Shown: positions 1 to 58,044 of the stretch, in pieces | Position numbering within the stretch: position 1 is the first letter of the stretch | How the letters are laid out: each line of letters opens with the position of its first letter | From: Candidatus Alloenteromonas pullicola | GTDB taxonomy: Bacteria > Bacillota_I > Bacilli_A > RFN20 > CAG-826 | Assembly (NCBI GenBank): GCA_018714785.1 | Contig: DVMV01000014.1 | Span: forward strand, 1-58,044 | Length of the DNA stretch: 58,044 bases | Direction: 5' to 3' | The notes under the pieces: generated by a model | The model's database searches: none | What the model saw: only the letters and a program-made list of their open reading frames with translations | What the model was told of the DNA's origin: nothing | Translations under genes and position numbers: made by a program

Positions 1-408
1 GATTAAGGCTTGCCCTTCCTTATTTGGGTAAGAAGAGTAGTAGGTGTGGAATATCTCATCGCCAATAGGCCCGTCGACCACGTAATACGACAGGAACCTG
101 TCGAAAGAATAGCTTAGGTTTTCCTCGATGTTGTTCTTGGTTTCGGAGGCTTCGTAAAAAAGGAGGTCGTTGTCATAAAGTATCTGGAAACGGTCCTGCT
201 GATAGGAAACGTCATTGGACTCCTTTATGTCGTATCCGGTTGTCGACTTGATTATTGGATAGACCGCAATGTTAGACAGGAATATGGCCGCGATGAAGAC
301 GATGAAGAAGTCTCCCAGAAACAAAAGAATCCTCCTCCATTTACCCAGGGGCATGATGTCGATCGTGTTGCCACGATTTGTTTTGGCGCTTTCCTCCATT
401 TTGCTCAT
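1..408 (-). CDS. Membrane protein, N-terminal part only (gene runs off the left edge); possibly RDD-family
   Basis: Absent from the ORF track because it has no stop inside the window. My hand translation of the reverse strand from ATG (408-406) stays open to position 1: MSKMEESAKTNRGNTIDIMPLGKWRRILLFLGDFFIVFIAAIFLSNIAVYPII... It has one clear hydrophobic helix after a WRR motif. Confidence 0.5.
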   Translation of the reverse strand, partial: MSKMEESAKTNRGNTIDIMPLGKWRRILLFLGDFFIVFIAAIFLSNIAVYPIIKSTTGYDIKESNDVSYQQDRFQILYDNDLLFYEASETKNNIEENLSYSFDRFLSYYVVDGPIGDEIFHTYYSSYPNKEGQALI

Positions 409-438
409 TCTAACCGCAAAAGCCTTTCGAAACTTTAA

Positions 439-936
439 TTATTTTGCCTTTTGCAGCGCCTCGCACACGAAATCGGGTCCGACGTGAACGACCTCATTGA
501 ATAGCTTTTCGACTTCCTCATCGATGGGCTCAAATTGAGATTCGAGCTTCCTCATGGCCTCGATTGGGAGCCTCCTATCGCCAGTTCGCCGGTTATTTAG
601 CAATTCGCAGTCTTCGGCCGGTATGTCAAACATAACTAGAACGTGGTGGTCATATTCCGGGGTGGACTCCACGTAGTAGCGGCGATAATAGTTATTGAGA
701 TTGGTGGAATCGGCTATTACTATTGCCCCCTCTTCTTGGCCGAATCTTTTAAGCCTGTCAAGGAAAGTGCCCCAAACCCTTTTCTCATCGGAGAAATTAG
801 CGGTTGTTCCAAAGAACTCTTTTCTTATTTCGTCGCTTGAAACTATCTTCGCGGTCGGATGAAGCCGCTTGTATTGCCTCGACCAAGTGGATTTCCCACT
901 TCCCGGCAAGCCCGATAAAAGCAGCAGAGTCCGCAT
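439..936 (-). CDS. P-loop kinase (AAA_33 / polynucleotide-kinase-like ATP-binding protein)
   Basis: 165 aa. Walker A is LLSGLPGSGKST, and IVIADSTNLNNYYRRYY resembles the PNK-type kinase core. Confidence 0.7.
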   Translation of the reverse strand: MRTLLLLSGLPGSGKSTWSRQYKRLHPTAKIVSSDEIRKEFFGTTANFSDEKRVWGTFLDRLKRFGQEEGAIVIADSTNLNNYYRRYYVESTPEYDHHVLVMFDIPAEDCELLNNRRTGDRRLPIEAMRKLESQFEPIDEEVEKLFNEVVHVGPDFVCEALQKAK

Positions 937-1104
937 ACGCGGCTATTTTAAACGCGGCAGGGCGATAATTCACCTCTTTCTTTGGGCTTGCAATGCAGGC
1001 AAATATGTTTAAAAAAATCGAAAATAACCCTAGCATAAAATTAAACGCAGTTTATATTGATATAAACTTTGTCTATAATTTAGCCGCAAGCGTTAGGAGC
1101 TTTT

Positions 1105-1695
1105 ATGGACAAAGGCGACATAATACAGCTGAAGAACAGAAAATTCGTGGTAGAGAGCGTGAAGGCCGTTCACGAAGACCATACCACATTCATCTGCACT
1201 TGGGCAGGCCGGACCTATTGCGTTCGCACCTACAATACGGACTATCAGAAGGCTCTCGACGATTATAAGCAGCTGAAGCACGCCGGCATCAACATGGCCA
1301 AGATGTGCTATCACGACGACGATGCCAAGGTAATCGCCTTCGATTATTTCCCAGAGCGCAATTGCCTTGAGGTTCTTTCCAAAAACGAACTCACCGATTC
1401 CTACTTCACCTCTTTGTTTGATCTATATCGCTTTTGCCGCTATTCGAAGGTCGCCCTCGATTGGGAACCGCAGAACTTCATGCTGCGTGGCAGCCAGATG
1501 TTCTACCTGCCGACCAAATGGGAGCCTCTTACCGACAAGAACCACCTAGAGAAGGGCAAGCTTCGCACCTGGTTCTTGGGCGAAGAAGGACATGAGCTGC
1601 TCAAGAAGAAAGGCTTTGAAACCGCAGGCCTCCCCATGCTGAAAGAGGAGGAAGTCAATAAGGCGGTCGTCCTAACCACCGTCAAAAACTGGTAA
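1105..1695 (+). CDS. Hypothetical protein, possibly a degenerate kinase-like fold
   Basis: 196-aa ORF with AGGAG 7 nt upstream. Its stop overlaps the prs ATG (TAATG). ALDWEPQNFML resembles the xxDxxPxN catalytic loop of APH/choline-kinase-like folds. I recognise no family. Confidence 0.6.
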   Translation: MDKGDIIQLKNRKFVVESVKAVHEDHTTFICTWAGRTYCVRTYNTDYQKALDDYKQLKHAGINMAKMCYHDDDAKVIAFDYFPERNCLEVLSKNELTDSYFTSLFDLYRFCRYSKVALDWEPQNFMLRGSQMFYLPTKWEPLTDKNHLEKGKLRTWFLGEEGHELLKKKGFETAGLPMLKEEEVNKAVVLTTVKNW

Positions 1696-2654
1696 TGCTA
1701 GATTCAGTAAAAGTATTCTCCCTAACTGCCAACAAGGCGCTTTCGGAAGAAGTGTGCCGACTTTTGGGGATTGAGGAAGGCCGTTCGGAAATAACCCACT
1801 TCTCCGACGGCGAGGTAATGGCCCGCTCTCCGGACTCGGTTCGAGAGAAGACGGTATATATCATCCAATCCACCGCGACCCCGGCCGCCGAAAGGCTCAT
1901 GGAGCTGCTGGTGTTCATCGATGGCATCAGGAACGCCAAGGCCAAGGAAATCAACCTTGTGATCCCATATTATGGCTTCTGCCGCCAGGACCGGGTTGCT
2001 AGGCCCGGCGAGCCAATCACCGCCAAACTGGTGGCCGACCTGCTCGACACCGTCGGCGTTAACCGGATCATAACCATGGATCTGCACACCCCGCAGACCC
2101 AAGGCTTCTTCTCCTGCCCGGTGGACGATCTGTCTTCGATACCGCTTTTTGGAGAATACTTCCGCAATGAATTCAAGCGCCTTGGGATAAATACCGAAGA
2201 CGTCGTGGTCGTTTCCCCTGACCACGGATCGATCCATAGGGCTCGCGACTTAGCATCCGAACTCCCGAACTCCGAGCTCGCCATCATCGACAAAAGGCGC
2301 CCGGCCCCCAATGTGGCCGAGGTCATGAACATCGTCGGCGAGGTCAAAGGAAAGCATTGCCTGATAGTCGATGACATAATCGATACCGCCGGCACCGTCT
2401 ATGCCTGCTCTACGGCCATCAAGGCCCGCGGGGCAATCGATGTCCGCGTTGCGGGCACCCATGCCGTCTTCTCCCCCGGTTCGGAGGAGCTGCTCAAGAA
2501 ATCGGACATCGTTGACATGATAGTAACCAACTCGATCGAGCACAAGCCGATCCCTGGGGTTACCGTCCTTTCCATCGCCCCGATGATCGCTGGAATAATA
2601 AAAGCCAGCGTCGAAGGGACCGCGGTCCCCGACTCCTGGATGAGTTTTTATTGA
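1695..2654 (+). CDS. prs: Ribose-phosphate pyrophosphokinase (PRPP synthetase)
   Basis: 319 aa. Motifs DLHTPQTQGFF, VSPDHGS and the PRPP loop CLIVDDIIDTAGT. Confidence 0.95.
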   Translation: MLDSVKVFSLTANKALSEEVCRLLGIEEGRSEITHFSDGEVMARSPDSVREKTVYIIQSTATPAAERLMELLVFIDGIRNAKAKEINLVIPYYGFCRQDRVARPGEPITAKLVADLLDTVGVNRIITMDLHTPQTQGFFSCPVDDLSSIPLFGEYFRNEFKRLGINTEDVVVVSPDHGSIHRARDLASELPNSELAIIDKRRPAPNVAEVMNIVGEVKGKHCLIVDDIIDTAGTVYACSTAIKARGAIDVRVAGTHAVFSPGSEELLKKSDIVDMIVTNSIEHKPIPGVTVLSIAPMIAGIIKASVEGTAVPDSWMSFY

Positions 2655-2686
2655 TTTTATTCGCCGCAAAGCCAAGAATTGAGCCA

Positions 2687-2727
2687 CGCTGTTAGTCCTC
2701 GGCACCCAGCGTTAAAAAATCAGGAGG
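2687..2727 (+). promoter_or_regulatory. Candidate preQ1-I riboswitch (translational, sequesters the RBS)
   Basis: P1 stem is CGCUG (2687-2691) paired with CAGCG (2707-2711). The loop ends in ACC. The A-rich tail is UUAAAAAAUCAGGAGG, and loop CCUC can pair with the GAGG of the RBS. It lies directly upstream of queT, the classic genomic context. The loop is 15 nt, longer than in the textbook B. subtilis and T. tengcongensis examples. Confidence 0.5.
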
Positions 2728-2735
2728 CACTTGAA

Positions 2736-3248
2736 GTGTCAGATAAATTGATCCGAAAAATCGCCCAGAACGGTATCGTTGCGGCGATTTATTTTTTGCT
2801 CTGCCTGCTCCTTCCCTTCCTAAGTTACGGCACGCTGCAGATAAGAATTGCCGAACTTTTGAATCTTCTTTGCTTCTTCCGACCTGATTTCATAGTCGGC
2901 GTTACCTTGGGATGCTTCTTGGCAAACCTCATGAGCACCCTTGGCTGGCCCGATATCCTAGTCGGCACCGGGGCGACGCTGGCAAGCTGCATCCTGATAG
3001 CCTATGCGTCGAAACACCTATTCGTCGCGGCGCTTTACCCAATCGCGGTAAACGCATTCGTGGTCGGGGCCGAGCTTTGCTGGCTGCTGGAGATACCTTG
3101 GTCGGAATATTGGTATCAGGCCGGCATGGTGGCGGCGGGGGAGGCCATCGCCATGGCGGTCGGCTACCTGATATTCTTCCTTGCAAGGAAGAACAGGACT
3201 TTATTCGGAGCCATAGCCCCCAGCCGCCATTACCCCTTTAAGTGCTGA
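2736..3248 (+). CDS. queT: Queuosine-precursor transporter QueT (ECF-type S component)
   Basis: The track ORF is 2679..3248, but GGAGG at 2723-2727 is followed 8 nt later by an in-frame GTG at 2736. That gives a 170-aa polytopic membrane protein (IAQNGIVAAIYFLLCLLLPFLSYG...), placed in front of tgt-queA-queH. Confidence 0.75.
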   Translation: MSDKLIRKIAQNGIVAAIYFLLCLLLPFLSYGTLQIRIAELLNLLCFFRPDFIVGVTLGCFLANLMSTLGWPDILVGTGATLASCILIAYASKHLFVAALYPIAVNAFVVGAELCWLLEIPWSEYWYQAGMVAAGEAIAMAVGYLIFFLARKNRTLFGAIAPSRHYPFKC

Positions 3249-3262
3249 GCCCTAAAAAGTAG

Positions 3263-4402
<1,140 letters not shown>

Positions 4403-5464
4403 ATGGATATTGAACTGTTTGATTTTGACCTTCCGGAAGAGCTCATCGCCCAGTCGCCGATGAAGCAGCGCGACATGTCGCGCCTCATGGTCATCGACCG
4501 CGAGCACAAGACCTATGAGCACCGTCTGTTCAAGGACATTGTCGATTACCTTCGTCCCGGCGACGTCTTGGTACGGAACAACACCAAGGTGATTCCCGCG
4601 AGGCTCATCGGAACCAAGGTCGAGACCGGCGGGCATTGCGAGGTGCTTCTATTGAAACAGCTGCCTTTGGTTGACACTTGGGAATGTCTAGTTGGAAACG
4701 CTCATTCGGTTCGCGAGGGCACCAATATAACCTTCGGTGATGGATCGTTGACCTGCACCTGCGTTAAGGTTCTCGACGAGGGAATCCGCCACATGCAGTT
4801 CCATTATCACGGGATATTCCTCGAAGTGCTCGAGAGGCTTGGCAAGATGCCGCTGCCGCCTTACATAAAGAAACAGATAGACGACAACGACGATTACCAG
4901 ACGGTCTACGCCAAAATCCCGGGATCGGCCGCGGCCCCGACCGCCGGATTTCACTTCACTCCTGAGCTTTTCGAAAAGATTCAGAAGATGGGAGTAGAAG
5001 TGGTCGACATCACCTTGAACATCGGTCTAGGAACCTTTAGGCCGGTGAAGGTCAAGGACACCAAAGACCATCATATGCACACCGAGCTATGCGAGATGAG
5101 CGAGGAGGCCGCCGAGCGCCTGAACAAAGCCAAAGCCGAGCATCGGCGCATCATCGCCGTCGGCACGACTTCCGTCAGGACTCTCGAGACCATATACGGC
5201 AAATACGGGACCTTCAAAGCCACCAAGGAAAACACCTCGATATTCATCTCGCCGGGATACGAATACAAAGCCGTCGATTGCCTGATAACCAACTTTCATC
5301 TGCCGAAATCGACTTTGGTGATGCTCGTTTCGGCCTTCATGGGGCGCAAGTTCACCTTGGAATGCTATGCCGAGGCGGTTAGGCAGAAGTATCGTTTCTT
5401 CTCCTTTGGCGACTCGATGTTCATATACGGGAATTACGATTATCAGAAAGAAAAGGGAGAATGA
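4403..5464 (+). CDS. queA: S-adenosylmethionine:tRNA ribosyltransferase-isomerase
   Basis: 353 aa. The N-terminus [19 protein letters not shown] and [11 protein letters not shown] are typical QueA. It starts immediately after the tgt stop. Confidence 0.95.
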
Positions 5465-6150
5465 ACCTCAAGAAGAGCCGTTTCTACGATTATTCGGTCC
5501 AGGAGATCGAAAACCTCAGTGGGGAGAGGAAGCGCCTTTTGCTTCATGCCTGCTGCGGGCCGTGCTCCTGCTTCCCTTTGCTTTTCCTGTGCCCCCATTT
5601 CGATGTGACGATCTACTACGTCAACCCGAACATCTACCCCGAGCAGGAGTATAAGCGGCGGCTCGAGGAGCTAATAAAGCTCCTTGGCTACGTCAAGCGC
5701 GACTACGGATACGACGTTTCTCTGGTGATCCCGCCGTATGAGCCTGAGCCATACCAAGAGCACATGAAACCCTACGAAGGGATGAAGGAAGGCAGCGCCC
5801 GGTGCCTGGAGTGCTACCGTTACCGCATGGAAAGGGCCTATCAGTACGCCGAGGACAACGACTTCGACTATTTCACGACCGTAATGACGATATCGCGCCA
5901 AAAAAGCTCTGAGGCCCTGAATGCAATAGGGCGAGAACTTTCCGCCAAACACCCCAAGGTCAAATACCTATACTCTGATTTCAAACACAACAAGGGCATC
6001 GACATCGGCCGCGATATGCGGATCCACTACGGCCTTTACAACCAGCTTTACTGTGGCTGCCGCCCTAGCCTGCTCGAGGCTGAGGAAAAGCAAAGGAAGT
6101 CTTCGTCGAATCAAGCGGCAGAAAAAGAAAATTTGGACAATAAAAAATAA
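5461..6150 (+). CDS. queH: Epoxyqueuosine reductase QueH (DUF208)
   Basis: 229 aa. Cysteine cluster [15 protein letters not shown] and a later CxxC. 4-nt ATGA overlap with queA. Confidence 0.85.
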
Positions 6151-6182
6151 ATAATTTGTGCACCAAGCACAAGAAAAAGAAA

Positions 6183-6210
6183 ATGGCTCGATACCATCGG
6201 GCCATTTTTT
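6183..6210 (+). terminator. Rho-independent terminator after queH
   Basis: 10-bp stem, ATGGCTCGAT (6183-6192) paired with ATCGGGCCAT (6196-6205, one G-U), with a 3-nt loop and then a TTTTTT run. Confidence 0.65.
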
Positions 6211-6272
6211 GCCAATTCGGGTCGCATTTGTCAAAAATTCAGATTTGATGGAAATAATTTTTGATTTTCGTG

Positions 6273-6301
6273 TTGACCTCTCGTGCCCTCGCGCGTATTC
6301 T
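6273..6301 (+). promoter_or_regulatory. Sigma-70-type promoter of the S10 operon
   Basis: TTGACC (6273-6278), a 17-nt spacer, then TATTCT (6296-6301). It is followed by a leader of about 130 nt before rpsJ. Confidence 0.5.
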
Positions 6302-6432
6302 TGAACACGCTGGCGCTTGCGACGAAGGACGAGGTTGCCGACACACCTACAGGCGTTGTCATGATTGGGTGGTCGGGGAATTCGCCTAGAGCAAACGCTC
6401 AGAAGCCTGAAAAAGTCATAGGAGGAACATTC

Positions 6433-6744
6433 ATGGCAAAAGAAAAAGCGATCCGTGTTCGCTTACTCGCCTACGATCACAAGCTCCTCGACCTCTGCGT
6501 TGAGAAGATCCTGAACGTTGCCGAGAAAACCGGAGCCGGCGTTAAGGGCCCAATCCCCTTGCCGACCGAGAAGCAGGTCTTCACCGTCTTGCGCGCTACC
6601 TTCAGATACAAGGATTCGCGTGAGCAGTTCGAGATCCGCACCCACAAGAGGCTGATCTACATCACCCACCCGCAGAAAGGGACCATCGATGCGCTAAGGA
6701 ACCTCGATCTCCCCAGCGGCGTCGAGATTGACATTAAGTTATAA
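6433..6744 (+). CDS. rpsJ: 30S ribosomal protein S10
   Basis: The track ORF starts at 6283. The real start is ATG 6433, behind GGAGGA (6421-6426). [20 protein letters not shown]..., 103 aa. Confidence 0.97.
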
Positions 6745-6758
6745 GGAGGACCTGATCA

Positions 6759-7442
6759 ATGAAATCCATAATCGGAAGGAAAATGGGCATGACCGAGGTC
6801 TTCGCCGCCGACGGGACCATGTACCCGGTCACCGTCGTGGAAGTCCTTCCAAACGTCGTGGTCGCCAAGAAGACCATCGAGAAGGACGGATACGAAGCCA
6901 TCCAGGTCGGCTATGAGGACAAGGCCGAGCGCCGCCTCAACAAGGCCGAGAAGGGCATCTACAAGAAGGCCGGCGTCGCCACCAAGGAGCACCTATACGA
7001 GCTAAAGGGCGACGAGATCTACTCCAAGAACGTTGGGGAGACCATCACCTGCGATATCTTCAAGACCGGCGAGGTCTGCGATGTCATCGGCCACAACAAG
7101 GGCCACGGATACTCCGGCACCATCAAGAAGTACCACCACCACATCGGCCCGAAGGGACACGGCTCCGGCTATCACCGCCAGATCGGCTCCCTCGCCAACA
7201 ACGGCCGGGACAACAACCGCGTCATCCCGGGCAAGAAGATGTCTGGACATTGGGGACCCGAGCAGTGCACCGTTCAGAACTGCACCATCATCGAGTCCAA
7301 CCCGGAGAAGGGCTACATCCTAGTCAAGGGCGGCCTCCCCGGACCGAAGAAGGCGATCGTCATGCTCCGCTCGCCCATCCGGAAGCAGTTCAAAACCCCC
7401 GAGGTCAAGCCGCTGGTTAGCCTCGAGAAGAAAGGAGAATAA
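6759..7442 (+). CDS. rplC: 50S ribosomal protein L3
   Basis: MKSIIGRKMGMTEVF...; 227 aa; S10-operon order. Confidence 0.97.
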   Translation: MKSIIGRKMGMTEVFAADGTMYPVTVVEVLPNVVVAKKTIEKDGYEAIQVGYEDKAERRLNKAEKGIYKKAGVATKEHLYELKGDEIYSKNVGETITCDIFKTGEVCDVIGHNKGHGYSGTIKKYHHHIGPKGHGSGYHRQIGSLANNGRDNNRVIPGKKMSGHWGPEQCTVQNCTIIESNPEKGYILVKGGLPGPKKAIVMLRSPIRKQFKTPEVKPLVSLEKKGE

Positions 7443-7445
7443 ACC

Positions 7446-8081
7446 ATGGCTGAAAAGAAACTCAGCTTGAAGGTGGTCAATCTCAAAGGCGAGGATGCCG
7501 GCGAGATCGAAGTCTCCGCCTCGGTGTTCGCCGTCAAGAGCAACCCTCAGGTCATCAAGGACGCCGTCACCGTCTACCAGGCCAACCTTCGCCAAGCCAC
7601 CGCGAAGACCAAGAAGCGCCATGAGGTCCATGGCACCAACAAGAAGCCCTGGCGCCAGAAGGGCACCGGCCGCGCTCGCGCCGGTGACTGCAAGTCGCCG
7701 ATCTGGGTCGGAGGCGGAACCGTCTTCGGACCCGATGGGATGCAGAACTACAAGCTATCCCAGAACAAGAAAGCCCATAGCCTCGCCCTCCGCGGCGTGC
7801 TATCCGAGAAAGTGGGGCACGGCCTGATCGTCGTCGACTCGCTAGCTCTCGACAAGGCTTCCACCAAGGACTTCGTCACCGCCCTTAAGGCCATCAAGGC
7901 CGAGGGCAAGACCCTAGTGGTCGTCGGGGAAGGCAACGACAACCTCGTCCTCTCCGCCCGCAACATCGGCTCGGTCGAGCTGGCCGAGACCTGGAATATC
8001 TCCGTCTATGACGTCTTGAACTGCGACAACCTCGTCGTTTCCAAAGACGACATCAAGAAAATCGAGGAGGCACTGAAGTAA
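7446..8081 (+). CDS. rplD: 50S ribosomal protein L4
   Basis: 211 aa; ...[15 protein letters not shown]... motif; synteny. Confidence 0.97.
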
Positions 8082-8082
8082 T

Positions 8083-8430
8083 ATGGCAGACGAAAAGATC
8101 AAAGCCGAGAAGCCGGAAGCGAACAAGTTCGCCGCCCCGACCCATCACGACTACGAAGTCATCGACGCCCCCCACATCACCGAGAAGACCATGGCCTTGA
8201 TGCAGAATGCCAACAAGGTCACCGTCAAGGTCGCCGACGATGCCAACAAGATCGAGATCAAGGATGCCTTCCAGCGCATCTTCAAGGTCAAGGTCACCGA
8301 CGTCAAGGTCATCAACCAGAGGGCTAAGACCACCACCCGCGGCTCCCGCTACAAAGGCACCATCTCCGGCTACAAGAAAGCCGTTGTTACCATCGCCGAA
8401 GGGGAAGCCATCGACCTGTTCAAGGAGTAG
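8083..8430 (+). CDS. rplW: 50S ribosomal protein L23
   Basis: 115 aa; IDAPHITEKTMAL... core preceded by about 20 extra N-terminal residues. Confidence 0.95.
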   Translation: MADEKIKAEKPEANKFAAPTHHDYEVIDAPHITEKTMALMQNANKVTVKVADDANKIEIKDAFQRIFKVKVTDVKVINQRAKTTTRGSRYKGTISGYKKAVVTIAEGEAIDLFKE

Positions 8431-8490
8431 GAAACCACCACCTATATAAATAAAGATATATAGGGAAGAGTCCAATATAGGAGAAAAGAA

Positions 8491-9327
<837 letters not shown>

Positions 9328-9341
9328 GGAGGAGATAGAAC

Positions 9342-9629
9342 ATGTCTCGTTCGCTTAAGAAAGCCCCGTTCGTGGATGAGTACCTTCTCAAGAAGGTCGA
9401 AGCTCTCCGCGCCTCCGGGAAGAAAGAGATCATCAAGACTTGGTCTCGCCGCTCGACAATCTATCCCGCCTTCGTCGAGCAGACCTTCGCCGTCTACAAC
9501 GGCCACGAGCACATCACCGTGTACGTGACCGAGGATATGGTCGGCCACAAGCTAGGCGAGTTCGCCCCGACCCGGACCTTCCCGGGCCACCATGGCAACA
9601 ACGCCGGCGACCAGGCCGCTAAGAAATAA
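9342..9629 (+). CDS. rpsS: 30S ribosomal protein S19
   Basis: 95 aa; [18 protein letters not shown]... Confidence 0.98.
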
Positions 9630-9642
9630 GGAGTCCTAGAAC

Positions 9643-10263
9643 ATGGCTAACGAAGAAACTAAGACCGTGAAGAAGGCCCCCGCGAAGAAAACCGCGACCA
9701 AGACCGCAGCCAAGTCCACCAAGACCGCTGCCAAGAAGACCACCAAGGCCAGCAAGCCCGAGGTCAAGGAAGAGGTGAAGGCCAAAGAGGTCGCCACCCC
9801 CGCCGCCCCGGCCACCAAGAAGGAAGCCAAAGCCGCCGCCAAGGCCGCCAAGGCTGAGGCCAAGGTTGCCAAGAAAGCCGCCAAAGAGGCCGCAAAAGCC
9901 AAGCCGGTTGAGGAGAAAGCCAAACCGACCAGCGCCCGCTGCTTCGTCCGCGACATCCGCATCACCCCGCGCAAGGTCAGGCTCGTCGTCGACCTCGTCA
10001 GGGGCAAGTCGGTCTCCGATGCCCTCGGCATCCTAGCCCGCACCAACCGCGTCGCCGCGACCCCGGTGGCCAAGGCCATTAAGAGCGCCGCCGCCAACGC
10101 GACCAACAACTTCGGGATGGAGGCCAGCTTGCTCTACGTCGCCGAGATCCAGGTCTCGGATGGCCTAAAGATCAAGCGGTTCATCCCCCGGGCCAAAGGC
10201 TCTGCCTCGCCCATCATCAAGCGCAACGCCAACCTAACCGTGGTCGTTGCCGAAAGGAAGTAA
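9643..10263 (+). CDS. rplV: 50S ribosomal protein L22 with a roughly 95-aa Lys/Ala-rich N-terminal extension
   Basis: 206 aa. The L22 core starts near ...ARCFVRDIRITPRKVRLVVDLVRGK. AAGGAG lies 9 nt before ATG 9643, and there is no internal start near the core. Confidence 0.95.
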   Translation: MANEETKTVKKAPAKKTATKTAAKSTKTAAKKTTKASKPEVKEEVKAKEVATPAAPATKKEAKAAAKAAKAEAKVAKKAAKEAAKAKPVEEKAKPTSARCFVRDIRITPRKVRLVVDLVRGKSVSDALGILARTNRVAATPVAKAIKSAAANATNNFGMEASLLYVAEIQVSDGLKIKRFIPRAKGSASPIIKRNANLTVVVAERK

Positions 10264-10268
10264 GGAAC

Positions 10269-11036
10269 ATGGGACACAAAGTCAATGCAGTCGGAATGCG
10301 CATCGGCGTCAACCGCGACTGGAATTCCAAATGGTTCGCTTCCAAGGCTGATTTCTCCTCCTTCCTCATCGAGGACATCAAGATCCGCCGCTACCTCGAC
10401 GAGGAACTGAAGACCGCCGCCCTCTCCCACATCGTCATCGGCCGCGTCAAGACCGATAAGGGCCACAACATCACCGTCAAGGTCTATGTTGCCCGCCCGG
10501 GCGAGGTGCTAGGGCAAGACGGCACCAACGTCGCCCGCCTCCGCGGCGAGCTGACCAAGCTCCTCAACGTCGACACCGAGAAGGACAAGCTCTCGCTCAA
10601 CGTCGTCGAGGTCCTTAACCCCGACCTAGATGCCACCCTCATCGCGAAGTGGGTCTCCGGCGAGCTAGAGAACCGCGCCGCCTTCCGCTCCACCATGAAG
10701 AAGGCCATCCAGCGCATGAGGAAAGCCGGCGCCAAGGGATGCAAGATCCAGTGCTCCGGCCGTCTTGGAGGCGCTGAGATCGCCAGGCGCGAAGGCTACA
10801 AGGAGGGCGTCGTCCCCCTGCACACCATCCGCGCCGACATCGACTTCGCCCACGTCGACGCCGCCACCACCTACGGCCGCATCGGCGTCAAGGTGTGGAT
10901 CTGCCGCTCCCTATCGAAGATCGGCACCGAAGAAGTCAACGAGCCCGCCCCGCGCGATTCCCGTCCTAGCCACGGCGATCGCCGTCGCCCGGCCCCCAAA
11001 GGAGGCATGAACAATGCTGCAACCAAAGCGCGTTAA
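10269..11036 (+). CDS. rpsC: 30S ribosomal protein S3 (extended basic/Pro-rich C-terminus)
   Basis: 255 aa; [24 protein letters not shown]...; the 3' end overlaps rplP by 23 nt. Confidence 0.96.
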
Positions 11037-11580
11037 ATACCGTCGCCCCCACGGGCTTAAGTACGAGGGCCGCGCCAAGGCCGGAACCTCCGTCGAATTC
11101 GGAGAGTACGGACTAGCCGCCCTAGAGGGCAACTACATCACCGACCACCAGATCGAGGCCGCCCGTATCGTGCTCGCACGCTACACCGACCGCGCTGGCA
11201 AGGTCTGGATCAGGATCTTCCCGCATCTAGCCAAGACCAAGAAGCCCGCCGAAGTCCGAATGGGTTCCGGCAAAGGCTCCCCCGAAGGCTGGGTCGCCGT
11301 CGTCAAGAAGGGAATGGTCATGTTCGAGATCGGCGGAATCGACCCCGCCAAAGCGCGGCGCGCCCTTCAGCTTGCCGGATACAAACTCCCGGTCAAGACC
11401 AAAGTCGTCAAGCGCACCAAGGCCCTCTCCAATGAGGAGCTCCTCAAGATGGAAGAGACCCACGAGTCCTCGCTAGAGGCCATCGAGGCCGAGGACCAGA
11501 TCAAGGTCGAGACCGTGGCTGACACCGGAAACGATGCCGCTGCCACCCCGGATGCAGCCGAGACCAAGGAGGCCAAGTAA
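11014..11580 (+). CDS. rplP: 50S ribosomal protein L16 (acidic C-terminal tail of about 50 aa)
   Basis: 188 aa; [13 protein letters not shown]...; AAAGGAGG lies 8 nt upstream of ATG 11014. Confidence 0.96.
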
Positions 11581-11780
11581 TGGAAGCCAAAGAATTCCGC
11601 GAACTTACCTCGGAAGAGCTCGACAAGAAGATATACGAGCTCAAGGAAGAGCTCTTCGAGCTTCGCCGCAAGAAGGCGGTGGGGCAACTAGAGCATGGCG
11701 AGCAGGTCCGCCTAGTCAGGAAGGACCTCGCCAAAGCCGAGACCGTCAAGCGTCAGAAGGCGCTTGGCATCGCCAAGTAG
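11580..11780 (+). CDS. rpmC: 50S ribosomal protein L29
   Basis: 66 aa; [29 protein letters not shown]...; TAATG overlap with rplP. Confidence 0.96.
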   Translation: MEAKEFRELTSEELDKKIYELKEELFELRRKKAVGQLEHGEQVRLVRKDLAKAETVKRQKALGIAK

Positions 11781-11796
11781 AGAAGGAGAACAGGAT

Positions 11797-12147
11797 ATGG
11801 AAAGAAATCATCGGACCACTGTCCAGGGCGTCGTCACATCCGTGAAGATGAGCAAGACGATCGTCGTCACCGTCTCCACCGAGCGCAATGACCCCATCTA
11901 TCAGAAGCGCGTTGGCTACTCTAAGAAGTACTACGCCCATGATGAGAAGAACGAGGCCGCCGTCGGCGACACCGTCACCATCATGGCCTGCCGCCCGCTT
12001 TCCAAGCTGAAGAGGTACCGCCTCGTCAGCGTCGACAAGCACGCCACTCTGGCCCAGACCGCCGCTGAGGCGGAGGAAGCGCTGGAGGCCAGCGAGGGTT
12101 CGGCCGCCGAGGTCGCCCCTGAAGCGGAAGCCAAGGAGGGCGAATAA
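11797..12147 (+). CDS. rpsQ: 30S ribosomal protein S17 (acidic C-terminal tail)
   Basis: The track ORF starts at 11764. The preferred start is ATG 11797, behind GAAGGAG ([15 protein letters not shown]...). 116 aa. Confidence 0.95.
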
Positions 12148-12515
12148 TGATCCACAACGAAACCAACCTTGTGGTCGCCGACAACTCCGGCGCCCGCTCC
12201 GTCAGGGTCTTCCGCCTCTATGGCGGATCCCACCGCAAGACCTCTTCCATCGGCGACGTCGTCCTGTGCGCCGTCAAGGATGCCATCCCCAACGGGAAGG
12301 TCAAGAAGAGCGACGTCGTCAAGGGCGTCATCGTCCGCGTCAAGCACCCCGTGCAGCGCAAGGACGGCTCGACCATCGCCTTCGACGACAACGCCATCGT
12401 CTTGATCGACAACGACGGCAACCCCATCGGGACCCGCGTCTTCGGGCCTGTCGCCCGTGAGCTCCGCGACCGCGGATACATGAAGATCATCTCGCTCGCC
12501 ATCGAGGTGCTATAA
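12147..12515 (+). CDS. rplN: 50S ribosomal protein L14
   Basis: 122 aa; [17 protein letters not shown]... Confidence 0.98.
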
Positions 12516-12526
12516 GGAGAAGGGAT

Positions 12527-12835
12527 ATGAACATCAAAAAAGGTGATAAAGTCATCGTCATCTCCGGCGCCGACAAAGGCAAGGAGGGGACCGTTCAGAG
12601 GGTCTACCCGAAGCTGAACAAAGTCGTCGTTGAGGGAGTCAACGTCCACAAGAAGCACAAGAAGCCGACTCAGGCCGTCCCCGAGGGATCGGTCGTCGAG
12701 GTCTATGTGCCCTTCGATGCGTCCAACGTCGCCCTCATCGATCCGAAGACCAAGAAGCCGACCCGCGTCCACATGGGCGTGGTCAACGGCAAGAAGGTTC
12801 GCCTGGCCAAGTCCGGCGAATCGCTAGACAAGTAA
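12527..12835 (+). CDS. rplX: 50S ribosomal protein L24
   Basis: 102 aa; [21 protein letters not shown]... Confidence 0.97.
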
Positions 12836-12848
12836 GGAGGAAGCCAAA

Positions 12849-13451
12849 ATGGCAGAAACTAAGAAGAAAGCCGTCAAGGCGGCCCCCGAAGCTGCCTCCG
12901 AAGGCAAGTACGTCAACCGCCTCCAGGCCAAGTACAAGGACGAGATCGTCCCCGCCTTGGTCAAGGAGTTCGGCTACACGACCATCATGCAGGCCCCGCG
13001 CCTTGAGAAGATCGTCATCAACATCGGCGTCGGCGACGCAACCGCCAACGCCAAGGCCCTCGATGACGCGGTCAACGACCTCACCATCATCTCCGGCCAG
13101 AAGCCGGTCGTCACCAAGGCCAAGAAGTCCATCGCGACCTTCAAGGTCCGCGAGGGCCAGGCCATCGGGTGCAAGGTCACCCTCCGCGGCGTCAGGATGT
13201 ACGAGTTCCTCGACAAGCTCGTCTCGATCGCCCTCCCCCGCGTCCGCGACTTCCGCGGCGTGAGCCGGAACGCCTTCGACGGGCACGGAAACTACACCCT
13301 CGGCGTCAAGGAGCAGCTGATCTTCCCGGAGATCGACTACGATAAGATCGCCAAGGTCCGCGGCATGGACGTCGTCATCGTCACCACCGCCCGCACCGAC
13401 AAGGAGGCGGCATCCCTGCTCGAGAAGCTCGGCATGCCCTTCAGGAAATAA
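12849..13451 (+). CDS. rplE: 50S ribosomal protein L5
   Basis: 200 aa; about 20 extra N-terminal residues, then [15 protein letters not shown]... Confidence 0.97.
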
Positions 13452-13463
13452 GGAGCTTCAACA

Positions 13464-13649
13464 ATGGCTAAGAAAAGCTTGATCATAAAAGAGCAGCGGA
13501 CCCCGAAGTTCTCTACCCGCGCCTACACCCGTTGCAAGCGCTGCGGCCGTCCCCACGGCGTCATCCGCCGCTTCGGGCTATGCCGCATCTGCCTCCGCGA
13601 GCTCGCCTACAAGGGCGAGATCCCGGGCATGAAGAAGGCCAGCTGGTAA
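13464..13649 (+). CDS. rpsN: 30S ribosomal protein S14, zinc-binding type Z
   Basis: 61 aa; CxxC...CxxC ([20 protein letters not shown]). Confidence 0.97.
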
Positions 13650-13666
13650 AGGAAAGGAGAGAGAAA

Positions 13667-14062
13667 ATGAACGCAGATCCAATCGCTGATATGCTCACTC
13701 GCATCCGCAACGCGAACAAGTTGCGCTACGAGGCGGTCTCCCTCCCCTCTTCCAAAATGAAGGAAGGGATCGCCGAGATCCTCAAGAAGGAAGGCTTCAT
13801 CGAGTCGTTCCAAGTCGAGGACAATTCCGGCAAGAAGACGCTCACCATCGCCCTCAAGTACTCCTCCACCGGGGAGCGCGTCATCACTGGGCTGAAGCGC
13901 ATCTCCAAGCCTGGCCTCCGCGTCTACGCCGAGGCCGACAAGATCCCAAGCGTCCTCAAGGGCCTTGGAATCGCCATCGTATCCACCCCCAACGGACTGC
14001 TCACCGACAAGGAGGCCCGCAAGGCCCACGTCGGCGGGGAAGTCCTCTGCTACATCTGGTAA
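13667..14062 (+). CDS. rpsH: 30S ribosomal protein S8
   Basis: The track ORF starts at 13532, inside rpsN. The real start is ATG 13667, behind GGAAAGGAGAG ([16 protein letters not shown]...). 131 aa. Confidence 0.97.
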
Positions 14063-14078
14063 TCAAGGAGGAAAGAAA

Positions 14079-14630
14079 ATGTCACGTATCGGATTCAAAC
14101 CCGTAGTCCTTCCTTCTGGCGTCTCCGTCGAAGTCAAAGACGGGGAAGTCGTCGTCAAAGGAGCCAAAGGCGAATTAAGCGTTGCCGTCCCGGCCAACGT
14201 CAGCGTCGAGGTCAAAGACGGCGAGTTGCTCTGCCACCGCGCTGGAGAGGAACAGAAAGACCTCGAGATGCACGGAACCACCAGGGCAAACCTGCACAAT
14301 GCCGTCGTCGGCGTCTCCGAGGGCTTCAAGAAGGAGCTCGAGATCTCCGGCATCGGCTACCGCTGCGCCATGCGCGGCACCGACCTGGTCCTCAACGTCG
14401 GGTTCTCCCACGAAGTCGTCCTGCACCCCCTCGAGGGCGTCAAGGTGACCACCCCGGACGAGACCCACATCGTCGTCGAGGGCATCGACAAGCAGAAGGT
14501 CGGCCAGACCGCCGCCCTCATCCATGACACCAAGCGTCCTGAGCCGTATGGCGGAAAGGGCATCAAGTACAAGGGTGAGGTCATAATCCGCAAGGAAGGC
14601 AAGCGCGCCTCCGCCGGCGGCAAGAAGTAA
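14079..14630 (+). CDS. rplF: 50S ribosomal protein L6
   Basis: The track ORF starts at 13965. The real start is ATG 14079, behind AAGGAGG (MSRIGFKPVVLPSGV...). 183 aa. Confidence 0.97.
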   Translation: MSRIGFKPVVLPSGVSVEVKDGEVVVKGAKGELSVAVPANVSVEVKDGELLCHRAGEEQKDLEMHGTTRANLHNAVVGVSEGFKKELEISGIGYRCAMRGTDLVLNVGFSHEVVLHPLEGVKVTTPDETHIVVEGIDKQKVGQTAALIHDTKRPEPYGGKGIKYKGEVIIRKEGKRASAGGKK

Positions 14631-14645
14631 AGGAGCGTGTAAGTC

Positions 14646-15002
14646 ATGATCGCAAAAGAAAGCAGAAACAGCGTCCGCGTCCGTCGCCACCTCCGTGTGC
14701 GCGAGAAGGTCCACGGCACTTCATCCAAGCCACGTCTATGCGTATTCCGCTCCAACAAGCACATCGAAGCGCAGATAATAGACGACGAGAAGGGAATCAC
14801 CCTAGCCTCGTCCTCGTCCACCCAGCTGAAGCTCGCCAACGGCGGCAACTGCGAAGCGGCTGCCAAAGTCGGTGAAGACCTCGCCAAGAAAGCCCTCGCC
14901 AAAGGCATTGAGGAAGTCGTGTTCGACCGCGGCGGCTACATCTACCACGGCCGCGTGGCCGCCCTCGCCGAAGCGGCTAGGGAGAACGGGCTCAAGTTCT
15001 AA
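14646..15002 (+). CDS. rplR: 50S ribosomal protein L18
   Basis: 118 aa; ...[18 protein letters not shown]... Confidence 0.97.
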
Positions 15003-15013
15003 GGAGACAGAAA

Positions 15014-15730
15014 ATGGAAGAAGAAAAGAACATCGCCGCGGAAACCGCGGAGAACGAAGAAACCTCCTCCGACGCCACCTCTGGATATGAGCCCCATGGC
15101 TCGGCCAGCGCTGCCCGCCCCGGGGATAGGAAATACGGGAACCGCAAGGGACGCCCGCAGGAAAGGCGCGGCGGCCGCGGCGGATATCGCCGCAACGTCG
15201 ATGACTACTCCGAGAGGGTGGTCAAGATCAACCGCGTCTCCAAGACCGTCCAAGGCGGCAAGCACGTCCGCTTCTCGGCCCTCGCCGTCGTCGGCGATGG
15301 CAAGGGCAAGTACGGCTTCGCCCTCTGCAAATCCTCAGAGGTCCCCGATGCCATCAAGAAGGCCCTCGCCAAGTCCAGGAAGCAGATGACCACCATCGAG
15401 ATCAACGCCAATGGGACCATCGCCCATGATGTCGAAGGCGTCTACGGGTCGACCAAGGTCGTCCTGAAGCCCGCCCGCCCGGGCACCGGCGTCGTCGCCG
15501 GCGGACCGGTCCGCGCCATCGTTGAGCTCGCCGGAGTCAAGAACCTAGTCTCCAAAGTCTACGGCTCGCGCGCCCCGATCAACGTCATCAGGGCCACCGA
15601 CGCCGGGCTGAAGAGCCTGAAGCGCTACGAGAAGGTCATGGTGCTCAGGGGCCTGAAGACCGAAGAGGAGCTTCGCGCCCGCAAGATCGCCAAAGGCCAC
15701 GACGACAAAGCGCCGAAAGGAGATAAGTGA
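15014..15730 (+). CDS. rpsE: 30S ribosomal protein S5 with a roughly 68-aa acidic plus Arg/Gly-rich N-terminal extension
   Basis: 238 aa. The core starts near ERVVKINRVSKTVQGGKHVRFSALAVVGD. A strong AAGGAG lies 7 nt before ATG 15014. Confidence 0.95.
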   Translation: MEEEKNIAAETAENEETSSDATSGYEPHGSASAARPGDRKYGNRKGRPQERRGGRGGYRRNVDDYSERVVKINRVSKTVQGGKHVRFSALAVVGDGKGKYGFALCKSSEVPDAIKKALAKSRKQMTTIEINANGTIAHDVEGVYGSTKVVLKPARPGTGVVAGGPVRAIVELAGVKNLVSKVYGSRAPINVIRATDAGLKSLKRYEKVMVLRGLKTEEELRARKIAKGHDDKAPKGDK

Positions 15731-15732
15731 AA

Positions 15733-16185
15733 ATGTCATCCCTATCGAGTTTGCAAAACGCCGCCGGAGCTAGGACCGACTCCTTCCGCAAGGGCAGGGG
15801 CCGCGGCACCGGCAACGGCAAGACTGCCGGCAAGGGGACCAAAGGTCAGGGAGCCCACTCCCACACCAAGAAGAACGGCTACGAAGGTGGCCAGACCCCG
15901 ATCGCCCGCCGTCTTCCGAAGTTCGGCTTCCGCAAGTCGCACAAGAACCGCCGCATCGTCTACGTGGCGGTCAACCTCGACAAGCTCAATGCCTTCAAGG
16001 ACGGCTCGACCGTCAACGCCGCCGCACTCCGCGAAAAGAACATCATCAAGAAAGAGTTCGATGGTGTTAAAATCCTCGGGAAAGGCAGCCTTTCCAAGAA
16101 GCTAGTCGTCGAAGCCAAGGCGTTCTCCGCCTCGGCCAAGAAGGCCATCGAGGAGAAGGGCGGAGAGGCTAAGGTCATCGAATAA
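15733..16185 (+). CDS. rplO: 50S ribosomal protein L15
   Basis: 150 aa from ATG 15733 (the track uses GTG 15727). ...GRGTGNGKTAGKGTKGQ... It follows rpsE directly, so there is no room for rpmD. Confidence 0.95.
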   Translation: MSSLSSLQNAAGARTDSFRKGRGRGTGNGKTAGKGTKGQGAHSHTKKNGYEGGQTPIARRLPKFGFRKSHKNRRIVYVAVNLDKLNAFKDGSTVNAAALREKNIIKKEFDGVKILGKGSLSKKLVVEAKAFSASAKKAIEEKGGEAKVIE

Positions 16186-17546
16186 TGAAAAAGTTCGTCT
16201 CGATCTTCAAAAACAAAGATATCGTCGGCCGCATATTCTTCACGGTCATGATATTGTTCGTCATCAGAATCGGGGCGGCTATAACTGTTCCGGGCATATC
16301 CGTCGGCGATGAACTAAACGATGCCATGAATTCCGGCAACGCCATCGCCATGATGGATCTGCTCGGAGGCGGTGCCTTATCGAACTTCTCCGTGTTCGCC
16401 TTAGGCGTCTCCCCCTACATTACCGCCCAAATCATCATCCAGTTGCTCTCAAAGGATGTTCTTCCGGCCCTGACCGAGCTGTCCAAGCAAGGCCAATACG
16501 GCAGGAAGAAGATCGAGATGGCGACCCGCTACCTCACCCTCCTTCTCGGGGCGGTGCAGGCCTACGGGATCATCATGACGATGCAGAACAACTCCTACAT
16601 CTCATTGACGCTGGAGGATTCCTTCTGGACCTACGCCTACATCGTCACCGTGCTTCTGGCCGGGGCGATGCTCACAATGTGGCTGGGCGACCAGATAACC
16701 GAGAAGGGGCTCGGGAACGGCATCTCCGTCATCATCTTCGCCGGCTGCGTCCGCTCGCTGCCTATCCAGATATCCACCGCGTGGACCAAATGGGTCAGCA
16801 GCAACCTCGACCACGGCTCGACCGCCCTCATCACGGGCGCGTTCCAATTCGCCTTATACATCCTGGCCTTCGTCCTGATCGTGGCCGGCGTCGTCTTCTT
16901 CGAGATGAGTCGCCGCAAGATACCGGTGCAGCACGCCGGCAAGTCGGGCCTGAACGCCTCGATGTCCCGCGCCTCCTATTTGCCTATCAAGGTCAACAGC
17001 GCAGGCGTCATACCAGTAATATTCGCCTCTTCCATCATGATGGCCCCTTCGGTCATCGCGAGCTTCATCTCATCCGACGCTAGCCAAGCCAGCTGGCTCA
17101 CCATCTTCAACTATTCGGAGATGTACCCGATGCCCTGGTTCAACGGGGAGACGTGGGGGATGCCCTGGGGATTGCTGATATACATCTTCCTCATCGTCGT
17201 CTTCGCCTTCTTCTACGCCCAGATGCAGATCGATCCGGAGCAGCTAAGCGAGAACTTCCAGCGCAACGGCTCCTTCATCCCCGGCATCCGCCCGGGCAAG
17301 GAGACCGCCCGCTACGTCGGGAAGGTGCTTAACAGGGTAACCTGCATCGGCGCCATCTCCCTAGCGGCCATCAGCGCCCTCCCGCTCATCCTGGTCCTAT
17401 CCGGAGTGTTCGGGAACGACTCGAGCCTCGCCATCGGCGGCACCGGGATGATCATCATCGTCGGCGTCTGCATCGAGCTCAACAACCAGATCGACGGCTT
17501 GCTCGCCGGCAAATCGTTCGAGGAAGTTTCAGGAGGAAATGCCTAA
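16185..17546 (+). CDS. secY: Preprotein translocase subunit SecY
   Basis: 453 aa, polytopic; conserved position after rplO. Confidence 0.97.
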   Translation: MKKFVSIFKNKDIVGRIFFTVMILFVIRIGAAITVPGISVGDELNDAMNSGNAIAMMDLLGGGALSNFSVFALGVSPYITAQIIIQLLSKDVLPALTELSKQGQYGRKKIEMATRYLTLLLGAVQAYGIIMTMQNNSYISLTLEDSFWTYAYIVTVLLAGAMLTMWLGDQITEKGLGNGISVIIFAGCVRSLPIQISTAWTKWVSSNLDHGSTALITGAFQFALYILAFVLIVAGVVFFEMSRRKIPVQHAGKSGLNASMSRASYLPIKVNSAGVIPVIFASSIMMAPSVIASFISSDASQASWLTIFNYSEMYPMPWFNGETWGMPWGLLIYIFLIVVFAFFYAQMQIDPEQLSENFQRNGSFIPGIRPGKETARYVGKVLNRVTCIGAISLAAISALPLILVLSGVFGNDSSLAIGGTGMIIIVGVCIELNNQIDGLLAGKSFEEVSGGNA

Positions 17547-17547
17547 T

Positions 17548-18201
17548 ATGCTAAACATCATCCTAATGGGTCCCCCGGGAGCCGGCAAAGGCACCCAGGC
17601 CACCCGCCTAGAAGACGAGTTCCGCCTCCCGCATATCTCCACCGGGGATATGTTCCGCGAGGCCATCGCCAAGAAGACGCCGCTTGGGCTGCAGGCCCAG
17701 GCCATCATCGCCCGGGGCGACCTAGTCCCCGACGACGTCACCTGCGCGCTGGTCAAGGAACGCCTCTCCCAGGATGATTGCAAGGAAGGCTATCTCCTAG
17801 ATGGCTTCCCGCGCACCATCCCGCAGGCCGAAGCCCTGCAGAAGATGGGCGAGGAGATCGGTAGGCCGGTCACCTGCGTCATCGACCTCGAGGTCCCTGA
17901 GCAGGAGCTGATCCGCCGCATCTCCGGACGCCGCGTCTGCCCCAAGTGCGGGGCCAGCTACCACGTGGATACCATGAAACCCAAGGTCGATGGCATCTGC
18001 GATCGCTGCGGCGCCGAGCTCATCCAGCGCAAGGACGACAACGCCGCGTCATTCAAGACGAGGCTCGACAACTACTACAAGCAAACCCAGCCCCTCATCG
18101 ACTTCTACAAGGGGAAGGGCCTCTACGTGAGCTTCGACGGCACCAAGCCGCTCGAGGAGCTTAGCCAGGCGATCTCCGCCAAGCTAGAGGAGCTTAAGTG
18201 A
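17548..18201 (+). CDS. adk: Adenylate kinase (zinc-lid type)
   Basis: MLNIILMGPPGAGKGTQ...; lid is CPKCG...CDRCG. The alternative start ATG 17539 sits only 2 nt after AGGAGG, so I prefer 17548. Confidence 0.93.
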   Translation: MLNIILMGPPGAGKGTQATRLEDEFRLPHISTGDMFREAIAKKTPLGLQAQAIIARGDLVPDDVTCALVKERLSQDDCKEGYLLDGFPRTIPQAEALQKMGEEIGRPVTCVIDLEVPEQELIRRISGRRVCPKCGASYHVDTMKPKVDGICDRCGAELIQRKDDNAASFKTRLDNYYKQTQPLIDFYKGKGLYVSFDGTKPLEELSQAISAKLEELK

Positions 18202-18947
18202 TAATAATCAAATCTCCGCGCGAGATAGAGAAGATGCGGGCCGCCGGAAGGGTGGTCGCCAAAGTGTTCGAGGAAGTGGGGCCGCTGGTCAAGCCAGGGG
18301 TCACCACCCTCGAGCTCAATGACGCCGCCGAGAAGGTCATCCGGGGCGAAGGGGCCATCCCCTCCGAGCTCGGGTACTACGGCTATCCCGCCTCCATCTG
18401 CGCCTCGGTAAACGAGGTGATACTGCATGGCATCCCATCCTCCAAGAAGGTGCTCCACGACGGGGACATCGTCTCCCTCGACCTGTGCGCCACCTTGGAT
18501 GGCTACGTCGGCGATGCCTGCCGCACCTTCGCAGTCGGCATCTGCAGCCCCAGGGCGCTGAGGATGATCGACATCGCGAAGGAATGCTTCGAGGAATCCG
18601 TCAAGCTCGTGCGCCCGGGCGTCCACCTAGGCGACATCGGGCACGCGATCGAGGCCACCGCCCGCAAATACGGGTGCTCGGTCGCCAGGGAATACACCGG
18701 CCACGGCATCGGCACATCGATGCATGAGGACCCCTACGTTCCCTGCTATGGCACCCCCGGCACCGGGCCCGTGCTGCAGAAGGGCATGACCATCTGCATC
18801 GAGCCGATGATCTTCGAGGGTTCCAACCACGTCCGCGTCCTCAACGACGGCTGGACGGTGGTGGCCAAAGACGGGAAGCTCACCAGCCACTACGAGAACA
18901 CCATCGCCGTCACCGACGATGGCTACGAGATACTCACCAAGCTTTAG
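18198..18947 (+). CDS. map: Methionine aminopeptidase type I
   Basis: 249 aa; GTG start overlapping the adk stop (GTGA); metal ligands in the ...DLCATLDGYVGD...HGIG...E... pattern. Confidence 0.95.
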   Translation: MIIIKSPREIEKMRAAGRVVAKVFEEVGPLVKPGVTTLELNDAAEKVIRGEGAIPSELGYYGYPASICASVNEVILHGIPSSKKVLHDGDIVSLDLCATLDGYVGDACRTFAVGICSPRALRMIDIAKECFEESVKLVRPGVHLGDIGHAIEATARKYGCSVAREYTGHGIGTSMHEDPYVPCYGTPGTGPVLQKGMTICIEPMIFEGSNHVRVLNDGWTVVAKDGKLTSHYENTIAVTDDGYEILTKL

Positions 18948-18965
18948 CGAAAGGAGGAGAGACGT

Positions 18966-19187
18966 TTGAGCAAAGAAGACTGCATCGAAGTCGAGGCGAC
19001 CGTACTTGAGTGCCTTCCGGGCACCAACTTCAAGGTGAAACTCGCCAACGGAGCCGTGGTCCAAGCCTGCGTTTCGGGCAAAATCCGGATGAATTACATC
19101 CGCATTCTCCCCGGCGATCGGGTCACGGTCCAATTCTCACCTTACGATTTAACACGTGGGCGCATAACGTTCCGCCATCGGAACTAA
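18966..19187 (+). CDS. infA: Translation initiation factor IF-1
   Basis: 73 aa; TTG start; [25 protein letters not shown]... Confidence 0.96.
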
Positions 19188-19199
19188 AAGGAGAAAACA

Positions 19200-19313
19200 A
19201 TGAAAGTAAGACCGTCCGTCAAGCCGATCTGCGACAAGTGCAAAGTGATTCGGCGCCATGGCAAAGTCATGGTCATCTGCTCCAACCCCAAGCATAAGCA
19301 GCGTCAGGGCTAA
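19200..19313 (+). CDS. rpmJ: 50S ribosomal protein L36
   Basis: Not in the ORF track because it is only 37 aa. My hand translation is [37 protein letters not shown], behind AAAGGAG. Confidence 0.96.
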
Positions 19314-19335
19314 GCAAGAAAGGAATTAGAACAAA

Positions 19336-19710
19336 ATGGCACGTATAGTCGGGGTTGATATCCCCAACGAGAAGCGCATCGTCGTCTCTCTAACCTACAT
19401 CTACGGCATCGGCCCCTCGACCGCCGAGAAGATCTGCGCGGCCACCGGAGTCAGCGTCGACATCAGGACCAAGGACCTGACCGACGAGCAGTTGACCGCC
19501 CTCCGCAACGAGGTGTCCAAGTACCACACCGAGGGCGACCTCCGCCGCGAGACCGCGCTCAACATCAAGCGCCTCACCGAAATCGGATGCTACCGCGGCA
19601 TCCGCCACAAGAAGGGCCTTCCGGTCCGTGGCCAGCGCACCCGCACCAACGCCAGGACCCGCAAGGGAAAGAGGAAGACCATCGCCAACAAGAAGCAGGC
19701 GACTAAGTAA
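19336..19710 (+). CDS. rpsM: 30S ribosomal protein S13
   Basis: 124 aa; [26 protein letters not shown]... Confidence 0.98.
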
Positions 19711-19724
19711 GGAGGAAACTAAAA

Positions 19725-20135
19725 ATGGCAGCTTCAACCAAAGCCAAAGGCAAATCCACCACCGCCCGCAAGAAGAAGATAAAGCGCTCCTTCACCAAGG
19801 GCGTCGCTCATATCCACGCCACCTTCAACAACACCATCGTCACCATCACCGACCCGCAGGGGAACGTGATCGCCTGGTCCTCGGCCGGCGCGCTCGGCTA
19901 CAAGGGAGCCAAGAAATCGACCCCGTTCGCCGCTCAGCTCGCCTCGCAGGCCGCCGCTAAGGTCGCCTACGATCAGGGCCTCCGTCAGGTCGACGTCGAA
20001 GTGAAGGGCCCGGGTGCCGGCCGCGAATCGGCCGTCCGCGCCCTGGCCTCCGTCGGACTGCAGGTCCTTACCATCGAGGACACCACCCCGATCCCGCACA
20101 ACGGCTGCCGCCCGCCCAAGCGCCCTCGTGGATAG
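19725..20135 (+). CDS. rpsK: 30S ribosomal protein S11
   Basis: 136 aa; ...[22 protein letters not shown]... Confidence 0.98.
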
Positions 20136-20172
20136 TCTCCACCAAACGCATTGACCATCAGGAGGTAAATAA

Positions 20173-21180
20173 ATGGCAAACGCGAAACAAACCGACTCTT
20201 TGACCCCGGAGCTCAAGCTCCCCAACCCATTCGAGCCGGTCAGCATCTCTTTAGACGGGGACGAAACCGATACCTTCGCCCGCTTCGTCGTAAAGCCTCT
20301 TGAGAGGGGATTCGGCATCACGGTCGGCAACGCGCTGCGTCGCGTGCTCCTCTCCGCCCTCCCCGGTGCCTCGGTCGTCGCCGTCCAGATCGAAGGCGCG
20401 CCCCACGAGTTCACCGCTCTTAAGGGCATCAAGCCCGATGTTACCGGGATCATACTCAACCTCAAGGACCTCGTCCTCAAGATCGACGAGAACACCACTG
20501 AGCTCAAGCGCATCGAAGTCGACGCCAAGGGACCCAAGGTCCTCACCGCCGGCGACCTGCCGCTTCCGGCCATGGTGGAAGTCATCAACCCGGACCTCGA
20601 GATCGCCACGATCAACGAGGGGGCCGAGCTGCACATGACCATCTTCGTCGGCAACGGCCGCGGCTACGTCACCTCCGAGCAGAACAAGAACGAGAGGCGC
20701 ATCGACACCGTCGGCGTCATCGCCACCGATTCGAACTACTCGCCGATCGAGAAGGTCGCCTTCCACGTCGAGCCGACCCGCGTCCTGCACGATTCCGACT
20801 TCGATTGCCTCACCCTTGAGGTGACCACCAACGGATCGGTCAAGCCGCACGAGGCCGTCGCGATGGCCGCCCAGCTGCTCGTCGCCCACTTCTCGCAGTT
20901 CGTCACCCTCGAGGAGAAGGTGAAGGACTTCAAGATCACCAAGGACGAGACCAAGCCCGAGGAGAACAAATACCAGGGGATGCTCATCGAGGAACTCGAT
21001 CTGAGCGTCCGCAGCAACAATTGCCTCAAGAGGGCCGGAATCTCCACCGTCATGGAACTCACTCAGAAGAGCGAGGAAGAGATGATGAAGGTCCGCAACC
21101 TCGGCAAGAAGTCGCTTAAGGAAGTTAAGGAGAAGCTCGCCAACATCGGCCTCCACTTCAAGGATTACGTAGGAGAATAA
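20173..21180 (+). CDS. rpoA: DNA-directed RNA polymerase subunit alpha
   Basis: 335 aa; ...FVVKPLERGFGITVGNALRRVLLSALPGA...; C-terminal domain ...LSVRSNNCLKRAGI... Confidence 0.97.
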   Translation: MANAKQTDSLTPELKLPNPFEPVSISLDGDETDTFARFVVKPLERGFGITVGNALRRVLLSALPGASVVAVQIEGAPHEFTALKGIKPDVTGIILNLKDLVLKIDENTTELKRIEVDAKGPKVLTAGDLPLPAMVEVINPDLEIATINEGAELHMTIFVGNGRGYVTSEQNKNERRIDTVGVIATDSNYSPIEKVAFHVEPTRVLHDSDFDCLTLEVTTNGSVKPHEAVAMAAQLLVAHFSQFVTLEEKVKDFKITKDETKPEENKYQGMLIEELDLSVRSNNCLKRAGISTVMELTQKSEEEMMKVRNLGKKSLKEVKEKLANIGLHFKDYVGE

Positions 21181-21183
21181 CAA

Positions 21184-21588
21184 ATGGCTGCACAAGGAAG
21201 AAAGAACGTCCACGGCAAAGCCGGCGTCCGCTTCAAGACGGGCTACACCGCCTCGAAGAACAAGTCGATGCTCCGCAACGTCGTGACCGACCTCATCCTC
21301 AACGAGGAAGTCAAGGTCACCAGCGGGGTCACCAAGGAGCTCAAGTCGCTTGCTGATAGGCTAGTCACCTATGCCAAGCGCGGAGACCTCCACGCCCGCC
21401 GCCTCGCCGCCCAGGTCGTCCGCCCGACCGTCGTCGGGAAGGACGGCAAGACCGCTCTCGAGAAGCTGTTCAACGAGATCGGCCCGAGGATGAAGGACCG
21501 CAAAGGCGGGTACACCAAGGCTTACAAGCTTGGCCTCCGCCGCGGCGATTCCGCCGAGGTCACCCTCGTCCGCTGGTCGGATAAGTAA
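21184..21588 (+). CDS. rplQ: 50S ribosomal protein L17
   Basis: 134 aa; ...SMLRNVVTDLILNEEVKVT...; last gene of the alpha operon. Confidence 0.96.
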   Translation: MAAQGRKNVHGKAGVRFKTGYTASKNKSMLRNVVTDLILNEEVKVTSGVTKELKSLADRLVTYAKRGDLHARRLAAQVVRPTVVGKDGKTALEKLFNEIGPRMKDRKGGYTKAYKLGLRRGDSAEVTLVRWSDK

Positions 21589-21595
21589 TAAATAG

Positions 21596-21635
21596 CGAAA
21601 AACGGATTGGATTTTGCGCCCGATCCGTTTTTTTC
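21596..21635 (+). terminator. Rho-independent terminator after rplQ
   Basis: CGAAAAACGGAT (21596-21607) pairs with ATCCGTTTTTTT (23-34 of the 216xx block), giving a stem plus T-run. Confidence 0.7.
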
Positions 21636-21713
21636 TTGGCCGCCGATGCTAGAATAATCGCAACGAAATGGATTCTCCATTTCTATGTAGCATCGGGAAA
21701 GGACCATTTGCCT

Positions 21714-23528
21714 ATGCTGGTATTGGATTTGAATAAAAAGGAATTCGAGGGATTCGCCCTGTCGGATATCCATCTTTCTTTTCCGAATTCCGGGATGTTC
21801 GTTTTGAAGGGCCCCAACGGATGCGGGAAATCGACCTTGCTCAACATCCTCTCGGGGCGCGACAGCGACTTCGCCGGCTCGCTTGCCTATGATGGGAAGC
21901 CGGCCGACTGGAGGTTCAAGGAGAAATACGCCTGCCTCGTCCCCCAGACCCCGATCATCTTCAATGAGCTTTCGGTGATTGACAACGTCATGGCCCCGTA
22001 TCGGCATAAGGACAAGAAGAAAGCCCTCTCCGCCTTGGAGGCGGTGGGGCTGGTGAATGCGACGTCCACACCGGTTATGGCCCTCTCATCGGGCGAGAAG
22101 CTCCGCCTAGGGCTCGCCAGAGCCATATACGGGGATTTCCCGATTTACCTAGTCGACGAGATCGACGCGTTTTTGGACGAGGAGACCTCGGAGGAGATCT
22201 ACGCCATACTCAAGGATCTGTCGAAAACTCGCCTCGTTGTGGCAGCAAGCCACCGCGGCGTCAGCATCGATTCATCGCATGAGGTCCTCGTTGGATCCTG
22301 CCTCCGCTTTGTTGGTCCAGGCGAGGACAGTAAGGCAGATGAAAGTAAGCGCGATCAGGCGAAAGGCAAAAGCGTTCTGGACTGGCGGTTCGATTCCATC
22401 GCCGCGGTCTTCTGCCTCCTTTTTGGCTTCCTTGGCCTGTTTCTGGGCTCGTCTACGGGGCTGGTCGACTACGGATACCTTGATTTGTTCACTTCCTCGC
22501 AGCCGGGGATCTCCCTTTCGCAACAGAGGATGTTCGCCGAGTCGGAGGGCTTGCTCCTCGATCCGGAATCGCCTCGGTTCGAGCAGGGGTGCTCGGTGAT
22601 ATCCACCGAATTCGTCTTCGATGGGAACGCCACCGTCTCCTGGCTGTTTGCCTTGGATGGCGATTGCGATGACATCGATTCGCTTAAGGCGGAGAACCTC
22701 CTCGCCGGCGATTGGCCAAGCGATGGCTCAGAATGCCTGCTGCCATCGAATTACTTCGACTCGAAGGGATTGGCCTACTCCTCTTTTGCCGAAGCGAAAA
22801 TTGATTTCGATGGGAATTCGCTTTCCTGCTGCGGCGTCTACCAAAGCCGAAACGGGAGCTTCTACTCCGCCGCCTATGGCCGAATGCTCGACTCGCGTTC
22901 CTTCAATTGGAATTTCATCGCCGCCGAGATTGGGTTCCTGTCCAACTCGGCCTTCACCTTCAATGGGGATGATTTCCCATTCGACTATATCATGGCCATG
23001 GGCTGGCAAGGGCTCAACCTCTCCAAGGCCGACCTGAACGGCTCCGCTTTGTTTTCCGACGACCCGTGCATTCTGATGACGTCTTCGGGGTCGACCCCGC
23101 TAAGATGGATCGAATCCTACCCGGCATCGAATTCATGCTTCTCATTCGTCTTCGCCATAGGCTCCGGCGCCTTGATGTGCATTCTCTGCTTCGCCTATTA
23201 TCAGCGGAATAAGCGGCGGACGTTGCTGCTTCTGGCCTCTGGCAAAACCCGCAAAAGCCTGCTGAAGGAATCGTTTGCCGATATCCTGGGCTCGTCTTTG
23301 GCCGCATTGACTGGAAGCCTGGTCGTCTACTTGGCCGTTTGGCTGCCGTATTTGCTTTCCCTTAGCGCCTCCTTCCCCGGATTGCTCTTCTTCCGCTTCC
23401 CGCTTGAGGCGTTTATGGTCGAGCTTCTATCGATATTCATCGCCGATGCGGTGTTTGCCGTGCTCGCCTTCCGCCTTCTGGCCCCCAAGGACATCTCGGC
23501 CAAGCTAAACGATCTAAAGAGAGGCTAG
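21714..23528 (+). CDS. Fused ABC ATPase plus FtsX/MacB-type permease (paralog A, canonical NBD)
   Basis: 604 aa from the first in-frame ATG (the track start is a TTG at 21636, inside the terminator). Motifs: Walker A GPNGCGKST, Q-loop VPQTP, signature LSSGEKLR, Walker B IYLVDEID, H-loop SHR. These are followed by TM1, an extracytoplasmic domain of about 230 aa, and 3 more TMs. Confidence 0.85.
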   Translation: MLVLDLNKKEFEGFALSDIHLSFPNSGMFVLKGPNGCGKSTLLNILSGRDSDFAGSLAYDGKPADWRFKEKYACLVPQTPIIFNELSVIDNVMAPYRHKDKKKALSALEAVGLVNATSTPVMALSSGEKLRLGLARAIYGDFPIYLVDEIDAFLDEETSEEIYAILKDLSKTRLVVAASHRGVSIDSSHEVLVGSCLRFVGPGEDSKADESKRDQAKGKSVLDWRFDSIAAVFCLLFGFLGLFLGSSTGLVDYGYLDLFTSSQPGISLSQQRMFAESEGLLLDPESPRFEQGCSVISTEFVFDGNATVSWLFALDGDCDDIDSLKAENLLAGDWPSDGSECLLPSNYFDSKGLAYSSFAEAKIDFDGNSLSCCGVYQSRNGSFYSAAYGRMLDSRSFNWNFIAAEIGFLSNSAFTFNGDDFPFDYIMAMGWQGLNLSKADLNGSALFSDDPCILMTSSGSTPLRWIESYPASNSCFSFVFAIGSGALMCILCFAYYQRNKRRTLLLLASGKTRKSLLKESFADILGSSLAALTGSLVVYLAVWLPYLLSLSASFPGLLFFRFPLEAFMVELLSIFIADAVFAVLAFRLLAPKDISAKLNDLKRG

Positions 23529-23529
23529 G

Positions 23530-25509
23530 ATGAAGCTAGAAAACATAGGCAAAAGATTTCCTGGGCGCACCCTTTTCGAGGGGGTTTCCGTTGAGCTCGA
23601 CTCCGGGCTGCTGCTCATCGAGGGCAAATCGGGGTCGGGGAAGTCGACTTTGCTCGACATCATAGTCTCGAACTATCAGCAGTACGAAGGGACCGTCTCC
23701 TTCCCTAGGGATTGCTGCTATTGCGGCGTCAATGGCGGCTTGGTGCTGGATTGGTCGTTTGAGAAGAACCTCGACCGGCTTTTGGGCGCTAAGATCGATG
23801 AGGAAGCCGTTTCCTCTATGTTATGCAGGCTTGGCTTAGCCGGATTGGAGAAGAAGAAGCTCATCTGTCTCTCGATTGGGCAGCGGAGGAAGTTCCAGCT
23901 TGCCGCCTGCCTTCTTAAGAGGGCCCAGGCATATGTGATAGATGAGCCGTTCGCCTCGCTCGACGAGCCATCGAAAAAGCAGGTCGCCTCGATTCTCAAT
24001 TCCCTAAGGGCCGATCACCTCGTCGTGCTGGCCAACAACGATCCCGAGGGCACGGATCTGCTGGGTTATTCGGTTTTGCTTACCTTCGATGGCAAGGGCG
24101 GGCATCAGATTAGGCTTGGCGAAGGAAAAGATAGGCCCGCGACCGAAAGCGTCGAGCAACTGCCGAGTCGGAAGCCGCGGTTTTGGCTTGGCTGCCTGCT
24201 TTCCGCCTTCATAAGCCGCTTCAAGGGGCTGTCGGCTGCCGTGATCGCCCTTTCCTTCCTCGCTTCGAGCCTAATCATGCTCGGCCTAGCCTTCTCCGAG
24301 CTGAAAAACCCATATGTAGCCTCGGTTGAGGCAAGCCCTTTTTCCTACGTCAGCTTGCAGCCGAGCCTCCCTTTCTCCGAAAAGGGCGGTTTTGCGTTGT
24401 TTTCCAATCCGGACATAGTCTGCTTTGACTTGTCTTATATGCAGGATAGCGTCCAGAAGCCGGTGAAGGTGTTCGCGGTCGATGCGGACTTGCCATCTCC
24501 TGAGGTCTATCCCCATCAAGATGATTCACTTTTCGCACCATATCCCGAGATAGGCGACGGAACCCATGCCTACGACTACGCCATGAACTTCTATCCCTCG
24601 AGGGTTATTCTGGATGGGCACGACGATACCCAGATGATGTTCGTCTCCTTGGATTCGCTTCTCGAGGAGCTATCTAGCGGAGGTTTGCCGTTCTCGCTTC
24701 CTCTTCGGGGGTGGATGTTTCCTCGCTTTTCCTATGGCGAGCTTTCTTTGTCTTCTGACGACGATATATCGTTGTCGGGCGAATTTTCCGGCGTTTCCAT
24801 CTATGACAGCGAATCCTTTTCCTGCTCCTCGTTCCAGTCGGGCAGGCGTTTTCGCTTCTCGATCGGCGGAAGCGAACAATCCGTTGTCTGCCAGAAAGGC
24901 GAGCCCGGAGTATCGTCTTCGCTTTTCCTCGCCCTTTGCGCCTACAAGGGAATCACCGATGGCCCGGATTTCTGCAGGCTCGCCTACTCCAAGCAAGAGG
25001 CCGCCTCGATTCTTAGGATTGGCGCGGCCGAGTCAGCCGACGACGTCATCGTCTCCGAGCTCAGGGGCCAGTCCTCGATGGCGAGCGCCTTCTTCGGGCT
25101 GGGCGCCGTGGTATTCGTCGGCGATGCGCTTCTTGTCCTGCTAAACGGGAACGCCTTCTCCGCCTTCTCCTCCTCGATGGCCGGCGTGCTGGATTTTGCT
25201 GGGCTAAGGAAAAAGCGTTGGCCAATGCTCTTTCTGCTTGGGATGTCTCTCTGTTTCTTGCCTTCTGTGCTTTCGTTGGCCCTTTACGGACTGGGTTATC
25301 TTCCGATTGCCAACGATGTTGCCATCAATTCGGCATATGAGGGAATAAGCTCGGAATTTGGGGCCACTCCCGACTCGGTGTATTTCATGGGCCGCCGGCT
25401 GCCTGAGTTTGCCACGTTCTCGTGGTATTCGCTGCTGGCCGTGCTCGGGTTGGCGGCGCTTGGCTTGGTCGTCCTTCTGCTTTCCAGGAAAACCAAAGGA
25501 AATAAGTGA
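23530..25509 (+). CDS. Fused ABC ATPase plus FtsX/MacB-type permease (paralog B, degenerate NBD)
   Basis: 659 aa, starting 1 nt after the stop of paralog A. Motifs: Walker A GKSGSGKST, signature LSIGQRRK, Walker B AYVIDEP. It has no Q-loop Gln and no switch His (VLANNDPEG). Topology is the same: 1 TM, a big loop, then 3 TMs. Confidence 0.85.
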   Translation: MKLENIGKRFPGRTLFEGVSVELDSGLLLIEGKSGSGKSTLLDIIVSNYQQYEGTVSFPRDCCYCGVNGGLVLDWSFEKNLDRLLGAKIDEEAVSSMLCRLGLAGLEKKKLICLSIGQRRKFQLAACLLKRAQAYVIDEPFASLDEPSKKQVASILNSLRADHLVVLANNDPEGTDLLGYSVLLTFDGKGGHQIRLGEGKDRPATESVEQLPSRKPRFWLGCLLSAFISRFKGLSAAVIALSFLASSLIMLGLAFSELKNPYVASVEASPFSYVSLQPSLPFSEKGGFALFSNPDIVCFDLSYMQDSVQKPVKVFAVDADLPSPEVYPHQDDSLFAPYPEIGDGTHAYDYAMNFYPSRVILDGHDDTQMMFVSLDSLLEELSSGGLPFSLPLRGWMFPRFSYGELSLSSDDDISLSGEFSGVSIYDSESFSCSSFQSGRRFRFSIGGSEQSVVCQKGEPGVSSSLFLALCAYKGITDGPDFCRLAYSKQEAASILRIGAAESADDVIVSELRGQSSMASAFFGLGAVVFVGDALLVLLNGNAFSAFSSSMAGVLDFAGLRKKRWPMLFLLGMSLCFLPSVLSLALYGLGYLPIANDVAINSAYEGISSEFGATPDSVYFMGRRLPEFATFSWYSLLAVLGLAALGLVVLLLSRKTKGNK

Positions 25510-25540
25510 TTCGGAATAGGCCTGGGGAGCGGCAATCCGA

Positions 25541-26686
25541 TCAATTCCCGACCATGCGCTCACTCTTGAAAGTGAGCGAGGTAAGCGCGGCGAAGACTCC
25601 GGCTAAGACCAAGTTGGACAATATGCTCATCCCGGAGTAGAGCAGGTCGTAGGAGCCGCTAGATATAAGCTTCAGGCACTGCACCGACCCCAGAAACGGA
25701 ACGAAGGCATACCCGAGGCCGCTGACGTCGGCGAAGCTCGGGATTATCGCCAGGACCATCATTACCGCGGTCAGCGGGCCCAAATACCCATTGGCTTCCT
25801 TGGTGGATTTCGATAATGCGGAAATTAGGGTCGCCATCGACACGAATAGCAGCAGCAACGAGAGTATGGCGAAGAAGAACAGGGCATAGCCGCCGCTGGA
25901 GATCCCCAATCCGGTGTCGCCGAATAGGTTCGGCGCGCTCGCCAAGGTGCAGGCCGCGTTCCATGACCCGGACAGCAGGGCGACCAGCGATAGGGCCAAT
26001 AGCTTACCGCAGGCTAGCTCCAAGGGCTTGATCGGCGTCGCCAATAGCGAGAGCAGCGTCCCCCTTTCCTTCTCCCCGGCGATCGATTCCGGGCAGATCG
26101 AGATTACCGAAGAATATAGCAGCGAGATTGTTATCATCGGGAGGATGAATCCCATTACCGATATGCGGGCGTAGCTCTTTTCGCCTAGGTTGGGGTTGAT
26201 GCCCTCGTTGAACGAATACGGCCTATAAGCTAGGTCGACGAGGGAGGGGATGACCGAATAGAGGGTCTCCGAGGCCTCGGATTCCCCGTTGTAATAAGCC
26301 TGTATCGAAGTTGGCGCCCCGTCTTCGTTAAAGGCGAAGAAGAGCAGGGAGTCTATCTTGTCCTCCCGCAGGCTTGTCTTCATTGAGGCGAGCTCGTCGT
26401 TGGGGTAATAGGTGATGGTCGGCTCTTCCTGGTTGACCGTCTCGAAGTAGGATAAGAGCACCGGAACGAACTTCCCACCTTCCTCCTCCTCGTTTATGGC
26501 GATGCGGTAGGAATAGTTTTTCTCAACGCCCGATCCGTCGATTAGGGAGGTCACCACCTTCCCCATGACCATGTATATCACGAAGATGAGGACGCCGGGC
26601 ATGAATAGGGCCGCCAGCATCCGCTTATCGGCGAAAAAACGCCGCATTTCCTTCTTGAAGACCGCAAAAACGCGCCCAAAATTCAT
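25541..26686 (-). CDS. ABC-2 family permease (NatB-like)
   Basis: 381 aa. One N-terminal TM, a large external loop, then 5 C-terminal TMs. 4-nt overlap with the upstream ATPase gene. Confidence 0.85.
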   Translation of the reverse strand: MNFGRVFAVFKKEMRRFFADKRMLAALFMPGVLIFVIYMVMGKVVTSLIDGSGVEKNYSYRIAINEEEEGGKFVPVLLSYFETVNQEEPTITYYPNDELASMKTSLREDKIDSLLFFAFNEDGAPTSIQAYYNGESEASETLYSVIPSLVDLAYRPYSFNEGINPNLGEKSYARISVMGFILPMITISLLYSSVISICPESIAGEKERGTLLSLLATPIKPLELACGKLLALSLVALLSGSWNAACTLASAPNLFGDTGLGISSGGYALFFFAILSLLLLFVSMATLISALSKSTKEANGYLGPLTAVMMVLAIIPSFADVSGLGYAFVPFLGSVQCLKLISSGSYDLLYSGMSILSNLVLAGVFAALTSLTFKSERMVGN

Positions 26687-27459
26687 ATTTCGTCCTCCTC
26701 GTAGCAGGAGAAGAAGACCTTTTCGATCCCGCCTTCCTGCTTAATGCTGGCCATATCCCCTTCATATGACTTCTTGCCTTTTAGGATTATGCACACCCGG
26801 TCGGCGAGCTTGTCGATCAACGAGAAGATGTGGGTCGAGATGATGACGGTCTTGCCAAGCTCCCTTAGATGCAGCAGGTAATCCTCGACCGCTTTGGCCG
26901 ACAATATGTCGAGACCGTTGGTGGGCTCGTCGAATATCACCAGGTCGGGGTCGTTGCATAGCGAGATGGCCAGCGACGCCTTCTGCTTCATGCCGGTCGA
27001 GAGGTCGGAAATCTTCACGAAGGCGAAGCTGTCTATCCCGAAATAGGAGAAGAGCCTTTGTTTTCTTTCTTTTATTTTCTCCTCGGATAGGCCGTACATC
27101 TTGGAATAGAACGAGAAGAGGTAATCGGGCGTGAAGAACGGGTCGAGCTTGAGGTCGGACGTCAGGAAGCCGATCCTCGCGCGGAGCTCGTTGTTGCCGC
27201 GGGTCAGGTTCTCCCCGAATAGCCTTATCTCCCCCGAGGTTGGGTTAAGCAAGCCCGCGAGCATCCTTAAGGTCGTGGTCTTGCCGGCCCCGTTTGGGCC
27301 GAGCAACGCGAATATCTCGCCGCGCCTCAAGCTGAAGGAAAGACCGTCGACCGCGGTCAAAGTGGGGGAGGTTGATCCCACTTCCTTGCGCTGCTTCCTA
27401 GACAAAGGGAAGCGCTTGGTAAGCCCAGAGGCTTCCAATACGATGCCGTTTTCGTCCAT
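26683..27459 (-). CDS. ABC transporter ATP-binding protein (NatA-like)
   Basis: 258 aa. Motifs: Walker A GPNGAGKTT, signature LSTGMKQK, Walker B LVIFDEPTNGLD. Confidence 0.92.
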   Translation of the reverse strand: MDENGIVLEASGLTKRFPLSRKQRKEVGSTSPTLTAVDGLSFSLRRGEIFALLGPNGAGKTTTLRMLAGLLNPTSGEIRLFGENLTRGNNELRARIGFLTSDLKLDPFFTPDYLFSFYSKMYGLSEEKIKERKQRLFSYFGIDSFAFVKISDLSTGMKQKASLAISLCNDPDLVIFDEPTNGLDILSAKAVEDYLLHLRELGKTVIISTHIFSLIDKLADRVCIILKGKKSYEGDMASIKQEGGIEKVFFSCYEEDEI

Positions 27460-27461
27460 GC

Positions 27462-28271
27462 TTATCTCCTGCCGTCTTCCTTCACCACGTCGTAGATCGA
27501 TATCACCCCGAGCATGGCCTCATCCTTTTCGCCGTGCTCGGTGACGATGATTAGGCCGAGCCTTTTTCCGTCCTCGATCTTCGAGAATTCGCTCTCCGCC
27601 CTAGCCATCGGCTCGCCTTTGCCGAGGAAGATGAACCGCTTGCTGTGCGAGGGGAAGGCGAAATACCGCTCGAAGTCCGATATCCTGACCTTCGATACGT
27701 CTCCTTGCAGCCTAGAGCCTACAAGCAGCAGCTTGTTCGCGGTTATCATCCCTTTTACCCGCTTTTTGGAATCTATCACCGGGGTGTAGGTGACCCCATG
27801 GGCGGCGAATGAGTTGTAGGCTTCGATCAATAGGTTGTCCATCGTGTAGGATTTGACGTCCTTGGTGCAGATGTCGAGGCACGTCTTGCCCATCTTGATG
27901 AGTATGGCCTGCAGATCCTCGTTGACCGCCGAGCTCACGGCCACAGGATACCCGCCGTCGTACTCCTCATGGGAAAGGTAGTTCCTTATCTGGCGGTACT
28001 CCTCGAACTTCTCGTAGTATTTCCGCTTGTAATAGGAGTAAAGGGACTGGTCGTTGTCCCGTATCGTCTCCAGCTGCCGGTAGAGATTGAGGAACCTATC
28101 GGTCGTCTGCTTGCTGTATTCGTGCTTTGCCATTTCCGACATTATATAGGGTTTTCCCTTTCTAGACAGCGACCCCAGGTTGCCTTTGACGAAAACCTCG
28201 ATCGGGGTTTGATAGAAAAAAGAGAACTTCATGGAGAAGTCAAAAACACCCAAGTTCAGGACTTTCAACAT
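27462..28271 (-). CDS. CBS-pair domain protein with an N-terminal helical domain carrying an Rx4H (HEPN-like) motif; start uncertain
   Basis: 269-aa ORF. The C-terminal half has two CBS repeats (...TYTPVIDSKKRVKGMITANKLL... and ...LGLIIVTEHGEKDEAMLGVISIYDVV...). The N-terminal part contains IRNYLSHEEY. Alternative starts are ATG 28142 and ATG 28133. First gene of a 3-gene operon with the ABC-2 exporter. Confidence 0.75.
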   Translation of the reverse strand: MLKVLNLGVFDFSMKFSFFYQTPIEVFVKGNLGSLSRKGKPYIMSEMAKHEYSKQTTDRFLNLYRQLETIRDNDQSLYSYYKRKYYEKFEEYRQIRNYLSHEEYDGGYPVAVSSAVNEDLQAILIKMGKTCLDICTKDVKSYTMDNLLIEAYNSFAAHGVTYTPVIDSKKRVKGMITANKLLLVGSRLQGDVSKVRISDFERYFAFPSHSKRFIFLGKGEPMARAESEFSKIEDGKRLGLIIVTEHGEKDEAMLGVISIYDVVKEDGRR

Positions 28272-28401
28272 GGTCCTTCAGTACAAGAAGGTGGGGAAGT
28301 GGAAGGACTACCTCTATGGCGAGCGGGCCTACATCATCCTGAGCCTGGTGGCCAAGACGCTATTGGCCTATCTGGTGTTCGCCGGCATCATGCAGCCTTG
28401 A
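28231..28401 (+). pseudogene. Heliorhodopsin 3' relic (last loop plus TM7 with the Schiff-base lysine)
   Basis: A 56-codon open frame below the track cutoff: MEKSKTPKFRTFNMVLQYKKVGKWKDYLYGERAYIILSLVAKTLLAYLVFAGIMQP*. From FNMV onward it closely parallels the C-terminus of heliorhodopsin 48C12 as I remember it (...LVQYLQYKGKGKWSNYLRGERAYIVLSLVAKSALAWQIFSGTLIPA). In-frame stops lie at 28210 and 28213, and the upstream space is occupied by an opposite-strand gene. Confidence 0.7.
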
Positions 28402-28439
28402 GGGCATCAGCATCCAACGGGGCCTGATGACCCCTTTTT
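28402..28439 (+). terminator. Rho-independent terminator of the former heliorhodopsin gene
   Basis: GGGCATCAG (28402-28410) pairs with CTGATG(A)CCC (28424-28433, one bulge), followed by TTTTT (28435-28439). Confidence 0.6.
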
Positions 28440-28557
28440 CGTGCCGAAAACCGGTAAAAAGATAAACCGATTTACCGATATGAACCATGAAAGAGGTTAC
28501 AAACCTGCCCGATTTGCGCAAAAAACGCGATATCGGTAATCGACCTCCCGAATTTCG

Positions 28558-28585
28558 TTGAAGACACCACCCCCCTCTTTATAAA
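28558..28585 (+). promoter_or_regulatory. Candidate promoter of the hydrogenase operon
   Basis: TTGAAG (28558-28563), a 16-nt spacer, then TATAAA (28580-28585), about 38 nt before the hydC ATG. Confidence 0.4.
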
Positions 28586-28623
28586 ATAAAGGGCGTTGCT
28601 TTCGGATTTTTGGAGGTAAGTAA

Positions 28624-29109
28624 ATGCCAATCCGCCATGAAGTGATAGAGGGAGTTGAGCAGATATGCAACTCCTACAAGGATGAGCCATCTCCTTTGAT
28701 GATGATCTTATCCGCCATCCAGAAGAAATACGGATACATCCCGCTGGAGGTCCAGGAGATCGTGAGCCGGAAGACCGGCATCCCGGTCGCCGAGATCTAC
28801 GGGGTCGTGACCTTCTATTCTTTCTTTTCCCTGAAGCCGAAGGGAAAATACGTCCTCGGCATCTGCCTTGGCACCGCCTGCTACGTCAAGAACTCCCAGG
28901 CCATCGTCGACAAATTCTCGGCCCTCTTGGGCATCGCCCCCGGCGAGACCACCGATGATGGGCTGTTCACCATCGAGGCCGTCCGCTGCATCGGCGCCTG
29001 CGCCTTGGCCCCGGCCATGACCATCAATGGCAAGGTCTATCCGAAGGTCACCCCGGATCAGGTCGGGATGATCATCGATGAGTATCGCAAGAAGGAGGAA
29101 GCCAACTAA
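28624..29109 (+). CDS. hydC: NuoE-like [2Fe-2S] subunit of an NAD(P)-linked [FeFe]-hydrogenase
   Basis: 161 aa; cysteines in CLGTAC and CIGAC; NuoE/HydC length. Confidence 0.88.
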   Translation: MPIRHEVIEGVEQICNSYKDEPSPLMMILSAIQKKYGYIPLEVQEIVSRKTGIPVAEIYGVVTFYSFFSLKPKGKYVLGICLGTACYVKNSQAIVDKFSALLGIAPGETTDDGLFTIEAVRCIGACALAPAMTINGKVYPKVTPDQVGMIIDEYRKKEEAN

Positions 29110-30983
29110 TGGATAGGATCACCTCACCGGAATCGCTTCAGAAGGAGATCGATTCCTGCACTAAGGCGTTCGACGCCAAGATCAAGGGGACCAACGGCAA
29201 GCGCGCCGTGGTCGTCTGCGGCGGGACCGGCTGCATCGCCAACGCCTCCGTCGACATCCAGAAGGCCCTCGAGGACGAGATCAAGGCCCATGGGATAGAG
29301 GACAGGGTGACCGTCAACCACGTCGGCTGCTTCGGCTTCTGCTCGCAGGGCCCCTTCGTCAAGATATTCCCCGAAGACACCCTTTACCACGCGGTCAAGC
29401 CATCCGACGTCAAGCAGATCGTCGAGGACGATTTGATCGGCGGCAAGGTTTGCGAGAACCTGCTTTACGTCGACCCCGTCACCTACGAGAAGGTCGTCAG
29501 GCAGGATGATATCAACTTCTATAAGAAGCAAGTCCGCGTAGCCCTGCACGGCTGCTCGCTGATCAACCCCGACCTGCTAGAGGAATCGCTGGGCTACGAT
29601 GGCTTCAAGGCATTGAAGAAGGTCTTGACCACCATGACCCCGCAGCAGGTCATCGACGAGGTCCTCGCCTCTGGCCTCCGCGGCCGCGGCGGGGCTGGCT
29701 TCCCCACTGGCAGGAAGTGGCAATTCGCCGCCAACGTGCAGGCCGACCAGAAGTACATCGTCTGCAACGGCGACGAGGGCGACCCGGGCGCTTTCATGGA
29801 CCGCTCGATACTCGAGGGCAACCCCTTCGAGGTCATCGAGGGCATGATGATCGCCGGCTACGCCTTCGGGGCCAGCAAAGGATATTTCTACGTCCGCGCC
29901 GAATACCCGGTCGCGGTCGAGCGCCTTGAGCGCGCCATCAAGGACATGGAGGAAGTGGGGCTGCTCGGGGACAACATCCTCGGCACCGGCTTCAGCTTCC
30001 GCGCCTACCTCCGCCTTGGCGCCGGGGCCTTCGTCTGCGGCGAGGAGACCGCGTTGCTCAACTCCATCGAGGGCAAGCGCGGCATGCCTCGCCCCCGCCC
30101 GCCGTTCCCGGCCATCAAGGGCCTATGGGGCAAGCCGACCTGCGTCAACAACGTCGAGACCTTGGCCACCGTCCCCTACATCATCCGCGTCGGGGCGAGC
30201 GAATTCGCCAAGGTGGGCACCGAGAAGAGCAAAGGCACCAAGGTCTTCGCCCTCGGAGGCAAGATAAACAACGTCGGGTTGGTCGAGGTGCCGATGGGCA
30301 CCACCCTCCGGACGCTTATATTCGACATCGGCGGCGGCATCCCCAACGGGAAGAAGTTCAAGGCCATCCAGACCGGAGGACCCTCGGGCGGCTGCTTAAC
30401 CGAGAAGGACCTCGACACCCCGATCGACTACGATTCGCTCGTCGCCAAAGGCTCGATGATGGGCTCCGGCGGAGCCATCGTCATGGACGAGGACAACTGC
30501 ATGGTCGACGTCGCCCACTTCTACATGGACTTCATCTGCAACGAGTCCTGCGGGAAGTGCAGCCACTGCCGCATCGGCACCAAGCGCCTGTTCGAGATGC
30601 TCACCCGGGTCACCAACGGCACCGCGACCGAGAAGACCCTCGACGACATGAAATACCTGGCCACCGTCATCAAGAACGGCGCCCTGTGCGCCCTTGGGCA
30701 GACCGCGGCCAACCCGATCCTCTCGACCATGGTCAACTTCCCCGAGGAATACCGTGCCCACGTCGTCGACAAGAAGTGCCCGGCCCACGTCTGCAAGAAG
30801 CTGATGCGCTACGTCATCGACCCGAATCTATGCAAGAAGTGCTCGCTTTGCGCCAGAAACTGCCCCGTCAGCTGCATCCACGGCGTCCCGGGGAAGGAGC
30901 CATACGTCATCGACCAGAGCAAGTGCATCAAGTGCGGCTCATGCATGTCGGGCTGCCGCTTCCACGCCATAATCAAGGAATAA
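29109..30983 (+). CDS. hydB: NuoF-like flavoprotein subunit (FMN/NADH site; N-terminal thioredoxin-like 2Fe-2S; C-terminal 2x[4Fe-4S])
   Basis: 624 aa; CGGTGC...CFGFC, GLRGRGGAGFPTG, ESCGKCSHCR, and C-terminal CxxCxxCxxxCP repeats. Confidence 0.9.
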   Translation: MDRITSPESLQKEIDSCTKAFDAKIKGTNGKRAVVVCGGTGCIANASVDIQKALEDEIKAHGIEDRVTVNHVGCFGFCSQGPFVKIFPEDTLYHAVKPSDVKQIVEDDLIGGKVCENLLYVDPVTYEKVVRQDDINFYKKQVRVALHGCSLINPDLLEESLGYDGFKALKKVLTTMTPQQVIDEVLASGLRGRGGAGFPTGRKWQFAANVQADQKYIVCNGDEGDPGAFMDRSILEGNPFEVIEGMMIAGYAFGASKGYFYVRAEYPVAVERLERAIKDMEEVGLLGDNILGTGFSFRAYLRLGAGAFVCGEETALLNSIEGKRGMPRPRPPFPAIKGLWGKPTCVNNVETLATVPYIIRVGASEFAKVGTEKSKGTKVFALGGKINNVGLVEVPMGTTLRTLIFDIGGGIPNGKKFKAIQTGGPSGGCLTEKDLDTPIDYDSLVAKGSMMGSGGAIVMDEDNCMVDVAHFYMDFICNESCGKCSHCRIGTKRLFEMLTRVTNGTATEKTLDDMKYLATVIKNGALCALGQTAANPILSTMVNFPEEYRAHVVDKKCPAHVCKKLMRYVIDPNLCKKCSLCARNCPVSCIHGVPGKEPYVIDQSKCIKCGSCMSGCRFHAIIKE

Positions 30984-30996
30984 GGGGAGGAGAACA

Positions 30997-32805
30997 ATGG
31001 ACAACATCAAGATAAACATCGAAGGCCATCTCTACGAGGTGCCTTCCGACCTCACCATCCTTGAGGCGGCGAGGAAAGTCGGATACAACATCCCCTCGCT
31101 ATGCTACTGGAACAAAGGCCACAACTCGCTGGCCTCCTGCCGCGTCTGCTTGGTCGAGCTCGCCTCCAGCCGCGGGTCGCGCCTAGTCGCGAGCTGCGTC
31201 TACCCGGTATCGGAATGTGCCGCCGACAAGGGGTTCGTGATCAAGATCAGCTCCCCGATGGCCATCGATGCCCGCCGCACCTCGGTCGAGCTATTGCTAT
31301 CCAACCACTCCAAGGATTGCCAGACCTGCGTCAAGAACGGGCAGTGCGAACTGCTCCACGTCGCCTCGCTCACCGGGGCCAGGAGCGGCCAGTTCCTAGG
31401 TGAGGTCACCCCCTCTACCTACGACGACGTCGCCCCCGGCTTGGTCAGGAACACCAGCAAGTGCATCCTCTGCGGCCGCTGCATCGAAAGGTGCAAGGAG
31501 GCCCAGGGCATCGGCATCCTCGGGTTCGAGAAGCGCGGGTTCAACACGATAGTGGGGCCGGCCGAGAATCGGTCGTTCGCCTCCGTCCCCTGCATCCAGT
31601 GCGGCCAGTGCATCGAGGTCTGCCCGACCGGGGCTTTGTCCGAGAAGCGCGAGATCGACAAGGTCGACCAGGCCATGCACCAGGGCAAGTACGTCATCGT
31701 GCAGACCGCCCCGGCCATCCGGGCCGCCATCGCCGAGGAATTCGGCCACAAGATCGGCGAGCAGAACGGGACCGGCAAGATGGTCGCCGCCCTCCACCGC
31801 CTTGGCTTCTACCGCGTGTTCGACACCAACTTCGGGGCTGATCTGACCATCATGGAGGAAGCCCAGGAGCTCCTCAACCGCATCAAGACCGGCGGCACCC
31901 TCCCTCAGATAACCTCCTGCTCGCCCGGCTGGATCAACTACATGGAGTACTTCTACTCCGACCTCATCCCCAACGTCAGCACCTGCAAGTCGCCCCATGA
32001 GATGGAAGGGGCCATCATAAAGAGCTACTTCGCCAGCAAGCACGGCCTCAAGCCGGAGGACATATTCGTCGTCTCCATCATGCCCTGCACCGCGAAGAAG
32101 TACGAGGCCAAGCGGCCGCAGAACGCCGCGGTCAACGGGCTTCCTGACGTCGACGCCGTGCTCACCACCCGCGAGCTCGCGGTCATGATCAAGCGCGCCG
32201 GATTGCTCTGGGATGAGCTGCCCGAGGAGGAGTTCGACGACGACCTGATCGGCGAGTACACCGGGGCTGGCGCCATCTTCGGCGTCACCGGCGGGGTCAT
32301 GGAGGCCGCGCTGCGCACCGCCTACCACACGCTGACCGGCAAGGAGTACGACAAGATCGAATTCCTCGAGGTCCGCGGGCAGAAGTCGCTTAAGGAAGCC
32401 GAGATCGACATCGCCGGCACCAAGCTCAAGGTCGCAATCGCCAGCGGCATGAAGGCCGCCAAGCCGCTGCTTGACGAGGTGAGGGAGGGCAAGTCGCCTT
32501 ACGCCTTCATCGAGATCATGGGCTGCCCCGGCGGATGCATCAACGGCGGCGGGCAGCCGTTCGTCAAGCCGAACCTAATCCCCAACCAGGGGGCCGACAT
32601 CCTCGACCGCTACCGGCAGCTGCGGGCCAACGTCCTCTACTCCATCGACGAGAAGAAGACCATCCGCCAGTCGCACAACAACCCCGACATCATAAGGCTG
32701 TACAAGGATTACCTTGGCTCGCCTTGCGGCGGGGTCGCCGAGGAACTGCTCCACACCAGCTACAACGCTTCGCGCGAGGCATTCCCTTCCGTCAAAGCCA
32801 AGTAG
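30997..32805 (+). CDS. hydA: [FeFe]-hydrogenase catalytic subunit (M3-type architecture) with a variant L1 motif TSCSPGW
   Basis: 602 aa. An N-terminal 2Fe-2S ferredoxin-like domain, HxxxCxxC...C, and two 4Fe-4S motifs. H-cluster motifs are TSCSPGW (L1 variant), MPCTAKKYEA (L2) and EIMGCPGGCINGGGQP (L3). Confidence 0.92.
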   Translation: MDNIKINIEGHLYEVPSDLTILEAARKVGYNIPSLCYWNKGHNSLASCRVCLVELASSRGSRLVASCVYPVSECAADKGFVIKISSPMAIDARRTSVELLLSNHSKDCQTCVKNGQCELLHVASLTGARSGQFLGEVTPSTYDDVAPGLVRNTSKCILCGRCIERCKEAQGIGILGFEKRGFNTIVGPAENRSFASVPCIQCGQCIEVCPTGALSEKREIDKVDQAMHQGKYVIVQTAPAIRAAIAEEFGHKIGEQNGTGKMVAALHRLGFYRVFDTNFGADLTIMEEAQELLNRIKTGGTLPQITSCSPGWINYMEYFYSDLIPNVSTCKSPHEMEGAIIKSYFASKHGLKPEDIFVVSIMPCTAKKYEAKRPQNAAVNGLPDVDAVLTTRELAVMIKRAGLLWDELPEEEFDDDLIGEYTGAGAIFGVTGGVMEAALRTAYHTLTGKEYDKIEFLEVRGQKSLKEAEIDIAGTKLKVAIASGMKAAKPLLDEVREGKSPYAFIEIMGCPGGCINGGGQPFVKPNLIPNQGADILDRYRQLRANVLYSIDEKKTIRQSHNNPDIIRLYKDYLGSPCGGVAEELLHTSYNASREAFPSVKAK

Positions 32806-32818
32806 GCATTGTATAATA

Positions 32819-32843
32819 GGGCCGGCCGCAAGGTCGGCCTTTT
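32819..32843 (+). terminator. Rho-independent terminator after hydA
   Basis: GGCCGGCC paired with GGTCGGCC gives an 8-bp stem (one G-U) around a GCAA loop, followed by TTTT. Confidence 0.65.
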
Positions 32844-32848
32844 ACTCT

Positions 32849-33511
32849 ATGTACAAATCCATCATCTTCGATCTCGACGGGACGCTGCTGAACACCCTGA
32901 TCGACATAAGGGCCGCCATCAACGCCGCCCTGAAGCAGTGCGGGTACGATTATTCGTATTCGCTTAAGGAGTCAAAGACGCTGATCGGCAACGGCACCGA
33001 CGTGCTCGTTAGGCGGGCTTTGCGGGAAAAAGGGGACGACGAGGCCGCGTTTGCCGAGCTTAAGTCGGCTTACTTGCCGTTTTACGAATCGATGCAGAAC
33101 CTCCATACCAAGCCCTATAACGGATTGCCTGAGGTTTTGCGCTTCCTTAAGGACAAAGGGGTGGCCCTCATGGTCGCCACCAACAAGCCGGAAAAGCTCG
33201 CAAAGGAGCTGCTGGACGCGCAATTCGGGCACGGTTTCTTCCTCGACGTCGGGGGGTCGACCCCGAGTTCGCCGGTCAAGCCCGATCCCATCATCGTGAA
33301 CCGCTTCGTCGACGCCCATAACCTAGACAAGGGAAGCACCCTCTTCGTCGGGGATTCTTACGTCGATGTCGACACCGCGCACAACGCCAATATAAAATGC
33401 TGCCTCGTGAAGTGGGGGTATGGCTTCTATAAGAAGGCCCTGCTGCAAAAGGCGGACTACGTTATATCCAAGCCCAAGGAGCTCGTCCGCGTGGCTTTGG
33501 GGAAGGAGTGA
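32849..33511 (+). CDS. HAD-superfamily phosphatase (phosphoglycolate phosphatase / PpaX-like)
   Basis: The track ORF starts at 32714, inside hydA. The real start is ATG 32849 (MYKSIIFDLDGTLLNT...). 220 aa, with DxDGT and ...VGDSYVDVDTA motifs. Confidence 0.85.
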   Translation: MYKSIIFDLDGTLLNTLIDIRAAINAALKQCGYDYSYSLKESKTLIGNGTDVLVRRALREKGDDEAAFAELKSAYLPFYESMQNLHTKPYNGLPEVLRFLKDKGVALMVATNKPEKLAKELLDAQFGHGFFLDVGGSTPSSPVKPDPIIVNRFVDAHNLDKGSTLFVGDSYVDVDTAHNANIKCCLVKWGYGFYKKALLQKADYVISKPKELVRVALGKE

Positions 33512-33514
33512 GCA

Positions 33515-34870
33515 ATGAAGGAACTCAGACTATTCAATTCGCTGGAACAGAGGATGGAGACATTCGTCCCCGAGATCCCGGGCGAGGTCGCCGTCTACGT
33601 CTGCGGCCCGACCGTCTACAACCACCCGCACATCGGCAACTTCCGCCCGGCCATCGTCTTCGATCTTCTCCGGCGCCTATTGCTTGCCCTCGGCTATAAG
33701 GTGACATATGTCTCCAACTACACCGACGTCGACGACAAGATAATCAACCGGGCGATGGAGCTAGGCATCTCCGAGAAGGAGCTGACCGATTCGGTCATCA
33801 AGGAATACCGCGGCCTCATCGATGAGCTCGGCTGCCTGCAGCCCGACATCACCCCGACCCCGACCGCCTATATGGACAAGATCATCGCCTACGTCAAGGA
33901 CCTGGTCGATTCCGGCCATGCCTACGTGGTCGGCGGAGACGTCTATTTCCGGGTCTCCTCGGTCCCCCATTACGGCGAGCTAAGCGGCAACTCGGTCGAT
34001 TCCTTGCTATCCGGCGCCCGCATCGAGGTCAACTCCAAGAAGGAAAGCCCGCTCGACTTCGCCCTTTGGAAGGCGACGGAGGTCGGGATCCGCTTCGATT
34101 CCCCCTGGGGGAAGGGAAGGCCTGGCTGGCATACCGAGTGCTGCGTCATGATCGACTCGATCTTCAAGTCGCGCGGCGGGCACATCGACATCCATGGCGG
34201 CGGATTCGACCTGAAATTCCCGCACCATGAGAACGAGATCGCCCAAAGCTATGCCCATAACGGCAATGACTTGGCGACCTACTGGCTGCACAACGGCTTC
34301 ATCAACATTGACAACGAGAAGATGAGCAAGTCGCTGGGCAATGTGCTATTGGCCAAGGACGTGATCGCCGAATACGGGGCGATGGCCTTCAGGATGATGG
34401 TCCTCTCCGCCCATTACCGGGCGCCGCTCAACTTCACGCCCGACACCATCGCCGAGGCCAAGAAGGGATATGAGAGGCTGCAAGCCGTCTACCGGAGCCT
34501 CGGCATCTATCTTCAAGCCAACGGGGTCGACGACCCGAGCAGCCTGCCTTCGTCTTCCCTTGACGAATTCCTCTCCCCGCTGTGCGAGGATTTGAACACT
34601 CCGAACGCCTTGACCGTTCTTTACGCGAAAATCAAGCAATCCAACGCGGATTTGCGCGCTTGCAAGGGAAATATCGAGCCTTTGAAGGCGGATTTCGCCT
34701 CTTTGCGGGACTATTCAAAAATACTCGGCCTGAATGTAAAATACCCTTGCATCCAAAATATCGGGAAGCAGCTATACCGCGAGTATTTCGACGCCAAGGC
34801 GAACAAGGACTTCGCCAAGGCCGACGAGCTGCGCAACAAGCTCACCGAGATGGGCATCTGGATGAACTGA
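33515..34870 (+). CDS. cysS: Cysteine--tRNA ligase
   Basis: 451 aa; HIGN and KMSKS class-I motifs; ...GWHTECCVM... Confidence 0.96.
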   Translation: MKELRLFNSLEQRMETFVPEIPGEVAVYVCGPTVYNHPHIGNFRPAIVFDLLRRLLLALGYKVTYVSNYTDVDDKIINRAMELGISEKELTDSVIKEYRGLIDELGCLQPDITPTPTAYMDKIIAYVKDLVDSGHAYVVGGDVYFRVSSVPHYGELSGNSVDSLLSGARIEVNSKKESPLDFALWKATEVGIRFDSPWGKGRPGWHTECCVMIDSIFKSRGGHIDIHGGGFDLKFPHHENEIAQSYAHNGNDLATYWLHNGFINIDNEKMSKSLGNVLLAKDVIAEYGAMAFRMMVLSAHYRAPLNFTPDTIAEAKKGYERLQAVYRSLGIYLQANGVDDPSSLPSSSLDEFLSPLCEDLNTPNALTVLYAKIKQSNADLRACKGNIEPLKADFASLRDYSKILGLNVKYPCIQNIGKQLYREYFDAKANKDFAKADELRNKLTEMGIWMN

Positions 34871-34878
34871 CTAGCGAC

Positions 34879-35631
34879 ATGCACACGGTAGACGACATCA
34901 TCATAGGTTGGTTCAATTCCGACTTCGGAACGATGTTCTCCGGCGGGATCGTCGGGAACCTCTGCCTGGTTTTCCTGTCCCTCGTCGTTACCGCGCTTTT
35001 CGCCGGCATCATCGGCTTCGAGCGCGAGTACTATGGGCACGCCGCTGGGCTTAGGACCCACCTGCTAATCGCCTTGGGCTCCTGCATCATCATGATCATT
35101 TCCATATACGGTTTCACCTATTGGGACGGCGTGACCAACTACACCCGCGACCCCGCCCGACTCGCCGCGCAGGTCATCCCGGGCATCGGCTTCCTCGGCG
35201 CCGGAACCATCGTCAAAAACGGCGTAACCGTAAGGGGCCTTACGACAGCGACCACCCTTTGGGTCTCGATGGCCATCGGCATCGCCTGCGGCACCGGCAG
35301 CTTCGTCATCGGCGCCATCTCGACCGCGGTCTGCCTATTGGCTTTGGTGGCGCTGCGCCGCTTCGAGACCATCGCGAGCCGCAAGAACCCGATCGTCTTC
35401 ATGGTAGTGCCGAGCGACCGCCCGGTCATGAAGGACGTGCTGCTCATCGCCAGCCGGTACGGCATCTCCATCCGCGACAACTCCTCCGAGCTAATCACCT
35501 ATCAGGAGAACTCCGCTATCAGGATGGTGATGCGCCTAACCTACGCCAGCCGCAACTCGGTCACGGCTTTTGCCGATGAGCTGCGCATGTCGATCAAGCC
35601 CCTCGAGCTCAAGGTCTCGACGGAGTTCTGA
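34879..35631 (+). CDS. MgtC/SapB family membrane protein
   Basis: The track ORF starts at 34582, inside cysS. The real start is ATG 34879. 250 aa, with ...GFEREYYGHAAGLRTHLLIALGS... and a soluble C-terminal domain. Confidence 0.85.
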   Translation: MHTVDDIIIGWFNSDFGTMFSGGIVGNLCLVFLSLVVTALFAGIIGFEREYYGHAAGLRTHLLIALGSCIIMIISIYGFTYWDGVTNYTRDPARLAAQVIPGIGFLGAGTIVKNGVTVRGLTTATTLWVSMAIGIACGTGSFVIGAISTAVCLLALVALRRFETIASRKNPIVFMVVPSDRPVMKDVLLIASRYGISIRDNSSELITYQENSAIRMVMRLTYASRNSVTAFADELRMSIKPLELKVSTEF

Positions 35632-35652
35632 TTACCTTGCAAGGGGCGAAAC

Positions 35653-36375
35653 ATGAGTATAATTATTTATGGCAAGAACGCCGTCCGCGAATCGGTGAGG
35701 TCCGGCAAGGCCAAGCAGGTCAAGACGCTTGCGAGGCTACAGAAGGACAGCATCGTCACCGAGGCAAGGAAAAGATCTATCCCAGTCGAGTTCGCCCAGG
35801 AAGGCGAATTGACTCGGATGGCCAGAAACCCCTCTCACCAGGGCTTTGTGGCCATCTGCGACGACTTCGCGACCCTCACGCTTGAGGAGTTGCTTTCCTC
35901 GATCAGCTCGCCCGAGCCGCTGCTTTTGATGCTCGACGGCATCGAGGACCCACATAACCTCGGGGCGATATTGCGCTCCGCCGACGCCTTCGGGGTCGAC
36001 GGGGTCATCATCAAGAGCCGTGGGGGAGTGGGGCTCAACGGCACCGTGGCCAAGGTCTCGACCGGGGCCATCTCCTACGTTAAGGTCGCCGAAGTCAACA
36101 ACCTGACCAAAGCCGCGCTCAAGCTTAAGGATGCCGGCTACTGGATCGTCGAGAGCGACGGCTCCGCGACCCTGTCCTACGATGAGGTGGACTACCATTG
36201 CCCGATTTGCCTCGTCGTCGGCTCCGAGGGCTTTGGCATCTCGAGGCTCCTTCTTTCGAAGGCCGACTTCGTGGTCAAGATACCGATGAAGGGCCACGTC
36301 AACAGCCTCAACGCTTCCGTCGCCACCGGGATATTGCTTTCCTTGATATCGCTTAAGCGGACCACCCTTGCCTAA
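35653..36375 (+). CDS. rlmB: 23S rRNA (guanosine-2'-O)-methyltransferase, SpoU/TrmH family
   Basis: 240 aa; ...LDGIEDPHNLGAILRSADAFG...VVGSEGFGIS...NSLNASVA...; Bacillus-like position between cysS and sigH. Confidence 0.88.
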   Translation: MSIIIYGKNAVRESVRSGKAKQVKTLARLQKDSIVTEARKRSIPVEFAQEGELTRMARNPSHQGFVAICDDFATLTLEELLSSISSPEPLLLMLDGIEDPHNLGAILRSADAFGVDGVIIKSRGGVGLNGTVAKVSTGAISYVKVAEVNNLTKAALKLKDAGYWIVESDGSATLSYDEVDYHCPICLVVGSEGFGISRLLLSKADFVVKIPMKGHVNSLNASVATGILLSLISLKRTTLA

Positions 36376-36387
36376 AGGAGCCCGCTT

Positions 36388-37050
36388 ATGGACGAAAACA
36401 GCTACGGCGATTGCCGCGACGAGGAGCTTTTGCTTCTTTTCCGAATGGGTGACCCGAAGGCCAGAGACGAGCTTTCGGTCCGTTACTTCCGGTATCGGAA
36501 GAGCCATCTCCGCCGCGCTTGCCCGGAGTATTACGACGTGCTAGACGACATAACTTTCAACGAGGTGTTCTTCCGCTGCTACCTGTCAGCCGAGAGGAGC
36601 TTCCAGCTCGGCAACGGGCGGTTCTTCGCCTTCTTCGAGCTGATATTGGGCCGGGAGGTTCGCCGCGAGGCCAGGAAGGTGTTCGCCAGCCGGGCCGAGA
36701 TGGCCATCACCTCGCTAGACGCCACCCGCGATGGCGAGCAGGGGTATTTCCTCCACGACATCATACCCAGCGGCGAGACCATGTCCGACCCCAAGGCCTT
36801 CCTCTCCTTCGCCGAGGCGCTAAGCGAGCTGGGCAAGCTGCCGAAGGGCATGAAGAAGGAATCGGTCAGCGTCGCGAGGATGCTATTCGACGGCTATTCG
36901 CTTTCCGAGGCCAGCGAGCGGCTCGGCATTAAGCCGGGAAACGCCAAGATGATGGCCTACCGATTCCGGAAATGGGCTAGGAAGACCATGGAGTCGCTTT
37001 ACGGCGAGCCAAAATCGCTTAGGCTATTGGCCGCAGCCGAGGGCGAATGA
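36388..37050 (+). CDS. sigH: Sigma-70 family sigma factor, SigH-like by position
   Basis: 220 aa. It has region 2-like and region 4-like (HTH) segments. The order rlmB-sigma-rpmG-secE-nusG matches the Bacillus subtilis sigH locus. Confidence 0.6.
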
Positions 37051-37111
37051 GGCCAAACATTTGACAACGCGCCGTAGGCGCCTTATGATTTGCCATGCTG
37101 AGGATAACAAG

Positions 37112-37261
37112 ATGGCGAGGTTGAAAGTTTTTTTGGTTTGCAGCGAATGCCTAAGCCGCAACTACACCGTCAGCAAGCGAAAAGACGATCCAACCAGGCT
37201 AGCTTTGTCGAAATATTGTCCCCATTGCAATAAGCACACGCTCCACAAGGAGAGCAAGTGA
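37112..37261 (+). CDS. rpmG: 50S ribosomal protein L33
   Basis: The track ORF starts at 37061. The real start is ATG 37112 ([24 protein letters not shown]...[14 protein letters not shown]). 49 aa. Confidence 0.93.
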
Positions 37262-37271
37262 AGGAGGTAAC

Positions 37272-37466
37272 ATGGACCCCATCAAGTACACGAAAGAAGT
37301 GGTAAAGGAAGGCAAGCGCATCCGCTGGCCGAAGCGCGACGTGCTGGTACCGACCCTGGTGGTCGTGATCTGCATCGCGGCGTTTGCCGCGATATTCCTT
37401 TCGCTGGAGGACCTGACCGCCGGCTCGCTCATCCAGCAGCTGAAGGACGCGTTTGGAGGTAAGTAA
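37272..37466 (+). CDS. secE: Preprotein translocase subunit SecE
   Basis: 64 aa, single TM; ...VKEGKRIRWPKRDVLVPTLVVVICIAAF... Confidence 0.9.
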   Translation: MDPIKYTKEVVKEGKRIRWPKRDVLVPTLVVVICIAAFAAIFLSLEDLTAGSLIQQLKDAFGGK

Positions 37467-37467
37467 G

Positions 37468-38034
37468 ATGGCTAAAGAGAAAGCCGCCCAGATAGGCGAG
37501 AAGAACTGGTACATTGTCACCGCCTATGCCAATGGCGAGGACCGGGTCGCGGAGAACATCCGGCGCCGCATCGTGACGATGGGGATGCAGAATTACATTT
37601 TCCGCGTCATCGTCTGCAACCAGGAGGTCCCCGAGCTCAAAGACGGGCTCCCGACCGGCAAGACCAAGATCAAGAACCTCTACCCCGGATACGTCTTCGT
37701 CGAGATGGTCATGAACGACACCTCTTGGTACATCGTCCGCAATACCCCGGGCGTCACCGGCATCGTCGGTTCCTCCGGCGGCGGGCAGAAGCCGACCCCA
37801 GTTCCCGATGAGGAGATGGAGTCGGTGCTCAAGAGGATGGGCATCGTCGACTCCTCGATGTACGACAAGTACGCCATCGGCGACATGGTCCGCATCATCC
37901 ACGGACCGATGGAAGGGACCGAGGGCAAGATCACCGACATCAACAAGGAGACCGGACTGGTCAAGGTGGACACCATCTTCTTCGGCCGCGTCACCCCGCT
38001 GGAAGTCGACTTCTCCGAGATCGACAAGCTATAA
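37468..38034 (+). CDS. nusG: Transcription termination/antitermination factor NusG
   Basis: ATG 37468 behind GGAGG. 188 aa, ...NWYIVTAYANGEDRV...; C-terminal KOW domain. Confidence 0.95.
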   Translation: MAKEKAAQIGEKNWYIVTAYANGEDRVAENIRRRIVTMGMQNYIFRVIVCNQEVPELKDGLPTGKTKIKNLYPGYVFVEMVMNDTSWYIVRNTPGVTGIVGSSGGGQKPTPVPDEEMESVLKRMGIVDSSMYDKYAIGDMVRIIHGPMEGTEGKITDINKETGLVKVDTIFFGRVTPLEVDFSEIDKL

Positions 38035-38061
38035 AAAAGACCGCCCGGCTGGGCGGTTTTT
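38034..38061. terminator. Bidirectional terminator between nusG and the convergent orphan gene
   Basis: AAAAAGACCGCCC-GGCT-GGGCGGTTTTT: a 7-bp GC stem flanked by A- and T-runs. Confidence 0.75.
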
Positions 38062-38654
38062 CAGTCGACGTTCTCCTTCCTTATCCTCTCCATGGCCTCC
38101 TCGACCCCAAGGAAGTAGGGGGAGCTTGCCAAGGCGGGGAAGGCCTCGTGGAGGGTCTCGCGGAACAGCCTTCCGAACTCCTCGGTCGAGGTTAGGAATA
38201 TCAGCTCGGCGATCCGCATCGGGTGGACCTCGCCATGCTCCTCGACGACCAGGTTGGTCAGCATGTCGGAATACACGTAGACGAGCTTGCCGGCGTTGTC
38301 GAGGTGGATGTAGCGGCAGCTCTCCTCGGTCTGCTCGACGAATTTGACGTAGTCGCGGAGCGGGCTCTTCCCGCGGCTGAAGTCGTCCCCGGACATGAAC
38401 ACCCTCATGTCGGTGGCCATCTCCATCAGCCTCTTCGGGTCGAAGCGCTTGCCGAGGTCCTCGGCGACGGCCTTTGTGAGGTCCTTTCCGGCGTCTTCCT
38501 TGGCGTAGAGGTTATCGAAGAGGAAGCAGGCGGCCCCGATTATCTCCCTAGACTCGTCGCGCCCTTTCCGGGTGAGGTCGAGGCGCAGCCAGCTGCGGAG
38601 GGTGTAATCGAAGGCGTCCTTGAGTTGCTCATAGGCGTTGATTGCTTGTTTCAT
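38061..38654 (-). CDS. Hypothetical protein (no family recognised)
   Basis: 197-aa ORF, soluble, with codon bias like its neighbours. It lies inside the insertion between nusG and rplK. Confidence 0.6.
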   Translation of the reverse strand: MKQAINAYEQLKDAFDYTLRSWLRLDLTRKGRDESREIIGAACFLFDNLYAKEDAGKDLTKAVAEDLGKRFDPKRLMEMATDMRVFMSGDDFSRGKSPLRDYVKFVEQTEESCRYIHLDNAGKLVYVYSDMLTNLVVEEHGEVHPMRIAELIFLTSTEEFGRLFRETLHEAFPALASSPYFLGVEEAMERIRKENVD

Positions 38655-38685
38655 GGCGAGGTAACTATAGCATTTTTGCTATATT

Positions 38686-39192
38686 ATGGTCATGCTTTTT
38701 CTCGTTTTCTCGGATCTGCACGGCTCGTTGTCGGGGCTTGATAGGCTAAAAAGGGCGATCGAGGCCTTCTCGCCGGACGCCTTGATCGACTTAGGGGATT
38801 CCTTCCGCGGGGCCTTCGATTCGGATTCCTCCTCGGTGGCGGAGTTCCTTTCCTCCTCTAGCGCGCCGACCATCTTCATCAAGGGCAACTGCGACTTCGA
38901 CTCCGACGGTTACCGGGTCGGGGCATTGCTGCAGGAAGGCCTCGACATAACGCTGTTTGGAAAAGCTTTCCACCTATCCCACAAGCCACCCACCAAGCTC
39001 GGCTACCAGGGATACCTATTCGGCCACACCCACCGGAAGAGCCTATACGCGGACGGCGGGGCGGTCTTCTGCAATCCGGGCTCTATCGCCCTCCCTAGAG
39101 ACGGGAAGGAATCGTTCGCCTTGATGGACGAGTCCGGGATAAGGCTTTTGGACGCGACCGACCTGCAGGAGCTCGAGCGCCTCGACTTCTAG
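38686..39192 (+). CDS. YfcE/MJ0936-type metallophosphoesterase
   Basis: 168 aa; motifs SDLHG, LGD, GNCD, SH, GHTH. The true start is possibly the second ATG at 38692 (leaderless; see findings). Confidence 0.85.
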   Translation: MVMLFLVFSDLHGSLSGLDRLKRAIEAFSPDALIDLGDSFRGAFDSDSSSVAEFLSSSSAPTIFIKGNCDFDSDGYRVGALLQEGLDITLFGKAFHLSHKPPTKLGYQGYLFGHTHRKSLYADGGAVFCNPGSIALPRDGKESFALMDESGIRLLDATDLQELERLDF

Positions 39193-39200
39193 GATAGGTA

Positions 39201-39288
39201 AATATGAATGTTTTTTCATATTGCCTATTGAAAGTATGAATACCAATTCATATAATGTCCCCGTTGAATATGAAGAAACGTTCATATT
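39201..39288 (+). promoter_or_regulatory. Promoter plus three palindromic ArsR/SmtB-type operators
   Basis: The promoter is TTGAAA (39228-39233), a 17-nt spacer, then TATAAT (39251-39256). The three operators are AATATGAA-N6-TTCATATT (39201-39222), TATGAA-N6-TTCATA (39235-39252, inside the spacer) and AATATGAA-N6-TTCATATT (39267-39288, between the -10 and the RBS). Confidence 0.75.
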
Positions 39289-39302
39289 TCAGGAGGTAGC
39301 CT

Positions 39303-39599
39303 ATGCCTAACATGCCATCGGAGAAGATACTCGACAAGATGGAGAACATGCTCAACATCGCCAGCGACTCGACCCGGCTCAAGATCATGTATTCCCTTTC
39401 CTTGGGTGAGAAGAGCGTGGGGGAGATCGTCAAGGAAGTGGGGGCAAGCCAGTCGCTGGTGTCCCATCAGCTGCAGGTCCTGCGCAAAGCAAACCTCGTG
39501 AGCACCAGGAAGGAGAGGACCTCGGTCTACTACTCGCTTTCCGATGAGCACGTAGTGAAGCTGCTCAACCTCGTCGAAGAGCACGTCAAGGAGAAGTGA
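39303..39599 (+). CDS. ArsR/SmtB family metalloregulator, alpha5-site (CzrA/SmtB-like), cysteine-free
   Basis: 98 aa; wHTH ...SVGEIVKEVGASQSLVSHQLQVLRKANLV...; C-terminal DEH-x10-H-x2-E ligand pattern (SDEHVVKLLNLVEEHVKE). Confidence 0.88.
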   Translation: MPNMPSEKILDKMENMLNIASDSTRLKIMYSLSLGEKSVGEIVKEVGASQSLVSHQLQVLRKANLVSTRKERTSVYYSLSDEHVVKLLNLVEEHVKEK

Positions 39600-41500
39600 T
39601 GATGGAGGAGAAAGAGAACCGCAGGAAGGAGGCCGCCATCCTTTTCACTAGGGTCGGCCTCTCCGTCGCATTGTTGCTGCTAGGCACGCTTTACCTAAAC
39701 GAGGACAACTTTCCCTGGTACGCCAACCTGATCGTGATGCTGGCGAGCTACCTAATCATCGCCTACGACGTCATCTTCAAGGCGTTCCGCCTTACCTTTG
39801 CGGGGAAAGACCCCTTCAATGAATGCACCTTGATGGTGCTTGCCTCATTCGGGGCCTTCGCCCTTCGCGCCTTCGGCAAGGACGAGAACGAGTACCTCGA
39901 AGGCGTGCTGGTCATATTGCTCTATCAGATAGGCGAATTCTTCCAAGACCTAGCCGAGGACAAGTCGAAGGATGCGATAACCAAGGCCATCGACCTCCGA
40001 AAGGAGAAGGCCAAGGTCCCGGTCGACGGCAAGCTGCTGGAGAAGGACGCCGAGGACATCGTCCCCGGCGACGTGCTGCTGATTTCCAGCGGCTCGAAAG
40101 TCCTTTGCGATGGCGCGATCGTGGCGGGGGAGGCGATGGTCGATGAGTCGTCGCTGACCGGCGAGTTCGTGCCGGTGGCGAAGGCGGAGGGCGACGATAT
40201 CACCTCGGGCACCATGGTATTGGAGGGCTACGTCGAGGTCGTGGCCTCGAGGGCCTATTCTGACTCGACGGTTGCCAAATTGCTGGAGCTCGTGACCTCA
40301 TCGGCGGAGAAGAAATCCAAGGCCACCCGCTTCATCTCGAGGTTCTCGCGTTACTACACCCCGATTGTCATGGCCCTGGCGATAATGGTGGCGGTGCTGC
40401 CGCCGCTGTTCCTTGGCATCGCCGACGGCGACGTCTGGGCGAGGTGGATCTACGCCGCGCTCAGCTTCCTGATCGTCTCCTGCCCCTGCGCGGTGGTCAT
40501 CTCGGTCCCCTTGGCCTATTTCTCTGGCCTTGGCCTGGCCTCGAGGAGCGGCGTCCTGGTCAAGGGGGCGGCCTACTTCGACCAGCTGAACTCGCTCTAC
40601 GCGGTGGCCTTCGACAAGACCGGCACCCTGACCGAGGGGCGATTCAAGCTGCTATCCTGCCACCCCGAGGGGATATCGGAATCGGAGTTCCTTGAATACG
40701 CCGCCGCCTCCGAGGCGATATCAAACCACCCGATCGCCGCCTGCTTGAAGTCACTTTCCCCATTCGACCAGTCGCAGGTATCGTCTGCCGTCGATTTGGC
40801 AGGCGATGGGGTCAAGGCCGTCTACAAAGGCCATGAGGTGTTCGCCGGCAAGGCCAAGGAAGGCGATTCGCCAAAAGAGGAAGGCACCGCCGTCTCGCTA
40901 TACATCGACGGCGAATACCGCGGCTACTGCCTTCTGGGCGATCAGGCCAAGCCAAACGCGAAGCAGGCCATATCCGAGCTCAACCGTCGGGGCATACTGA
41001 CCTGCATGTTCTCCGGCGATAGGAAGGAGCACGCCGAGCAGATGGCTTCTAGCCTTGGGCTGAAGGTGGTCCAGGGCGGCCTCACCCCCGAGCAGAAGAC
41101 CGAGGCCCTCAAGGAGCTCATCGCCAAGAAGAAGGGCACCGTGGCCTTCGTCGGCGACGGCATCAACGACGCGCCCTCCATCGCCTTGTCCGACGTCGGC
41201 ATCGCCATGGGCGGATTGGGATCCGACGCCGCGGTGGCCAACGCCGACTGCGTCATCCTCAACGACGACCCCAAGAAGATAATCACCTTGCTCCGCGTCG
41301 CCAAGAAGACCAAGAACCGGGCCTCGTTCAACATCCTAGCCTCGCTGGGGGTGAAGGGCATAGTAATGGCCTTATCGATCGCCGCCTCGGCCACCGGGGC
41401 CTTCTCGATGCCGATCGCCGTCTCGGTGTTCGCCGATTCCGGATTGGCGCTGCTGATGATCCTCAGTTCGCTGCTGCTGGGATTTGAGAAGGTGAAGTAG
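39599..41500 (+). CDS. P1B-2-type heavy-metal (Zn/Cd/Pb-class) translocating ATPase without an N-terminal metal-binding domain
   Basis: About 633 aa (possible starts are GTG 39596, ATG 39599 and ATG 39602). Motifs: CPCAVVISVP (CPCx4SxP), DKTGTLT, GDGINDAP, Nx7K (NILASLGVK) and DSG in the last TM. Confidence 0.92.
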   Translation: MMEEKENRRKEAAILFTRVGLSVALLLLGTLYLNEDNFPWYANLIVMLASYLIIAYDVIFKAFRLTFAGKDPFNECTLMVLASFGAFALRAFGKDENEYLEGVLVILLYQIGEFFQDLAEDKSKDAITKAIDLRKEKAKVPVDGKLLEKDAEDIVPGDVLLISSGSKVLCDGAIVAGEAMVDESSLTGEFVPVAKAEGDDITSGTMVLEGYVEVVASRAYSDSTVAKLLELVTSSAEKKSKATRFISRFSRYYTPIVMALAIMVAVLPPLFLGIADGDVWARWIYAALSFLIVSCPCAVVISVPLAYFSGLGLASRSGVLVKGAAYFDQLNSLYAVAFDKTGTLTEGRFKLLSCHPEGISESEFLEYAAASEAISNHPIAACLKSLSPFDQSQVSSAVDLAGDGVKAVYKGHEVFAGKAKEGDSPKEEGTAVSLYIDGEYRGYCLLGDQAKPNAKQAISELNRRGILTCMFSGDRKEHAEQMASSLGLKVVQGGLTPEQKTEALKELIAKKKGTVAFVGDGINDAPSIALSDVGIAMGGLGSDAAVANADCVILNDDPKKIITLLRVAKKTKNRASFNILASLGVKGIVMALSIAASATGAFSMPIAVSVFADSGLALLMILSSLLLGFEKVK

Positions 41501-41509
41501 GGCGAAATG

Positions 41510-41552
41510 GCCCGTCAACCCAAAGAATAATCTGGTTGGCGGGCTTTCTTTT
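41510..41552 (+). terminator. Rho-independent terminator after the metal ATPase
   Basis: GCCCGTCAACC (41510-41520) pairs with GGTTGGCGGGC (41534-41544, one G-U), followed by TTTCTTTT. Confidence 0.65.
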
Positions 41553-41822
41553 ATAGGCAAAGATATTCGATATTTGCCAAAGCGGATCACGATTTGCGGG
41601 GCATTTCCAAAACGCGACGTCTAGAAAAAACCATTAGATACAAACGTCAATTGAAAACGAAGACGCGGCGCAGGCTGGCAACCGACATCAAAAAAGGTCT
41701 TTACTTTCCCGATTGCCTACGCGTATCATACACGAGCGCATTATTCGTGCGCTTTATGCGTGGGAGGGCATGACGAAGCCCGCTAACCACTGCATGCAAA
41801 CCATCCAAACAAGGAGGAAAAC

Positions 41823-42233
41823 ATGAGCAAGAAAATCGTCAAAGTCGTCAAGATGGAGCTCCCCGGCGGAGAGGCCCATCCCGGACCGAAGCTCGCTTCT
41901 GCCGGAGTCGTGATGAACAAGTTCTGCACCGACTTCAACGCCAAGACCGGCGACAGGCGCGGCGAGACCGTCCCCGTCATCATCACCGCCTACGAAGACA
42001 AGTCCTACGACTTCGTCATCAAGACCAGCCCGGTCGCTGAGAGGATCCTCAAGGCCGCTGGCATCAAGAAGGGATCGGGCAACGCCAAGACCATCGTCGG
42101 GCACATCAGCCAGGCCCAGCTCGAGGAGATTGCCAAGTACAAGCTCCCCGACTTCAACACCGAGGACGTAGAGGCCGCAAAGAAGATCGTCGCCGGCACC
42201 TGCCGTCAGATGGGCATCGCCATCGACAAGTAA
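41823..42233 (+). CDS. rplK: 50S ribosomal protein L11
   Basis: 136 aa; ...VVKMELPGGEAHPGPKLASAG... Confidence 0.97.
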   Translation: MSKKIVKVVKMELPGGEAHPGPKLASAGVVMNKFCTDFNAKTGDRRGETVPVIITAYEDKSYDFVIKTSPVAERILKAAGIKKGSGNAKTIVGHISQAQLEEIAKYKLPDFNTEDVEAAKKIVAGTCRQMGIAIDK

Positions 42234-42244
42234 GGAGAGCAGCA

Positions 42245-42937
42245 ATGAAGAAGTACAGCAAGAAATACACCGCAGCCCTCGCCAAGGTCGATGCCAAGAA
42301 GATCTACGACCTAGCCGAGGCCGTTAAGCTGGTCAAGGAAACCAGCGTCACCAAGTTCGACGCCTCGGTCGACGTCAGCTTCAACCTCAACGTCAACCCG
42401 ACCCTAGCCGATCAGCTGATCAGGGGCACCATCACCCTCCCGCACGGCAACGGCAAGACCAAGAAGGTCCTCGTCGTCACCAACACCAAGATCGAGGAAG
42501 CCAAGGAAGCCGGAGCCGACTTCGTTGGCGGCAAGGATATGCTCGAGAAGATCCAGCGCGAGAACTGGTTCGGATTCGACGTCATCGTCGCCACCCCGGA
42601 CATGATGGGCGAACTCGGGAAGATGGGCCGTCTGCTCGGCCCCAAGGGCTTGATGCCTAACCCGAAGACCGGCACCGTCACCATGGACGTCAAAGGCGCC
42701 GTCATCGACATCAAGAAGGGCAAGATCGCCTACCGCGTCGACCGCGATGGCAACCTCTCCATGCCGATCGCCAAGGTCTCCTTCTCCGATGCGGACCTCC
42801 TCGACAACCTGACCGCCGTCTGCGATCACATCGCCAAGAGCCGCCCGTCCACCGTCAAGGGCACCTTCATCATCACCGCCGCCATCTCCACCACCATGGG
42901 CCCGGCGGTCCAGATCAGCTTCCCTGGTCGCAACTAA
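42245..42937 (+). CDS. rplA: 50S ribosomal protein L1
   Basis: 230 aa; ...FDASVDVSFNLNVNP...GTITLPHGNGK... Confidence 0.97.
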   Translation: MKKYSKKYTAALAKVDAKKIYDLAEAVKLVKETSVTKFDASVDVSFNLNVNPTLADQLIRGTITLPHGNGKTKKVLVVTNTKIEEAKEAGADFVGGKDMLEKIQRENWFGFDVIVATPDMMGELGKMGRLLGPKGLMPNPKTGTVTMDVKGAVIDIKKGKIAYRVDRDGNLSMPIAKVSFSDADLLDNLTAVCDHIAKSRPSTVKGTFIITAAISTTMGPAVQISFPGRN

Positions 42938-43076
42938 TTCCTAGGTGAATCGCTTCGTATACCTAAGATAGCCGGGGGCAAGTGCCTTAAAAGTCCACCC
43001 TGCTGAGGTAGCATTCACAAATACCCGCTAGTTATATTGAAGCTTCACATATACAACAAGGAAAGGAGGTAGAAAC
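42938..43076 (+). promoter_or_regulatory. Candidate L10 (rplJ) leader RNA
   Basis: A 139-nt structured spacer in front of rplJ, matching the position and size of the Firmicute L10 leader. I could not verify the fold by eye. Confidence 0.4.
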
Positions 43077-43589
43077 ATGAATCAGCAAGCGCTGCAGCAA
43101 AAGAAAGACGCGGTCAAAGCCATCAAGGAATCCTTTGACAAGTCCGCGTCCTTGACGGTCGTCTCCTATCAGGGGCTAACCGTCGCCGAATTGCAGGAGC
43201 TACGCCGCAAACTCGAAGAAGTCGGAGCCACCATCACCGTTTACAAGAACACGATGGTGCGCCGCGCCCTCTCTGAGGAAGGCGCCCCCGACCTTGGCGA
43301 TCTGCTAAACGGCCCGAATGGATTCGTCTTCTCCGAAGATCTGTCCAAAGGCCCGAAGGCCCTCACCAAGTTTGCCCGCCACCACGAGAAACTCGTCATC
43401 AAAGGCGGGGTCGCCGAGGGACAGGTCCTCGATGCCGGCAAGGTCAAAGAGATCTCCAAGCTCCCCGACAAGAACGGCCTACTCGCCATGTTCCTATCGT
43501 GCTTGAATGCACCCGTCACCAGCTTCGCCGCCACCGTCCAGGCGATCGCGGACAAAGCTTCACCGGCCACCGAGGCCAGCTCTAATTAG
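43077..43589 (+). CDS. rplJ: 50S ribosomal protein L10
   Basis: 170 aa; synteny rplA-rplJ-rplL. Confidence 0.96.
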   Translation: MNQQALQQKKDAVKAIKESFDKSASLTVVSYQGLTVAELQELRRKLEEVGATITVYKNTMVRRALSEEGAPDLGDLLNGPNGFVFSEDLSKGPKALTKFARHHEKLVIKGGVAEGQVLDAGKVKEISKLPDKNGLLAMFLSCLNAPVTSFAATVQAIADKASPATEASSN

Positions 43590-43601
43590 GAGGAAAAATC
43601 A

Positions 43602-43982
43602 ATGGCTAAGCTAACCAAAGAAGAAATCATCGCCTCTTTGAAGGAATACACCGTCCTCGAGCTCAACGAGCTCGTCAAGGCCGTCGAAGAGGAATTCGGC
43701 GTCACCGCCGCGGCCCCCGTCGCCGCTGCCGCCCCCGCCGAGGAAGAGGGCCCGGTCGCCAAAGGACCGACCGAGGTCTCCCTCATCCTCAAGGGCCTTG
43801 GATCTGGTTCCAAGGTTGCCATCATCAAAGCCGTCCAGGCCATCACCGGCCTCGGCCTGATGGATGCCAAGAAGCTCGTCGATGCCATCCCGGCTCCGGT
43901 CAAGGAGCACATCTCGCCCGTCGAGGCCGAGGAGCACAAGAAGGCCCTCGTCGCCGCCGGCGCCGAAGTCGAGATCAAGTAA
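43602..43982 (+). CDS. rplL: 50S ribosomal protein L7/L12
   Basis: 126 aa; Ala/Pro hinge, then ...[24 protein letters not shown]... Confidence 0.98.
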
Positions 43983-44061
43983 TCTCAACCAACACCAACC
44001 ATGCCCGCCCTGGGAGGGAAACCCCCTGGGGTGGGTTATTGCGCATTAATCAAGGTAACCA

Positions 44062-44661
44062 ATGTCACGCTACTTCGACAACGATCCGAGCCTTCCCCAC
44101 GAGGACTGCTCCTATAGCTTCGAGATAGCGTCTCGGCGGTTCACCATCTCATCCGATTCAGGGGTCTTCTCCAAAGGTGGCCTTGATGATGGTAGCAGAT
44201 TGCTGCTTGAAACCATCGTCAAGACCGATCTTGGGACGAACATACTCGACCTCGGATGCGGGATCGGCCCGATAGGGCTGGTCCTCGCCTGCTTCGACCC
44301 GAAAAGGCACGTCGTATTGGCCGACGTCAACCTGCGGGCGCTGCAGAAGGCGAAGGAGAACGCCGCCGCCCTTGGCGTGGAAAGCCAAGTGGAAGTGGTG
44401 GAATCCGACGTCTATTCGTCGTTAGAGAAGCAGACCTTCTCCACCATTGTGACCAACCCGCCCATCCGGGCCGGGAAGAAGGTCACATACGCGATGTACG
44501 CGGGCGCGCTCAGCCATCTTAATGAAGGTGGCCGATTGATCCTAGTCATCCGTAAGCAGCAAGGCGCCTCGTCTTGCAAAGCCTACCTGGAAAGCCTCTA
44601 CTCCAAAGTGGAGCTGGCCGCCCAGAAGAAGGGATATCGCATCCTCATCGCGACAAAGTAA
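44062..44661 (+). CDS. Class I SAM-dependent methyltransferase (YbxB/RsmC-like)
   Basis: 199 aa; DLGCGIGPIG and TNPPIRAGKK motifs; same position as Bacillus ybxB, between rplL and rpoB. Confidence 0.85.
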   Translation: MSRYFDNDPSLPHEDCSYSFEIASRRFTISSDSGVFSKGGLDDGSRLLLETIVKTDLGTNILDLGCGIGPIGLVLACFDPKRHVVLADVNLRALQKAKENAAALGVESQVEVVESDVYSSLEKQTFSTIVTNPPIRAGKKVTYAMYAGALSHLNEGGRLILVIRKQQGASSCKAYLESLYSKVELAAQKKGYRILIATK

Positions 44662-44671
44662 GGAGTAAAAA

Positions 44672-47600
44672 ATGCCCGAACAAGACAACATCATCCCCAA
44701 CACCCATTACGTCTCGCCCGACGGCAAGGAATACCCCGTTGGGCTAAACGGCCGCATCGACTTCTCCAAGATCAGCGGCCACCTCGACCTGCCCAACCTC
44801 GTCGAGATACAGACCAATTCCTACGCGGACTTCGTCAACAAGGGAATCGACGAGGTCTTCAAGGAGGTTTTCCCGATCCTGAACAACGCCGGGAACATCT
44901 CCGTCGAATACGTATCCAGCCGCCTCGAGGACCCGACCTCGACCCCGGCCGAATGCAGGGAGCACTCCAGCGATTATTCAAGCAAGCTGAAGGTGACCCT
45001 CCGCCTGCGCTTCACCGACACCGAGGAGATGAAGGAGAAGGAGCTCTACATGGGCGACCTCCCGAAGATGACCGAATCCGGCACCTTCATCATCAACGGG
45101 GCCGTGCGCGCCGTCATCTCGCAGATCGTCCGTTCCCCGGGCGCCTACTTCAAGGACACCTACGACAAGTCCATCGACGCCCACATCTATAACGGCGAGA
45201 TCACCCCGAACCGCGGCACCTGGCTGCAGTTTGAGACCGACTCGAAGGGCGTCCCCTTCGTCCGCATCGACCGCCAGCGCAAGCTCATCGCCACCGAGTT
45301 CTTCAAGGCCCTTGGCTATGACACCGAGGACGCCCTAATCAAGATCTTCGGCAACTCCGATGCCCTCAAGCTCGCCATCGACAAGGATCAGACCAAGAAC
45401 CAGATCGAGGCCTTGACCGACATCTTCACCAAGCTAAAGCCCGGCGAGCCGTACACCACCGATGGGCTTTTCGGCTTCATCGCCAGCAAGTTCTTCAACG
45501 ACAAGCAGTACGACCTCGGCAGGGCGGGGCGCTTCAAATACACCCAGAAGCTCGGCCTCTACGAGAGGATGGTCGGCGTCACCTTGGCCGAGACCCTCGA
45601 CGACGAGGCCACCGGCGAGATCGTCTTCCCCGAAGGCCACAAGCTCACCAAGGAAGACGTCGAGCACCTGCGCGACATCGAGTACTTCGAAAACGGCAAC
45701 AAGGCCGTCACCTTGAAGTCCAACCAGAAGCTCGACGAGCACACCACCGTGAACATCGTCCGGGTCTACACCACCTCGAAGTCCGGCGAGAAGGTCGTCC
45801 GCAATTTGGTCGGCACCGACACCAATCTCACCATCGACCGCGTCACCGTCTCCGACATGGTCGCCTGCTTCTCATACTTCCTAAATGTCATGGATGGCAT
45901 CGGAAACACCGATGACATCGACCATTTGGGCAACCGGCGCGTCCGCTGCGTCGGGGAGCTTCTCCAGAACCAGTTCCGCGTCGGCCTCGCCAAGATGGCC
46001 AAGACCATCCAGCAGAAGCTGACCGTCTCCGATTCGAGCCTGACCGTCCAGCAGGTGGTCAACGTCCGCCCGCTGCGCACCGCGATCAGGGAGTTCTTCT
46101 CCACCTCGAACCTCTCGCAGTTCATGGACCAGGTCAACCCGCTGGCCGAGCTGACCAACAAGCGCCGCATCTCGGCCCTCGGCCCCGGCGGGCTTACCCG
46201 CGATCGCGCCTCCATCGAGGTCCGCGACGTCCACTACACCCATTACGGCCGCCTCTGCCCGATCGAATCGCCTGAAGGCCAGAACATCGGCCTCATCAAC
46301 TACCTCTGCTGCTACGCCAAGGTCAACGACCGCGGTTTCATCATGACCCCGTACCGCGCCGTCTACCACGTCGGCGAGAAGGCCTACGTCTCCGATTCCG
46401 CCTCCGGCTGCCAGTACAAGACCGCCGACGATGAGCGCGGCCTGTTCATCGCCGAGTCCAACATCAACCTCGGCGAGCCGGTGCTCGGCAAGTCCGTCGG
46501 CATCACCGACTGCGAGGACGACGAGTACGTCAAGGAGATCCTCGACGACGAGGTCACCGTGAGGTTCGACGAGGACAACACGATGGTCAGCAAGCAGAAG
46601 GTCGACTTTGTCGACGTCAGCCCGAAGCAGATCGTCTCGATCGGCGCGGCCTGCATTCCTTTCCTCGCCCACGACGACGCGACCCGTGCCCTCATGGGCG
46701 CGAACATGCAGCGCCAGGCCATCCCGCTTCTCCGCCCCTCGATCCCCTACGTCGGGACCGGTATGGAGGCGGTCATCGCCAAAGACTCCGGCGAGGGCGT
46801 CGTCGCCTACGAAGACGGCGTCGTCACCTACGTCGACTCCTCTTCCATCAAGGTCAACGAGGGGGCTTCCATCCGCACCTACGAGCTCGAGAAGTTCCAG
46901 AGCTCGAACCAGGACACCTGCATCAACCAGCTGCCGATCGTCAAGGTCGGCGACTCGATAAAGAAGGGCCAAGTCATCGCCGATGGCCCGGCCATGCGCG
47001 GCGGCGAGCTCGCGCTAGGCCAGAACGTCCTCGTCGCCTACATGACCTGGAACGGCTTCAACTACGAAGACGCCGTCATCATGAGCGAGAGGATGGTCAA
47101 GGACGACACCTTCACCTCGATCCACATCTCCCATTACGACTGCGAGTGCCACGTCGGCAAGCTCGGGTCGGATGAGATCACCCGCGACATCCCCAACGTC
47201 GGCGAGGAGGCCAAGGCCTTCCTCGACGAGCGGGGCATCATCATCCCGGGCGCCGAGGTCAAGGAAGGCGACATCCTAGTCGGCAAAGTGGCCCCGAAGG
47301 GCCAGACCGAGCCGACCCCCGAGGAGAAGCTGCTCATGGCCATCTTCGCCGAGAAGACGAAGGAGGGCAAGGATGAGTCCAAGCGCGTGCCCCACGGCGG
47401 CGCCGGCATCGTCCATGCCGTCAAGATCTTCTCCCGCAAGAACGGCGACACCCTCCCCAACGGCGTCTCCGAGATGGTCCGCGTCTACATCGTGCAGAAG
47501 CGCAAGATCTCCGAGGGCGACAAGATGTCCGGCCGCCACGGCAACAAGGGCGTCATCTCCAAGATCCTCCCGGTCGAGGACATGCCGTTCCTTTCCGATG

Positions 47601-48409
47601 GCACCCCGATCGACATCCTGCTCTCGCCAATGGGCGTCCCGTCCCGTATGAACATCGGGCAGATATTGGAAGTCCACCTCGGCCTCGCCTGCCGCAAGCT
47701 CGGCATGCGCGTCGCCACCCCGGCCTTCGACGGCGTCTCCAACGAGGAGCTGTTCGACATAATGAGGAAAGCGGGGCTAAGCGAGGATGGCAAGACCGTC
47801 CTTTACGACGGCCGCACCGGCGAGCCGTTCGCTGAGCGCATCTCCGTCGGCGTCCAGTACATGATCAAGCTCAACCACATGGTCATCGACAAGCTGCACG
47901 CCCGCGCCACCGGCCCATACGCCTTGGTCACCCAGCAGCCGCTAGGCGGCAAGGCCCAAAACGGCGGCCAGCGCTTCGGCGAGATGGAAGTCTGGGCCCT
48001 CGAGGCCTACGGCGCCGCCCACACCTTGCAGGAGATGCTCACCCTGAAGTCCGACGACCGCGTCGGCCGCAGGCGCACCTACGAGGCCATCATCAAGCAG
48101 AACCCGATCCCGACCCCGGGCATGCCCGAGGCGTTCCGCGTCCTCACCAAAGAGCTCATGGGCCTTGGGCTGAGCGTCACCTTGTTCGACAAGAACGACC
48201 AGCCGATCGACATGGACGAGCTCGTCAGGCGCAACCTCGACGCCGAGCGTCAGGCGTCCCGCGGCATCCGCGAGGCGATGAGCCCGCGCGAGGAGGAGAT
48301 CGACCCGACCGCCACCGTGGCCAAGGAAGACGATCCCCTGCCGAGCTTCGACGAGGAATCCTTAGCTGAGGAGGGACTTTCCATAAAGAACTCCTCGGAT
48401 GAGGAATAA
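44672..48409 (+). CDS. rpoB: DNA-directed RNA polymerase subunit beta
   Basis: 1245 aa; ...[27 protein letters not shown]... and ...[20 protein letters not shown]...; acidic C-terminal tail. Confidence 0.98.
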
Positions 48410-48423
48410 AGGAGGCAATGAAA

Positions 48424-52499
<4,076 letters not shown>

Positions 52500-52500
<1 letters not shown>

Positions 52501-52531
52501 AAAGAAGGCGAGCTTCGCGGCTCGCCTTTTT
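52500..52531. terminator. Bidirectional terminator after rpoC
   Basis: AAAAGAA-GGCGAGC-ttcgcg-GCTCGCC-TTTTT, between convergent genes. Confidence 0.75.
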
Positions 52532-52538
52532 CCTTGCC

Positions 52539-53060
52539 TCACCTTCCCGGGTCGAAGCTCAGGAAGCAGGTTATCATGCGGAGGTCCGGCCGACCCGACT
52601 GCCTCCCGGAGAGGACGTAATAGACGGCGTAGGCCTCCTCGCCATCATCGGGCCAGTGCGGCGTGAACGTCTCGTCGAACACCTTGCCTTCGGCCTGCGT
52701 TTCGTTGACCGGCAAGAAGATATCCTCCGGGAAGACGAATTCCGGGATGTCGGAGCAGGGGACAGGGGAGAAGAACCCTTTTCCGACGCTCAGCGGCTCG
52801 ACCACGACGTGGTGGAGCTTCCCATCCGCGTCGAAGTAGGCGTTGGCCGTCTCCCCGGGGAGGATGTAGTCCGTCCTCTTCCCGCCTTCCTTCCCGATGT
52901 AGGCCGGCACCTCGGACAGGTCGAATGGCTGGTAGATGGAAAAGGAGTAGTCCTCGTTCTGGACTATCTCTATCCGATACGGCACCCTGGTGAGCCCATT
53001 CGACGAGCAGGAGGCGGCCATTGGCAGCAATGCCAACAGCAGCGATGTGGATCTTTTCAT
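52539..53060 (-). CDS. Small lipoprotein, function unknown
   Basis: The track ORF extends to 53168. I prefer ATG 53060, behind AGGAGG: MKRSTSLLLALLPMAASC..., a signal peptide with a lipobox Cys. 173 aa. Confidence 0.7.
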   Translation of the reverse strand: MKRSTSLLLALLPMAASCSSNGLTRVPYRIEIVQNEDYSFSIYQPFDLSEVPAYIGKEGGKRTDYILPGETANAYFDADGKLHHVVVEPLSVGKGFFSPVPCSDIPEFVFPEDIFLPVNETQAEGKVFDETFTPHWPDDGEEAYAVYYVLSGRQSGRPDLRMITCFLSFDPGR

Positions 53061-53245
53061 AAAGCTCGTCCTCCTTTGTTCGGCGAAAATGTGTTTCCGC
53101 CCCTTTATATTCAAACTATATGTCCGGATCGCTTTTTTTGCAATCCGCCCATTCCTTGGCCGCGGCAAAGCGCCTGGAGGTGGGGCGACCCGCCTTTTCT
53201 CGTCCTCTTTTACTTAAGGCGAAAAGCAGGATAGACTACTTCCTA

Positions 53246-54727
53246 ATGAAGAGAAGGTCGCTGCTAATCCCATTGTGCCTGCTGCTATGCGGCTGCAAAG
53301 AGCCGGTCTTTTCGCAATCTCCGATCGACCCATCGTTTGAGCCGGTGCAGGGGGAGGGGTATTATCGCCCGTCCTCTTTCCTAAGCATCGACACCGCCTC
53401 GGGAGAGATAGACGTCTCCTCCAGGCAGAAGGCCGTAGAGCTGTCCTCGACTTCCGCCGATAAGAAGTACGCCATCCCCTCGACCGGAAAGGTCCCCTTG
53501 CTGGTGATCCCGGTTGGGTTCTCCGGCTCGGGCGAGGTCGACGTGGGGGCGATAGAAGACGCCTTCTTCGGGGGCGAGGGCTCGACTTCCTATTACTCGG
53601 TCGCCGAATACTACTACCTATCATCCGGGAAGCGGCTCTCGCTATATGGGTACGTGTGCGACCGGTTCTACCCGTGCCGTTATGATCTGGAGCATCTTAG
53701 CGGCCTAAACGGGGGAACCGCCTGCAAGAACGCCCTTTCCGCCATCTACGTTGATGCCATGTCCTGGGTGGAGGAGAACTACCCCGACTATTACCAGGCC
53801 ATGGGCGAGTTCTACGGCGAGGACCCGATACCGGCCTATTTCCTTTACGACGCCCCCTATTCGGGGATGGACGGCGGAATGGCGGACCGCTCGTCGATGC
53901 TTTGGGCCTTCTCGATCAACTCGCCCGCCCCGGTAAGCTGGTCCTCGCTATACATGATGGGCGATTCGATAGACCCCCATACCTACATCCACGAGACCGG
54001 GCACCTTCTGGGGCTATCCGACTACTACGACACCGTCGACTCCTCCTTCCTGCATAGCCCCTTGGGCCGGATGGACATGATGGACTGCTCCCTCGGCGAC
54101 CACAACGCCTTCTCAAAGATGCTGCTTGGCTGGGGGATGCCCTTCGTTGCCACTTCTAGCTGCGAGATAACCATCCATCAATCTGAGCTCAACAACGAGA
54201 TGATCCTGCTCTCCCCCGATTGGAACGGCACCCCATACGACGAATACGTCCTATTGGAGCTATACACCCCGAGCCTATTGAACGCCGACGACGCCTATTC
54301 GGGCAGAAGCGATGGGGCGAGGCTTTTCGGGAGGCCCGGGATCAAGGCGTACCGGGTGGACGCGAGGCTTGGGGCATATGAGAACAACAAGCTGCTGGGC
54401 GAGGTCGGCCCCAATATGGTGACTGATGGCAAGTCGATAGACTACCTCAACGACAACTCGCTCTCTTCGCCTTACCTGATCCAGCTGCTCGACAAGGAGT
54501 CCGGCAGCGCCACATTGCCAAGCTACTACGTCGCCGGCGATTCTCCAAAGGACTTCGATGAAGGCGGCAGGGCGATGCACCAGTCCGAATCGCTTTTCTA
54601 CGAGGGCGATGGGATTGGGGGATCCGCGTTCTCGGACCTATCCTTCAGCTATGGCGAGTTCCCGATAAGCTTCGAGGTGGCGAGCCTCACCTCGACGACC
54701 GCGACCATCCAGATCGAGTTCAAATAA
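53246..54727 (+). CDS. Lipoprotein zinc metalloprotease, M6 (immune-inhibitor-A)-like
   Basis: The track ORF starts at 53120. I prefer ATG 53246: MKRRSLLIPLCLLLCGC (lipobox). The HExxH site is HTYIHETGHLLGLSDYYD. The N-terminal VPLLVIPVGF...YYSVAEYYYLSSGK resembles the M6 domain. 493 aa. Confidence 0.8.
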   Translation: MKRRSLLIPLCLLLCGCKEPVFSQSPIDPSFEPVQGEGYYRPSSFLSIDTASGEIDVSSRQKAVELSSTSADKKYAIPSTGKVPLLVIPVGFSGSGEVDVGAIEDAFFGGEGSTSYYSVAEYYYLSSGKRLSLYGYVCDRFYPCRYDLEHLSGLNGGTACKNALSAIYVDAMSWVEENYPDYYQAMGEFYGEDPIPAYFLYDAPYSGMDGGMADRSSMLWAFSINSPAPVSWSSLYMMGDSIDPHTYIHETGHLLGLSDYYDTVDSSFLHSPLGRMDMMDCSLGDHNAFSKMLLGWGMPFVATSSCEITIHQSELNNEMILLSPDWNGTPYDEYVLLELYTPSLLNADDAYSGRSDGARLFGRPGIKAYRVDARLGAYENNKLLGEVGPNMVTDGKSIDYLNDNSLSSPYLIQLLDKESGSATLPSYYVAGDSPKDFDEGGRAMHQSESLFYEGDGIGGSAFSDLSFSYGEFPISFEVASLTSTTATIQIEFK

Positions 54728-54734
54728 AAAACAA

Positions 54735-54764
54735 TTGACTTGGGGCCCTCCCCTTGACTATACT
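54735..54764 (+). promoter_or_regulatory. Promoter of the str operon (rpsL-rpsG-fusA-tuf)
   Basis: TTGACT (54735-54740), an 18-nt spacer, then TATACT (54759-54764), followed by a leader of about 100 nt with two hairpins. Confidence 0.5.
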
Positions 54765-54867
54765 TTCGCCCGGACGTGAATAGAGGGCTTTGCGCCCTTC
54801 TATTTACCCCGGCGGTTGATACGCCGGGAAATGTGTGCTTAGAAAGAACAAGGAGAATCAAGCCAAA

Positions 54868-55287
54868 ATGCCAACAATCAACCAACTAGTTAGGCAAGGT
54901 CGCGCCTCCGTGGTCAAGAAGTCCAAGAGCCCTGCGCTCGGCAAAAGGTGGAACTCGTTGACCAAGAGGGCCTCCAATCAGCCTTCCGCCCAGAAGCGGG
55001 GCGTCTGCACCCGTGTGGGCACCATGACCCCGAAGAAGCCGAACTCGGCTCTTAGGAAGTACGCCCGTGTGCGCCTTTCCAACGGTTACGAAGTCACCGC
55101 CTACATCGGCGGCGAGGGACATAACCTCCAGGAGCACTCGACCGTCATGATCCGCGGCGGCCGCGTCAAGGACCTCCCTGGCGTCCGTTACCACATCATC
55201 CGCGGATGCCTTGACTGCGCCGGGATCGAAGCCCGCCGCCAGGGCCGCTCCCTCTACGGCACCAAGAAGCCGAAGGAATCTAAGTAA
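54868..55287 (+). CDS. rpsL: 30S ribosomal protein S12
   Basis: The track ORF starts at 54835. The real start is ATG 54868 ([12 protein letters not shown]...). 139 aa; close to the Bacillus S12, including ...[14 protein letters not shown]... Confidence 0.98.
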
Positions 55288-55298
55288 GGAGAACAACC

Positions 55299-55769
55299 AT
55301 GCCAAGGAAAGGTTCAGTCGAGAAGCGGGACGTCCTGCCAGACCCCGTTTACAATTCCAAGCTGGTCACCCGCCTCATCAACCGCGTCATGTACGACGGC
55401 AAGAGGGGAACTGCCCAGACCATCATCTACAAGGCCTTCAAGCAGATCGAGGAGAAGACCGGCAAGCCGGCGATCGACGTGTTCGCCACCGCCGTCAACA
55501 ACATCATGCCTGAGGTCGAGCTCAAGGTCCGCCGCATCGGCGCCGCCAACTACCAGGTCCCGGTCGAGGTCAGCCCCGAGAGGAAGCAGACCCTTGGGCT
55601 GCGCTGGCTGGTCACCTATGCCCGCCTCCGTGGCGAGAAGACCATGGAGAACAAGCTGGCCGCCGAGATCATCGACGCCGCCAACGGAACCGGCGCCTCT
55701 GTCAAGAAGAAGGAAGACGTCCACAAGATGGCCGAGGCCAACAAGGCCTATGCCCACTACCGCTGGTAA
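55299..55769 (+). CDS. rpsG: 30S ribosomal protein S7
   Basis: 156 aa; [28 protein letters not shown]... Confidence 0.98.
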
Positions 55770-55793
55770 TTAGGGGAAAGAGAGGAGTCCTTT

Positions 55794-57890
55794 ATGGCTG
55801 AAAACGAAAACGTCATCGCCGAGACCGCTAACTACGATCTCCCCCATACCCGCAACATCGGCATCATGGCCCACATCGACGCCGGAAAGACCACCACGAC
55901 CGAGCGCATCCTCTACTACACCGGACGCACCCACAAGATCGGCGAGGTCCACGAAGGCACCGCGACGATGGACTGGATGGAAGAGGAGCAGGAGAGGGGC
56001 ATCACCATCACCTCCTCCGCCACCACCTGCTTCTGGAAGGGCAACCGCTTCAACATCATCGACACCCCGGGGCACGTCGACTTCACCGTCGAGGTCGAGC
56101 GTTCCCTCCGCGTCCTTGACGGCGCGGTCACCGTCCTCGACTCCAAAAACGGCGTCGAGCCGCAGACCGAGACCGTCTGGCGCCAGGGCACCAAGTACAA
56201 CGTCCCGCGCATAGTCTTCTGCAACAAGATGGACGCCACCGGCGCCGACTTCGACATGTGCGTCGCTTCCCTCCACGAGAGGCTCGCCGCCAACGCCGCC
56301 GCCATCCAGTGCCCGATCGGCAAGGAGAGCAACTTCAAGGGCTGCATCGACGTCATCGAGCGCAAGTCCTACCTCTATGGCGACGACAAGAACGACGCCC
56401 CGGCCGAGGGGCCCGTCCCCGAGGAATACAAGGCCAAGGTCGAGGAGTACCGTTCGATCCTCCTCGAGAAGCTAGCCGCCTTCGACGATGACCTCATGAT
56501 GATGGTCCTCGAAGGGGAGGAGGTCCCGTCCGACCTCATCAAGAAGACCATCCGCAAAGCCGTCTTGACCGGTACTTTCTTCCCGGTCCTCTGCGGATCC
56601 GCCTACAAGAACAAGTGCATCCAGCCGCTTCTTGACGCGGTCGTCGATTACCTGCCGTCCCCGCTCGACATCCCGGGCGAGAAGGGCGAGCTCAACGGCG
56701 AACCATACGTCTGCGAAGCCGCCGACAACAAGCCGTTCGTCGGCCTGGCCTTCAAGATCGCCACCGATCCGTTCATCGGCCGCCTTGCCTACGTCCGCGT
56801 TTACCAGGGCGTCCTCAAGTCCGGCTCCTATGTCCTCAACTCGAGCCGCGGCAACAAGGAGCGCATCGCCCGCTTGGTGCTCATGCACGCCAACCACCGC
56901 CAGGAAGTGGAGCTGCTCCACGCCGGCGAGATCGGCGCCATCGTCGGCTTGAAGTCGACCACCACCGGCGACACCCTCACCGACGAGAGCGAACCCGTCG
57001 TCCTTGAGAACCTCGTCTTCCCCGAGCCAGTCCTCGAGGAGGCCGTCGAGCCCAAGACCAAAGGCGACCAGGAGAAGATGTCGATCGCCCTCACCAAGCT
57101 GGCTGAGGAAGACCCGACCTTCCGCGTCCACACCGACCCAGATTCCGGACAGACCATCATCGCCGGCGTCGGCGAGCTGCAGCTAGACGTCCTCGTCGAG
57201 CGCATGCGCCGCGAATTCAAGGTCGAGGTCAACGTCGGCGCCCCGCAGGTCAACTACCGCGAGACCATCCGCAAGACCGGCGAGGCCGAAGGCCGCTACA
57301 TCAAGCAGACCGGCGGACACGGCCAATACGGCGACGTCTGGATCCGCTTCGAGCCCAACCCGGGCAAGGGATTCGAGTTCGTCGACGCCATCGTCGGCGG
57401 CGCGGTCCCGAAGGAATTCATCAAGCCGACCCAGCAAGGGCTTGAGGATGCCCTCTCCCGCGGCGTCATCGCCGGCTATCCGATGATCGATGTCAAGGCG
57501 ACCCTATTCGACGGGTCCTACCACGACGTCGACTCCTCCGAAGCCGCCTACAAAGTCGCCGCCTCGATGGCCCTTAAGGCCGCTGCGCCGAAGTGCGATC
57601 CGGTCCTTCTCGAGCCCATCATGAAGGTTGAGGTCACCGTCCCCGACCAGTACTACGGCGACGTCATCGGCGATATCGCCCGCCGCCGTGGCAACATGAC
57701 CGGCGAGACCCAGCGCGGCAACGCCAAGCAGATCGACGCCGAGATCCCGCTGGCCGAGATGTTCGGCTACGTCACCGACCTCCGCTCCCTCACCCAGGGC
57801 CGCGGCAACTTCACGATGACCTTCGACCACTACGGCGAATGCCCGCGCTTCATCCAGGACGCCGTCGTCAAGAAGGCTTCCGGGAAGTAA
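55794..57890 (+). CDS. fusA: Elongation factor G
   Basis: 698 aa; ...[21 protein letters not shown]..., [12 protein letters not shown]. Confidence 0.98.
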
Positions 57891-57907
57891 GCCAATACTA
57901 GTAAGTA

Positions 57908-57936
57908 TTGTCAAAGAAATTCGCTTGATTTATCAT
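57908..57936 (+). promoter_or_regulatory. Possible secondary promoter for tuf
   Basis: TTGTCA (57908-57913), a 17-nt spacer, then TATCAT (57931-57936), in the 90-nt fusA-tuf spacer. Confidence 0.35.
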
Positions 57937-57980
57937 TATCGAGCCAACGAAATCTGAACCATTTTTGGAGGAAATAGCAA

Positions 57981-58044
57981 ATGGCAAAAGAAAAGTTCAA
58001 CCGTGACCGCGTGCACATCAACGTCGGCACCATCGGCCACGTCG
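57981..58044 (+). CDS. tuf: Elongation factor Tu, first 21 codons (runs off the right edge)
   Basis: MAKEKFNRDRVHINVGTIGHV..., behind GGAGG. Confidence 0.95.
   Translation, partial: MAKEKFNRDRVHINVGTIGHV

Follow-up and report, generated by a model that had tools for sequence, protein, structure and literature searches.

A heliorhodopsin relic beside a hydrogenase operon, probably left by an in-frame deletion between short repeats

Gene content and features of the locus

The DNA analysed here, a stretch of 58,044 nucleotides (the window), carries the remnant of a heliorhodopsin (HeR) gene between two operons. On one side lies a divergent, minus-strand operon for a CBS-domain protein, an ABC ATPase and an ABC-2 permease (25541-28142), whose products match the Pfam families CBS, ABC_tran and ABC2_membrane. 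Its first gene, placed by Pfam and gene calls, encodes the 226-aa CBS-domain protein (27462-28142, minus strand). On the other side, downstream of the relic, is a plus-strand [FeFe]-hydrogenase operon (28624-32805) made up of hydC (28624-29109), hydB (29109-30983) and hydA (30997-32805). HydC matches Pfam 2Fe-2S_thioredx, and the names hydB and hydA come solely from ORF translations and from synteny seen by tblastn; synteny of the hydrogenase operon was seen in loci L001, L003, L010-L031 and L103. The CBS gene starts at 28142, as given by a 226-aa gene call common to L001-L003, leaving an 88-nt spacer and no overlap with the relic. This corrects a start at 28271, which would fall inside the relic.

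The relic itself is a plus-strand ORF of 56 codons plus a stop (28231-28401), encoding the 56-aa peptide MEKSKTPKFRTFNMVLQYKKVGKWKDYLYGERAYIILSLVAKTLLAYLVFAGIMQP. Its frame is closed upstream by an in-frame TGA TAG (28210-28215) and is free of stops and frameshifts in the window strain. The Pfam profile for heliorhodopsins (PF18761) matches the peptide with E=5e-21 and 75.6 bits (cutoff 26.7), placing residues 11-54 on profile positions 199-242 of 242 only; in other words, the match is to the C-terminal part of the family. Solved heliorhodopsins are also matched by phmmer, namely TaHeR (7clj/6is6, E~1e-15) and 48C12 (6su3, E=3e-12), with residues 14-56 of the query aligned to positions 213-255 of the 6su3 chain. 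In this alignment Lys42 (AAG, 28354-28356, plus strand) falls on position 241 of 48C12, which we take from the literature to be the retinal-binding Schiff-base lysine. The sequence is a heliorhodopsin remnant carrying the retinal lysine, and a member of the family by descent. An earlier note on this DNA had recognised the C-terminal end of a heliorhodopsin in this frame, located the lysine codon and the paired stops, described the surviving part as uninterrupted and proposed a Pfam comparison of the peptide; all of these observations are upheld, and the comparison gives the significant match reported above.

The same note held that only the last loop, TM7 and a terminator survive, which understates what is left, since the gene's first 13 codons, with the native start, are there as well. 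These form an N-terminal stub, MEKSKTPKFRTFN (28231-28269, plus strand), with the conserved HeR motif L/F-R-x-F-N, identified by a PSSM and by the identity between the stub of the L001 allele and an intact HeR, P0246, described below. With the PSSM built from the N-termini of 15 full-length HeRs, the stub ranks in the top 0.25% (window) and top 0.04% (L001 allele) of 6,765 ORF N-termini. The remaining 43 codons (28270-28398, plus strand), delimited by Pfam, phmmer and the P0246 alignment, encode the end of the TM6-7 loop and TM7. The ORF corresponds to codons 1-13 and 218-260 of the intact 260-aa gene, so that a complete seven-helix domain is absent, with 204 codons missing relative to P0246. 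No trace of TM1-6 was found elsewhere in the 58-kb window by tblastn or by the HeR profile on all six frames. The TM3 counter-ion and retinal pocket of heliorhodopsins are known from published structures. Both the TM3 counter-ion Glu and the pocket residues belong to the region deleted from the relic. We infer that a single helix lacking them is unable to act as a photoreceptor, which argues for a pseudogene that is now drifting.

Several flanking signals can be assigned with varying confidence. Alignment with L103, L001 and L003 points to a HeR promoter remnant (28186-28213, plus strand), with a -35 box TTGACG (28186-28191), a 16-nt spacer and a degraded -10 hexamer TTTGAT (28208-28213). A promoter scan called no site at 28186-28213, and we regard this promoter as putative. 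The alignment also identifies a mutated Shine-Dalgarno (SD) sequence, AAAGAG (28219-28224, plus strand), where the intact allele has AAGGAG (base 28221 is A, not G). The -35 box and partial -10 and SD sequences persist, and could allow some transcription or translation.

After the stop codon, folding identifies a hairpin followed by T5 (28402-28439, plus strand) that is likely the original HeR terminator, as a weak call. It has a bulged 9-bp stem and a 13-nt loop, its energy of -13.7 kcal/mol is no better than that of shuffled sequence (z=-0.2), and a consensus terminator scan does not call it; the description of this element as a good intrinsic terminator does not hold. The distance from hairpin to hydC has been kept, with 222 nt from relic to hydC in the window against 221 in L103. 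The promoter scan also found a promoter-like site for hydCBA (TTGAAG, 18 nt, TAAAAT; 28558-28587, plus strand), independent of the relic, in a region conserved with L010, a locus without HeR. An Rfam search over 27900-28800 gave only sub-threshold chance matches to eukaryotic snRNA and snoRNA models. An 11-nt direct repeat, TGACGAAAACC/TGCCGAAAACC (at 28187 and 28442), brackets the relic and was judged to be due to chance; it is absent in L010, and L103 explains the locus without it.

Intact allele and deletion endpoints

A search with a full-length probe recovered an intact 260-aa HeR (P0246) on contig L103, which aligns end to end with TaHeR (E=1e-60). The earlier note had suggested looking for a full-length gene upstream of hydCBA in relatives, and this allele is such a gene. 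It begins with MEKSKTSKLRTFN-IVMGSL..., agreeing with the L001 stub at 13/13 residues, and its last 43 residues are identical to the C-terminal segment in the window at 42/43. Gene order on L103 is the first 12 nt of the CBS gene, 91 nt, HeR, 221 nt, hydC and hydB. GC3 is 0.854 for the L103 gene and 0.825 for the relic, both like host genes. On these comparisons L103 is the undeleted form of the window locus, and the intact gene there probably had the full CBS cassette upstream, of which only the 12 nt of CBS lie on the contig.

The truncated arrangement recurs in material assembled elsewhere. Three Logan assemblies from other samples (L001, L002 and L003) have the same order of CBS (minus strand), relic and hydC (plus strand); L001 and L002 carry a 93%-identical peptide, P0001, and L003 carries P0043. 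A metagenome scan with the CBS protein returned a single contig, from a JGI co-assembly (L102), that is 100% identical to window positions 26589-28435, and its value is as assembly support only. The possibility of a mis-assembly at about 28.2 kb, raised in the earlier note, is excluded by finding the same junction in five assemblies from different samples.

Comparing L103 with the window by blastn gives two blocks, L103 positions 1-148 on 28131-28275 and 750-2262 on 28265-29778, with flanks that are 85.8% and 96.7% identical, respectively. The blocks overlap by 11 nt. This overlap (28265-28275, plus strand) is the deletion junction, a single surviving copy of the quasi-repeat TCAACAT(A/G)GTC. 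The parent has both copies, TTCAACATAGTC at codons 12-15 (T-F-N-I-V) and GTCAACATGGTC at codons 216-219 (V-N-M-V), the flanks are collinear, and one copy remains at the junction. Given that the two L103 blocks overlap by exactly this repeat, the relic is most readily explained by a 612-nt, 204-codon in-frame deletion between the two quasi-repeats, which removed residues 14-217 with TM1-TM6. We put the probability of the whole explanation, including the decay described below, at roughly 0.88. The promoter region, start codon, 13 N-terminal codons, TM7, stop codon and hairpin were all kept.

The sequence of events may be pictured as follows. The ancestor would have had an intact 260-aa HeR between the divergent CBS/ABC-2 operon and the co-directional hydCBA genes. 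Two conserved motifs, T-F-N-I-V at the start of TM1 and V-N-M-V before TM7, would have been encoded by the 11-nt quasi-repeat in copies 612 nt apart. One replication-slippage or microhomology-mediated deletion between these copies, a mechanism suggested by the anatomy of the locus, would have cost the gene exactly 204 codons while keeping the frame and leaving one copy. The 56-codon remnant would then have drifted, with mutations in its ribosome-binding site, -10 box and conserved residues. The deletion is younger than the separation from the L103 lineage (flank pS 0.09-0.17) and older than the divergence among the relic-bearing strains (flank pS about 0.04-0.05). On the timescale of a species group it is thus a recent event, as the earlier note had supposed it might be.

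Decay and recurrence of remnant ORFs

With L103 as the outgroup, changes in the relic can be polarized. The SD core change AAGGAG to AAAGAG (base 28221) is common to the window, L001 and L003. The -10 hexamer, TTTAAT in L103, is TTTGAT in the window (A>G) and has suffered a 1-nt deletion in L001 and a T>G change in L003. Among 217 family members, 98% have Trp at the fifth position after the Lys. The relic does not, with Tyr47 (TAT, 28369-28371, plus strand) replacing the conserved Trp (TGG in L103) through two base changes in the window and L001; the codon is deleted in L003. Across TM7 nearly all family-conserved residues are retained, and on sequence integrity alone recent loss and weak selection are inseparable.

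Coding changes since the deletion are S7P and L9F (window), M54T (L001), W24R and S38R (L003), and an ATA/ATG difference at the junction codon. These amount to 5-6 nonsynonymous and 0 synonymous changes, some at residues that are 98-100% conserved. By the Nei-Gojobori method, pN is 0.031 in the relic compared to 0.006 in pooled flanking genes (flank pN/pS 0.12-0.13). Hand calculation gives P of about 0.0008-0.003 for 5-6/5-6 nonsynonymous changes under flank-level constraint, which is rejected; under neutrality P is about 0.2, so that neutrality is not rejected, with few events to judge from. L003 has undergone a further 79-nt deletion between TGGCC repeats that took out the lysine codon together with the stop codon and half the hairpin. 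We interpret the SD and -10 lesions, the exclusively nonsynonymous changes and the L003 deletion to indicate a drifting pseudogene, with relaxed constraint, degraded expression signals and one allele disrupted further.

Alternatively, the 56-aa product (a cytoplasmic N-stub plus TM7) could be an expressed single-pass membrane micro-protein under selection, acting for instance with a protein that once partnered HeR, of which the adjacent ABC transporter is one candidate. We consider this improbable. In its favour, the window, L001 and L002 all retain an uninterrupted ORF, and removal of an even number of helices would, on published HeR topology, keep TM7 in its N-in/C-out orientation. Moreover, binding of HeRs to the transmembrane domains of an ABC transporter has been reported (PMC11109279), and ORFs of the same build have arisen independently in two other genomes, one of them (P0102) being present in four samples. 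Counter to this, the SD core is mutated in all alleles, each of which has its own -10 lesion, and strongly conserved positions are among those replaced since the deletion. The C-terminal half of the ORF is gone from L003, and the sister species L010 keeps the ABC cassette without any HeR. The parallels in other genomes are also subject to ascertainment, since a Pfam search sees only ORFs that result from in-frame deletions. Comparison across strains for purifying selection on a small-membrane-protein ORF found a truncated L003 allele and nonsynonymous divergence only. The suggestion in the earlier note that a micro-protein may still be made thus appears disfavoured.

Looking beyond this locus, we found other mini-ORFs by exhaustive HMMER search and context look-ups. 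Two have the same 'N-stub + TM7' architecture: P0098 (MMDEKLKKLRKLN followed by MILQYKK...) on L090, and P0102 (MSENDESKFQGLRKF followed by IFAINMILQYKQ...) on L091-L094. The gene neighbourhoods of the two are unrelated; each ORF has just about 165 nt on its upstream side, and TM1-6 are missing from the vicinity. Their agreement is best with full-length HeRs, a different one in each case (39/43 and 35/43 residues), and exceeds that with the other relics (31-34/43). Their origins thus look independent, in a protein search that shows in-frame products only. In two full-length relatives (L004 and L008, frameshift-bearing assemblies) both motifs contain the perfect 7-nt repeat TTAATAT, its copies lying at a distance of 610-614 nt. 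This suggests that the conserved HeR motifs may build a deletion hotspot into the gene. Recurrent architecture in unrelated genomes could hint at selection, and not only at a mutational hotspot.

A further extension of this idea, which we think quite unlikely, is that the motif repeat drives recurrent in-frame deletion and that the resulting 55-64-aa 'N-stub + TM7' products, which at least three unrelated genomes have gained independently, are expressed as single-pass membrane peptides and have a function of their own, such as docking a former HeR partner (the neighbouring ABC transporter) or acting on HeR oligomers. A word-indexed search with the 56-aa peptide returned short proteins only. 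Most of these derive from full-length genes in other contexts that are broken by frameshifts or cut by contig edges, and are uninformative on this locus. Recoding of TGA as Trp was considered as a general cause of split HeR genes and rejected, as translation with table 4 shows real frameshifts in L095, L098 and L008.

Cassette ancestry, host and relation to known systems

In the earlier note, the 2.7-kb CBS/ABC-2 cassette was proposed to have inserted or rearranged and to have cost the HeR gene its 5' part (TM1-6), and the CBS operon does occupy, on the opposite strand, the DNA just upstream of the relic. The L103 allele and comparative evidence refute this model. We scanned a genome collection with HydC, taking one genome per species, and mapped the window proteins by tblastn onto the 80 loci found. 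The closest species (L010, HydC 92% identical) has rpoA, rplQ, the cassette in the order ABC-2, ABC and CBS (CBS being transcribed first), a spacer of ~210 bp and hydCBA, and no HeR. Its cassette proteins are 55-67% identical to those of the window at the amino acid level. CBS lies directly upstream of hydC in L011 and L015 as well, and no HeR occurs within 10 kb at any of the 80 loci.

The presence of the cassette beside hydCBA in a genome without HeR, and its divergence along with that genome, argue for an old resident; in other words, gene order and divergence identify the cassette as an ancestral neighbour and not as an insertion. What the window lineage has in addition to L010 is the roughly 300-bp relic segment. 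In addition, the first 13 codons of the gene, start codon included, survive in the relic; in L103, 91 nt separate the CBS start from the intact HeR downstream of it; and the deletion both began and ended within the HeR gene.

Collapse of two 11-nt repeats by an assembler has a negligible probability: the endpoints are indeed repeats, but an 11-nt repeat with one mismatch is far shorter than assembler k-mers, the junction recurs in the five assemblies across different pipelines and with allele-specific SNPs, and the relic alleles have derived changes in common (SD, W47Y) which the intact allele lacks.

The deletion between quasi-repeats therefore stands as our explanation of a relic within a host whose closest relatives, by the HydC scan, are uncultured gut and rumen MAGs of Bacilli, Erysipelotrichaceae and Mollicutes type. 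This agrees with the monoderm host proposed in the earlier note, and with reports that HeRs are restricted to monoderms. The event may represent loss of a light sensor in a dark gut or rumen habitat. It provides a fully reconstructed photoreceptor gene death in a gut/rumen-type bacterium, with the parent, endpoints, 11-nt repeat and later decay all visible, and it corrects a plausible story of truncation by an inserted cassette. There are two lessons for other studies. Short ORFs with strong Pfam Heliorhodopsin matches are common in metagenomic protein sets, and are mostly fragments or relics and not mini-rhodopsins. Conserved motifs can also create in-frame deletion hotspots, yielding look-alike relics independently in different lineages. 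A literature search, which was not exhaustive, found no description of HeR internal-deletion relics.

Compared to the HeR family as represented by 48C12 (6su3) and TaHeR (6is6/7clj), the relic shares the TM7 segment with its Lys and the L/F-R-x-F-N motif, and the parent P0246 is a standard full-length HeR. The relic departs from the family in keeping only about 56/260 residues, in having lost TM1-6 and in having Tyr in place of a near-invariant Trp. In the OcHeR-OmrDE system, a HeR is reported to regulate an adjacent ABC transporter, and ABC transporters are a frequent class of HeR neighbour (PMC11109279). The present locus is similar in that an ABC transporter operon lies next to, and diverges from, the HeR gene, which is whole in L103 and reduced to a relic here. 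It differs in that OcHeR-OmrDE involves a heterodimeric MDR exporter, whereas here we find a CBS protein, an ABC ATPase and an ABC-2 permease. The CBS/ABC-2 operon might be a former HeR partner; no link between the two is supported, because the sister species keeps the operon without HeR.

Deletions between short direct repeats, through slippage or microhomology, were classically described for E. coli lacI. The event here resembles them in having two copies in the parent, one at the junction and collinear flanks, with a second such event (at TGGCC) in L003. It is unlike the classical cases in that the repeats arise from two conserved protein motifs (F-N-I-V and V-N-M-V) written in similar codons, and a deletion between them is therefore automatically in frame. 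The process is otherwise the well-known one of short-direct-repeat deletion followed by pseudogene decay, that is, ordinary gene loss and not a new kind of system.

Neighbourhood of the relic

In the window, rplQ is separated from the ABC-2 permease gene by two large ORFs of 630 and 659 aa (21636-25509). Both encode an ABC_tran ATPase domain at the N-terminus (Pfam), and their long C-terminal parts have no Pfam match. The pair is missing from the same position in two other relic-bearing assemblies of this species (L001 and L002) and in the heliorhodopsin-less sister species, L010; given this distribution, 21636-25509 is a strain-level indel of 3.9 kb.

Two repeats lie closer to the relic, the short ORF that retains an N-terminal stub and TM7 of heliorhodopsin. 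The relic, together with its hairpin, lies between the two copies of an 11-nt direct repeat (28187-28197 and 28442-28452; TGACGAAAACC and TGCCGAAAACC), which are 255 nt apart. We found no counterpart in L010, and the intact heliorhodopsin gene at this locus in L103 accounts for the arrangement without invoking this repeat, so it is probably due to chance. The second is a perfect 10-nt inverted repeat (28472-28481 and 28530-28539; arms TTACCGATAT and ATATCGGTAA), whose arms are separated by 48 nt and which sits directly 5' of the promoter-like site of hydC. Both arms are recognisable in L010. This inverted repeat may be an operator of the hydrogenase operon.

Short heliorhodopsin ORFs in other genomes

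In one strain, L003, the relic has undergone a second, internal microhomology event: a further deletion of 79 nt at about 1236-1245 of that contig, with endpoints ...CTGG|TGGCC... and ...CTGA|TGGCC..., joins the ORF to the T-run region of the terminator.

Mini-ORFs of the same type, an N-terminal stub plus TM7, occur at 328-540 of contig L090 and at 2621-2815 of L091 (also in L092-L094). The genomic contexts of the L090 and L091 ORFs are unrelated (GC 35% and 42%), and the L090 ORF has the AAC|ATG junction in common with the window relic. The mini-ORFs of L090 and L091-L094 appear to have arisen independently.

Condition of full-length heliorhodopsin genes

In the full-length relative L004, the gene contains an in-frame TGA at about 828-830 (…TLLA*LVF…), at the position of a conserved tryptophan five residues past the Schiff-base lysine; the related intact protein P0244 has tryptophan there. 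This codon could be a nonsense mutation, or could reflect decoding of TGA as tryptophan in this AT-rich organism.

The nearest full-length genes, from other Bacilli-type metagenomic contigs (L095/L096, L098, L008 and L009), carry frameshifts that are reproducible over many independent assemblies. In L097 unrelated sequence replaces the 5' half of the gene, and gene calls in L099-L101 resemble this pattern. Together, the frameshifts and 5' replacements suggest either a systematic sequencing problem or widespread decay of heliorhodopsin in these Bacilli-type lineages.
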